In this document: positions 1-64,000 of the stretch, piece by piece
Numbering within the stretch: position 1 is the stretch's first letter
Layout: each line of letters begins with the position of its first letter
Source: Zancudomyces culisetae HAW-14-8
Taxonomy: Eukaryota; Fungi; Kickxellomycota
Length of the DNA: 64,000 nucleotides
Assembly (NCBI GenBank): GCA_052426225.1
Contig: JBNJNM010000011.1
Coordinates: forward strand, 1,426,001-1,490,000
Direction: 5' to 3'
The notes under the pieces: model-generated
Seen by the model: only the letters and a program-made list of their open reading frames with translations
Told to the model about the DNA's origin: nothing
Database searches by the model: none
Program-made: the position numbers and the translations under genes

Positions 1-16
1 GTGGGGGCAAAATAAG

Positions 17-1726
17 CTATGAAAAAGAAAAGGTACAAAGATTATCCAATGTAGCTTTAGTGCTGTTAAACCCGGCACTACATGCTAGGGAGGTACCAAT
101 CCAAGCTCTGTCAGAAGATAAAAAGACAATCCCACTGGAAAGAAGAGGCGTGCCATCAGTCTGCTTGTCTTCGGTAGATTCTTCAGCAAGCTTTGCTGAC
201 TCTGCCAAAGTATTCCAGCCTGGAACCTCGTACAAAGCCGACGAAATGTCAGCCAAAAGTCGCGGTCTAATATTTGGTATGTCTGCAAGGCCTCCGGTGA
301 TAAGTAAGTTTGATGCCATAGTACGTCGCAAATCAACCGGAACAGCTTTAATCGATCTTAAAACAAGCTCGGTTACACCTAATTTATCAACCTCGGGGTC
401 GCCTAAAAACACAACCTCCAATATATGCTCTCTAACCCAACCAGGCAATCTTATTCTAATTGCTTGGCTATTTTCTAGTTCCCACGCGAAATCCAACTCG
501 CTGGCAATCAAAGTTTGAGAATAAAACGACAGCAGCTCCTTGCATACTAAAGGTGAATCAGTTTCCGAGGATTCGCTGGATGTGACCAGGCCTTTTGGTG
601 GTGCAACCGGTGATGCAAATATAAAGTTGTGGATTATGTGGTTGCATAGTTTCTTTGTAACAAAGCTTTTAGGAAGCTTATTGTTGAACCCGCCAACTTC
701 AACGATGCTGTATGCTCCATATTGTGTCAAGACTTTACCAAGATACTCCTCCAGTGCCTTTCCTGCTATTGAGGAGTACTGTGCGTAAACGTACATCGGC
801 CTTCCATCGAATACCTTTAGATATTAATTTTGATTAGCCTCACATAGTGGTGTTTTGGGGTATACAAACATTACTTACCGGAACTACAGATGTTTCCAAA
901 TATCCAATATTTACCACCAATCCCTCCATTTTACCAACCGTTAGTAGCGACATTAATGGCTCTGGAAAAAACTCAACTGATGGAACCTATCATACAAAAA
1001 GAACGGATTAGCATTTTTGCCGTTTATGGATATGACCAGCGTTTCGTGTTTATAAATATAAATGTCTATTTTAAGTTGTATTTACATTGAGCGTTTCAAG
1101 GAGTATATGGATCAGGATTGCTTTAACAGGATTGGGTAAATTACAAGAATCTACAATAACTACACTCCTAGTTCTAGGATCTATAAGCAATTTGCTTCGT
1201 TTTATTTTTTTTAAAAAAGATCAATTATGTTTTAGTCTGATTTTTGCTAAAATTTTGATTTTATGCCTTAAAAATCACGGATTCATAAGAAACACAAAAA
1301 AAAGATAACTCACTTGAGGTATATAAACTGCAGTCTCTCTAATAACATATCATGAACATATTCAAGCTTATTGTCCTCTATGGGTAGCTCGTATAATGTC
1401 TCGTTCTAGTTTATATTTTTTCGTTACAATCCAGAATAGTTCTTTATATTCGATAATGTTTAGGCCTCATTTAGCTATTTCTATAATACGGAGGAGATAA
1501 TAGTTTAAAATAGCCTACAACTTACCATTGTTTCTTTATTCTTACACTCTTCCAGGATCTCGCTCTGCTTTTTCCCATCAAATTCAATTTTGTACGCTGG
1601 GCTGCATGAACCTGAAAAACCAGCTTTTATAAGAGTTGTTCCTATCTGAAAAACAACTCTTTCTACATTCTTATCTATTAGTTGGCGACTTTTGTAGCCA
1701 CTTTTGTATGTTTCTTTTAATTCCAT
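17..1726 (-). CDS. ARP10: Actin-related protein 10 (dynactin Arp10/Arp11-like), 5 exons
   Basis: Hand-spliced exons 1726-1526, 1405-1314, 1194-1086, 986-879, 814-17 with GT..AG ends and consistent phase. Actin-fold motifs: VVFQIGTTLIKAGFSG, KLLIDPRTRSVVIVDS, GLVVNIGYLETSVVPVFDGRP, NLLITGGLADIPN, RAWIGTSL. Confidence 0.85.
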
Positions 1727-2165
1727 AGTGTCCCCCTTGTCTGGTCAAGCAAGCTTGGTTTTCCTATCTTCGTACTTCTATTATAATTTTGTATGTGTGC
1801 CCCTGCATGAATCTATATTTCTCTCCCGTTGGCTCTCAAAATCGCATCGCTTACCGCTAACTATTGTCATCCGCAACCCAAAAAAGCAAAGCGATTTTTA
1901 TTTCATAAAGCTGTTTAATTCCACTTTCTATGAACAACAACATCTTGGGAAGTCAATTGGATGAAATCGAAAAGCTGAAAAAAAAATCGAGCTAGTATTT
2001 GTTTATTTTCTGTAAAGCGAACTGCTAAGTTTAATTATATTATATGCACAATACTAGCTAACTCTAATAAACCCATGTATGTCTCGCGCCATCATAACAT
2101 CTATATACCACATACTCAGTGGTAAATAACTAACAGCCCTATGACCAAGACTAAGGAAAAAAAAG

Positions 2166-3892
2166 CTATCTGTGACTCAATATATCCAATAGCTGCTTTG
2201 GTAGTTTAGGGATGAAGCTAGATTCGGCCCAGTCGGGTATCTCGGTTTCAAAACTCCAATTATGCCCAGAATAACTCATGGCATGAAGCCAAATACCCAA
2301 ATCACTGATGGCTGGATCAGGATATTCTATTTGATGACATTCGGGGCAAAACGTGGTGGTTGGCTGGTTATTCGTTTTTGTATCTAAATCTGAACTACTT
2401 TCACCAACATGACCGGTATCTCGTATGTTCTCATTATCAGTAGCACTATTCAACCCAGCTGTTCCATCCATCGAACCCGCCCTTATTTCATTAAGCAACC
2501 GATCGATCAACGGCTGTAGTAGGTCCGAATTGGTATTAGCCTGTTGCTTTGACAAATCTACAATGTCATGACCACCCACGTCGAATTTTAGCTCTCCAGG
2601 ATCAACGTGTTCCAGTTTTTTTTCATCTACTTGTTCTGGAAGCTGTCCCAGGTATCCGAGCTTGGCCCCCCATATATTCGGATTGCAGTACAACGGGTCA
2701 TTTACTATGGGAAATCCAAGATATTGGAGATGAACACGGATTTGATGTGTCCTTCCTGTCTTTGGTCGGCCTATTCGAGTTACCGATTGTTATTAAACTT
2801 TATAGTTTACGAAATATATAAAATAGTACAAAGATTGCTATTGTATCCGGCTTGCATGGGCATCAATAAAAAGAAGTTTTTTTATGCTTACATATAACAA
2901 CGCTCGTATGCTCGTCGGAGAAAATCTTTTCGAATTCTGTCAAACTTTCTTTCCCACCTTCGATATCTACACAATTAAGACCAAGCTTATGTGCCACTGT
3001 TCTAATAGGTTTATCACATATCACTACTCCCTCTGGAAATGTACCTAAAACCCTGCATATATATTTCTTTTGTACTTTTCGAGCAGACATTTCTTGTTCA
3101 AGCTTTCTGGCATTTTCAGCATCGGTACCAAGTATCATCAATCCTGAAACCATACGATCTAGCCTATTTCCTAAATATATTTTGTCAACACCAAGCTTGT
3201 TTGCCATAATTTCGACCACAGTATTGTATCTATATCTGCCGCTAGGATGAACTGTAATTCCCGCGGGTTTATCGATAGCAATATACCCATTAGCTCTACC
3301 AACTATTCTAATATCCTTAGCTACTATTGGAGGTTCGTGCCTGTGAATGTAATGCGTAATTTTATCCCCATTTTTTATAATTCGATTTAGCTCGACAATT
3401 TGATCGTTGATTTTAATCAAGCCAGTATTAATTGCATTTTTCTATAGATGTATGTTTTAGAAAGATTCAGTAAGATTCAGTAAGATTCAGTACATATGAG
3501 TAGAACCCCTGGTATTAAAGACTAATTACACCAAGTGTAATAAAAGCAAAAATATGAAAAATGAAAAATGAAGATCCGAAATCGGAAATCGAAAATGTGG
3601 TTACATAATACTCTGCTTCTCGATCCTTAAATTCAGTTTTAAAAACATCGTATACACCTCTTCCAAACCATCGTAGTTTGGCGTTCACAAAGTAAGTAAA
3701 CCAATACGGCTTGACTTTTCGAAGTCCATTCTCAAAATAGTAAACTGGTTTTGATCTCATACACAACGTGTCTTCTGTTTTTGTTTGTCCCGCTTTGTGA
3801 TTTTGTTTCCTCTTTTTTGTACTCCTTTCCTGGATATCAGTAATCTCTTCTGGATGTGACTTTTGCTTATCGTTGGATATTGGAGGGTCCAT
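2166..3892 (-). CDS. RluA-family pseudouridine synthase (RPUSD2/Rib2/Pus9-like), 3 exons, ~480 aa
   Basis: Exons 3892-3605, 3441-2892, 2770-2166. Motifs [33 protein letters not shown], catalytic [10 protein letters not shown], spliced [36 protein letters not shown]. No C-terminal deaminase domain. Confidence 0.92.
3462..3491 (+). repeat. Intronic tandem repeat (AAGATTCAGT)x3
   Basis: Three adjacent 10-bp copies in intron 1 of the pseudouridine synthase gene. Confidence 0.85.
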
Positions 3893-4352
3893 ATCATTTA
3901 CAATCTAAAAGAATCCCAGTGAAGTTGGTATTTTTTTTTAATCTTAAAAGAAGCAAATAAGAACAAGTTGTAACTGATTTGTTTTTTTTTTCTTTTATGA
4001 GTGATCCGGGATTTAACCATTAAAGATTATATAAAAAATTAGTTTGGTGTCACATAAAAAAAATGTCTGAGACATGGCAGATCAATACCTTTTCTTCTGC
4101 AAAATTGCGCTTTAGCAGCACTTTCTCCTCCATCTATTTCATTTTATTTTTTTTTAAAAAAAAATAAAAGCAATTAACGAAAATGTACTGTTAAGGTTTA
4201 CTGAAACTTTAGCAGAATCAAGTATAGAAGATAAGTATCAAATAAATATACTGATAAAACCATATTGATTTAATCCCCCCCCTCAAAACAAATAAAAGAC
4301 ATAACTATTGGTACCAAAAAGAAAAAAAAGCTAGTAAGAAAGTACGAAAAAA

Positions 4353-5680
4353 TTATTGGCTATCTAGAGGCTTTCTAGCGACAACAAGAAACATGGGTGT
4401 GAAAATATTATGCTTTCCACCAGCAACGCAGGAATCGGAGGCCTCAAGTAAGATCTCATTAGTATCGTAGATGGCTTTTGGTATGATACGTAATAACCCA
4501 AAAAGTGCAAGCATTCCGGATGAGATTTTTCTTCCTACAACGGATTTGATGAATGCTCTTAAAGATTTGAAACTAATAAAGTCTTGGAAGAGGTCAGAAT
4601 ACCACGGCATTTCATTTCCAGGGCCGGTGATGGCAAGGTCCTCGGAGTATACCAATTCAAAACCGGCCTTTTCTATAGCACTAAGACACTCTTTAGTAGA
4701 GAAGAGCTTTGGAAGACTGTTACCATACTCGATTCCTGAAATTACTTCAGCATGCTTGGGGTTGGAGGGATCATAAGTATCAGTGGTACACCACTCGTAA
4801 ATGGCAGCTCTACCGCCTGGCTTCAGAACATTGTATATCTGTTTGTATACACCCACCAGATCAGGTGCATGACATGTTGCTTCTATGGCATATACCTATC
4901 AGTTAAAAGTAGAAAAAGCATTATTTGAAGTGGGTACTGCAAAACTGTATTACTTGGTATGGTTGAAAACTTATAAATATGACTTACAGCGTCAAAAGAA
5001 TTGTGTTCAAATGGCATATTCATGAAATCGCCTTTTACAAATTTGGTGTTTTCTGATAGCCCAAGTTTTGCGCTGTTTTTTGTCGCCTTTTCGAGTTGGT
5101 AGTCGTTGTTGTTTATACCTGTAACATGGGCTCCTGTGAGCTTGACGCATTGTCTTGCTGGTCCACCAACACCACACCCAACATCAAGAACCTTATCACC
5201 TTTTTCAATTCTGGCCTTTGAAAACAACAAATGTTCATGTCTATCGATACTCTCGTCGAATGTCTCTGTTTCGCTTCGTCTTGCAAAATGGAAGGATTGG
5301 CCCCAGCCATACTACAAATTTAATTGAATTGTGTTATGTTGGATGTTATATACACTAGAAATCATGTGATATACATTCTATCCCACAAGAGTTGATGAAT
5401 AAGTAAATCATTTTACCTCATAAAAGTCTGTTACAAGGTTATAAAAGGTATTTGTCATAACCTTATATTTGTCGCTTCTTTTATCAACGGTTTTCCCCCT
5501 ATCATTACCCCAAAAGTTTTCATAGGTGTTGTAAGAGGAATCAAAGACCTCACGGTTCTTTTTGGCCATTGTTTTTACACTCTCGAAAGGAGAATTTGGA
5601 ATAACGACATCGGCACCATGTAACAGAGTCGATGTTTCAGGAGTAGGGTCCAGAATTTCGTCTTGGTGTGCTCTAGGCAT
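4353..5680 (-). CDS. ERG6: Sterol 24-C-methyltransferase, 3 exons, ~376 aa
   Basis: Exons 5680-5417, 5311-4988, 4895-4353. Motifs FYNLVTDFYE|YGWGQSFHFARR, VLDVGCGVGGPAR, GINNNDYQ, YAIEATCHAP, LKPGG..YEW, FTPMFLVVARKP. Confidence 0.95.
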
Positions 5681-7000
5681 TTTGTCTTAGCACTTTTTTT
5701 TTGCTTGTTATTTTTTTCGTTTTGTTTTTTAACTTAACAAACTATATGAGTAATATTCCAATTATGGACCAATTTTTAATACAGTGATGAAAGCAAATTG
5801 AAAGATGTAGTGCTTAAATAACTTTTTAACGGCCTCGCTATTGTGCAATCTCCGGGTCTCTAACTTGACATCAAAAATAAAACTTGCGGAAAATTTTTTT
5901 CTGTGGTTACTATTGATTATCGCCATTTTATTGGCCTGCTTTTGTTTTGGTTAACTTTTACAGCCCACCAACACGGTTAATAATTTTTACAAATTTCTGA
6001 AATCTGATGAACACCTCAAAACCCCCAAACTTTATAATACCCATTTGTTTACCATTACTAAAACATATGGAGCAAAAAATAGGCTTTCCAATTCAAATAG
6101 GTATTAACGACTCATGGGGTCCTGCAATCTTTATTTTTTTATTCCTTGTCATACGCACCCAGGGGCATCTGCGTTTTTTTTTGTACAGAACGTCTTGGTA
6201 TCTTTTCATTATTAGTCGAGGAGAGAAGGGAGTGTAAAAGATTAGCTAAACCATCTACAGTACATTTTTAATGTGTACCTTGCGTTGAAATTGCTAGAGG
6301 ATATTTGGTAAAAAATAATAAGCCGAAGTAATTTAGGAATGGTTTTTCAAATTGGGCATAGCCACGAGTTGTTCAAAACCCATGCTTTATGTTTTTATTT
6401 TTTCAGACAGATTATTCTCCAGGAACATTATGCATGTGAAAAAAAAAACAGAAATATTTCAAGAGTGCAATCTCTTCTCTACCTTGCTATTTAGTGTAGC
6501 TCCAATAGCATTATTAACAGACAAAATTTCAAATAATATTAAATAAAAGCACAATAAAGGGCCAATAAACAGCGATAAATCGACCTTGTTCGCTTTTCAA
6601 TGATCAATGTGAATGAATAACATTTCTGGCATTCCTTTATAAAATCGCTGTTAAAAATCTTCAGATCCATCGGGTTTCCCATTACATCTTTCTTCCATCC
6701 CTATCGTTTTGTAGCATTAAAAAAGGGTTTGTCTGATGATTTCAAGCAAGGAAATTTCATTCCAGCATTATAAAATCCCGAGCTAAAAGGTATGTACTAC
6801 GATCTAAAATACCCAGCCATCTTGCCTAATTTTTCATTAATGGGTTTGCTTTATTTTCAACTGAAGCACTACTGTGTATTGTTGATACAATATGACTATT
6901 ATGAATACTGCCTAAATGTTATGTTTAGGTACAATACTTAATAAGGAGAACGAGTAAACTGCATTTTATTTTCATAATTCTTAATTATCGTCAATAAAAT

Positions 7001-7120
7001 TTGTGGATATTTAGTATTGTCATAGATATAATGGCTTTGCAGCACGCAAATTACCAAACGTTCAAGCTATACGCGGATGATCTAGTCGGAATATATATGA
7101 TGCGGCGAATCTATTGGTAG
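7001..7120 (+). mobile_element. Possible short relic of a non-LTR retroelement reverse transcriptase
   Basis: The frame from 7001 reads LWIFSIVIDIMALQHANYQTFKLYADDLVGIY, resembling RT 'LF.I.ID.L ... LYADD'; bounded by stops. Confidence 0.25.
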
Positions 7121-9904
7121 AATATCGTTATTTGTGGAACTGCCAATCAGCTTTCATTAGCAAATCCTTATTGTAGGTCGTATCTTCTAGGAGTTACAAG
7201 CACCACCCTATTTTATCAAACAAGCAAGATTAAACTAGTTTAATTAAATCAATTAAACTGGACTTTGTTGAACTGAATTGGGTCAGAGATAAAAAAAAAA
7301 CAAACACTTTTGACATTAACTCAACTTCTAAAATCAACAGTAATATACCAAGACCAAAAAAAAGCAGATATATTAACGGCTACTTTGAATGTACTTTATA
7401 CCGTGCAAGCCCCCCTACTAAAAACTAATATTTCTGAACAGATATCTTTTACATTTCTTGAACTTGTATTCTCAAGTTTTAATGCTGTTTGTTTTATTGA
7501 ATCTGCACTAGTTACAATTACCATGAACTGTGAATGGCAATTACGACAATAATCACACTTTAAAATGAAAGCACTTCCCAGTTTATCATTTTTATACGTA
7601 TTTTTCTTTGCGATTTTTAAACCTCATAATCTTTTCACAATCCAATCAGGATTTATGACAGAAAAGGAGTGGCATAGGGCTAAGCACTCAAGCACAGTTG
7701 AAAGTGAAACACAGCAGGCTACTATAGTTGCCTGCGCGTACCAATATGTTGTTTGCTCCGCTCAAATCATAAACGGCTTGGTAAAGCTGTAAATGATAAC
7801 ACTGAACCTGTGAAAGAGTAGCTAATATTATTACGAGAAAAATGTCATTAAATTCAGTTATGGAGACATATAATCGATTCCCACAAAGATATTTCAAAAG
7901 ATGCACACTGGCTTCCCTATTCAACAGTGGGATTCATGCCACACTTCTATAATAATTAAAAAAAAGTAAATATGAGAGAGTGTTCTATGCTATACTTCCA
8001 GGTACAACGATGTCATTTATTAATCTTTCCCCCTCTTCCATCTAGTCTACCTCGTGCAAGAAATTGATAAAGATCATTTAGTTTTATTAAACAGTCGTTT
8101 CTCAGTAACATCAAAACCCAAAGATACAAAAACCAATGATATAGCCATCATCATTATGCTGGGAAGTGCTAGGCGGTACTAATTAACCTCTCCATGCGTT
8201 TTTTTTTGTGATTTTTGGAAATGAATGATGAATTTCACCGTAAAATGGTCAGGTGGTGCATTAATTAGACCCTTAAAAAAATGGTGGAAGAAATTCTTTC
8301 AAAAACAGGATCTGCGCTCGCTTTTGTGATATTTAAAATCTATGCATGCAAATAGAAACCAATGATGATAAAACAGAAACGACACACATGGTTTATTATG
8401 ATAGTTTATGTCACACTATCAATAAGCAAATATTTCTAGAAAGTATAATAGTTATTCGAAGCCTTTTCCTTGACAAAACATATTATATAGGTAACATTTC
8501 GTTATGGGTAACCACAAAATACTTATAAATACCCAAGGATGGAATGAAGGCTGCATGAAATGGTATCCTCAGGTGTATTCGATAGTAAATAAAATACATA
8601 TCCAACTTTTGCACAATTGTGTGGCTTCTTTTCTCTAAAAAATAAAGTATGATAAAAATAAGTACTAAGTGTGACTATGACAAAATCTGTGGAAAATAAC
8701 ATAAAATAGGTGATAAACACTAATAAGTAAGGGGTTGTTGTGGACACAAACCATTGTATTTTTATCGTTACTTGTTGTCTATGTTCAAGTTAAGATGATG
8801 TTGAAGTATAATAATCATGACTCTAACACAATGTTGTAAGACCGTGGCTGTATATGTCAGTTGGGACCAAAGGGTTATTTTGTACTCCTGCTACTCAACA
8901 GGAAATGCTGGTGTTGATGTTTATTTGCATTCTCTAGTTCCAAGTCAAGCTTTCAAGTTTCCAAACTCTTTCCTTTTAATTGACTTTTTCTCAAAATTAT
9001 AATTAGTTCACTCTCTAATAATACAAACAATGGTACTAGTGAATAAACGTGGTCAACGGGTTCCTGAACAAGCCTATAAAAAGTGATACTTTGTTCATCA
9101 CATGAGAATGAAAAGACATAATTGGTGCGGTTTACTCACGCAATTGCGGCATTTTTGAGTCATAGAAGATTTTTGGCGTTTTAAAGGAACTTTGGTTTTA
9201 CCCGTTATCAAGTTAGTTTTTACAGTTTCTACCAGTCCACTGTAATAAAAAGGTAATGATGGTGACAGTGTAGTGTACTGAAACTGGGCAGTAGCTGAGT
9301 AGTAAAGAAATCATGCCGAATATAAGACTAAATGATTGAATACCTTGTGTACTTTTATTTTTGTTTGAGTATACTACAGAAAATCGTACATGATACCATA
9401 ACCATAGCTATAGCCAAACACAGGTTACAGGGAAAGAAACAACTCAGATTTTTCAGTTAAAATACCCACCACCAAAAACCATGCAGTGTAGAATACTGTC
9501 TTGTAGGTTTACCTCCAATCCCAACTCAAACACAATTACAAATACCAATCCAATAGCTAATTTTGCCTAAAGAAAAGACCCGAGGGTTCAAGTCTGCAAA
9601 TCCTGACTGCAAAATTGGTTTATTCACAAATGTTCACGGGTGCAAAAGTATGAGCCCAACATAAAATTTTATCACTTTCTGCGATTTTTACGACGTTTTA
9701 GAACTGCAAAAGTCGTTTTAGTTTATAAAAAAAAAATCCCAACCAGTAACGGTTGATACCAAATGATTGTAAGCCAATTTAAAAAAACTAAAAATAAAAG
9801 TCAAAGTGCTAAACTAGAAATATAAATAAGCTGTAAAACAAAAGGAAGAATAATAGCGGCGATAGGCAATCGGAGAATCAAAACGCTAAAAAAACAAGGA
9901 GGGT

Positions 9905-12900
9905 ATGAACAAGCGAAATGAACCAAAGGTACATAAACCACCTACAGAGCTGACGAAAATGTCAAAAATGATTAGTATAAAAGATGAGGATCGCTATGTT
10001 AAAGATAAAATCGTCGGAAGAGGTGCTTATGGGATTGTGTATAAAGGATATGACAAGCTAACGTACAAAGTCGTTGCGATCAAGATTATGAATTTAGAAA
10101 AAAACAACCAGAGTCTGATTGATATGCAGCGAGAAATATCACTGTTATCACAAGCAAGTTCGCCATACATCACAAAATATATAAGGAGTTTTGTAAATAA
10201 TAGGAAATTGTGGGTATTGATGGAGTATGCGGGTGGCGGTAGCGTAAATAGGCTGCGAAAGGCAGGGCCCATAGAGGAAGTATATATTGGAGTAATACTA
10301 CATGGAGTGCTACAGGGTTTAAACTACCTCCATCTGTCAAGGATAATGCATCGTGATGTAAAGGCTGCAAATGTATTGATAACTGACCAAGGGACGGTAC
10401 AGGTTTGTGATTTTGGAGTTGCGAGGCAGATTTTTACGACGGACATAAATGGAAGGGCGTATTCATTTGTAGGAACTCCATATTGGATGGCACCCGAGGT
10501 TGTAAAACCCGAGAGGGAGTATGGTATGAAGGCGGATATATGGTCGCTGGGAATAACGGCGTATGAAATAGTAATGGGTCTTCCACCATATGCTGATTTG
10601 GATGTAAAGGCGGCATTGAACAGAATATTGGAGTTTGAACCGCCTTCGATACCATCGGATGCAGCTAGCAAAGAACTTATAAATTTTGTCAAGTTATGCC
10701 TGACTGTAGACCCGATAAAAAGGCCTGGCTCGGTAAAACTCTTAGCCGAAAACAAATTTATAAAAACGGCGGCCAACAATAAGGCACATGTTGATTTGAA
10801 GGTGCTGATACAAAGATACGAAAAATGGGCCAAAGAAAATGGTGATGATGAAAACGAAGAGTATATAAATGGGAGGGAGGAATCTTCGGAGGATGAGGAA
10901 GTGGGGAATGATATATGGAATTTTGACAATTTTTCGCTTTATGAATTGGAAAGTGATAATGAAAAGGATCAGCAGATTTATTCAGAGGATAGAGGGGGAA
11001 GAGATAGGAGTAGCGATTTTAACTGTTACGGGCGAGCTGAGTATAACATTAGTAATGAAGAGGATGCAGTCTCTGGCGACGACACAAACATGGAGGAAGG
11101 TAGCAAGGATTTTACCAAAGTAAAAGGATTTTTTGACGAGTTTTTTAAAACACCAACAATTGAAAAAAAATCAATGGAGATAAAAGCTGGGTCGGACGAC
11201 CAGCGAGATGGGTGCTCAGAAGAAAGTGTAGAGATAGAATTTGAAAATATAGCCCAACTTAAGCGGTCATTTTCAGAAAATGGTCCAAAGAAGAAAACAA
11301 CAAGAGGGAAAGCTAACAGATGGGTTACTAACCTCTATAAGGGAAACTCATCCGACTCTGATATCTCTGTATTTCTTGGGGGGCAGGAAGCAAAATCCCA
11401 CAAGCTCAAAACTGTTGCAGAACACATGAAAAACAAGCTAATATCAATGGCTACTGATGGAGGGTTTAGTTTTAAAGTAAAGGAGCTAAAAAGGCAGAAA
11501 TCGACCAAAACCACTCATACCGCTTCGGACAACAGGGCTTCAAACTTTAATCACAAGTATGCTGCATTTTTACCAGGGATGAAGCCGGAGAAGCTGAATA
11601 GAGCCGTAAGCAAGAAACTATCAATAAACAATCCTAAAGAAAACAGCAAGCTGAGACCGGATAGCGCTGGTGTTTTATTTCCTTCGTTTGTACAGGCGAA
11701 TCAGATTAAATCGTGGGCAGTTACTCCAGCTCAGTCCATGCCAGCACTAAACCAGCATGAACAACTAGTTCCGAGGACCAAAAGGACAGAAACCGAAAAT
11801 ACACACAGAAATATGGGCGAGGGACCACCTGTTCTTTCCATCAATACTTCGAATGCTGTGCCCATGTCAATACCCAAAAGCGGAAGCAAAAAACCCTCTT
11901 TGGGTCTTGGCTTCAAGTCACTTTGGGCGAGTGGTGAACCTGAATACGAAGCCCCGGCTTCGGCCTCTGCCCTAGACTATAACAAGAAGATATCGATACT
12001 CAGCAATGCAAGTTTACACACTAGGCTTTCCACACCCAATCAGGAAAGCTCCAGCCTGGATTCTCCTTTTGCTCTCCAGCTCGGTAGACCCACGAGTAGA
12101 CCGAAAACTCTTGCCGAAAAAGTACACAGACCATCAAAAAGTAATGATATTTGCAATAAACTCGCCACAATTAACACTGTGCATTTCAGTGAACATGAAA
12201 CTGGTAAAAATATTACAACCACTCCAACAACGCGCAGTTTGACTGCAGAACCTAATCCAGCACCCGTGCTCACCGTTTTTGAATCTACCGAATCAATCAA
12301 AAATGCCGACTCCTCTGGCTGGAAACAGAACTCGTCAGGATCAAGCGAGCTTATTCCCGCCTCCCCTCTCAAAAAGCTTCAGGAAGTGTCTGATAAAAGA
12401 TTGTCGGCTTTGAACACAAGCTTGTTGAGTATGAGGAGCTCCAGGTTTAGTATCAAAAGTACAAGTAGCTTCGTTGTAACCAAACATCCTTCTACCTCAT
12501 TTTCTACCTCAAAGGGCACTGGAAAACAGATCCCCTCGAATCTTTCATCTGGGACATCATTAGCTTCCAAGGCCCTAACTTCGTCTTCTTACATTGCGAA
12601 GCCAACACCCAAGGTCGTGAGTTTGAGTGCTGGGAAGGACTCGGCAAGCAATCTTGCTACAGAACCACCCGCTAACTTTTCAATAGACGCACATACTAAC
12701 AGCAAAGACGCTGTTGATTCACCTGGTGAGTATACCAATTCCTCAGACGCCCAGGAAGACTTTGAGGTTAATGCGGGTTTTTCGTCAGAAGAGAATGCTA
12801 GTAGTATCAAAATAGCGAACAGTCGGTCATCCTTTGGTGCATACGCCTCACCCGATTTATTTTATCCCGTTAAGCTTTACGTCCACACAAACGAGAAGCA

Positions 12901-13231
12901 CATTAGCCCAGACTCTATGGCTCCTGTGGATGTATACAATGCAACAGTATTCCAGGCCCAGTTTGATCAACAGAACGATCCAATTGATGATACAAACAAC
13001 TTGGGTCAAAGTATAAGCTCACAGTCCTCTAATCAAGACAGTTTCGAAACAAACAGGAGTGGTGATGCTGAGAAAGACAGGACACCAAACGATTCTTTCC
13101 CTACACCTAATCACCCACACTTCAATTTGACTACCAACAATAGAAACGAGATATTATCGCAAATAGGTTGTATTTCTAGTAATCTTTTAAGCTATATTGC
13201 ATTCATTGATAATGAACTTTCAAAGCTTTAA
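9905..13231 (+). CDS. STE20/GCK-family Ser/Thr kinase, Kic1/Nak1-like, with long low-complexity C-terminus
   Basis: Single 1108-aa ORF with GRGAYGIV, VAIK, HRDVKAAN, DFGVA, FVGTPYWMAPEV, ADIWSLGITAYE. The VCDFGVA and 'REISLLSQ' segments resemble Kic1/Nak1; the tail is Ser-rich. Confidence 0.88.
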   Translation: MNKRNEPKVHKPPTELTKMSKMISIKDEDRYVKDKIVGRGAYGIVYKGYDKLTYKVVAIKIMNLEKNNQSLIDMQREISLLSQASSPYITKYIRSFVNNRKLWVLMEYAGGGSVNRLRKAGPIEEVYIGVILHGVLQGLNYLHLSRIMHRDVKAANVLITDQGTVQVCDFGVARQIFTTDINGRAYSFVGTPYWMAPEVVKPEREYGMKADIWSLGITAYEIVMGLPPYADLDVKAALNRILEFEPPSIPSDAASKELINFVKLCLTVDPIKRPGSVKLLAENKFIKTAANNKAHVDLKVLIQRYEKWAKENGDDENEEYINGREESSEDEEVGNDIWNFDNFSLYELESDNEKDQQIYSEDRGGRDRSSDFNCYGRAEYNISNEEDAVSGDDTNMEEGSKDFTKVKGFFDEFFKTPTIEKKSMEIKAGSDDQRDGCSEESVEIEFENIAQLKRSFSENGPKKKTTRGKANRWVTNLYKGNSSDSDISVFLGGQEAKSHKLKTVAEHMKNKLISMATDGGFSFKVKELKRQKSTKTTHTASDNRASNFNHKYAAFLPGMKPEKLNRAVSKKLSINNPKENSKLRPDSAGVLFPSFVQANQIKSWAVTPAQSMPALNQHEQLVPRTKRTETENTHRNMGEGPPVLSINTSNAVPMSIPKSGSKKPSLGLGFKSLWASGEPEYEAPASASALDYNKKISILSNASLHTRLSTPNQESSSLDSPFALQLGRPTSRPKTLAEKVHRPSKSNDICNKLATINTVHFSEHETGKNITTTPTTRSLTAEPNPAPVLTVFESTESIKNADSSGWKQNSSGSSELIPASPLKKLQEVSDKRLSALNTSLLSMRSSRFSIKSTSSFVVTKHPSTSFSTSKGTGKQIPSNLSSGTSLASKALTSSSYIAKPTPKVVSLSAGKDSASNLATEPPANFSIDAHTNSKDAVDSPGEYTNSSDAQEDFEVNAGFSSEENASSIKIANSRSSFGAYASPDLFYPVKLYVHTNEKHISPDSMAPVDVYNATVFQAQFDQQNDPIDDTNNLGQSISSQSSNQDSFETNRSGDAEKDRTPNDSFPTPNHPHFNLTTNNRNEILSQIGCISSNLLSYIAFIDNELSKL

Positions 13232-13454
13232 CACTAGTTTAAGCTTTAGTTCAATGCTCTTCCTCGTTTCCAGTACAATTTTTAGTTTTGAATAAACTCC
13301 ACTTGCCTTTTATTTGTGAGCTTCGCCTAAAACCAAAGCTTGCCCTTTTTGGGCTAGGTCTACTCAAAAAGGCACTACCAATTTAGCACAAATAGTGCAG
13401 AGGCACTATTTATCCCCTCTCTTCCCCATAAAGAATTTGGTAAAAGTGACCAAG

Positions 13455-13520
13455 TGAGAAAGAGGGAAAGAGGGAAAGAGGGAAAGAGTGATAAAACGGG
13501 AGAAAGAGGAAGGGAGGCGG
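13455..13520 (+). repeat. Purine-rich imperfect (AGAGGGAA)n tract
   Basis: gagaaagagggaaagagggaaagagggaaagag... between the convergent kinase and mannosyltransferase genes. Confidence 0.7.
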
Positions 13521-13855
13521 AAAGACCAGCTTTTTGTCTTTTGTTGACGCTATATAATGAAGAAAAAGACACTGCAAACGTATGATAATTTATGCCATTG
13601 GAAACACACAACCTGTACGCTTTAATTTAGCACCTAGTTCCCAGAATTCACTTTATAAAGAAGCAGTATGAAAAAGTGATGCTACGGAACAACTATGTTG
13701 ATTAAAATACGATACAAATAAAAGGATTTGAAAAGAACAATTTTGCGTCTGGCTACTATTTGCGAAAACATTACAAAGTTATACCAAGTACAAATATTTA
13801 CTACAAAAAGGAAAAAAATGAAAAAAAATGAACTTGAATCTTTAAGATGGCGTGT

Positions 13856-14974
13856 TTATATTGTATCCCATCGCCTTCTGCACTCATAGTGCATCTCATT
13901 CTCCTTTTCAGGATCGCAGACACATTTTCCAGATCTGTTTGAGTTTTTGGGGCAAAAACCCATGGCGGGATGGTAATATCCAATATCACCAAAGTAGTGA
14001 ACTTGATTTTTTCTCAAAAACAAAGCTGTTGCGATAGTATGGACGGGTGCATCACCCCATCTCTCGTAGAAGAACCCTCCTTCTTTATCCAAAAACTTGA
14101 AAAAGTCCTCGTACTTCTGCGACCTGTAAAAGTCTAGGTTGGCTATTTCAAAGTTGGTCCAGAAATGGCATCCATTGTATGATTTGTGATCCTTGGTAAT
14201 AAAATTGATAAAATTTTTGGGCTCAATGTGCTGTGGATATTTTTTCATAAACTTATCCACCGAATCCCACAAGGTGGGTACTGTGGCCATGTACTCGGTT
14301 GGTGCCATATTCCAACCATATACCTTATTATTTTCCTTCATGAATAAAAATGGATCGTAATCAACATCACAATAATAGTGTACATCAGGTTCAATTCTCC
14401 AGTAATACTCCAAATCTTTCAAGAGTGGGTGTTTGTAGAAATACCCAGACTGGAATCTACACATAAATCTATAACTTTCGCTACCCCCGTTGATGTAGTT
14501 GGACTTCTCTCGTATCTCTTTTGCTTTGTTCTTGTCAACGTATTCAGGATATCCCCATGCCTCTCCCTCAACAAGGCCAAATGTAGCATTTGTTGAAACC
14601 AAATCTCTTACTCCTTGCTTGAACTCGTCTGTAAAGGGAACATCGTTAAGGAATATGTAAGGATAACCGAACTTACGGTTGAATCTATCTTCTACCTCTC
14701 TTATTGTCTTGCGTATGCCGTGCAAATCGCTGTTTCTTACAAGCGAAACAAATGCTGCTTTAACTTTTCTTTTTTCCTTGGGTACCAACATACTAGCTGG
14801 TGCATCGTCCTTTGCTCTAAACCCAGAAATTTCTGAAGGATTTATCTTTCCTTTATTTAATACATAGTTTAGACAAAACAAACAGATGGCCAAAATGACC
14901 ACGGCCTGGATTGCTGTCTTTACTCGTCGTGGTATGACCACGCTTCTGGTACTAGTAGAAGGACTCTTACTCAT
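13856..14974 (-). CDS. Glycosyltransferase family 15 alpha-1,2-mannosyltransferase (KRE2/KTR/MNT1 family)
   Basis: Type II membrane anchor, KAAFVSLVRNSDL, YPYIFLNDVPF, SYRFMCRFQSG, YYWRIEPD, YNGCHFWTNFEI, GGFFYERWGDAPVH. Confidence 0.95.
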   Translation of the reverse strand: MSKSPSTSTRSVVIPRRVKTAIQAVVILAICLFCLNYVLNKGKINPSEISGFRAKDDAPASMLVPKEKRKVKAAFVSLVRNSDLHGIRKTIREVEDRFNRKFGYPYIFLNDVPFTDEFKQGVRDLVSTNATFGLVEGEAWGYPEYVDKNKAKEIREKSNYINGGSESYRFMCRFQSGYFYKHPLLKDLEYYWRIEPDVHYYCDVDYDPFLFMKENNKVYGWNMAPTEYMATVPTLWDSVDKFMKKYPQHIEPKNFINFITKDHKSYNGCHFWTNFEIANLDFYRSQKYEDFFKFLDKEGGFFYERWGDAPVHTIATALFLRKNQVHYFGDIGYYHPAMGFCPKNSNRSGKCVCDPEKENEMHYECRRRWDTI

Positions 14975-15993
14975 TCTTCTTCCTCCAAAATATACGACTT
15001 TCTTGAGTTGTTTGACTTTACAACGCAGGAGTTGTTCGAGTTATATATATGTTTAAAATACAGGCTAGCACTTAAAGGTCAAGGCATTAAAAGGGTGTAG
15101 AAGAGCGGTCCATAATGACTTCTTTTTATATCTGTATTTTTTTTTTCTAATTCAAAGTTCAACACCATTTTACATTGTAATTGTTGGCTTTGACATAGCA
15201 TTAACATTTTTTTTTAACCACCATCATTGGTCATCTGTTTGATTAAAAATATATTGAAAATAGTTTCAGTTTAATTAGGCTCAAAACATTGGTTCAACAA
15301 TTGGAAGTTGGCGGATAAATCTAATCCTGCAGCATAAAGTTAATTATTTACCACTACCCCTCATATTAACACACTCAACTATACGAGTTACTACTTTTTT
15401 TATGACTACATTTAGAAACTGGTTTGGGTAGCTGCAAAGCTTGAGTCTATATACCAATTGCATAAGAGTCTCCCTGTTTAAGATAACCACTCTATTGATT
15501 GGTTGATTACTAGTGTTAAAGCATAACCTTCAACTTTTTTTCGCTAAAATTTCTTTATTCCAAAAGCTGTATTAATATACACACTCGCTGGCCTGGTTGT
15601 TTTATCTTCTCGTTGTGATAAAAAGTAAGACAGCTCTAGGATTATTACAAGCAGAGTCGTTAATGTGATTTAATTTTGGCCCTAGACACGGTCATTGTAA
15701 AACTTATGTCACTTATTTTAAACAAAAGTGTATTTACTCCCTCCTCATCTTCCAACTCAAATAGCTTTAAACATTTTACAAAGTTTATTCGCGAATAGTT
15801 TGTATTTCACTTCAAAGCTAAAAAAATATTGTAGCCAATAACATTACAAAGCTTGTAAGATTGTTCTATAAAATACAGTTCTGATCAAGAATTGCTGGAA
15901 TACTTCAATTGCACTTCCTTTTATTGTGGATACAAAATATACATAACCTGAATAGTGAATAAGCAACAATCCTTCATTTTTCGGAAAAAAAAC

Positions 15994-16878
15994 ATGGATA
16001 AAAGAGTTGTACCCAAATGTAAAATCTGTGGTGTGAATGATAAAAAATACAGATGTGGCACCTGCGAGATATTTTAGTAAGTTGATTTTATTCTTTTCAA
16101 GAATTTTCACCTCTTTTTTTTTCTCCACGTTACTATGCTCTTACAAACAAACTATATCTTTTTGAATACATACTGAATATTCAGTACGAATTCTATGAGA
16201 TTTATATTGATACTTTATAAAAAATAAATAGCTGCTCTGTAAACTGCTTCAAGAAACATAAAGGTAGCATCCCCCCCCCCCCCCATTTATACGACTTTTA
16301 AACACCATGAAAATAGAAAAGAAGAAAACCCCCAATTATCAAGTGTATTTTTTTGTAGAAATCCCATGCTCAGCAAATCTTGACACAAAGTTAGGTATGA
16401 TAAAGAATATTAATATTTTTCGAGATGAAATCCTTTCTGACCAGCATAATTTTATCTAAATTCTTTAATATTAGGAAGAACCGGATATGTGGTAAACCGA
16501 GAGAAGATAGCTGCTATATTAGATGCTAGCGTACCAGAAAACGATGGAATGTTTTTAAGTCAAGAGATGCTTTCGAAATTAGGTATTTCTAAAAAAAATT
16601 TACTGCACGCTTTTACATTCTTCTTGTCACAAAGAGGGGCATAAGAAATATCCTATATCTTTTTTTGCAAATCTTTAAAACGTAATTTTGATTTATTAGA
16701 TACATCGGTAGAGTTAAAGACAATGCTGCGCAAGCCGGAAATTAGAGAATGTATAAAATATGTTTTAACCAGCGCCGACCCATTGGGCTCTATAAGGAGT
16801 TTACGGGAAAGAGGTCAAGAGTTTGAGTTACTTTCAGAGCACTTACTAAAAATCACCAATTCACGAATATGTAGCTAA
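15994..16878 (+). CDS. HIT1: zf-HIT protein 3 (Hit1/ZNHIT3, box C/D snoRNP assembly factor), 5 small exons; not in ORF track
   Basis: Exons 15994-16076, 16232-16263, 16359-16394, 16475-16582, 16700-16878, all phase-consistent. Spliced product: MDKRVVPKCKICGVNDKKYRCGTCEIFYCSVNCFKKHKEIPC...FLSQEMLSKLDTSVELKTMLRKPEIRECIK...FELLSEHLLKI, i.e. a zf-HIT finger plus a ZNHIT3-type C-terminal helical domain. Confidence 0.9.
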
Positions 16879-18073
16879 GAATACGGGGTATTCTTGCTTT
16901 CTCTAGAATTTCACCATTTTCTCACCGTATTTTTGGGTATTTCTTCACACCCGTCACATCAAACGAAAGGAAGGTCCTATTTAAATCTAAATGCGTTTAT
17001 CGGGACTGTGCTATCTTCATGTGATCTATAAGTGTTTGTTTATTAGATTAGTGTATACCCGACCTACACACACCCGCTTTTCACACCTTTTAGTACTATA
17101 GATATTACTGGTTTTTACAAAAAAAAAAGATGTGTTTTTCTAAACTGGCATGTGGTGTGTCGCATGTGGAACAAATAGTGTGAGGTGGTAGGTTTCTATC
17201 GGTTTAAAGGCAAGCTGTGGTGGATCAACTATATACACCGGATATGTTAAAGGCAAATAGTGTGATATCACACCCAAAAAATCATGCATTGTAGAATAAT
17301 CAATAAGAATATGTCTACGCCTTTATAGTATCATAGTCGTTCTTTTTTTGTGGGGGAGTGCACCTCACACTTAAACATGCTAGAAGCGAAATAGAGAAGG
17401 TTCGAGTATTAACTGATCGGAAAGTCATTCCAATATTTTTTCATACATGTTGATTACCATTGATGCAAATCGCGAATCACATTAATTTAAGAGACATTCA
17501 TTTAATAGTAGGGTTTTATAAAGGAAAACTATCAGCAAAATAGAACAAGATAAAATCTACGAGTGATCTACAGGTTGGTACAAATCTGGGAAACTAAATA
17601 TATAGGGATGCTCTGGATTTATAGATAATCAAAAGCAGGTGGATTATCTACCTAAAGGATGAGTTTGCACAAAAATGGCACAAATTTCTTAGCTTATCCT
17701 TTTGTACAAATTTAATCGGAGCCTGTTTGTGCAAAAAACCCATCCCTGATGTGTTTTAGATGCAAGTTACGTGGTACCCAGTTGGAAAATGTTTTTAGCA
17801 AAGAAGTGTGATGAAAAAAGATATTTAGCCACTACTGGGTTTATCAAGAAAAAGTCGATTAGCACATTTCCCATATAAACCATGTACACAGAAATCATTC
17901 AGCTAAACACATAAACATTATTAAATTACATTTTTTAATATATCTGGTGTATTCCCAAAGGCTGTATAGATTGAGCATAATTCAAGCTATTATACCACAG
18001 CATATACTGTAAAGAATATCTAATCATAGGTAGAGATATTTGCATTTTTTACGATTAAAACCGCGCATCATCA

Positions 18074-19595
18074 ATGGATTTTTGTGGAATTCTTTTTACT
18101 GACTGCAAAAGGCAAGTAGAAAACAAAGATAGTGGAAGGAATGCAGAAAATGGATGCGTTAAGCCAAGAGATATTAAGTGTACGCAATACGCTCCTCAGA
18201 CTATGCACTTCGACACCATTATATATGATGAGAAGCGCTGGAGCGACTTTAATGAAATAAAGAGACCGGTCGTAGCATTGCGTCCAGAATCCACACTTAC
18301 GTTTACAACAAAGGATAAAATGAATATAGAGTCATACTACTTGCCTGATATTTCTGGAGGAGATCTGATAAAGGAAATAGAAAGGCTAAGTAATAGGGTC
18401 AAAGAGCTAGAATCTATGACAAATAATTCTCATAGTAGTAATATTATTAATTTCCATGAGCGTGCTCCTGCTGGACAAGAGTTTAATGCAAAAAAACATC
18501 ACTACACTGTGGACAATAATAGTAGTAACAAAAAGACAATACGACGGCTTTTAAAGAATAACAACGTAATTAAAAACAAGTGTATGGCAAAGAGGGATGG
18601 TATAGAACGTAAACAATACACCCCCGTATATAAAAAACGTAAATCTATTCTACTGTCAGGACTAAAGGTAAGTCTTCTCATTTACACTTTTCACGCTACG
18701 GAAAAATATGCTTTTCTTTTCTGTTTTTTTTTATAAAAAAAAGAACTAGACGGACAAAAAGGTTAAAGAGGTGTTAAACATAAATGTATTAAACACTCGA
18801 TTTTGCCAACTTTTTTGTCAATAAAAAGTCACAAGGATGTTTTAACACTATTACAGTTGTTACCACCAACTCTAAAAAATAAATGATTATACTTCTACCG
18901 TTTGCTAGAGGATTACTAGAAGTTCGATTTTTGGGACGAATCAAAATAACACTCGACGTACCTCAAGAATCGCTCCAAAACGGATACGCAGTGCCTTGAG
19001 AATCAGTTCCAAAAAAGGAGTAAAAAAGCTAGCTTTCAAAGCGGATGTCGATAGGTCTAATGACGAAAAACACAAAAATATTTGGTGGAGGTTATCAACA
19101 ATAAGTACAGACATAGAAGAGTCTTCGTTGGAGGAAAACTTATTTGCAAAGTCCGAAAATGCAAGTTTTATCAATTCTCCACAGGAAACCTTGGTGAGTG
19201 TTGTTGATGTTGGCCAAACTCCGTTGTCCCCTGTAATCACATTTGGACTAGGTAGAAGGTGTGATTACTCTGCAGATTATCTCAGGATGAGATCGTATGA
19301 TACTATGAACTCGTATAGCTCACAGCTCAATGCTAGTAAATACACAAGCGAATTTGGGAATGAAAAGAGACATAGAATATCGATTGCACCCATTGATAAA
19401 CTTTTTGCAGATGACGATCTAAGCATTCACAGGATCTCCTTAAGCTCTGTGGAGCTCAATAGCTTCACAAAAGCTTCCAAAAGTTGCAGCATGATAAAGA
19501 ATAGTTACTCTAAGTCGATATTAAGGGAAAGTACAAAGAAAAAATTCGAAGCACATTATGAGTTCTATGAAAGCCTGATTCTAAATAACTATTGA
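18074..19595 (+). CDS. Hypothetical protein, 2 exons (~426 aa), short coiled coil
   Basis: Exon 1 18074-18667 (AAG|GTAAGT) joins in frame to exon 2 18909-19595 (GCTAG|AGG). Contains coiled-coil-like LIKEIERLSNRVKELES. No family recognised. Confidence 0.6.
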
Positions 19596-20266
19596 CAACT
19601 TGGACTTTGCAAGACACCAGACTATGGAGAGAACTTAATGGTCTTAGTATAGTCGTATATTTTCATGGTTTACCTACCAAATGGCACCACTATTAGCATG
19701 CGTGATGGCAATAAACTACCCTTTTTTATAATATTGTTTTGAAGTTAAACGTATTTAGGCCAAGTATGTTGAATAAAATATTGATTTATAAGATGGCTTT
19801 GAAGGAAATTTCTCTAGAAGGGGCAAAAACGACCCTTCCACTAGCTTCAGTTAATTAAATTTGCGCTGACCTTGAACTTATTAAAGTTTCATTACAAAAA
19901 AAACCACATTTTACCTGTACTGCTCTACCTATTTCGTATAGCTAGGTACGCTATATGATTGATGAGAGTTGAAAAGGGACCTATAGCAACAGAAAAAAAA
20001 TTCAAGGTTTTTGGAAGGCTAATCCATATAATTAACAAAAGCATAAAAATTTTATCGCCTATTTTTGGGTCAATTTACCAGAGGTCTCAGTTTAACCCCA
20101 AAAATTATTACCTTTATGATAACGCTTGAAACGCGCAAATATAAAAAAAAGCACTTTTTTGTAGATAAATAATTTTCATACATTTCAAAACGTTAATATA
20201 TAACTTCATTATTTGTTTGACAAAGGAGAAATATAGTAAAGCCTAAATCGAACCACAGACTACAGG

Positions 20267-21366
20267 ATGAATATGTTATCCGCTATTAAGGTATCAGTCG
20301 AATTTATAACTAGTATTAAAAAAATTACGTTGGTAAGAATCGCACTATATCTCATTTATGTATGCTAAAAGGTGGCTAGGTTTTCCAGATTACTTCCCCT
20401 TGGTGTAGGTATAGGATTAGGGTCTAAAACCCTACACGCTGATGAAGAGGAGAAAAAAGTAAGCCCTGTTTGCTTTTGTTTTTTATTTCTTTTTAATTTA
20501 CATTTTTCGGGTATAACCCATTTGTCCAGCTAAACAAGAAAGTGGTAAAAACACACGACTCGACAACGAAATGTATCTTCTTAGAGCATATACAGTAATA
20601 ACCAGAAAATCTCCAGAAGAACAGATGAAGAAACCAAGAAAATAGACATCTACTCAAAAAAAATTAGGGAAGAAATATGTGGGCTATACAAAGAGGTTAT
20701 GGTAAGGCGATATTCTATTAATGTTTTGATTGCAGCTAACAAGTGATGAATACTCGACTAGATTCGTGGAAAGGATATGGTTGAAAAATGGATCGCCTTT
20801 GAGAAAAAATCCATAGGTAACATATACAAGTATACGCTAATTTTTGATGATTGGTTTATTCATTGCCCACATGGCCTACCGCTTGATATATCTTTAAACA
20901 TATGAATAACAACTGAATACAAATAGAAATAATAAAATCGACAATTCCCGATACTGAGCGGTTTATGCCGGCTGCACTATACATCTCCTTGGCTACATTA
21001 AGCGGTCCCATACTTTTTAGAAAATGTAACTGCTTTTTCCAATACATCGAGTCTCTTTTATATATTTTCTAGAAAATTAGGAAAGTAATTGTATATTGAC
21101 GCTTTTGAAAACCGTATCTTCGTATAGCATCACTTGTAAAAAGATACCTATCCACCTCAACACTGTTTGTGGGAAGCATGGCATATCTCTTACCAGACAC
21201 TACCGCTGGTTTGGTTAAAAAGACATGGTATAAGCTTGGTAGTGAAGAAAGCTACGAAAAGGTAGAAAACGAGGTTAAACTCATCTTAAGGCATCGAAAA
21301 TATGTTTGGACTTTTACTGAGCAAAAAACATCTCAGTTGAGAGATGCGCTCTCAAATAGTAAATAA
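20267..21366 (+). CDS. MICOS complex subunit Mic26/Mic27 (apolipoprotein O family), 6 exons; only the last exon is in the ORF track
   Basis: Exons 20267-20290, 20372-20458, 20585-20701, 20762-20816, 20927-21025, 21128-21366. Product: MNMLSAIKVARFSRLL...TLHADEEEKKSIYS...VEKWIAFEKKSIEIIKSTIPDTERFMPAALYISLATLSGPILFRK...RYLSTSTLFVGSMAYLLPDT. This matches the ApoO pattern (SIY, KWI..E, LP..LY..LA.L.G.IL, YLLP.T) and has a presequence-like N-terminus. Confidence 0.8.
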
Positions 21367-21447
21367 TATGCAACTACCTTTTCTTTTTCATCCTTTTAAT
21401 TTTATTAACCGAATAAAGAGCACAAGTATGGAGCTATAATGGCCATT

Positions 21448-21748
21448 CTGACAGATCAACCACTCAAACGGCATGGAACCTTGAAGTGGGCTGAAGTGAG
21501 GATGCTGGTTTATATAATATAAGTCCGCTACGAGCGCAATTTGGCAAAGAACCTTTTAAATAAAAGCATCAGGGTTGAAATTTTATTATAACTGAAAAAG
21601 AAAAGTTTATTCATAGCGGACCTTGCCTCATTTGTTTCTGCAAGATAAACAAAAGTCGAATCAGGATTTCACTCAGTACAGTCCCATGCAACTATCAGTA
21701 GATTGTGAATAAGAGCGTTCTTTAGTGGATGCAAGTCCGAGAGAGCGC
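21448..21748. ncRNA. Candidate structured RNA element (unidentified)
   Basis: Several nested complementary segments and two hairpins in a GC-richer island between convergent genes (details in findings). Confidence 0.4.
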
Positions 21749-21860
21749 ATTGTTAGAGCAAACGTATCCAAAGTTACCAAAAAAAAAAAATGAATACCAA
21801 GAATTGCAATACTGAGGGTTGGTTAAAGTGAAATTGTGATGGTCAGAGAGGGCTCACGGA

Positions 21861-24266
21861 TCAATAAATTAATGGGGTTTTTGTCACATCCAAGACACCA
21901 CCAACTAGATGAAGGCTTCCAGTAACTATGACATCGATATTTTCATTATCCTTCATGTTCTTGAGTTCAGAAGGATTTCCATACTTTTTTGTAATCATCT
22001 CGATGGAGTCTTGAATATTCGTAAACATACTTATTTTTGAAGGGTCAAAATCCGGTACAGCCTCCAACCAGCGTTCTTTAAGCCCCTCTAAATCTGATAG
22101 TGAATCGGCCACCTTTACGTTCTTGTTTTTTGAATCTAAATAATCATACATTGCCACGATCAAAGAGAAATATCCATAGTTAGTATGTGATTTATAATAT
22201 GGGAGCGATGGACAAGAATAGTGATAAATTTAAGATACACAAAGTTTTTTTTTGTGCATTACAAGTTAAGATTTACCAGGTCTTCCTGTGATTTTTCGTG
22301 TGAATATAACTTCAACAAAGCGAATGTCCCGTGTACAGCTAACAAGCTTCTTGATTAGCACGCCGGCGTCCCTGCCAGCAGCGGGACTAAATAATAGCAC
22401 ACACTTTTTTTCTTGATCCTTATTTTGCTGGTGATACCAAGAAAGGCAAGCCTATAGGTTTACATTTTACATTTTACATTTTTATTTTACACTTTACATT
22501 TTATCTTTACATTTCATATTCTTGTACCTTTAAACAGCGCCCAGCATTGATCAGTATCTTGATTTCATCACAATCAAAATATGATTAAATCAAAAAAACT
22601 CTTACTTTTTAAAACAAAAAAAGTACTTACATCAATACTTTCTACAGTATGGGCGCCGTCAGCGTACCAAGTAATATTTTTATATCTATCCATAACGAAC
22701 TTGTGTGATCTTCCAGGCCATCGCGTATTGGCAAGTATATCTATCACCCATGGTGGTAAGCGTGAATATTTACTTTCAGCCGCGCTTCCCCCACCCATAT
22801 GATACCCTTCTCCAACCATTTTCACTTTTTTCAGCCATTCAAAGGCCAGTGCCACAGCAAGCGATGCGTTCTCGTATTGATGGTTGCCCTGCAATTTTGT
22901 TGTGGTAAAATCACTCATCGTAAGCAGTGGAACAACCTTTAGGTCGCATTTTTTTTCTTCGGCACGTTCAGCCAAGACTTTCATCACTGACGGGTTTTGT
23001 GTTGGTATAGTAAATACAGGCACTCCTGTTTTCATTATTCCACTCTTATTCCATGCAATTTTCTGTATACTATCGCCTAAAATGTTTTCATGATCCATTC
23101 CGATAGATGCTATTCCACAAACTATAGGTCTCGTTATGACATTTGTACAGTCATATTCCCCACCTATTCCTACTTCTAATACGGCAACATCCACTTTTTC
23201 TCTGAGAAAAACATGAAACGCCATCACAGTCAGAAATCTAAAGTATGAAGGCATCTTGTTTCGTACAGTAGTACCATCTGAATTTTTGTCTAAAAGTTTC
23301 TCCCATACTTCGAAAAAATATTTTGCAAACAAATCTTTGGATAATGGGACCCCATTTATTCGTATCCGTTCTCTCACCTCCACTAGATGTGGTGAAGTAA
23401 AAAGACCTGTTTTTATTTTCTCAAAGCTCTTTGTATTAAGAGAATCTTTTTCATAGTTACGGGCTTCAACACCTGTAAACTTTCTCAATATATTTTCAAC
23501 AAAAGCACAGGTTGAGCCTTTCCCCTTGGTACCAGTAACATGGATTATATTGAGTTCATTTAGTGCTGATATCTATTTTCCCATGATTTTATATCATATT
23601 CAACCAGTTTTTGTTAAAACCATGCTTTTGGAAAACGTACATTAATCTACCACAATTCTGAAACACCACCTCACTACGCTCCAGTTTTTGAATTTGCACA
23701 CAAGAATTGAACGAGTATCTTTCTTACCTGATATCCGATTTTATTGATATATTCTGTAGTCTCTGGAATGCTCGAATCGTTGCTCTTGACTCCAAGCCTT
23801 TTCAAAACCTCCAAATTCTCTGCATTGGTTTGCAAACTATTTAAGAGCTCTATTGATTTCTATTTAGTGTTTTGTTATTGTTAATTGAAATGCACAAGAA
23901 AGTATCAATGAACCTTTTCCATGACATAGTTGGAGCTGGAGGATGAGGTGACATTCTTTCAAATGTCTATTCATTTTTTTCTTTGTAGGATCTGATTTAC
24001 AATTGCTTGACTAAATGCCAACCGCTCAAATGAAATGTATTGATTGCATTTGCAATTCAGAAAAACAAGAAGAGCAGGTATATCCATTACATATTCATAC
24101 ATTTGTAACGATATAGTTTTAAGACCTAAAGAAAAGAAAGAAACGGAATATTTATATATGTAAAATATCACTTTACCTCGTACATTTTGAAGTCGCTCAT
24201 CCGCCTAATTATAAATGCGTGTACCTTTCTGTGTTTTAGGGTTGAGAATAGCTTTAACGTGTACAT
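21861..24266 (-). CDS. MET7: Folylpolyglutamate synthase, 5 exons
   Basis: Exons 24266-24177, 23859-23728, 23572-22631, 22451-22277, 22135-21861. Motifs LNSLQTNA, IIHVTGTKGKGST, GLFTSPHLVEVRERIRING, LEVGIGGEYDCTN, WPGR, DGAHT, VTGSLHLVGGVL. Confidence 0.94.
22458..22513 (+). repeat. Imperfect (TTTTACA)n intronic repeat
   Basis: gttttacattttacattttacatttt...ctttacatt in FPGS intron 3. Confidence 0.7.
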
Positions 24267-26075
24267 TTACAAAATATCTGCCGTCCTTGTGCTGGGATGT
24301 GGCCAATAATGCTTTTTTTGCGACCTTTGCACTGCCAAAAGTATTTTGAGAATAGAACAAGGCTTAAAACAAAATATTACTGTTTTTATTCTTTTTTTTA
24401 TAGCATTTCTAGGCCAAATCGATTTTTCTTAATGCACATACAACATAACCTTTGCCAGTGATCAAACAGTTAAAAATTTTGAGTTGAGTACAAATCTTAA
24501 ATCTTGAATCACCATCAATTTCTGCCACTCATAGGCTGCAAAAAGCGTGGAATTTTAAAACACCCTGAAGAAAATGCTGGTGAAAATTTTGTAAAATGTT
24601 CAAATAACAATGGTGATAGTACATATATGTTATCCCTTTCTAAAATCTGGTACACTTTGATATCATCTACATGTTGGTATGGCCGAGTGAGTTTAGGCTC
24701 TATGAAGGTTTTAATGAAAAGAAAATTTAAGATTTACACAAATTCCCACAAATTTCCACTTTTATTATGCGTGCGCTATTAATAGTAAATGTTTGGTGCT
24801 TATAGGCCTTTTCTTTGGCCATGCTTATAGGGCTCAATATTTCAATAAGATCAATGTACTTGTAGTAAAGGCTAGAAAAACCACAAATTATTTTTTTGAG
24901 TAAAACCCAGTAAAGCTGCCATAAAAATAATAATACGTTCAACGGATTTGCAAGAGTTTAGAGTAAATATAGCTCGGTTATACACACATATGGTTAGATT
25001 CAAATGAATAACTTATACAGATTAATGGTGTGGTGCGTATTGAAAATTAGTTATACCTGTAAACCCCCACTTCAATGCTACTGTTGCCCATACTTTTTCG
25101 TTTTTACTAAATAGTCAAAAAAAAACTGAAAACAAAAATGAAAACCTTAGTGGGGAATCTGGAACTGTATGTTGTACTCTGTGGTGCTCTAAATACAGTG
25201 ATTATTATACATTTTTAAAATTTTATGAATTTTCAAAGAAAATGTAGTATGGTCCTTTTTTAATTTTATTTGGATATATTAACATTTGCTCTAGATCCCC
25301 GTCTAGAGCTTTTTCAGTCTATCTCCATGGACAGGCGCAACATATTTTTAGCACAAAAGGCTATAGACAAACTTTACATTACCAAACATCACAGTAATAG
25401 TCTGGATTATTTGCGGGTTAGTAACTGTGGGAATCCCAATTAAAGATACAAATATGTGTGTACGACATTATATTAAACATCATACAAAAGTTAAAAAAAA
25501 GTGGGAGTTTTACTATGTTCTAGTACCCAAATACTAATTTGTGACATCCAATTGTAGGGGTTTGAAGTCCAAAAGGATTGACCTAAAAAAATTGGAACAC
25601 GGCTAATATACCGTTGTTAAGATGTACTGGTGAGTTCCACAAGTAATGCGTAGTGACAACCAATAAACAAACGCTCAAGTAGCTAGAAACATATCAAAGT
25701 GGATTTTCTGCAAAGCAAATATAAAAGTTAATTATTGAACTTTTGTCCAGACCAGTTTAATATGGAATTAATGCTCAGCAAAGAAAAAAAAATTTAGTGC
25801 AAACTTAAGAAATGAAATTTATAGAATGTTGTTTATCAGTTTATGCTTGAGGCATTAAACGTCGAGACCGTTTAATATAGCTAGAGGTGTTAGGACACAG
25901 CAAATAAATTTACTATTTGCGAACAACATATTTTTTACTGGGATTTAGGTGTATCTAGATCAAGATTTGCACATTTTCACTCTATTAATACCACCACTAC
26001 TCTGAGGGTAATATCATAAGTAAAAGTATGAGTAGTACCAATAACCACAATTGGGCTTGCAAAGCAGAGAATTGA

Positions 26076-26083
26076 TATATAAG
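26076..26083 (+). promoter_or_regulatory. Putative TATA box of the secreted Cys-rich protein gene
   Basis: ATATATAAG about 125 bp upstream of ATG 26203; weak evidence in AT-rich DNA. Confidence 0.3.
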
Positions 26084-26202
26084 TACACCAAGTTTGGATG
26101 CCATATCATTTTAACTTTATTTCCATAATTCATTTTGCAGAAAGCAATATATACACCAAGCAATAAGGAGGACTCTATTAAAGAACTTGAATATCAAACA
26201 AA

Positions 26203-26670
26203 ATGAAGCTCTTTGTTATAGCAGCAACTATAGCCTCTGTACTAGCACAAAAATCGCAGAATACATCATTAAATGGAGCACGTAATACTAAAAACGTAAT
26301 GGCAGCTGCTGGTGCCGACCCTGCCGCGGCACAAAACAAGGCTCTGGATTGTTTCAACAAAGACTGTGCTGGTAACCGCAAAAACTTTGCATGTATTGCA
26401 AAGTGTTATGGCGTTCCAAAACCAAAAATGAAGGTGAAGAGACTCTTGCGCAAGTGCTACAAGCACTGTGATAAGCAGAATCTTTCTGATGTTGACAAGA
26501 AGAAGTGTGTAGAAACATGTATTGATATCATTTTCAAGTCACCGCTGGCCAAAAAAGCAAATGCCCGTGCCAAGTCTGATGGAACTAGAGCTTATTCCGG
26601 TTCAATGAACAGCCTAACCAAGTTTGCTGCCGCCTCCTTTGTAGCAGCCCTGTTTACTGGTGTGATGTAG
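26203..26670 (+). CDS. Small secreted 8-Cys protein, probably GPI-anchored
   Basis: Signal peptide MKLFVIAATIASVLAQ; four CxxxC pairs; C-terminal small-residue site followed by hydrophobic tail FAAASFVAALFTGVM. Confidence 0.8.
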   Translation: MKLFVIAATIASVLAQKSQNTSLNGARNTKNVMAAAGADPAAAQNKALDCFNKDCAGNRKNFACIAKCYGVPKPKMKVKRLLRKCYKHCDKQNLSDVDKKKCVETCIDIIFKSPLAKKANARAKSDGTRAYSGSMNSLTKFAAASFVAALFTGVM

Positions 26671-29429
26671 GTTTTCTAGTTTTGTACTATTCGCCCATGC
26701 CAACCTTTGAATGTTAGATTTTATATATTGGATAGATTTCATCGAGTTTAAGTTTACTTTTGTTTTGATAGTTCGCTATAAGTTTTATCTATTTACAACA
26801 AAAAGACCTACTGTTATTAATAAATTTACGGTTTAGAAAGACCTCAGAAGAGAGTTACGTTCCCCTAACTTGGTTTGTAGTGCCACTCATTTTTCCAGTG
26901 TGAAACTTATACTAGGTATTGACGAGTATCAGGGATAAACAAGTTAGTTAATTAGGCGCAAACTTAGATGTATATTGAAAGGGGTGTTATGTTACCACTT
27001 AGAAAAGTTTGGTAAAAAAAAACAAAAGTGTTTTGTGCTCAGGAGAGGGGGAGAAATAAAGGAAAAAAGAAAGGGAGGAAATCAATGGGTAAGGTCTTTG
27101 CATAAATAGTATGCATAGATACGCGAGTACACCACCACTATTGCTTTACCTCAAAACAAAGTAAAAAAATATGATTGAGATATAGCAGTAAAGGATACAC
27201 AGGTCGACCATTGACTTTAAAAGATCAAAAAAACGGGCTAATCTATTTTGCAGTTTAAAGTTTATCCTAGTTGGTGTATGAAGATTCATATAACCGCATA
27301 TGTGTGTATTCTCTCCAGTAAGATTATTTTGCTGAAGGGCATGTGCTTATACATTCACTGATGTTTTTTTTTTGTATTAATTTTTGTTCTCAACCAACAA
27401 AGCGGCATTCACAAAAAAGAGTGAAACCGTAGTTACCTAAGACAAATTACAAATTGCTTAAGCTAAGTGTATATTCACATACACATGGTGTTTTCTTTAG
27501 TAATGACAGATATTCAAGTTCAAATCAAAAGCAAATCGAAAATATATGCAAATTATCATAAAGATAAATTTACAAGATAAAGTCTGTTTGTATGAATTAG
27601 GCAAGATAATATGAATATCAAACATCACTCCTTTTCTAGTAGAAAATGGTGCCATAGTGGAACGTATTTGCTTGTGCTAGTATTGTGGGTAGTTTTTTTA
27701 GGTAAACAAGGTACCCTGCTTGTCGTTATTATTTGCAGTTACAATTGATAAATAAATTGGGAGATAACTGGTAAACACTAAATATTGCATCCCATGTGAA
27801 AAGACAGCGAGAATGGCATGTATACGATTGAAATGGTATCTACAAGCTGAGAAATACGGGTAACAAGGCAGAGCTATTAGCTGGAATTTAAACTGTGCAA
27901 ACCCATAGCTCACCTTCACCAATGGTGCTAATATCGGAGAGGTATGGTACATTTTTTAACTTGTTTTCATATTCTCATGTTGCCAATATATATACACTAT
28001 TACATTGTATCCCAGTGTATTAGTAAAAGATATCAAGAGCAGATTTCGCAGATGAGATGTAGTGGCATTAAACATTTGCTTGAAATGGTTGCATCAACCA
28101 AGAGTTTGCTGAAAAGTCCGCAAAAACTACGATTGTGGATATTGAAAGCAATTGCAAGTTTTTAATTGGATGATGCTAAATATGACATATCATATTATAA
28201 ATTACAGTGATTCGTTTGGTTTCTTATTATTTCGACCAGTGTAGTTAGTGGCAAAGCTGCGCAAACTTTGGGAATGGGTGCTTATCGATGGGTTTGGATC
28301 ATAAATGGTCATTTTGGTGAGATCTAAAAGCAGCTTCTCTGAGCAATTGGTATTTGGCGGAAATCACAAATCAGGTGGTTTAAAACTGACAAAAGCGTTT
28401 AGCCTGCTTTCGGGCTAATTTAACCTTAGCGATATTAACATTATTGGTGGAAAAGTAGAAAAAAAATTGTTTTCCCTCTTAGAGATAGTAAAATAAACGA
28501 AAAGGGGAAAACGAAATGTAGAAAAACTGAAAACTACGAGAAAAGGTGGAAATGGTGAGTGGAGGATGTTACACAAAAGAGTGCAAAATATTGAGATGGT
28601 TGGTAGTACCTTTTTTGTAGCACTTTGCTCAGTTAACTAGGATCTTGAATACGCAAGTCAAGGTGGAAATGAACAATAACTGTAAAGTGACACTGAGGCG
28701 TAATGCTTATTTAAAATATACAGAATTTATGTAAAGCTAAACTGTGAATGGGCTAATGGTTCTGAAATACAACCGCAGTTTGCAAATCAAAATCACATTG
28801 GCTGGAGCAGAAAAAAAAACGGCGTCTGGGCTTACTAATATTTTTGATTTATCGAGGTCGAGTTGATAACTATGACAGCAGATTGTTTGCAAATACTTAT
28901 TTTTTATTTGCTACTAATGCGTAAATGATAAACAAACTCGTGATTAGCTTTGTTTACAAAAACCCACAAGCTCAAAAAGAAACGAACCCGCGCCAAAGGA
29001 CTTTTTTCTTCTTTGGCAGATGATGGTGGGAGGGAGGGGAGGGTCATTTTCTCGAGTCTTTTATTTTAATTTTTTAATTTTTTAATTTTTTAATATGCTT
29101 TATAATTTTTATATCTTTTTTGCTATTTGCTTTCTATTATTATACTTTTTATGTTTTTTATATATTTGGATTACAAATGTGTTCAATTCAACTATATTCA
29201 TTAATAACACTTTTAATATCTGTAATAAGCAAAAATTGCAATTACAAATTAGTCAAATTAAAAATTTGCGAAGCCGCTTTACCACAAACAGGGCAAATGG
29301 AAAATATTTTTGATTTTTCACATGTTGATTTAAAATCTGTCAAAAAGCCAATTACAACCATAAATAAAATACAAACACTAATAAATAATAATAAGCACTC
29401 ATTTCCTATTAATAAGCCAGGGAGGCCGA

Positions 29430-31670
29430 ATGTGTACAAGAATAGAAAAACTTAGGAGAAAAGCAGGAAATGGTAATATGAATAATACGCAAATAACTGA
29501 AAATACATCCTGGATGTTGACCAATACACAAAACGACAGGTGCGAGAGAAGAAAACGCAAGAATAGCATACCCGGAACTGGGAAATTTAAGCTTAATGTG
29601 GAATACCAACAGCCTAGAGTCGTAAAAAACGCCAATGTAGAAGGTGGGTTTGACCTCAATGGGGAGAATAACAGACGGAATGAGGTAAGAATCGAGTTTT
29701 CCGGAAAAATAAATCCAGATGACTTTGGACAAAAGCAAAGAAATACCGACAATCAATTAATAGACGAGTATGAATATGAATACGTGTTCATAAAAGAACT
29801 CACAAATGAGTCGCTGAAATTCGAAAGCTATGATAGAAAAATGAAAGTGAATACGGATTTATATACAAAACTAATCCTGGAATCGTTTCCGGATTTCGAA
29901 TTCAGATACTACGATCTCACGATTCCAATTCGCATTCCACAATTGCTTGAGAACATAAAAAGCAAGCAGTTATCGAGACAGATCATGTACTCGCTTGTGA
30001 TACTGAGCTCAAAGCTTGTTCCAAATTCTAGTACACTAAAGCTTATTGGAAAAAGAAAAGTCGAAAAAATCGCTAGCTGGCTGACAAATTATTTGGACAA
30101 CCATTATTCTGCTCAAAGACCGACGTACATCTGGAGCAGGATGGCGTTGAGTATATATTATCAAAGCAGCGGCCAAGGCTCAAAACTAATATCCAACGTC
30201 GAGATTGGACTTAGACAGGCAGTAATAATGGGTTTAAGCATGATAGATTCGGGAAATGGCAGAAACTTAAAGATGAATCAACATTCGCCCGTTTTTGTCG
30301 AATTTAAACGTAGGCTCTGGTGGGCAGTATTTCTTAGACATCAACCCGTTTTCAAACACCTTACAGAGGTATACTATGGGGATATACGGGACATGATGGT
30401 ACGATTTCCAATAAATGACTACGAATGGGCAAACGGAGTTAAATATCCATATACCAACAAGCCGGTTGTGGGAGGAAAAAAAATAATTAGGATGACCGAA
30501 AGTAGAGTAGTTTCTTTTGATTTGGCATCGCTAAAATGTAGAATAACAATCATACAGTCGCTGGTTCACTTTTTTTCGAATAGGCGGAAGATGTCTCTGA
30601 AAAAAAATCTGGCAGACGATTTTTCCAAACTTTACAAACTTTTAAATATGTTGAAAGATAATTCAGAGATTTTAACGAATTTCACAATTCTAAATTTGGA
30701 AAAATCATTATTATATGAGAATCTAAACCTTATGTTGGTAAATAAGGTTGAAATTCAAAAAATGATAATCAATCTCTGGCGGCTTCAGTTGATGATCAGA
30801 GAAACTTGTATAACACTGTATGTATCAGAAATATCAACTTTTGAAAGTTATATAATACAACCATGGAGAATTAAGATAGCAAAAGTCATGTGCATAGAAA
30901 ATGCGCTACAAATCGTCAAGCTTTATGAATGGGGTTTAGCAAACATACCTATAGAATATTGGGACGATGATATATTTACACCAACAGTAAAGGCCGGAAT
31001 AGCGCTTATAAATGCGATGTTTATCGCCGACCACTATAAACTAGAGGAAATTAGAAAGGGTGTTGCATTGTTACTGTATTTGCTGTCAGAAGGCGCAAAA
31101 CTGATACAGGTTCTCAAAATGGCCACGAATATATTGGATTACGTGCTCCGAGTTAAAACGTACTATTATAAAAAAAGTGTATCTACAGGTAGTAAAGTGC
31201 CCTCGGTGTTAATGGACATAGCAGTGACGCCTTATGACTTTTACCCCTGGTTTGTACCCGCCAAATCAACCTTTTTGTCACATTTCTGCTGTGCAGTTTC
31301 GATGCCACTAAATACAGTAAAAAAGCCGTCCTTGGTCTACTATACAGACTTGAATATAAGCGACTTGTTTCGAGCAGGCACAGAAACCTATTTTGAGCAT
31401 GCTTCGCGCATTATCCGTTTAGAATTTGAAAAATACATTGCTGAAAACGCTGACAAGGCGTCATCTACAGTAAATTCCAAAGTCGGTAACACTCATGGGT
31501 CTAGAAAGGGCTTATTTGATTTGAGTGAACCCCGCCAGCTGGTAAAGAACTTGCATTTCTACAACTCGATTGGTGTAAAGCCAAGATTTACAAACATGCT
31601 GGACCTCAAGGGCTTTATTTCTTCGTTTTTAGACTTGAACACAAAAAACGTCATGCTTTTAAATATTTGA
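29430..31670 (+). CDS. Fungal-specific transcription factor domain (Fungal_trans/middle homology region) protein without an intact Zn2Cys6 cluster
   Basis: 746-aa ORF with GLRQAVIMGLSMID...VEFKRRLWWAVF...VRFPINDYEW, the typical Fungal_trans signature, plus CIENALQIVKL. N-terminus uncertain. Confidence 0.75.
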   Translation: MCTRIEKLRRKAGNGNMNNTQITENTSWMLTNTQNDRCERRKRKNSIPGTGKFKLNVEYQQPRVVKNANVEGGFDLNGENNRRNEVRIEFSGKINPDDFGQKQRNTDNQLIDEYEYEYVFIKELTNESLKFESYDRKMKVNTDLYTKLILESFPDFEFRYYDLTIPIRIPQLLENIKSKQLSRQIMYSLVILSSKLVPNSSTLKLIGKRKVEKIASWLTNYLDNHYSAQRPTYIWSRMALSIYYQSSGQGSKLISNVEIGLRQAVIMGLSMIDSGNGRNLKMNQHSPVFVEFKRRLWWAVFLRHQPVFKHLTEVYYGDIRDMMVRFPINDYEWANGVKYPYTNKPVVGGKKIIRMTESRVVSFDLASLKCRITIIQSLVHFFSNRRKMSLKKNLADDFSKLYKLLNMLKDNSEILTNFTILNLEKSLLYENLNLMLVNKVEIQKMIINLWRLQLMIRETCITLYVSEISTFESYIIQPWRIKIAKVMCIENALQIVKLYEWGLANIPIEYWDDDIFTPTVKAGIALINAMFIADHYKLEEIRKGVALLLYLLSEGAKLIQVLKMATNILDYVLRVKTYYYKKSVSTGSKVPSVLMDIAVTPYDFYPWFVPAKSTFLSHFCCAVSMPLNTVKKPSLVYYTDLNISDLFRAGTETYFEHASRIIRLEFEKYIAENADKASSTVNSKVGNTHGSRKGLFDLSEPRQLVKNLHFYNSIGVKPRFTNMLDLKGFISSFLDLNTKNVMLLNI

Positions 31671-31754
31671 GAACATAACCTTTCTGTTTATCTCGGATGG
31701 ATGTCTCTTTCACAATCATACAACACCATACCAACTTTGTACTTTCTATGCATT

Positions 31755-31786
31755 CGATTTCGACTTCGACTTCGATTTCGATTTCG
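31755..31786 (+). repeat. (TCGAYT)n hexamer microsatellite
   Basis: tcgatttcgacttcgacttcgatttcgatttcg. Confidence 0.8.
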
Positions 31787-32008
31787 TTTTTTTTTTAATG
31801 TTTAATTAAAACCATTACAAAATAAACAGGCTTGTGTTTTCAACTTGTCTTGATTTTTGGGGCATGGTGACATTATAGACATTATTTATTTTTTTCTAAG
31901 CATTTACTGATAGATCAGCATTAAAAAAAGTCTGTTCAAATAATAAAGAATACTTTAAATAAAAAGATTAATTGGTTTGAATATAACAGGATGCAAATAC
32001 TTTTAAAC

Positions 32009-34419
32009 TTATATTCGATTTTCGTTTTTTCTAAATGCGATGCATCTGGTAAACCCATTATAATCTTCCCACATCTTAACCGTATCCCAGTCATTATATA
32101 TACTTTTTACAATGTTAGACATTCCCTTTCCAACCTCGAAGATCAGCACACCATTGGTGTTTAAAAGGCTGGATTCAGAGTCTGCGAAGGTTTTCTGTAA
32201 ACTGTCCCTAATACTCTTGTAACACGAGTAACCACCATCTTCAGCATACAGCGAAATCGATGGCTCATGCTTGATCGAACCAGTTATAAAGCTATTCTTT
32301 TTGTGCTTGGATAAGTAGGGCGGGTTGCAAACAATAATGTCAAAGGGACCCAATGTCTTTAACACTTCGTTTTCGTGTAGTCGAGTAAAATCTCCCACTT
32401 CAAGCTGCACCCTGTGAGCAAGACCAAGTTTATTTACATTTTCTGCTGCAACAGACAAAGCATCATTGCATATTTCAAGTCCAGTACCACATGTATCCAT
32501 AGCAGAGGTCTTGGATAGGATTGAGAGTAATATACATCCATTTCCCGTCCCCAAGTCTAGAATCTTTTTCCCACCCATCTTAACAGTACCTGAAATATCA
32601 TTTATCGCCGTATCTCCGGTACATTCGAGCCCACACTGGGGCAAAAGCTCAAGCGCAGCATAAACAAGCGTTTCGGTGCTTTTTCTTGGAATCAGCGTAT
32701 CCTTAGTAACAACAAATTCAATGTCACAGAATTTCTATTTATGTAATAGATAGTATTTATACCAACCAAGTTATTTAAATATAATTAACCCAATTTTAAA
32801 ACGTTTCAGCATAAAAGGCAAAAGAATCTCCCTCTTCCCCCCCCATCTTCTAAAAAAGAGAAAGTTGTTTGCTTTACCTTCAAGTTAATTTTGTATTCAT
32901 ATGGAAGTTCGTTGACGGGGTCAATCCCCTCATAGGAACTATGAGACCTGTCGAGTTGATCGGATCTGTCACGTTCGGATAGCTGCGCCAGTTCGTTCTG
33001 AGCCTTTTCAACCTTGATATCAAAAAACTTTTTTTCTTTATCAATCAGCGAAAAGAATTTTGAGGGTATTTCATAACATACTGTCGTTTCGGGTTGAGAT
33101 GAATTAATGAGATTTTTAATCCTAATCTCACAAAGAGTCATATAAACACCTTTGCCCTTACTGTTGTTGAGCTCCTTAGTGTATTTTGCCGTTGAACCTA
33201 CCACAGGGTGTCCAAGCTCGAGCATAATTCTTCTAACTAATAAACCTGCAGCATATGATTTCTTTACAAGCACTTTTGCCAGAGTAAGATGGCCAGCATT
33301 AGCACTTTTGCTGACACTCTCCACCGTCACCTCCAGATTGTCGAGACAATCTGGCATTTGACCAGTTGTGACAATCCAATCTTCTAAACTATTATCGAGC
33401 TTGCCAGAAAAACCTGCCTTTGTTTTTTCGGAGCTTTCTGGAGTTGCGCCCTCCCTTGTGTCTTCTAGAATAGCATCAGTGGATACATTTTCATGAAGTT
33501 GTACATGGTTTTTCACCAAAGACGTGATAGTATTCTTCGCCTTAAGTCTCTCTATGGGATTCTGTATCTTACTCAGATCTCCAACACATATTGCCTTATA
33601 TATCAGCTCAACACTTCCATCCAAAATCGAATTCTCGATCCATTTTGTATAGATCCTACCACATACTATCAATACCTACATTGTTCATTACTGCAGTTTT
33701 AATACACCTGCTATTAATTTTTTTTCTCTTTCAATTGTTAAAAAACCTTAAAGATGGAATCGAATTATCCATATTTCAAGTAAAGTATTATATCCGCTAT
33801 ATCGGAAAGGTAAGTTAAATGAAATAGTTAGCTATCTTACCAATCCATTAGTTGCTTTTTCCAGCTGATTTACAACTACAAATCCATATTCAACGTTTTT
33901 AGCCCTCTCACTTAGCGAGTTTTTCACAAAATCTTGTTGTACTTTACTTGAAGATTCATGAAGTGCCACGCTAAAATTGTCAGGCAAAGATATGGCTTTA
34001 GATTCGCTTTCTGAATCTTCAGATAGCAGCGAGGCATAGCATTGTATATCTGTAATTGAAACGCCTGCGGACTTCCATAATATGATTAGCTGATTTTTTT
34101 CTTGGGTCTTACAGGTGGCTCCCGAAGTTAGCATGGGTGAATTATTCCAAAAGATATTGCTCGTCCAAACAGTTTTTATTCCAAGAGTCTTCAACTTTCG
34201 GTTCAAAATACACCTAGTATCTATAGCAACTTCAACATCATCTCCGTTCTTCAGAATAGTTGAATTTAATTCATGTTTGCCATTCAATTTGACCCGGTTT
34301 TGTTTGAATGAGTCAAATACGTCTGCCCTAGTCGGAAGTGAATCTCTAAAGTTTTTTAAAACAAACTGTAGTAGTGTTATACCTCCTGCATCACTTACTG
34401 CTTTGTGCTCTGACCTCAT
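32009..34419 (-). CDS. Fusion protein: S4-like domain + degenerate RluA pseudouridine-synthase domain + PrmC/HemK methyltransferase, 3 exons, 700 aa
   Basis: Exons 34419-33841, 33675-32878, 32734-32009, both introns phase 0 with GTAAG/GTAAA..TAG. S4: PTRADVFDSFKQNRVKLNG..ILKNGDDV. RluA-like: WKSAGV, VVNQLEKATNGL|VLIV, LIYKAICVG, LGHPVVG, KGVYMTL. PrmC: LPYEYKINLK|KFCDIEFVVTKDTLIPRKSTETLV, ILDLGTGNGCI, DIIVCNPPY, HEPSISLYAEDGG, LIFEVG. Confidence 0.85.
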
Positions 34420-35164
34420 CCTTAAAAAGAACTGATCCTTTTTATAGTTCTTTCAAGCTAGTGAATTTGTTGTGTAAACTTGATTGTAACCCCACATTTC
34501 AGAAACTTGAAAAAAAAAGAGTAACAATTTTTTTCCAAATTGATCTTTAAAACCCAATCATAAGGCTGTAGTCTTCGGCGAATAAGCAAAAGGTTTCAGT
34601 ATGTTGAAATATAAATAGTGATTAACCAAGTTACATTAACAGAAATGTGTATTTGCCCAGCACATCATATCTGTTTGCTTTATATTTTACCACGTTTACC
34701 AACTTTGCTTCAGTATATTTCTTACTTTATGGGATGGTCCTTTGTCTTGCCTTTGTTTTTCCACTAGTTTCCTTCACGTAAATGTAAAAGTTTTACTTTA
34801 GTATACGAGTTGGTACTGTTATTTCCTTTTTTACTTGAATTCAGCCTTGGTTAAAAGCAAAAAAAAAAAAATAATATAATTTTCATATGCATAGCAAAGC
34901 AGCATAGGAATTGAAACTCGAACATATTTTTTTTTGAAAAAAAAAAAGTGTCAAAGCTGAAACGTCAAGCTGAGCAAATAAAATAAATATCATGAACTAC
35001 AATCCTTCATGGTCCTCCATTTTTCCATATCTCTGGTATAACCACAATAGTATAATATTTTTTCTTATCATAAACACTGAGAAAAGTAAAAAGTAAAAAG
35101 TAAAAATACAGTGCAAATATACTGTCCAAGGCTTTATCACACGTCAATTTGTAGGTTGGCAATA

Positions 35165-36298
35165 ATGAGTGTCGAAAAAAGAGCCTTTTCGAGCGCATAT
35201 TATAAAAGGAAGGGATATCCATATCCATCAAGCTCACTAATAGTTACCCGGCCCATAAGAAGCGAGGAGAGATGTAGGGAGCTACAATGCAACTTTGAAG
35301 TGCTTATGGTGCAGCGGGTAAACGCCGGTAGCTTTGCTGGAGCTGTTGTCTTTCCAGGAGGAAAACTGGATGATGAAGATAGCACGGCTTCGTTTTTGAG
35401 TCATATAGATGGCTCAGAAAACGTATTAAAACAGCTGGATATGTACAAAATATGTGCAGTTAGAGAGGCATTCGAAGAGACAGGGCTTTTGTGTGCAAAT
35501 AGAAAAACAGATAAAGTCATAAACGTAGAAAACGTTGGGAAGCTAAATCGACGAGATAACTTTTTGGAAATATGTAAAAAACACGATTTGAGGCTCAGTA
35601 CATCTGAACTCAAGTATTTTGTGCATCTCGTGACACCCGAATACGCACCAAAGAGATTTGATGTTCACTTTTTCGTATTAAGTATTGATGATCATGGTAG
35701 TGGTAATGGAAATGGAAATGGAAATGGAAATGGAAATGGAAGTGCATCTGGTCACTTGTTGGAGCAGGCGTATCTGGTTGGTTCCAGAGGTGCTCTACAA
35801 ACTACAGAAGCGGAAAAGAAAAAAGAAGAGGATACATGCGTTGATGCTTTTGAGAATAGGGTTACTAGGGGAGAAATAGTGCGCATATTTTGGATGACAC
35901 CAAAGGAGTATTTAGAGTTGTCCCAGGTGAAAAAAAAAATAGTGCTTTACACGCCCCAAGTTCTTATGCTAAAGTTGATGTCAAGATTCAAGACATGGCA
36001 GGCATTAGACCGGTATGTGAAACTCAAAGAGCATAAGCGACTGTGTGAATTCAACAGCCACATTGACAAGTTGTTCTCAGATAATCCTGAAGTAGCGTTT
36101 TCAAACTTTATAGCCTCAAAGCTTTCGCTCATTAGTGAAGTATCGCAGCTAGGAAGTGCTAACCATGATGATCTGGATGATGATTTGCGTGCCGAGATAC
36201 AAAATATAAGAGCACTGGATGAGTCTATCATGTCCAGATATCTAGCAAAATCAACTGACTCAAGTTCACTTAGTACGTCTACTTTATCAAAGATGTAG
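35165..36298 (+). CDS. Nudix hydrolase, NUDT19-like (acyl-CoA diphosphatase family)
   Basis: PSSSLIV..P, FEVLMVQR, FAGAVVFPGGKLD, ICAVREAFEETGLL (split Nudix box), VTPEYAPKRFDVHFF, WMTPKE. First ATG at 35165; C-terminus is SKM. Confidence 0.85.
   Translation: MSVEKRAFSSAYYKRKGYPYPSSSLIVTRPIRSEERCRELQCNFEVLMVQRVNAGSFAGAVVFPGGKLDDEDSTASFLSHIDGSENVLKQLDMYKICAVREAFEETGLLCANRKTDKVINVENVGKLNRRDNFLEICKKHDLRLSTSELKYFVHLVTPEYAPKRFDVHFFVLSIDDHGSGNGNGNGNGNGNGSASGHLLEQAYLVGSRGALQTTEAEKKKEEDTCVDAFENRVTRGEIVRIFWMTPKEYLELSQVKKKIVLYTPQVLMLKLMSRFKTWQALDRYVKLKEHKRLCEFNSHIDKLFSDNPEVAFSNFIASKLSLISEVSQLGSANHDDLDDDLRAEIQNIRALDESIMSRYLAKSTDSSSLSTSTLSKM
35696..35740 (+). repeat. Coding (GGAAAT)n microsatellite encoding Gly-Asn repeat
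   Basis: ggtagtggtaatggaaatggaaatggaaatggaaatggaaatgga. Confidence 0.9.
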
Positions 36299-36709
36299 TT
36301 GCTATAGTTGATTTTTTGCACGACTAGAGAATTTCCTGGTTTGTAATTATGATTCTTGCATATATAGCATGCTTTAGGAGTATGGTAATCATCGCTGATG
36401 TTATTTGTTATTTGTTATTAGCTTTTTTTTTACTCGAATTTATGATTCTAGCATTAAAGCATCAACACTATTGTTTTTTTTTCTAATGGTGAGGATGTGA
36501 AGTTTGATTTTCTAATTGAAATCTGCTCTTAAAATTTATATAAAAAAATGGTCACTTAATTTAGCTGGAACACAAAAACGCATTTCAAAATTGATACCTT
36601 GAAAAAGAAATAAAACGCATTAAAAAATCTCGGTCGAAATTTGGAAATTTATACACAGTTAAACAATATACTAACAAGAGTTACTTTGAGGATAGAATAA
36701 GAAGAAAGC

Positions 36710-37548
36710 ATGAATAAGGCAAAGTACGTGATATTTGAAACCTCGATGGGAAAAATAAGGTTCGAACTGTATACAAAAGAGGCACCCAGAACTTGCGAGA
36801 ATTTCTACGAATTAACCAAGCGTGGATACTATAATAATGTGGGGTTTCATAGAATTATCCCAGACTTCATGGTTCAGGGGGGTGATCCTACTGGAACTGG
36901 TAGAGGTGGTGCAAGTATTTACGGGTAATACAGTCATTCTTTGTTCTACTACTATTATTATTATTACTGCAATTCATATTCTGTTGCCAATGTGAAATAA
37001 TGTAAAAAAGAATTAATGTGGATATGGAGGATATGGAGGATATGTTGAAGTAAGGATGTCTCGTGGTTGAATGAATTTTATTTATCTAATAAAGAATCAA
37101 AATTGTCAATAGCCAAAAGTTTGAGGACGAAATAGACAATTCGTTGAAACATACAGGCGCAGGGATTCTAAGCATGGCAAACAGTGGGCCTAACACCAAC
37201 GGATCCCAGGTACTTATATGTTTATATACATCTATATATATATATAGTGTGATTCTGAATCTATCCTCTTATAAATATGAATAAAAAGAAAAAGAAAAAA
37301 AGAGATCCTTCAATAAAAACCAAGGAAAAGGATGGTACAATTACGCACAAAAGTTTTTACTAACTATTAATTAATATTTGTAGTTTTTCATAACTCTTGC
37401 GCCTACACCTTGGTTGGACGGTAAACATACAATATTTGGTAGAGTATGTGAGGGGATGCATGTGGTAAAGCGAATGGGAATGGTGGCCACAGATTCGAAT
37501 GACCGACCACTAGACAAAGTTGTTATAATTAAAGGATATGTGGAATAA
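36710..37548 (+). CDS. PPIL1: Cyclophilin-type peptidyl-prolyl isomerase, PPIL1-like (spliceosomal), 3 exons
   Basis: Exons 36710-36924, 37113-37209, 37384-37548. Motifs [70 protein letters not shown]. Confidence 0.93.
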
Positions 37549-37825
37549 GGCAATAGACTAGGCTTCTTTTCATTTTTATTTTTTTTTTGTAAGCGGCCAA
37601 GGTATATAATAGGAGGTATTCCTGTACGTTTTGGTGAGGGTGGTTGTGGTGAAAAGACAATAGGAAAACCAGAGACTCGGAACCAGGTCAAGACAAACCA
37701 AAGGCCGTATAGCATAAATATTTAAATACTAGTATGTTTTTCTTGTTGAACTCTTCTGTAAAATATATAAAACAATAGAAACAAACATAAAGAAAAAAGA
37801 TTTTAAATAAATAGTGATAATAAAC

Positions 37826-40140
37826 TCAGGAAGACAATAGGGCATTATAATGGGATAAACTACAAGCATACAAAAATGGCGAAGATGAAACGGGATGTGA
37901 ATCAAAGCAGGGTTTTGTATCTATGGACTGTTGTGGCTTTCGGACAAACTTATATTTTGAAAAATGTGCACACCCCTGAACCCCACATTTCACAGAGGAT
38001 GTAGTTTTTTTTTGGTGATCAACAGGTGAAGACTCGGTATTAGAAGGGAGTGCCGATACTTCTGATGCACCGGTACCACCACCTTTTCCTGGAAAAATGT
38101 CAGACAGCGACAGATCAGAAGGGAGGCGTAGAGTATACTTGGTGGATTTGGTGTTGTCTTTGCCAACAACTGAGTAGCTTGACCAGCGGATCTTGCCAGG
38201 AGGCAACACACACGGATCAGTGGCAGAAACCAGGTTTCCACCATTATCGCCCAAGCCTGGGTAACCACCAGAAGGTGTAGCAGAGGTGGCAGATCCAGGA
38301 GTATTAGCACTATCGTTATCATCGACGACCTTGTTTCTTCCTTTTGACGACTGCTTGTTTAAAAGTCTGCTGATGGTATCGTTTTTAAGTTGCTCAGCCC
38401 TTTGTAAACTCTGGAACTTTCTCCTTCTGCTAAACTCAGACTTTCTGAGCGCCAGCTCTTCGGTGGAATATTCAACTTTTTTGGATTCAGTAGTCAACTC
38501 AACCAGCTCTTCGTCATAGTTGTTGGTTAGTCGGGCACGTTGCCGTCTTGTAAGTTTGGATTCGTCAACCTTTGAAGCTTCAGCACCTACACCCATATAA
38601 AACGCCTCAAGTGCATCATCACTTAGTGACTCCAGCGAGTCGGCGTCAGACTCCATATCTACATCTTCCAAATCATTTTCCTGTGGAGTTTCAATTTCCT
38701 GATCCTCTTCTTGTGTTACGGGCTGAGTACTTTTCGTAGTTGTCTTTTTCCCTAGTATATATGCAAATATTTACATTAGAGATTTCTAATAGTTTTCATC
38801 TTTGCTATTATTATATCTTTTGAATTTATGTATAAAAAAAAAGCTACCTTTTTTGTATGTTGCTGTGTCATTTCTATGGTTATCGCTAACTAACTTTGAA
38901 GACGTTGATCCCTCAGAACTCTGTGTTTTCGAAGAAGTGCCACTGCGCTTTTCATACTTTCGGTCTGTCTCGTATTGCAGTTCATTTTCTAGCTCTTCTG
39001 CTTCCAACTCACCATCGTCATCAAGCATATCATCATTATCCTCACCTTCACCTTCATCGTCGTCAACTGTATCATATATGTACGTCACCACAAGTTAGTC
39101 AGTGTTGAAAAAATCTGTCCAAGACAAAGACAATAGTAATACCATAGCTAAACTTACCTATATTGACCGACGAATCAGTTGCAGAACTCTTTCTTCTTCT
39201 CGTTCTTCTTGTTTCTCTTGTGGTCATACCACTTGGTTCAGCTTCCTCCATTCCTAAGTTTATAATAATTCGTTTCACCATTGTAATTATTGGTTTGATC
39301 CACATAGCGGGTTTGATCATGGAAACAAAATAAAATAAAAATAGTAATAATAACAAAAAAATTACCTTTATTTCCATCGTTTCTACCTCCATTCCTCCTC
39401 CGTCTTTTATTATCCATACCTTCACCATCGGCTGTTGGTGATCCTTCCTTAATATCTCGTTTATTCATCTCCTGGTCAAGATGTGTATCCGAATAATTTC
39501 TACTCCGTCTTTTGGTACTCACACCACCACTACCATTGTTGTTTCCATTTTTATTCCTTTTACTTTTTTTGGTCTTGTCGCCGTCACTATATCCATCGTC
39601 ACTATACTCCTCAACCAGACTTTCATTTGTCAAATCACTTGCTTCATCATTGGAAAAGTCCAAATATGCATCTCGGTTCCGCTGGTTTCCAGATTTATCA
39701 CCACCATCACTGAATTTTCTTTTATTTTTAGCAGTTCTGTCAGTCATCACCCCACCAGGTTGGGTATGGCTCTCTTGTGGTATACCATATCCATTTACCG
39801 ACTTTTTCCGATCCACAGAGCTGATACCACTGTCATGGATATCGTCAAGACCTTTGGCGACAAGTTTTATCTTTTTTACAATTGTTGATTTTTTACGCGA
39901 ATCGCTGCTAGTGTTGGGATTGTCTTCACTGTTGGCTTTTGGCATTGCTGTTGATGTTCTACCTAGACTGCGTCTTTTGTTTATGTTTGTTTTATGAGCT
40001 TTCCCTTCTTCTTTATCTTGATGGTGGCTGTGGTGTTCTTCAGAGTCACTGCTGGATGCCAATATGTTCTTTTTTCTGTTTTGACGGTTTAGTTTGGCCG
40101 TAGAATTGTTTATGACGCCTTCGTTATCTGACACTATCAT
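37826..40140 (-). CDS. IES2: INO80 complex subunit Ies2/INO80B (PAPA-1 domain), 4 exons
   Basis: Exons 40140-39366, 39253-39158, 39066-38848, 38751-37826. Motifs KLTRRQRAR, EELALRKSEFSRRRKFQSLQRAEQLKNDTISRLLNKQ, IRW, and C-terminal CGVQGC..KY...YACSLSHY. Long acidic/basic low-complexity N-terminus. Confidence 0.82.
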
Positions 40141-41212
40141 GCATATAAATGTATAAGAATTTATATTTTGGATTTTTCACACTACGAAAATGTAGGTTTT
40201 TTATTTTGATATTAAAAAAAGAGAGAGAAGGAAGTGGGGCTGGAACCACAATATACATTATAGTACCAAAGGAAAAAAAAAAGAAATATATGATAGGAAC
40301 GTACCAGAATCTTCGTCCAATTTGGATATCGCCAGCCTCGTATTTTTATTCATTGTGGATGTTTTTTAGGCGTGTCACACATTTATCTTTAAAGCGAGAA
40401 TATCCTTCCACAGGCCCTAAACCATAAAAATGATTGTCGTGTCTATATTAACAAATGATAGATTTACCACGTTTGTTAAGTTTTGTTTTGTTGGATTTGA
40501 TATATATTTTTTAAATTTATAAATACAAACTTTTTAAAAAATATATATTCAGTACATAATGCATTATAAATGGTAAATAACAACCAAAATAAGTAATACA
40601 AGAACAACATTTTAGGAAAAGGATAAAGTATGGGATACAGAAAGGCTAATAAAAGCCTCCAGACAGTCCTTTTTTTTTCCCCCTTGTCTATTCATTCATC
40701 CATTTCATTTTTTTTTTATCAGAATATATTTGGATTTTCAAATATAATCAAAAGATTGTGGAGGAGAGGAAGGTAGGAGGGTAGGAGGGTAGGAGATGGA
40801 ACAAAAGAAAAAGATATCCCACTAATAATAGATATCGTGCTAACAATAATAGCAAATTGAAAAATGCAGAGGGAAAAATAAAAATAAAAATAAATAAAAC
40901 GGAATTCAGGTATTAATGATATAATTATTTTTGTGTGAAAAGTAAATATTGAGAATGTTATGTATATCAAACCTTGACAGTTATTTAATGGCTATTCTCA
41001 AGATAATGATCCATATAAATCCCCAGTAATATAAATAACAGCACTAAGAATGGTTGTGGATAATAAGGATAGCGAGGGAAGGAGAATAAACAGGTATGCA
41101 AAGTGTTATTGGAGGAGAGAAATAGGAAAAAGTATTAGCACAAGATAAAGCGTGATGATATCTATGAGAAGGGGTATAGGAAAAAACAGTAAAGAAAAAG
41201 AGAATAAAGCAA

Positions 41213-44200
41213 TCATATTCTGCCATGGTTAGAATTTATGTCGAATGAGTTCTCGATTCGTGTGGTATTATTGATTGCCTGTGCGGTAGCTGCTTCTGAC
41301 GTGGTGGCACCAAAACCAGCACTGGTATTATTTTCACGGCTAGTATCAGTACACTCACTGACCAATGGTGGATTTGCTATAGACGAAGAAGCAAACGAGG
41401 TGGTGATGGTGGGGTGAAGTGATGAGGATAAAGACATGAAGTTTTGTGAATGGTCTGGTGGAATCGCGGTAAAAATGCCGGTGCGGGTTGAGGGGGGAAC
41501 AGGCACGGTGGAGAGAAAGTTGAGAGATGAGGGTAGTGAAGGGAGGGAGTTCTTGGGGAGAGAACTGTCGAGACTAGACATTAAATGATCTAGGTGTGAT
41601 GAAGAGGCGGGATCAGAGAGCTGGGACGAATTTGCCGAAGAGGAATTATCTGTTAGAGAGGGTTGTGAATGGTTAGTAGATATATCAGGAAGGTTTACAA
41701 CAGAAAGGTCAACGTCGGCAGAGGTTGTTCGAAAATGAGAGGAAGAGTTGGAACTGTAGACAGGGGTTTGGGAGTGCGAGGCAAAGCAGCTGTCGGAGTA
41801 AAGAGACATAGAGTTTTGGGTGATGGGAGATGAGGAAGGGTGTGGTTCGGAGGCAGGGTGTGAGGAATGAGAAGGTTGAGGAGAGGACTCCAACTGGGAA
41901 AATTTCTGGGTGGCAAAAGTACCCCAGGTGGACATCCGGGAGGAAGGCCAGGATGGGGAATCCAGAGGATCAGAGGTAGGGTTGTAGGGCCAGGGAATGG
42001 AGTTGAAGAGGTCGGTGACGGTTGTAGCAGACGTGGATGCTGGGTTTTCGGGTCTTAGTCGATAGAACAAGACGTATGCAGCATCTGACTTGACAGAAGA
42101 CTCTGGGTCATTTAGTGGAGAAACTAGCGAGTCATTGAAACCAAACCAATCGCCTGAATGTGGGTTTTGGGCAAACGCAGTGTAGTGGCCACCACCAAAA
42201 CCACCATAGTGGTTTGAAACAGCGTATAAATCATAAACGTATTTTTTGGTGGAGGATGGATCAGATTTTAGAGAAAGGACAGCATCAGAGAGATCCAAGC
42301 CACAGATCGGAAAATCTACATAGGTATCAAGCTTCTTACTCCAAGCACGTAGATGCTCAAAACGCTTCAAATGAATCACCAGGATTTCGGGGAGTCTCCA
42401 TATATCCAGCTTCTTTGTTGCCTGGCGGAAATCCTTGCATTTGGAACAGAACCAGGAATCATCAGCACCCAGCTGTTCTTCGCGAGTGTACTCGTTTAGA
42501 CAATCGTAGATGGATACTGATGGAAGCGTCGTCGATTTGGCATTTCCAAAACGTGATTCTTTCATGGTTGCCATCTCGACACATTCATTCCAGCTGTCTG
42601 CATCAAACACATTTATTTTTGGAAAAACAATAGAGTCGTCGGTCATCGATTCAGTCTGTACTGCGTTATAAACGGAAAACGTGCCAAAATCAAACCAAGC
42701 CTTGGTTGCAGCAATTCGTTGATGAATGCTACTTTGAACATTTTCATTTTTCTCACCATACTGCTCTCCTTCCTGCGTACTTCTATTTAGTTCACTCAAT
42801 ATTTCAAAGTCGATATTACAAACCAAAATATCTCCTGTGTTGAGAACCACCGATGTATTAAGAATCTCGTTGACGCTCTCCTCTTGCGTTTGCTGCTCGT
42901 CACTTGCATCTTGTTGACTGTTTATCAACTCAGCACAGTTATTATTTGTTAAAAAGTTCTCAAACCCTACGAATTGTGGAGGTACAACAAACTGAGGTTT
43001 TTTGGTTTCTGTCTGGGACATTTCTTCGTCATCTGAAATTGCTGGAGTTGCTTCCCCTTGTTCTTCTGGCTCTTTGAAGCTTATTGCACTTGTTGATGTT
43101 TTCAGTGGCTTATAGCGAGCAGCTGAAGGTGATTGCCGTATTTTGAAGCTAACTGCATCAACCAATATCGAAATGACCTGCTTGGTGCTTTCTTCAAGAC
43201 TTTCAAGAATACTGGTATCGTTTTGAACCTCTTTCAGTACTTTTATAATCTCAGCCATCACAATGGCCGCACTTGGCACACTGAACCGCAGAATCCCCTC
43301 CAAAACCTCTATGTAAAGCTGATACATCTTGATACCAGCCCCGTTTGCATCGTCTCTATTAAATGAAATCAGAATCGGGTGTCCATAGAGTCCCATAGGT
43401 CTACGACGGATTGGTATATGTCCACTGGTATATTTCGCATCTTTTTTTCCCTGTGCAAACACAACCTGAACTACTGTTTTCTTTTCTACTGAGGCAGGAT
43501 ACTCAAATGCTGTATACGAATTCTCCTCTCCCATGTTTTCAACGTGATCTCCGTTCATAATTTTGTATATTCGGCTATCGAAAACTTCCGAAATGAACAT
43601 TTGTGTGTCTAGCTGTTTTTTTGTTATTTCGGCTATCATTTCACAAACCTTGTCAACCTTTTCGTCCTTTCCCACTTGCATCTTTATCTATATTTTAAAA
43701 TATCAAATTAAGATCATTTGCTATTATTCATATAGTAAATCAATAATACTTACCACTATTGGTCTACTCGCACTGTCAATCGGAACAAAAAGAACAGAAA
43801 TGTCTATATGCTTTTTTGTGGGCAAAAGTAGTGTCAGGTACATGAAGGGATCAAATGTATTGCTCTGCCAGTTGCACTCTGGACATGTTACTACACTTCT
43901 AAGCTGCCCTTGAAACAAATCTACTATCACACTATCGTTTCGCTTCTTGTACACCTCCCACTGTTCTGCTGCCACCTCTGCATCTGCTCGCCCACCTGCA
44001 TCGGGTATCTCGACATACGGCTTATCTAAAATCCTATTCAAATCCTCGTGTAGCCCATCCAGCAGGAATGCCAAGAATTCTGGTGCATCTTGTTGTCGAT
44101 ATCCCACAAATTGTGGTGCAAACTTTCCTATCGTGTGCTTAAATGCAACTGGCCCAAACGATTGTTCGTAGCCCTGCCACACCTTCTCCATAAGCTTACC

Positions 44201-45758
44201 ATATTGCTTGGCAATCTCTCCCTTCATTCCTAGAGGGTTGGTCACGTTAACCTCTCTTGTATACACTCCGGATAAAAAGTACTCTGTCAACTCCCACGTA
44301 TTGCTTAGGCATTGTAGAGCAGAATTCATGTAACATGTGTTTCCAAGATTTTTGAATCCACAGAGCCCCATATTTTTCTTTTTCTTTTTTTCCTTTTCGC
44401 CCTGCTCTCCCACACCCGATGTACCAGTTGCATTGTTGTTTAAGCGTGGTGTATACTCAATCATATTTGTAGATGGTGCTTTGTGGTACATTTCAGATTC
44501 TGAGTCATTCTCCCCACCTGAGTCTGAGTCATACAGCTGCCGTATACTCTCTTCTCTATCCCCTTCATAATCATCCATAGGTACCTCTTTGATTATGACG
44601 TCATCCGGTTCCTCGCTGCTCATCTATTTATAGCCAATAAATACTCAATTTTAGTGTCGGTATTTTGACCAAGTCTAGAGATGAAGTGAGAGTGAGAGTG
44701 AGTAAGAAGAGATGCTGTGGGGATATTGTGGCGACACCGTCAGATCATTTTGAAACAAAAACTTGTCGCAATACTTACCTCCACGTCAGAATTGGTGCGC
44801 TCCTGTGCTACAAAACCGTTTTCATTTTGATATAACGACGCATTCTCCCGTGCTATATCGCCTACAGCCATCTCGTAAGTTGGAAGCTCATCTTCTGGTG
44901 TGGTGAGACCATCGTTCGCGTTTCCCAATACCGTTTTCCAATCTATATAACCTTTGACGCCAAGTTGGGTTACTTCTGGATCTGGACCTGTTTCCAGCAC
45001 AGTCAATGTTCCGAGAGTTACTAGTTTGGGTGTCACACTTTCATCTATTTCTAGCGTCTGCTCTAGTACAGGTCCCTGAACTTCGCTTCTAAATTCACAT
45101 ACAGTAAGTTATACCAAACGGTTAGTCAAAATTCAATAAGTTTTTATCACGCATATGCACTACAAGCCTCCAATTTTCATTATTACAACGAATTCAGCCG
45201 TATTTTTTGTTTTTTGAAAAAATGGGATTTACGGGTAAATAACACATTTTAGCAGAGAATGAAGTGAAAACGGCAATTTTTCATAACCAAAAAAGTAAAA
45301 AGTTTTGTATACTCATTTTAGATAATGAATATCCACATGTGGATGCATTGAAATTACCTCGATACCACTTGTTGCCAAATCCGCTCAGAAATAATCCCAA
45401 TTTCAACCAAGTCTGTGTTATCCGCCATGCTAGTTGTTTTTATTGCGGAATAAATCTTTTTGGTATCTATTATGTTCGCTTCCATCGAAGATTTGCCATT
45501 ATTAACTTTGTTTGAACTTTTGTCGCTCAAGAATTCATCCATTTCCTTATGGTATTTAATCCATGCACTATCCACAATATAATATTTCCTTTGAACACCT
45601 TGATTGTCCGCCTGAACTTCATTTTGACAGGCACCCTCATCCATTTCTCTTAGACCTAGTATCCTCAATGTCCTGGCTTTGTTATCACCAGTGCTCAATG
45701 CCTCAAAAAAGTCTAATCCCTTCATACTGCTTTTATTTTCGCTGCTCATGCATGCCAT
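41213..45758 (-). CDS. Ubiquitin-specific protease, Ubp12/USP4/15-like, 4 exons
   Basis: Exons 45758-45358, 45088-44779, 44623-43754, 43687-41213. Cys box [51 protein letters not shown], His box [35 protein letters not shown]-like N-terminus (YYIVDSAW); Ser-rich tail. Confidence 0.92.
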
Positions 45759-46182
45759 TCTGTATTATTTTTACAATGAAATATACACTTGGTTTCTTTT
45801 GTCAAGTCTATAACTGTTATTATTATAAATGTTGTTATTGTTATATATTTTGTACAAACTCTACTATTCTCAATTTCAATAAAAAAATAAATGACATTGT
45901 CCAGTTACCTAAATATAACAATTCTTTTTCTAAAACATTAAAGTTTGGCAGTTACTCGTGAACATTAAAAAAACCAATGTAGAAATAATTAAACCACCGA
46001 AGTTTAGGTGAGAAAATTTTTTTTATCTAGAATGTCAATCGTTTCTTTTAATTCCCAAAAACGAAAATTCCTTGTTTGTTTAACATTACCATTGAGAGCA
46101 AACCTGTGGAAAGCTAAAGTTCTAGTGAATAAAAAAATTCAAGATTTACCTTGGCATGCCAGAACGAATTTGCAGAAAATCA

Positions 46183-46320
46183 AACCTAACCAAACCTCGA
46201 AAAACTAACTAAACCAAACCAAACCTCGAAAAACTAACTAAACCAAACTAAACCAAACTAAAACAAAACAAAATAAAACAAAACAAATAAACTAAACAAA
46301 GCAAATCTAAACCAAAATAA
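46183..46320 (+). repeat. 29-bp tandem duplication merging into an (AAACY/AAAAC)n microsatellite
   Basis: accaaacctcgaaaaactaactaaaccaa occurs twice, followed by actaaaccaaactaaaacaaaacaaaataaaac... Confidence 0.85.
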
Positions 46321-46988
46321 GCAAATAAAAAGCAACAACAAGGGCAAAGGATACGCGACATAAACAAGTAGACTGTACAACTACGCATTACAAAAAACGC
46401 TTGCCTCTTCTATGCATTTTGCAAATCCTCTTATTTGTCCGCCGTTAGTATCGCCAAATAAACACTATTTCATAGCTCGTACCTGTAGTTCTTTCAAAGC
46501 TAATTTAAATCCAGTTTCTGTTTCAAATCCGCTCTCAAATTCTTAACGCATCGCGAAACAAAAAAAAAATCCATTTCAAATTATCATTGTAATTATAAAT
46601 TCAATTATATATCGCTGATCGAAAAAAATTGATAATTGCCATAATATTCTGAATAACGATATTTTCCAGTTCATCAACAAAAGTCACATATCACTCATCC
46701 TCCACCCTCTCCCTTTCACAAAAAGGGTAACTAGTGTCAAGAACTACTTTTACGTATTGAAAATCCACGTCAATGCACCATCATATCATTTCGTTATAAC
46801 ATTCTGCAATCATTATTCTAGCCAGATAAAATCACCATGCAAAAAACAAAAAAATAGGTTATACACCACATGTACTTTTTGCAATGCCTGGAACGAGTAT
46901 TGACAATAAAAAAATACCGAAACTGCGAAAAACACAGCTTTGCTTTACAAAACTGAGTCTCAACACAACTAGCAAAAAAACTCAAAAA

Positions 46989-47070
46989 TGGTGAGAGTGG
47001 GGTTCGAACCCACGCCTCTTTCGAGACCACGACCTGAACGTGGCGCCTTGGACCACTCGGCCATCTCACC
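46989..47070 (-). tRNA. tRNA-Leu(CAG), intronless
   Basis: GGTGAGATGGCCGAGTGGTCCAAGGCGCCACGTT-CAG-GTCGTGGTCTCGAAAGAGGCGTGGGTTCGAACCCCACTCTCACCA. Acceptor stem GGTGAGA/TCTCACC, anticodon stem CCACG/CGTGG, long variable arm, A73, followed by a TTTTT Pol III terminator. Confidence 0.97.
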
Positions 47071-47846
47071 ATATTTTGTAAAAAGTTTTTGTATGTAGAA
47101 GTTTAATTATTGAATAATACAAATTATATCACAAATTTTATATATTTTTTTGAATTTGGTCGTTGAGTTGAGTTTTAAAAGAATTTCTAAATTATTTTTG
47201 CTTATTAGGTGTAATATATACATGTAAAAAATATTAATGAAACATCAAAAATTTGTTTTTCTAAAGGTAAAAAAATTGTATTGACAATTAATATACTTTG
47301 ATTTACAAGGACAATCATTACTTTTATTGGTAATAATTCAAACATGAACATTAGAAAATCACTAGACCAAGATGATTTGTACATTTTTTGTCTGGTTCAA
47401 GTGATAATGGAAAAATGGTAAGCGAATTTGTATAATTTTTTTATAGATCCAGGTTCAATGTATAAGGGCCAGGTTGAGAAAGTTGTAACAAATGTTTGCG
47501 GGATTTACTCTTTTGATTTACACTATTCAAGGGCTCATTGTTCAAGGGACCCATACCATGATTTACAAAGTATCTCCATTTAAGGTTTGCAGCTATTCGC
47601 TATTTTTGCTTAGTCTGGTAGCGTAGATCCAAGTTGACATTGTTGTCGAGTATCTGGGAGTTTGACGGTTCCCATATATTCAATAAAAAGTTATTTTACA
47701 CTTTCTAAATAGATGTTGTGTACAGTTAACAAATTAGTGGTGTACATTCAAAATTGTAAAATCATTCAGAGGATTTCATTATTGAGTATATTTGCTATCG
47801 ATTTTTGGAAGGAAGGAGACGAGGTGAACTAAGCAAAAGAAAAAAA

Positions 47847-47867
47847 GAGGTGAGGTGAGGTGAGGTG
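47847..47867 (+). repeat. (GAGGT)n pentamer microsatellite
   Basis: gaggtgaggtgaggtgaggtg. Confidence 0.8.
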
Positions 47868-50171
47868 ATTCCTGTTTTTCCTATCTGGCTGCTATATCTC
47901 TTTCTATTCCAAATCTGTTTATCCATTGGCTGGTGTCTCCCAGGATTTGAGCTTCTACTCAAAGTTTTTTTAATTGGGTTTTGTGCTGCCAATAACCAAA
48001 CGAGAGACTCAGGTAAAAACAATTTTGAGGTTTTGAAAATTTTAAAACCCGGAACAGACCGGAAAATGCTGTCGTATTTTCCAAAATGAAAACAGGTAAA
48101 TTATTGTTTCTAAGATTTGTCAGCTATGCTTTTTTGTTATTGCTAAAAGTAAAATTACAAGCTGAAACTATTGAAAAGTATTATAGTGTGTTATTATATG
48201 TGGAACAAATGTTAAGGTTAGGGTTTGGTCTTAAACTGTATAAAAGACTCACGTCATCTTAAAAAAATCAATAGATGATATTTTTTTATTATCCAAATAT
48301 AAAAAATTATGTGTTTTATAAACATAGTATTACTTATATAAAGGACAAGAATGTCAAAGTTGAAAATGGTAATATATTGTTGTTTAATTCACTTTTGAAT
48401 GATTATGATTTATAAAACAGAACCAGTAGATATTTTTGTTAGTTTTTATGCTCCGTGTTTGTGTATACCCCGAAACTACAATGGTCAAATATGATTCCAA
48501 GACATAATTCCTAGATGTTTGTGTTGCATTCATGTCATTCACCTCTCTCAGACATTTTTGTTTATTTGTAAGTATGTTATGTATATTAGAATATCATTTT
48601 GAAATTTTTTATAACAGGATTCGATTTTTATTTCTTACAAGTGCGTGGTTGTGTGAGAGTGTGTTCAAATACAAGAATAGTTTAAATTATCCAAAGCTTG
48701 TATATCTTGTACAGTATTTTTCATGTACATTTAACGTAAGCTAACAGTGTGATAAAACAAAACGTCTATAAAACAATATGATCTTGGGCTGAAATGAGTG
48801 GGTGTACAAGTCAAAAACCCACACAGAACACAGTTTAACCAATAAAGTAGTGTTTTAATTTCTTTTTAAATTTTATCGGTTTGGGAATTGTAAAAAGGTA
48901 ATGCTTAAAGAGAAGATGGATAAATATTGAATGTGCGAGGTATAAGAGAGAGAGAGAGAGAGGAAAAAAAATAGTGTGTTATGTGTGTGATTAATACACT
49001 TTATTTTGTTCTTTTTTCCAAAATAAATATACTTGATAAATAGGTATATACTTCTAACCAAAATTGGTAAATGCATTGAAAAAGCATTGATCAATTAGAA
49101 ACCATGCAGCAAATTACCATTATTACAGAAAAAAGCAAAAATAGAAAAAAAAATGGGTCCAGATGTACCTGTCAAACTGAATCAAAAATGTATCCATAGA
49201 CCATTTTTTTCAGAGCGGAAATAAAATATGAAAAAAAGGAACTAGCAACTAAAACCAAATTTGTAATTTCGGTAAATGAAAGTGTATTTCGGAAACATCA
49301 TCAAAATGCGAATGGGCCAAAACGGGAAAATACAGTGCAGATTGTAATCAAAGCTACATGGTTGGTGTTATCTTGTAGTTAATCTTGTCGGTACTTGATA
49401 TTTTATTTACTACTGATTGGATTGTACACAATTTTAAAACATTAATCAGGAGCCTAATGACAAAGTCGTTTTAGCTTTATTTTTTTATTTTCATTTTTTG
49501 GTAAAGGTGTGGCAATTTGCACAAATGAAAAAAAAAATTTTTTTTTACTCAATAAGAATATTAGAACAAAGTAATAATTAAAATACAAAAAAAAAAAGCA
49601 AGCGAAAAAAAAAGAATGAAAATCAGCATAATAAAATAAAACTATTGGATGTATTTTCTGGAGAGAATAGAGCCTATAGAATTCGTAGGGATCAGATGAA
49701 AGCTGGAAATAGCGAGAAGTGCAAATCTCAACAGCTAGACCACGTTACTTTATAACCATTTATAAAACACCTTTTGTTTATTTTTTGTTTAAAAAGTACA
49801 ACAGCACAAGTTAACATTTGCAAGCAAAAAGAGGGGAAAAAAGGGGGATCAACGGGAAGGCTAAAGAAAGGGATATTTATGTTTCATCAAGTTTTATAAA
49901 CCATAAAAAGGTAGGAATAGAGTGAGTTGTTGGGAGCGAGAAAGAAAAAAAGTAGAAGGAACTGGGGAAGACAGTAAAAAATTAGAAAAGACATATATTT
50001 TATTAACTTGAACAGCGTTTGTTCTTGCAGGGTTGCATTACTAAAACTGTGGGTTGTATTATTAGGATATATATAGGTTGTTTAAAAGCTCCAGTACTTG
50101 AACAACACCGAAAAGATAAAAACAAGTTACAGTCTATTGGAAATTTCAGGCAGCGAAGTTTGTAAATTGAA

Positions 50172-53100
50172 ATGGAGAAATTCAGAGGTACGTCGAGTTA
50201 TATACTGTTTTTTTGAGGGGAGATGTTTTTTAGAGGCAAAAAAAAAAGAAGAGGCCGGATGAGCTGCTTTCAAATACTACGGTTATTTAAAGTTAGAATA
50301 AGTCGAATAAAAGGATATTTTTTGAGTAAAGTAATCATAATCATAATTTTAATAAAACTTTTAGGTGGAAATAGCGTGGATGTTGCTGAGGAAAGTGTAG
50401 TGCGAGACTTTGTCATAAAAAATGGTGGGCATACAGTTATTACAAAGATACTGATAGCAAACAATGGAATTGCAGCAGTGAAGGAGATCAGAAGTGTCCG
50501 ATACTGGGCGTATTCCATGTTTGGAAACGAACGAGCAATCAAATTTATTGCTATGGCATCATCCGAAGATCTACAAGCGAATGCAGAGTATATTAGAATG
50601 GCAGATCAATATGTTGAGGTCCCAGGAGGAAGCAACAACAACAATTATGCAAATGTGGAATTGATTGTGGATGTTGCAGAGAGAACGGGGGCACATGCAG
50701 TGTGGGCAGGATGGGGACATGCTTCAGAGAACCCACGACTTCCAGAGCTGTTGATGCAGAGTAAACAGAAAATAGTGTTTATAGGACCACCAGCCAGTGC
50801 AATGCGGTCACTTGGAGATAAGATTTCATCAACCATAGTTGCACAGAGCGTTGATGTGCCTACTATGGCATGGAGTGGAGATGGAGTAAACGAAGTGGTG
50901 GTAAACGCTGAGGGCTGTGTGGAGGTGGCTGATGACGTGTACTTAAAGGCCACAACGAATGATGTTGAGCAAGGGTTGCAACATGCTCGCAGAATAGGAT
51001 TTCCAGTGATGATCAAGGCATCAGAAGGAGGAGGAGGTAAAGGAATAAGAATGGTACAAAAAGAAGAAGATTTTGCACTTGCGTTTCAAAACTGTCTTTT
51101 GGAAGTACCAGGCTCACCAATCTTTATTATGAAGCTTGCGGGAGAATCAAGACATTTGGAGGTGCAGCTTTTAGCGGATCAGTATGGAAATGCGATTTCA
51201 TTGTTTGGCAGAGACTGTTCAGTTCAGCGAAGACATCAAAAGATCATTGAAGAGGCACCAGTGACAATTGCATCCAAGGATGTATTTAGGCAGATGGAGA
51301 AGGCGGCAGTTAGATTGGCAAAGTTGGTTGGGTATGTGAGTGCAGGTACAGTTGAGTATTTGTATATGCCAAAGATAGACAAGTTTTGCTTTTTGGAGTT
51401 GAATCCACGATTACAAGTTGAGCATCCAACAACGGAGATGGTTTCCGAAGTCAACTTGCCAGCAGCACAACTTCAAGTGGCCATGGGAATTCCGCTTGAA
51501 AGAAACCAGGACATCCGAAGACTGTACGGAGCAGGTCTGGAGAGCAACACACCGATAGATTTTGATTCTGGCTCTGATGCAAAAGATGAGAAAATCAGTA
51601 AACGTGAGTTTGAGCCTGAGCCCAAGGGACACGTGATCGCAGTGAGAATTACGGCAGAAAATCCTGAAGCAGGATTCAAGCCAAGTTCAGGAATGCTGGA
51701 AACGTTGAATTTCAAGAGCAGCAAGAATGTATGGGGGTACTTTTCGGTATCGCCATCTAGTGGACTTCATGAATTTGCAGACAGTCAGTTTGGACATATA
51801 TTTGCATATGGTGCTAATAGAGAGGGAGCAAGACAAGCGATGGTGGTTGCATTGAAAGAAATGTCGATTTTGGGAGAATTCAGGACAACCACAGAGTATT
51901 TGATTACATTGCTTGAGGAAAAAGATTTTGTGCAAAACAGTGTGACAACGGCATGGTTGGACCAATTGATTGCCAACAAACATACATCATCACGGCCCAA
52001 CCCAGCAATTGCTACATTATGTGGAGCAGCATGTAAGGCATACTTTACATCACAGCAATTGCTAGATGAGAGCAAAAAGGCATTGGAAAAAGGAAGAATG
52101 GTTGAAAAACACTTGTTGATAAACAAGTTTAACGTTGGATTTATATACGAAGGAGTGAGATATGAGTTTACTGTATACCAAACAGGACCAGCATCGTTCT
52201 TGCTGGAGATCAATGGGTGTAAAAACATGGTTGCACTTCGTAATTTGACAGATGGAGGGATATTGGTATCGCTTGGAGGAGATACACATCCATGTTATAC
52301 ACGAGAAGTTGTAGGGGCGACAAGGTTGGTGGTTGATGAATACACGGTGCTTTTAGAGGAGGAAAGTGATCCTACAAAGTTGATAACACCATCTCCAGGT
52401 AAACTAGTTAGGTACATGGTAGAATCAGGATCAGAGGTGAATGCAGGGCAACCGTATGCCGAAATTGAGGTAATGAAGATGATTATGCCGTTGGTGGCAG
52501 TCGAGAAGGGAGTAGTACATTTTCTGAAGCCAGCAGGATCCAGTATCCATGCAGGAGAGGTTTTGGGAGTTCTGACACTGGATGATCCTAGCAAAGTCAA
52601 ATTGGCAAAACCGTTTTCAGGAGAGTTTCCACAATTTGGGCTACCACAAATTATTGGAGATAAGGCAAACCAGCGTTTGGAATACGTGACTATGCAGATT
52701 GACAGTATCATGAAGGGATATGCTAAAACCAAGCCTATTTCCGAGCTTTTGAGTGAATTGACTGAGCTTTTGGCAGATAAAGAAGTTCCATTTTTGAATA
52801 TGAATGATTTGCTATCCAGCCTACACTCAAGAATTCCAGCAGAACTACATGCAGAACTGAAGAAGCATTTAGAGACCGCAAAGATGCGAAAGGCAGTGTT
52901 TCCATCTAGATCTATTCTTAGAACCATAGATCTCCGGTTGCGAAAGACACCAGTTGGGGAACTTCAAGCACTCTCAGCTGTGATTAAGCCAGTTTCCGAC
53001 CTTGCAGAACTCTATTCAGAGGGACTTCGATCGTATGAACGTCACGTATTTTTGGGATTCTTGAATTACTACTATGCAGTAGAATCGATATTCAGCGGGG

Positions 53101-56100
53101 CAGAAAATGAACAAGCGGAAATTGAAAAAATCCGGACAATGAATAACGAAAACCCAGAGAAATTGATTGAAGATCTGAGAGCAAGAGCAGGGTTGGGAGT
53201 CAGTTCAACTTTGGTTATCGGAATTTTAGAGGTAATTAAGCCAATGTCACAGACATCTGGACTGTTTGATTTCGAGTATGAATCGGCTCTCAAAATGCTT
53301 GCTGGTATAAAATCCCGAGAAAGCGGTAAGGTTGCTCTCAAGTCACGCGAGCTGCTGATTAGATACCAGATTCCATCACAAGAGGAGCGTGAAAGACAAA
53401 TGGAACAGATTCTAAAGGCGTCAGTGACAGAACACGTATACGGACTTGGAGTTGAATATCATCAGCCCAGTTACGAAACCATCAAGAACCTGATTGATTC
53501 GAATTATTACGTTAACGATGTTCTCCAGAAATTCTTTTATCACCGTATTTCCTGGGTACGTCTAGCAGCACTTGAGACATATGTACGAAGAGCGTATCAT
53601 GTTTATTCGATAGCTGATCTTAATTATGTGACAGAAGTCGGTTCGCCATTTGCATTATGTTGGACATTCTATCTTCCAGATGGGGCAATGCAATTGTCAG
53701 CAGTTCCAGTTGCACCAAGTCAAATAGACACACCAACATCGATTGATCAAACACCACTTCCTCGCGCACTTTCAGTATCTGATTTTTCAATGGCAAATTA
53801 TGGAACTGGTGAGGATGGTGACGGATATCGATACGGAGTAATGTCTAGTTTTGACAGTTATGACGATATGGTGGAGTATTTCGAACAGTTGTTAGACCAT
53901 CTTCCATTAGAAGAACAAGGCTATTATTCATCTCGCCCATCTTCTCCTGGTGATAGTATTATTGGTATTTCCATTGTGGCTAGACCACATGGATCCAAGG
54001 ATTCTGCTTTACCAGCATTGACTGAAATTGATACTTCAAAACAAACCTTAAACCAAAACAAAAACCAACAACAACAACAACAACCAAAGGGTGTTAATGG
54101 TTTACATTCAAAACGGAATAAAAACAGATACCAAAATGTGTTGTATATAGGAATTAATGTAAGTGATGAAGAAAGTAAATCAACGAATGAATGGGCAGAT
54201 AGTATTGAACAGTTTATTCAAGGATATTCCAAAGAACTTCGATCACATGGGGTGAGACGAGTTACGTTTATTCTTTTGGTTGATGAAAACCATCCAGCGA
54301 CATTTACGTTTAGAGAGGCAACAGACTATGAAGAAGATACTACAATTAGGCATATTGAACCAGCATTGGCGTACCAATTGGAATTGTCGAGACTGGGTAA
54401 TTTCGAGATTGAACCATGTTTGACAGAGACAAGACAGTTGCATATTTACCGAGCGACATGCAAGACTAATCCAGAAGATACAAGATTCTTTGTCAGGGTG
54501 TTGGTGAGACCAGGCAGTCGACTTAAAGCAACAGTTCAAACAGTAGATTTCTTAATATCCGAGACAGATCGACTGTTGAATGATATTCTTGATAGTTTGG
54601 AGATTTTGATGTCACAGTATCCAAACACCGATTGTAACCACTTGTTTATCAATTTCTTGCCAATATTCAATCTGGATTCATCGGAATTCGAACCAGCATA
54701 CCGTGGATTCTTGGATCGCCATGGTGGTAGATTGTTTAGGTTACGAGTAAGCGAGGCAGAGATCCGCTTTTTGGTGCAAATAGGATCATCTGAGGAACTT
54801 CCAACACCTATTCGGTTCTGCGTTTCAAATAGTTGGGGTTTTGTTCCAGTGCTTGAAAGCTATGTTGAGGTTAGAAAACCAAATACCAATGAATGGGTTT
54901 ACAGTTCCATAGATTCTCCACCTGGTCATCTTGACAAAAAGCCTGTCTCGTTACCTTATCTTCCACGAGATAAACTTCAACCACGTCGTTATAAGGCGCA
55001 TATTATGGGAACTACTTATGTTTATGATTTCCCAGGACTGTTTAAACATGCAACTCTTGCGCAGTGGAAGTATGTCCAGAAATATAACCGCAATGCAAGA
55101 GCACCCGTCAATATGTTTAAAAGCAAAGAACTTGTATGGAATGCTGACCGAACTGCACTAGTTGCCACAAACAACCGCAGTCCCGGAATGAATACGTGTG
55201 GAATGGTCGCCTGGCTATTTGAAATCTGCACACCTGAATGTCCCGATGGTCGTAGGATGGTTGTCATAGCCAACGATATTACGTTTATTACAGGTTCTTT
55301 TGGTGTTGAAGAAGATGAACTGTTCTACGCTGCCACCGTCTATGCTCGTTCTTTGGGCATTCCACGTATCTACTTGTCCGCCAATTCTGGTGCTCGTATT
55401 GGTTTGGCAAATGAAATCCGTGAGCTGTTCAAACCTGTTTGGGTTGACGAATCTGCTCCTGAAAAGGGTTTCCGCTTCTTATACATTTCTGATGCTGATA
55501 AAAAGTTCATTGATACCACTAACAGTGACAATAAGCTTAAGACTCCTACCATTATAACTGAGCCTTATATTCATACCGATGGTACTCAATGCCACCGTCT
55601 TTGTGCTATTATTGGTGCTGCTGATTCCCTAGGTGTGGAAAATCTTAAGGGGTCTGGGTTAATTGCTGGAGAAACGTCTCGTGCTTACCGTGACATCTTT
55701 ACCATCACTCTAGTTACTTGCCGTTCTGTCGGTATTGGTGCATACCTGGTCAGGTTGGGACACCGAACTATCCAAAACGAAGGTCAACCTATTATTCTGA
55801 CAGGAAACCAGGCTCTCAACAAAGTTTTGGGTCGTCAAGTATATTCTTCCAACTTGCAATTGGGTGGTACTCAGATTATGTACCGTAATGGTGTTTCTCA
55901 TTTAACTGCCAAGGATGACTTTGCTGGTATTCTGAAAATCATGCGTTGGTTATCATATGTTCCTGCATATGTAGGTGCTCCAATCCAACCTCTAACATTG
56001 TTGACTTGGGATCCTGTCGAAAGACCAGTTGAATACTGTCCTCCAAAGGGTCCAAGCGACCCAAGATTCTTCCTTGCTGGTACTGATACCAATGGTATCC

Positions 56101-57299
56101 ATATGAATGGCTTTTTCGATACCCATTCATTTGTCGAAGTAATGGGTGGTTGGGCAAAGACTGTTGTTACTGGCCGTGCTAGATTGGGGGGAATCCCTGT
56201 TGGTGCCATAGCCGTTGAGACTCGCACAGTTGAAAACATTACTCCTGCCGACCCTTCAAACCCTGAATCTCACGAACAACTTACCGTAGAAGCTGGTGGT
56301 GTATGGTACCCCAACTCTGCTTACAAGACTGCCCAGGCCATCAACGATTTCAATAACGGTGAAGGCTTGCCTCTCTTTATCTTTGCCAACTGGCGTGGTT
56401 TCAGTGGTGGTCAGCGTGATATGTATGACCAGATTCTCAAGTTTGGTTCATACATTGTTGATGCTCTAACTCAATATAAACAACCTGTCTTTGTTTATGT
56501 CATCCCCAACGGGGAGTTGCGTGGTGGTGCTTGGGTCGTTTTGGATTCCTCAATCAACCCCGACGTTATGGAAATGTATGCTGATACCAAGGCCCGTGGT
56601 GGTGTCATTGAACCCGAAGGTGTTGTCGAAATCAAATACCGTCGCCCTGCCATTATTGCCACTATGGATCGTCTGGACCAAACTTTACGTGACCTCAAGT
56701 CTCGTCTCAATTCTCCCAACCTTTCCTCCTCCGAATCTGCCTCCATCAACCAACAAATCAACGATCGCATCAAATTGCTTTATCCTGTCTACAGTCAAAT
56801 GGCCGTCGAATTCGCTGATCTCCACGACCGCGCTGGTCGTATGAAGGCAAAGGGTGTCATCCGCCGTGAATTGGATTGGCCCTCTTCCCGCTCCTTCTTC
56901 TACCACCGTTTGGTCAGACGCCTCAACGAAGACCGTCTATGCGCTGGCCTCTCTCAGGCCGATCCTTCCCTCTCCCGATCTGCCGCCATTGCTGCTCTTC
57001 AATCTTGGTTTGTCCAAGATACTTATGACTCTGTCTCTCTTGAATCCGGCTCCTCCTCAATTATTGCTTCTGCCGACTTTATTTCCAACTGGGAGTCTAA
57101 TGACCGAATTGTTACCACTTGGATGACTAATTCTGCCGATTCCATCAATTCCAGAATTGCCTCTATTGCTACTCTTACTAAACTTAATAACCTAACTGCT
57201 GATGCTGAACTTGATCCCTCTTTTGCTCGTCAAGCCATACTTAAACTCTCCTCATTTTTAGATGATGATACCAAATCCAAACTTTCCTCTTTACTTTAA
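50172..57299 (+). CDS. ACC1: Acetyl-CoA carboxylase (BC-BCCP-CT), 16-nt first exon plus long exon 2
   Basis: Exon 1 50172-50187 (ATGGAGAAATTCAGAG|GTACGT) and exon 2 50365-57299 give MEKFRGGNSV.... Motifs KILIANNGIAAVKEIRS, KASEGGGGKGIR, biotin site EVMKM, regulatory LPRALSVSD, ANSGARIG, WRGFSGG. Confidence 0.97.
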
Positions 57300-57371
57300 A
57301 TCGTTTTATTTATTTATTCATTTATTCATATACCCATATACTAATAAACTTTTGTTAAACTTTATTAATTT

Positions 57372-58346
57372 CTATTTGAAAAATACTCGTTGTGTAAATT
57401 CATATGTTGCCAATGCTATCCCAAACAATGGTGCCATAATCATTGCTCTAGCTGTTGATCCCTTAAACAATGCCATATACCCTTCATTTTGTACAATCAT
57501 TCTACCTGTACCCCAATACCCCATTCGTTTTCCACTCACGCTTTCTGTACTATTACTATTGCTATTTGCCTGCAATCGTGTTTTAATTACATCTGATGGT
57601 GTTACAAGTACTGCTGCCGCTACTCCCGCCACCACACTACCCGCAAATACATTCGCAAGTTGGTATTTAGGATAAATGCGGTTAAAGTGTGATGTTAGTA
57701 TTGCCGATCCTGGGAAAAATATAATTGAAAATGGAACGTCCCGAAGTAGTGTCGCTGTAGTGCCTCTATACAATCCACGGATTCCCAACTGTCTAACTAC
57801 TTGCATTGCTGTCTTTTTCGCTGCTGGTGCTGCTTCTCCTGCCGCCGTCTTTGCTGTTGATGTGTCAATTTGTAGTTGTATTTTGACGATTTCCATAGGA
57901 TTTGTTGCTATTACTTGACAAAATCCCGCTATTCCTCCCGCCATAACTCCATATTTCAGTGGAAGATCCGCATTGCTTCGTATTCCTTCCCGAGCCGCAA
58001 AATGATCTCTCATCAAATCATTCACTGCCAACTTGATTGCCTTTTCTGGTGTAATCCCCACTAAATTTGGTACCAATCCTTTATAAACTCCCCGAACTCC
58101 CTCATACTTGACTATCTTTTGTAAACAATCCAATATTCCTGTATACTTGGCCTGTCCCCCAACACCTCCCATACTGTTTTGCAACCGTGTCTTGGCTATA
58201 TCCAACGGATACACTATGGATACTCCTGTAATCCCTGCTATTGCTCCATTTACAAACTTTACCGCCAGTTTTTGTGCAAATGTTGGTTCAGGTTTTACAA
58301 CCCGTATCATTGGTGCTCCTACTGCTCCAGTTCCTGAGACATTCAT
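57372..58346 (-). CDS. Mitochondrial carrier, glutamate carrier (SLC25A18/22/Agc1-C-terminal)-like
   Basis: Three PxD/ExxKxxLQ repeats (YPLDIAKTRLQ, NPMEIVKIQLQ, TPSDVIKTRLQ). GITPEKAIKLAVND and RDVPFS are typical of Glu/Asp carriers. Confidence 0.9.
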   Translation of the reverse strand: MNVSGTGAVGAPMIRVVKPEPTFAQKLAVKFVNGAIAGITGVSIVYPLDIAKTRLQNSMGGVGGQAKYTGILDCLQKIVKYEGVRGVYKGLVPNLVGITPEKAIKLAVNDLMRDHFAAREGIRSNADLPLKYGVMAGGIAGFCQVIATNPMEIVKIQLQIDTSTAKTAAGEAAPAAKKTAMQVVRQLGIRGLYRGTTATLLRDVPFSIIFFPGSAILTSHFNRIYPKYQLANVFAGSVVAGVAAAVLVTPSDVIKTRLQANSNSNSTESVSGKRMGYWGTGRMIVQNEGYMALFKGSTARAMIMAPLFGIALATYEFTQRVFFK

Positions 58347-58872
58347 TTTTTTCCCGCTTTTTTCCCTCTTTTTTTGTTTTTGTTTTTGTTTTTTTTGGTT
58401 CCTTGAAATAAAATAAAATAAAATAAAAGTTTGTAGTATATGTATATAATATGTAAATGATTAAATATTAAAACTGATGCACGTGCCAGTGCTCCCCACT
58501 TATATTTCCACTATTCAAAAATGTTCACTTCTCTACTAGTAAAAAAAAAATAAAAAAAATTTTTTCTTTAATTTTATTTTTCTTATTATACTAGTGGTTC
58601 TTATTGTTATTGTGATTGTGATTATTAATTGTAAATCATGGGAGATATGGATGAAATAACCGAAAAAAAAGTAATGGGATTTTTGTTTCACTTGTGATTT
58701 GAGTTTTTCAATCTCTTTTTTCCGGAGAGCTTTATTTTACTTTATATATTTTACTTTTTTAATGACAATATATGACAAAGAATTATAAATCATTAATAAA
58801 GTCACTCGAGATAAAAAATACACTTGCTTGTTCTTTACAATTATATTTTGTAAAAGTGTAGGTAAAGGTAGT

Positions 58873-58958
58873 AGTAAAAGTAAAAGTAAAAGTAAAAGTA
58901 AAAGTAAAAGTAAAAGTAAAAGTAAAAGTAAAAGTAAAGTAAAAGTAAAAGTAAAAGT
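58873..58958 (+). repeat. (AAAAGT)n hexamer microsatellite
   Basis: About 14 near-perfect GTAAAA units; source of spurious poly-L, FT and SK ORFs. Confidence 0.95.
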
Positions 58959-61104
58959 AATCATTATTTATTTTATACATTTTATTTTAATAGTGATCAA
59001 ATTCTTTTTGATAAAATAATCTATTGTTGTATTGTTAATCAGTACCATTAATAAAACTACTAAAAGTTATTAGTAAGTGCAAGTAAAACTATATACCATA
59101 AAAAAGAAATGAAAATCCTCAATCTACTTTTCCTCCATACAAAGACCACTTTTTATCTTTGGTAATGGAGGGTAGGGGATGGGGTAAGATTGAATAAGGG
59201 GGTGAAGGTGAGAGGCAAGGTAAAGGGGTGTGGGAAGGGGAAAGGAATCATCTCCGTTCACAAGTATTTCTCCTTGTACAATCTAATAAAAAAAAAGCAT
59301 ACAAAGAAGGATGATGATTTTTTTCTTTTTACCCAAAATCCAAACCCCACTAATCAAACACACGCATTTCATTGTAACTCAACTTTTTTACCCACGGACC
59401 TTCCAGCATCCAATTTTGCCACTAATTATTTAATCTTGTCACCTGAATCCATCCATTCATCCACTTTTATACACTAAATGGTAAGATTAAGAGGGGCAAA
59501 AAAAATAAATATCTTGGTATTCAAAGAGGAGGAGGAAGAGAAGAAAGATGGTATAATACCTTTCTTGAGCATTGCATAACTAATGAAGTGTTGTATGTAG
59601 TATTCTGGTTAAGAAAATTATCCGCAAGCATAATGGACAGTTGTCACTTTGTCTATTCCTACTATTATTCGTATTTTTTTTTTGTTATTCATCTACTTTT
59701 CAGTTTTCTTCTTGCCACATACATCACTCCATTGTAAGACTTCTACCCTTACATCCATTCCACTATATCTTTTTTTTTCTTTTATCATTCGAAATAAAAC
59801 CATGTTGGTATCTATATTCTCCAGTATATTTCCAATATAAATTAATACCTTTTAATCTTTTTTATTTCAATTACAAACATTTTTTCTTACGAAGTACTAA
59901 TAGGATTTAATATTACATTATTACTAGGTTGTATTATTATTATATACTTTTTACCAATAACAACAATAACTGAAAAAATATCCCAGTCGTCTTAACGGCT
60001 TTGTAAATTAAATGTCTCTTTATGAACTTACTAAAAACAATATGAACTATTTGCCTGTTTAACTGTTTAAAAGTCGTAACTACAGCATAATACCCTTATA
60101 CAGATACCAAGAAACACATTATTTGATCACCCATCACACCTTGGCCTGTGGCTGTGGCTGTATCTAAAAGTTCCTATTTCTATTTTATTACCTACCACTT
60201 TTGCTTTTCCCTTGTGTTTTTTTATTTGTTATTTTTTATTTTTTTACACTCAACTATCCATTTAATTTATGTTTATAAAAATATCTTTGTCACAACATCT
60301 TTTCACTAAACAGTGAGCATTTTCTTGTATGTACAAAAACCCAAAATTTATTATTTTTATTTGGAAAAATAGAATTAACACCATTATTTTACGCCCTCCA
60401 GTTTCATTTCATTTTATTTTATTTTTTTTTTTTTACTAGCTCAAATGTTGTTTATACACCACCATGTACAGTTGCTACTACTAATATTAGTGCTACTACT
60501 ACTACTACTACTACATACTTTAGCTATTATGTTTTTATCGCAACTTGAAATTCGTGATCTTACATACTCAAATTTTCTTGTATGGTCAACATGAGTTCCT
60601 TTTTTTTTCCAGAATAATTTATATGTGATCATATTACGTTCATGAACCCCAGTATACTAATTAACCTGGATTTAATTTTTTATTTTCTTTGTTTATTGCC
60701 TTTTTGGATTATACTGTATTGTTTACAGTTGCCACTGATTTCAAGATATAATTTTAACACTTTTCAAATTCTTACTATTAAAAGTTTTAATACATACACA
60801 CACTCACTTACACCAATCTTTCCAAGCCTCAAGCCATTTATTGTTTTATTTCTGTCAAAAAACAAACATAAATCATTAAAATTGTGAATACCTGGGTTTT
60901 CAGGATTCATAAGAGTTTAAACATTCCAAAACGCTTTATAAACAGTAATTCATACACCTCCAGGTATTACAGAACATACAAAAAAAAAAGAATATATGTA
61001 TAACTTGAATTTCTCTCAACATGAACCTACATCGTCGATACAACAATTTCTTCAATAAAAGTAAAAGAAAAACAAGTACCACTATAGTTTATTGGAAAAA
61101 AAAT

Positions 61105-62800
61105 ATGAAATCTTCAAAAGGAATATTCATATTTGCATTCATATACACAGTTACAACCCTCCATGGAGTCAACTCCAATCCCATTTCCAACAGTGACACA
61201 CAACTCTCTGTAAATTGCACAGAGGTGTACAGAAATAAAGTGTTCTATTTGGATAGAGATTGTTCGGTATGCAAATTCAAAAATCAGAGATTTGAGCGCA
61301 ACAGGTTTGCACTATGTGATCTGTCAGATATAGTTGATCATTCCGCACCCAGCTAAAATGAGACAAAAAAAGTGGGAAATCTGCAATAGATGTGTTTCTA
61401 AGTATGGATATGATGCGTTTGCGGCGACAGATGAATCATCACATTGTATATGCACCCTTGATAATTTCAAATGCACTAGACAAAGCGTTTATGACTCTTC
61501 TGAATTATTGGCTATTATTACACAAGATGGCGATAGCTCTTCAGACATTGATACACTGAAATTGGAGTTAACAATCGAGAAAATAAATATACACAGAGAA
61601 TGCGTAGATGCATTTGAAAATGATCGTTTCTACCTTACTGATTATTGTTCAGTATGTGTATGCACACTATCTGGTAAAAGTTGTGATGATAGTTTGTGTA
61701 AATCCAAGATGAAAAGCTCGATACAAAGAATCGAGATAATCGATAGCCTAAACAACAACAAAAAAACAAATACTGGTAACAACATATTAAACAGCTTCTT
61801 GAGTAGGTATTACAAGAGAGTGATTTTTATATCGGGTAGAAGAGTTATACAGCGAAAGCCACGAATACTCAGGTCATGATACCTCGTATCAACTATACGA
61901 AACTAAAACCATCATTTTCACAGTAATCATAAATATCATACAAAATTATATTATAACATCTACAAAGGCCGATACCAAAACAATAACATATACACCACCA
62001 GATGCCACCGAAAATTTGATAGAAGTAACAATAACAGTCACGGAGACTGAATCGTTCACTGAGACTGAGACTGAGACTATAACTGGGATCGAGGCGAATA
62101 TTCCTACCACAACGGTATTTGAACCAACTACTGTCACTAATATGAATACAATAACCTCAATGAATACGACTATTTTAACTTTTCTAGATCTTTTACCATA
62201 ACTACAACGGAGTTTACCACAGTTAGTAACCACGATGCTACAATTTTAATTACAACTCAACTTATGACTATAACACAAACTCAACCATTCACAGTTATGG
62301 ATATGAAAAGTACCACTGTGACTGCAACAGAATCTCTTATATTAACCAATCCAATTACAACTACCTAAACAAAAATCTACACTACTGCACCAAAATGATC
62401 CACTCAATCTACTACAATAAAAATTTTTGTTTCGATCACTTTAACCGCAACTGTCACACAATACCTTATAGTAACAACGTCAATTCCAGCAACTATGATT
62501 TTGACAAATACTCCAATTATAACAGTTTCAAATCTTTGCAACGGTAATAGCAGTAAAAATAATGAGAACAGCGGAAATAATAATGGCAACATCAGCAGTT
62601 GCAATGGCAACAAAAACAATGATATTGGAATCAGTGAGATTGTAGGCAATGATGACAACAAAGACAACAACGGAAACAGCAATGACAATGGCAACAGCGA
62701 CAGCAAAGGCAAAAACGGTATAAAAAATCGCAATCTTGATATTTTACAGAATAAATTAATTTTGCTGCTTGAGAATGTTTGTAATCATCCTCACGTTTAG
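61105..62800 (+). pseudogene. Disrupted secreted protein: signal peptide, three pacifastin-like Cys repeats, Thr-rich mucin stalk, Asn-rich tail
   Basis: Signal-like MKSSKGIFIFAFIYTVTTLHGVNS; repeats start at about 61216, 61391 and 61601; TAA at 61354-61356 plus a frame change; Thr-rich fragments (VTITVTETESFTETETET, TTVTATES) broken by several stops and frameshifts, with no GT..AG introns that rescue them. Confidence 0.7.
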
Positions 62801-64000
62801 CAATATTACTTGTTTCAGAATTATACCTACCAAGCTAGTAGTGAAGAGTAAACTGAATGCTATAGATAAATATAATCATAAAGTAACCTCGTCTAAATTA
62901 AGTGCTTCAAAAACATTTTAGAAACCTGACACACAAATACAGATTTCAAGATTACATAACCAAAGTTTGCGCCTGAACAACTCCCTCGCTAAATGCATTA
63001 ATGCGATAGCTTTATAAACTTTACATTTAAACAATTGGGTATTACTTGTAGGTTATTCACCATTCTTAAAAAAGTCTGCAAATCCATATCAATATGTTTA
63101 AAACTTTTTTTTTTGATATAGATATATAGAAAAAATCTAATAATCTCGATCTTTCATGTTGATCAATCCATAAATTGATTAAATCAGAGCGTTATATAAA
63201 ATGAAAAGCCATCTAAGGACTAAGAATAATAAAAATTACTTGTATACAACATATAGCAGACGATATGGTGCGCTACATTGGCCAATAAGACACATGTATC
63301 TTGAGCTACTAGGAATATTTATTTTTTCCCTTGTATTAAAAATGCTTAAATATATTTAAGCTTCAAGAATGATCATGTAATATGAAATAAAGTTATAACA
63401 CACAAAAATATTATAGTATAGAGCATCCGATGTACCCGTAGTTAGAACATGGTCCAAGACGAGTATATCAATTAACCTATTCTCTTTGTATTCATTTTTA
63501 AATTACCCAGCTGATCCCACTTGGTTAACTGATTTCTTAAATTCTTGTGACTCGGAAAAATGAAGTCTTAAAGAATATACAAAAGTTTCTGACCAAAGTG
63601 TAAATTAATATTTGTAAATTAAAACTCAATGTTATCACTAATGGTATTGAATTACTGTGAACATGATTCCAGCAAATGTTTAAAAGACTACAAAATCTAC
63701 AAGTTATAAATATAAAATATATAAATGAAATAGTTTAAGTCGTACTATATTCAAATATTTTATAAATATTAAACGCGAAATAACAATTATTTTGTTAATT
63801 TCTTTAAACATGTAATAGAAAACCAAATTTAATACCAATCCAGTTATTGTTGAAATAATATTAATAACTTTGCATTTTAAACTCAGAAAAAATGGGATAT
63901 AGTGGTATGAACTTTTGAAGATAAACATATATCATTAGTTTATCATCAAGTGAAATAGATAAATTGATAATATACTTTTAGATTTAGTTTTTTTAGTATT

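Follow-up and report, generated by a model that had tools for sequence, protein, structure and literature searches.

A probably inactive RluD-type pseudouridine synthase module fused to a PrmC/HemK methyltransferase domain in Zancudomyces culisetae and other early-diverging fungi

The analysed window (the whole stretch of 64,000 nucleotides of Zancudomyces culisetae DNA) carries on its minus strand a gene of three exons (34419-33841, 33675-32878 and 32734-32009) and 700 codons. The N-terminal part of about 400 aa of its product is an S4 domain followed by a RluD-type pseudouridine-synthase fold, and its C-terminus is a conservative and intact PrmC/HemK N5-glutamine methyltransferase domain. 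The RluD-type module is probably a pseudo-enzyme, as indicated by the residues found at its active site. The fusion is a family of single origin which is distributed in Chytridiomycota, Blastocladiomycota, Neocallimastigomycota, Zoopagomycota and Mucoromycota. The best reading, to which we give a probability of about 45%, is that the protein methylates protein glutamine while tethered to rRNA or to the ribosome.

Gene structure and splice model

The features of the gene are given below with their positions in the window.

33841..34419, minus strand: exon 1, 193 codons, ATG at 34419-34417, ends in ...NGL (ORF and sequence); contains the S4 domain (about aa 10-72) and then the RluD-like domain up to its middle, including motif I (WKSAGV) and motif II (NQLEKATNGL)
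33867-33865, minus strand: Gln185, at the position of the conserved Arg
33859..33861, minus strand: Glu187, codon GAA, at the position of the RluA-family catalytic Asp (HRLDKDTTGL in RluD) (sequence and profile alignment)
33676..33840, minus strand: intron 1, 165 nt, GTAAGA...CTAAC...TAG, phase 0 (sequence)
32878..33675, minus strand: exon 2, 266 codons (ORF, ortholog matches, alignment and ortholog model); contains the second half of the RluD-like domain (LIYKAICVG, LLVRR, LGHPVVG, KGVYM) up to about 33067
33066-32878, minus strand: 3′ part of exon 2, a family-specific PSKF...K.KKFF helix and then a short PrmC N-domain remnant; last residues PYEYKINLK
32735..32877, minus strand: intron 2, 143 nt, GTAAAG...TAG, phase 0 (sequence)
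32009..32734, minus strand: exon 3, 241 codons (32734-32012) and stop (32011-32009); contains the HemK beta-hairpin (FCDIEFVV...LIPRKSTE) and the class I methyltransferase domain
32537..32557, minus strand: SAM-binding motif I, DLGTGNG (sequence; the D-G-T-G columns are nearly invariant in the family)
32315..32326, minus strand: catalytic NPPY (sequence; N-P-P-Y is nearly invariant in the family)

The first-pass annotation had spliced three ORF fragments at phase 0 junctions into one protein of 700 aa, and its pieces, frames and motifs were confirmed, with each exon matching the same orthologs. All three exons match the same 600-700 aa proteins of other fungi. When the exons were searched singly, P0003 was matched by exon 1 with an E-value of 1e-29, by exon 2 with 2e-24 and by exon 3 with 1e-50, and the respective values for P0002 were 3e-23, 7e-31 and 5e-53. 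Junction 2 is the same as in the deposited Z. culisetae protein OMH83048.1, and the PrmC hairpin motif P.xY....K/F spans this junction with the same placement in orthologs. At junction 1 the deposited model uses an in-frame acceptor of intron 1 at 33542-33541, so that 45 codons are skipped; the 45 residues regained here align with conserved ortholog columns. On comparison with the orthologs, the three-exon model is to be preferred to the deposited one, for which a correction is due. The fusion is taken to be real because the Coemansia reversa ortholog P0048 is one unbroken ORF of 601 codons.

The synthase-like module and the methyltransferase domain

The N-terminal part had earlier been assigned to the RluA architecture; the RluA family assignment stands and was narrowed down to RluD-type synthases. 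The motifs WKSAGV, LIYKAICVG, SYAAGLLVRR, LGHPVVG and KGVYM on which it was based are all present. A profile of the family N-terminus, in which the window exons are rows of the alignment, matched RluD with an E-value of 3.8e-20 across both the S4 and the catalytic domains, and RluD was its best match in the PDB. The profile built from Kickxellomycotina alone still matched RluD (2e-5), and the N-terminus of the Neocallimastix protein matched stand-alone S4 + PF00849 proteins (1.8e-16). A structure was predicted for the natural ortholog P0002, which is 30-40% identical to the window protein. The best 13 PDB matches of its N-terminal model (pLDDT 83.9) were all from the RluA family. RluD came first by structure as well (Z 16.5-17), with residues 1-411 aligned to residues 4-325 of RluD (Z 16.5, rmsd 3.3 over 209 aa), which gives the N-terminal part structural similarity to the pseudouridine-synthase fold.

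Domain models recognise the module in some orthologs: the Pfam S4 model was passed by P0004 (24.6 bits) and PF00849 by the Neocallimastix protein P0012 (44.3 bits), and only distant orthologs pass the latter. Exons 1 and 2, each searched alone with Pfam and NCBIfam, gave no match to PF00849 or S4, the six-frame genome scan gave no PF00849 match at the fusion locus, and phmmer of the two exons against the PDB gave nothing meaningful. The representative search with exon 2 returned orthologs and P0012 (2.5e-8), and look-alikes from a protein language model indicated S4 and PseudoU_synth_2 at the level of a lead only (0.83-0.87). Mean pairwise identity in the family, taken over columns of the alignment with the window exons as separate rows, is 29-30% in the S4 domain and synthase core, 11% in the inserts and 41% in the methyltransferase. 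To judge from the alignment, the S4 and synthase module is still under constraint.

The order of S4 and catalytic domains, the fold and the order of motifs are the same as in E. coli RluD, the synthase of pseudouridines 1911/1915/1917 of 23S rRNA. Unlike RluD, the fusion has Glu for Asp and Gln for Arg, two long disordered inserts and a C-terminal methyltransferase, and the window sequence scores below the Pfam threshold. Motif II in the window reads NQLEKATNGL and continues with VL beyond junction 1. The replacement of Asp by Glu and of Arg by Gln, pointed out in the first-pass annotation, was borne out by the sequence, by the RluD profile alignment and by a tally of the catalytic column, in which 56 fusion members have E (40), D (9), G (5), K (1) or Q (1) and stand-alone relatives have D in 25/25. 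The R-x-D motif was found in none of the 56 fusion members versus all 25 stand-alone relatives. Asp is kept in chytrid and Neocallimastigomycota members, and the closely related Furculomyces and Smittium angustum have Gly. Of all residues in these synthases, the catalytic Asp alone is universally conserved and essential (PMC3973310).

Exon 3 alone passed the HemK family model TIGR00536 (120.4 bits, cut-off 115.5), and with DLGTGNG and NPPY both read in the sequence the earlier description of an intact PrmC/HemK domain holds good. Its match to the PrmC equivalog model TIGR03534 (7.8e-41, 140.2 bits) is under the cut-off of 199.1 and covers profile positions 54-252 only, exon 3 being without the N-domain part. 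RNA methyltransferase models gave 34 bits for TrmN and 20 bits for RlmF, and PDB entries of PrmC/HemK were matched with 1e-8 to 3e-9. The HemK-specific hairpin, IPR..TE and EP..AL are nearly invariant in the fusion family. The P0002 model superposed on E. coli PrmC (chain of the RF1 complex, PrmC residues 8-276) with Z 27 and rmsd 2.5 over 246 aa, and on the RNA methyltransferases TrmM, METTL16, RsmC, RsmD and RlmG with Z 17-21. The suggestion of RNA methylation that had been made from the sequence found no support here: since all HemK motifs are kept and the structural score is 27 for PrmC versus 17-21 for the RNA enzymes, a protein glutamine is a likelier substrate than RNA.

The PrmC N-domain had been described as largely replaced. 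The five-helix model PF17827 gave no match in the 10 fusion members scanned, but residues 398-447 of the P0002 model superpose on PrmC from about residue 8 onward, so the predicted structure suggests a shortened helical remnant of about 50 residues rather than its absence. The fusion shares with PrmC/HemK, which in bacteria methylates the GGQ glutamine of RF1/RF2 and has organellar Mtq1/HEMK1 as its eukaryotic counterpart, the hairpin, the class I fold, the SAM motif, NPPY, IPR..TE and EP..AL. Unlike PrmC, it appears to have its N-domain cut to this remnant, carries the long N-terminal module and forms a clade of its own with a long stem. PrmC is joined to an RNA-modification module in the bifunctional PRK01544-type PrmC/TrmB as well, a precedent from which the database name 'Bifunctional methyltransferase' comes; there the partner is an active C-terminal tRNA m7G methyltransferase, whereas the partner in the fusion is an inactive N-terminal synthase.

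Distribution of the family and paralogs

The same colinear architecture was found in more than 20 species, and the methyltransferase domains of the fusion proteins group together as one clade in the tree (support 100/98). The protein had been put forward as undescribed. It is not unique to this genome, and belongs to a family across early-diverging fungi; no description of an S4/dead synthase-PrmC fusion was found in the literature; in PMC2375889, rluD and hemK are merely two of the housekeeping genes that were mutated. Fusion members have uninformative names in database entries. The alignment-based homolog search was dominated by stand-alone RluD proteins and gained few fusion members, and the ESM Atlas fold search returned bacterial PrmC clusters only, with no fused architecture.

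Unlike a sole PrmC gene, the fusion coexists with another PrmC-type gene in the genome (L002), which encodes a protein of 482 aa with 120 bits to TIGR03534 and 25% identity to the fusion. This paralog lies on a very long branch of the tree and gave no phmmer match in the PDB. The fusion has no recognisable mitochondrial presequence, as the S4 domain begins near residue 10 and there are acidic residues in the first 10 aa. Anaerobic Neocallimastigomycota keep the fusion, and to our knowledge the hydrogenosomes of anaerobic fungi have no genome. The identification as a plain Mtq1 was rejected on these three points: the second PrmC-type gene, the missing obvious presequence and the retention in anaerobic fungi. 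Because anaerobic fungi without organellar translation keep it, the fusion is not simply MTQ1, and because they have no hydrogenosomal genome the mitochondrial release factor is not its universal target. The fusion is kept without organellar translation and beside a second PrmC-type gene, and therefore there is probably a not-yet-recognised methylation target in the translation apparatus.

Possible function and alternative readings

In the reading of a tethered glutamine methyltransferase, the dead RluD module would have lost uridine isomerisation and retained its RNA-binding surface, as its fold and conservation suggest. Its docking site may be a hairpin of the helix-69 type in the large-subunit rRNA, or else a particle of ribosomal or pre-ribosomal nature, and the methyltransferase would then pass a methyl group from SAM to a glutamine side-chain amide. 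A protein associated with the ribosome would be the substrate, namely a release factor of the GGQ type or a ribosomal protein; a precedent for the latter is PrmB, which methylates ribosomal protein uL3. Two points of background stand against this reading: bacterial PrmC acts on the free release factor with no ribosome tether needed, and cytosolic eRF1 has its own methylase, Mtq2-Trm112. The missing obvious presequence and the retention in anaerobic fungi count against it as well. In E. coli K-12, RluD and PrmC converge on termination, because the RF2-B allele relieves both the loss of rluD and the loss of prmC (PMC5373646). The two folds in one polypeptide of several fungal phyla are a "Rosetta stone" for this shared link.

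Docking of the dead module on the ribosome or rRNA also has a parallel in kinetoplastid mitochondria, where inactive or RluD-like synthases are assembly factors of the large subunit (PMC7703582). There the synthase fold of the RluD-like mt-LAF3 and of the inactive mt-LAF4 sits on the large subunit during assembly, and mt-LAF4, which is without catalytic residues, has a structural role (PMC7703582). Chains of mt-LAF3 were among the structural matches of the P0002 model (Z about 14). These factors are stand-alone proteins of another lineage, and their ribosome binding is seen by cryo-EM, while for the fusion we only infer it. With its chemistry probably lost and its selection kept, the synthase half would show neatly how an RNA-modifying enzyme can be reused as a targeting domain. 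A bolder version, which we consider doubtful, would make the fusion the first eukaryotic PrmC-clade methyltransferase outside organelles, guided by the dead RluD module to the large-subunit rRNA, in the region of helix 69, on cytosolic or nascent ribosomes and methylating there a not-yet-recognised glutamine, possibly a nucleotide. If true, such a guided extra-organellar enzyme would physically join two modification systems which converge genetically on bacterial termination.

The fusion may instead methylate the glutamine of free (organellar) GGQ proteins in the way of an ordinary release-factor methyltransferase, with the dead synthase as a scaffold, stabiliser or regulatory appendage that has no RNA role. 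The conservative PrmC character of the methyltransferase, the retention of the hairpin together with some of the PrmC N-domain, both of which meet the release factor, and the naming of some members in databases by similarity to release-factor methyltransferases all agree with this. We nevertheless hold it to be unlikely, in view of the separate 482-aa PrmC-type gene, the unrecognisable presequence and the retention in Neocallimastigomycota; the conservation of the S4 domain and synthase core across the sampled phyla is also hard to square with a mere spacer.

Quite unlikely is an RNA methyltransferase whose NPPY domain modifies the exocyclic amine (m6A/m2G) of a flipped or exposed rRNA or tRNA nucleotide that the dead synthase presents to it. 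Such enzymes do occur among NPPY proteins and among the structural neighbours of the model at Z 17-21, the partner module descends from an rRNA enzyme, and the protein is kept in anaerobic fungi without organellar release factors. The HemK cut-off was nonetheless passed, the TIGR03534 score of 140 bits stands against 34 for TrmN and 20 for RlmF, the structural score is 27 for PrmC against at most 21 for RNA enzymes, and the nearly invariant hairpin, IPR..TE and EP..AL are specific to PrmC/PrmB. We know of no PrmC-clade enzyme that acts on RNA.

The conservation of Glu in 40/56 members could be a hint of residual chemistry and counts against the tethered reading. A bifunctional enzyme, in which Glu187 supports slow or specialised pseudouridine formation so that the protein installs a pseudouridine as well as a methyl mark, would also account for the acidic residue in 49/56 members, for the Tyr of IYKAICVG and the Arg of LLVRR being kept, and for the Asp of the chytrid and Neocallimastigomycota members. 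This we judge very unlikely, as the universally conserved Asp is essential (PMC3973310), Gly takes its place in Furculomyces and Smittium angustum and Gln or Lys in other members, Arg and Asp never occur together in the fusion, and the window exons fall below PF00849 detection.

An artefact, in which a decayed synthase and a neighbouring methyltransferase were wrongly joined, or a pseudogene, is hardly credible even though exons 1 and 2 have no Pfam match of their own: two separate genes and a pseudogene were rejected on the colinear orthologs, the single ORF of P0048, the open frames and the canonical splice signals, and the hairpin motif crosses junction 2 as in orthologs, where the deposited model also joins exons 2 and 3.

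The window further holds, at 2166-3892, the RluA-type gene that had been noted as catalytically normal; this gene is real and has an intact NRLD motif.

Structure of the fused gene

The fused gene of Zancudomyces culisetae, a gut fungus of the Harpellales, was read from the minus strand of the window, and its parts are listed below together with the regions in which the deposited model departs from it.

34419-33841, minus strand: exon 1, 193 codons, ending in ...NQLEKATNGL and followed by GTAAGA
33840-33676, minus strand: intron 1, 165 nt, with a CTAAC box inside and TAG at its end
33675-32878, minus strand: exon 2, 266 codons, from VLIVCGR to PYEYKINLK, followed by GTAAAG
32877-32735, minus strand: intron 2, 143 nt, with TAG at its end
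32734-32012, minus strand: exon 3, 241 codons, starting with KFCDIEFVV; stop codon at 32011-32009
33541-33840 and 34134-34419, minus strand: regions affected by losses in the deposited model (comparison with OMH83048.1 and OMH78599.1)

Both splice junctions are phase 0 and the exons sum to 700 codons; the three reading-frame pieces, their joins and every motif listed in the first-pass annotation were located in the sequence. In per-exon searches each exon singly matched the same orthologs with strong E-values, and the representative protein search with exon 2 recovered P0001 (OMH83048.1, “Bifunctional methyltransferase”, Z. culisetae), which differs from the window protein by 2 residues where the two overlap. 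The 27-Mb assembly has one copy of the gene.

At 560 aa, the Z. culisetae database entries OMH83048.1 and OMH78599.1 are shorter than the 700-codon model: they start at internal Met96, by which the S4 domain is lost, and use an in-frame acceptor at 33541 that leaves out 45 residues (VLIVCGR...IERLK). Junction 2 is identical in both models. Because the 45 skipped residues, like the first 95 of the protein, match conserved columns in Smittium and Furculomyces proteins (679-690 aa), the first-pass three-exon model is, judged by this alignment, preferable to the deposited one. Both intron 1 acceptors are in frame, and alternative splicing may thus occur at junction 1.

The N-terminal RluD-like module

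The N-terminal 460 residues are encoded by exons 1 and 2, which gave no Pfam match when scanned singly. In a search of 1.8 billion proteins exon 2 matched a Neocallimastix family member (P0012) at 2.5e-8; P0012 passes PF00849 with 44 bits, a Coemansia member (P0004) passes Pfam S4, and the Neocallimastix N-terminus matched stand-alone S4 + PF00849 proteins at 1.8e-16. A profile of 28 family N-termini, holding both window exons as separate rows, gave E. coli RluD at 3.8e-20, in an alignment that starts at the S4 domain and takes in the HQIR/HP..G motif; weaker matches were RluA, RluC, RPUSD4, RPUSD1 and a trypanosome RluD-like factor. A Kickxellomycotina-only profile, in which no member individually passes Pfam, still found RluD at 2e-5.

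AlphaFold2 models were made on the natural ortholog P0002 (30-40% identical), through which the fold of the window protein is predicted; the full-length model reached pLDDT 84.8 and pTM 0.76, and the N-terminal model pLDDT 83.9. All of the best 13 PDB matches of the latter are RluA-family enzymes, with Z 16.5 and rmsd 3.3 over 209 residues for RluD, 274 of the 321 residues aligned for full-length RluD, and Z about 9 for non-RluA synthase families. The pseudouridine-synthase fold proposed at first pass is thus borne out by both profile and model. Harpellales-specific acidic/Ser-rich inserts lie within the synthase-like domain (window about 33900-34060 and about 33345-33540) and match P0002-model segments of pLDDT <50, and are about 11% identical between family members.

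Pseudouridine synthases share a single universally conserved and essential residue, the active-site Asp (PMC3973310). In the alignment to RluD (HRLDKDTTGL) this Asp falls on Glu187 in the window protein (NQLEKATNGL), and the motif II Arg on Gln185, the two replacements noticed at first pass. The 56 family members having this region divide at the catalytic position into 40 with E, 9 with D, 5 with G and 1 each with K and Q. Furculomyces and Smittium angustum, the closest full-length relatives, carry Gly there, so on this comparison an acidic side chain appears dispensable within Harpellales. Mean pairwise identity is 29-30% for the S4 domain and synthase core and 41% for the methyltransferase, whereas lineage-specific disordered inserts have 11%; this pattern shows a module that is not decaying, and it is the one expected of a pseudo-enzyme retained for binding.

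The window also holds a multi-exon RluA-family gene at 2166-3892 with intact NRLD and a PF00849 match at 2887-3285, the internal contrast of the first-pass annotation; the genome scan reported only one further PF00849 locus, on contig 8.

The methyltransferase domain and its proposed role

Exon 3 passes the HemK family cut-off (TIGR00536, 120.4 bits against 115.5), has the PrmC equivalog TIGR03534 as best model (7.8e-41), and scores 90 bits with PrmB and 20-34 bits with RNA methyltransferase models. It directly matches solved PrmC/HemK chains in a PDB sequence search, and DLGTGNG, NPPY, the IPR..TE loop, EP..AL and the hairpin P.xY....F are all in its region and nearly invariant family-wide, in agreement with the intact catalytic domain first proposed. 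Residues 395-684 of the full-length P0002 model match PrmC/HemK (Z 27, rmsd 2.5-2.7) from PrmC residue 8 on, so about 50 residues of the PrmC helical N-domain are predicted from this ortholog to survive. The earlier idea that this N-domain is largely replaced therefore holds in part: a synthase-like module is added and PF17827 was not detected in the scanned members, but those residues are retained.

The window protein thus joins a PrmC-type catalytic domain that is intact to a predicted RNA-binding module of RluD descent that lacks the catalytic dyad. RluC and RluD, the S4-bearing RluA-family members, are rRNA enzymes, and the RluD substrate site is helix 69 of assembled 50S subunits. In kinetoplastids inactive or RluD-like synthases are large-subunit assembly factors (PMC7703582). 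Guided by these, we propose that the dead module would dock onto rRNA or a ribosomal particle and that the methyltransferase would then modify a glutamine in a ribosome-associated protein. This tethered protein-glutamine methyltransferase is favoured tentatively (probability about 0.45); the glutamine substrate is suggested by the features separating HemK protein-glutamine enzymes from their RNA-methylating cousins, all of which are kept. In E. coli K-12 the RF2-B allele relieves defects of both rluD and prmC mutants (PMC5373646), hence the two activities meet at translation termination, a link that agrees with finding both folds joined in one protein.

An untethered release-factor methylase with the module as scaffold appendage is doubtful. 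An RNA methyltransferase is unlikely, as the same HemK features disfavour an RNA substrate; of the first-pass “RNA- or ribosome-directed” enzyme, the ribosome tether is still favoured and the RNA target is not. Residual bifunctionality of synthase and methyltransferase is improbable: R-x-D is kept in 0 of 56 family members and R[LI]D in 25 of 25 stand-alone RluD-like proteins from the same searches. Asp-bearing members (Neocallimastigomycota, the chytrid Quaeritorhiza and one Coemansia) have Leu or Val at the Arg position, and Dimargaritales members have the Arg but Glu at the catalytic position. A gene-model artefact is hardly credible, the Coemansia reversa ortholog P0048 being an uninterrupted 601-codon ORF spanning all three parts, so that the fusion is independent of splicing prediction.

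A plain Mtq1 was also considered and is disfavoured by a second PrmC-type gene in the same genome, by the lack of a presequence (the S4 domain begins near residue 10) and by retention of the fusion in anaerobic fungi, whose hydrogenosomes are not known to have a genome.

Distribution and related genes

Fusion members were found in Harpellales, Kickxellales, Dimargaritales, Piptocephalis, Basidiobolus, Mucoromycota (Halteromyces, Calcarisporiella), Neocallimastigomycota, Blastocladiomycota (Paraphysoderma) and Chytridiomycota (Quaeritorhiza); the searches made returned none from Dikarya, animals or plants, which is not proof of absence. Their methyltransferase domains group in one long-stemmed clade (support 100/98), pointing to a single fusion event. 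Database names are generic, and full-text literature searches returned no description of the S4/dead synthase/PrmC architecture, a candidate undescribed enzyme at first pass. Both domains are of well-known families, and there are precedents for dead synthases; what is new is their conserved combination, a testable and unexplained part of the translation-modification machinery in early-diverging fungi.

The genome's separate PrmC-type gene codes for 482 aa (TIGR03534, 120 bits), including NPPY and large inserts; it shares only 25% identity with exon 3 and branches well away from the fused clade. Two copies occur, at L002:979-2424 on contig 6 of this genome (G000) and at L003 on contig 12, with 98.7% identity over 3.66 kb. 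The gene may be the true MTQ1, for which it is a candidate only; the second copy may come from a segmental duplication or be a haplotig.

Within the fused-family clade was also placed P0076, a 255-aa “release factor glutamine methyltransferase-like” model of the Convolutriloba macropyga assembly (L009:5649-7961), on a contig of 57% GC where an NhaA antiporter gene adjoins it. An ORF just upstream (L009:5649-5810) resembles the synthase-like domain end and PxKF linker (tblastn E 3e-4). P0076 itself is probably a truncated model, and membership of the family may extend beyond fungi, possibly to an algal symbiont.
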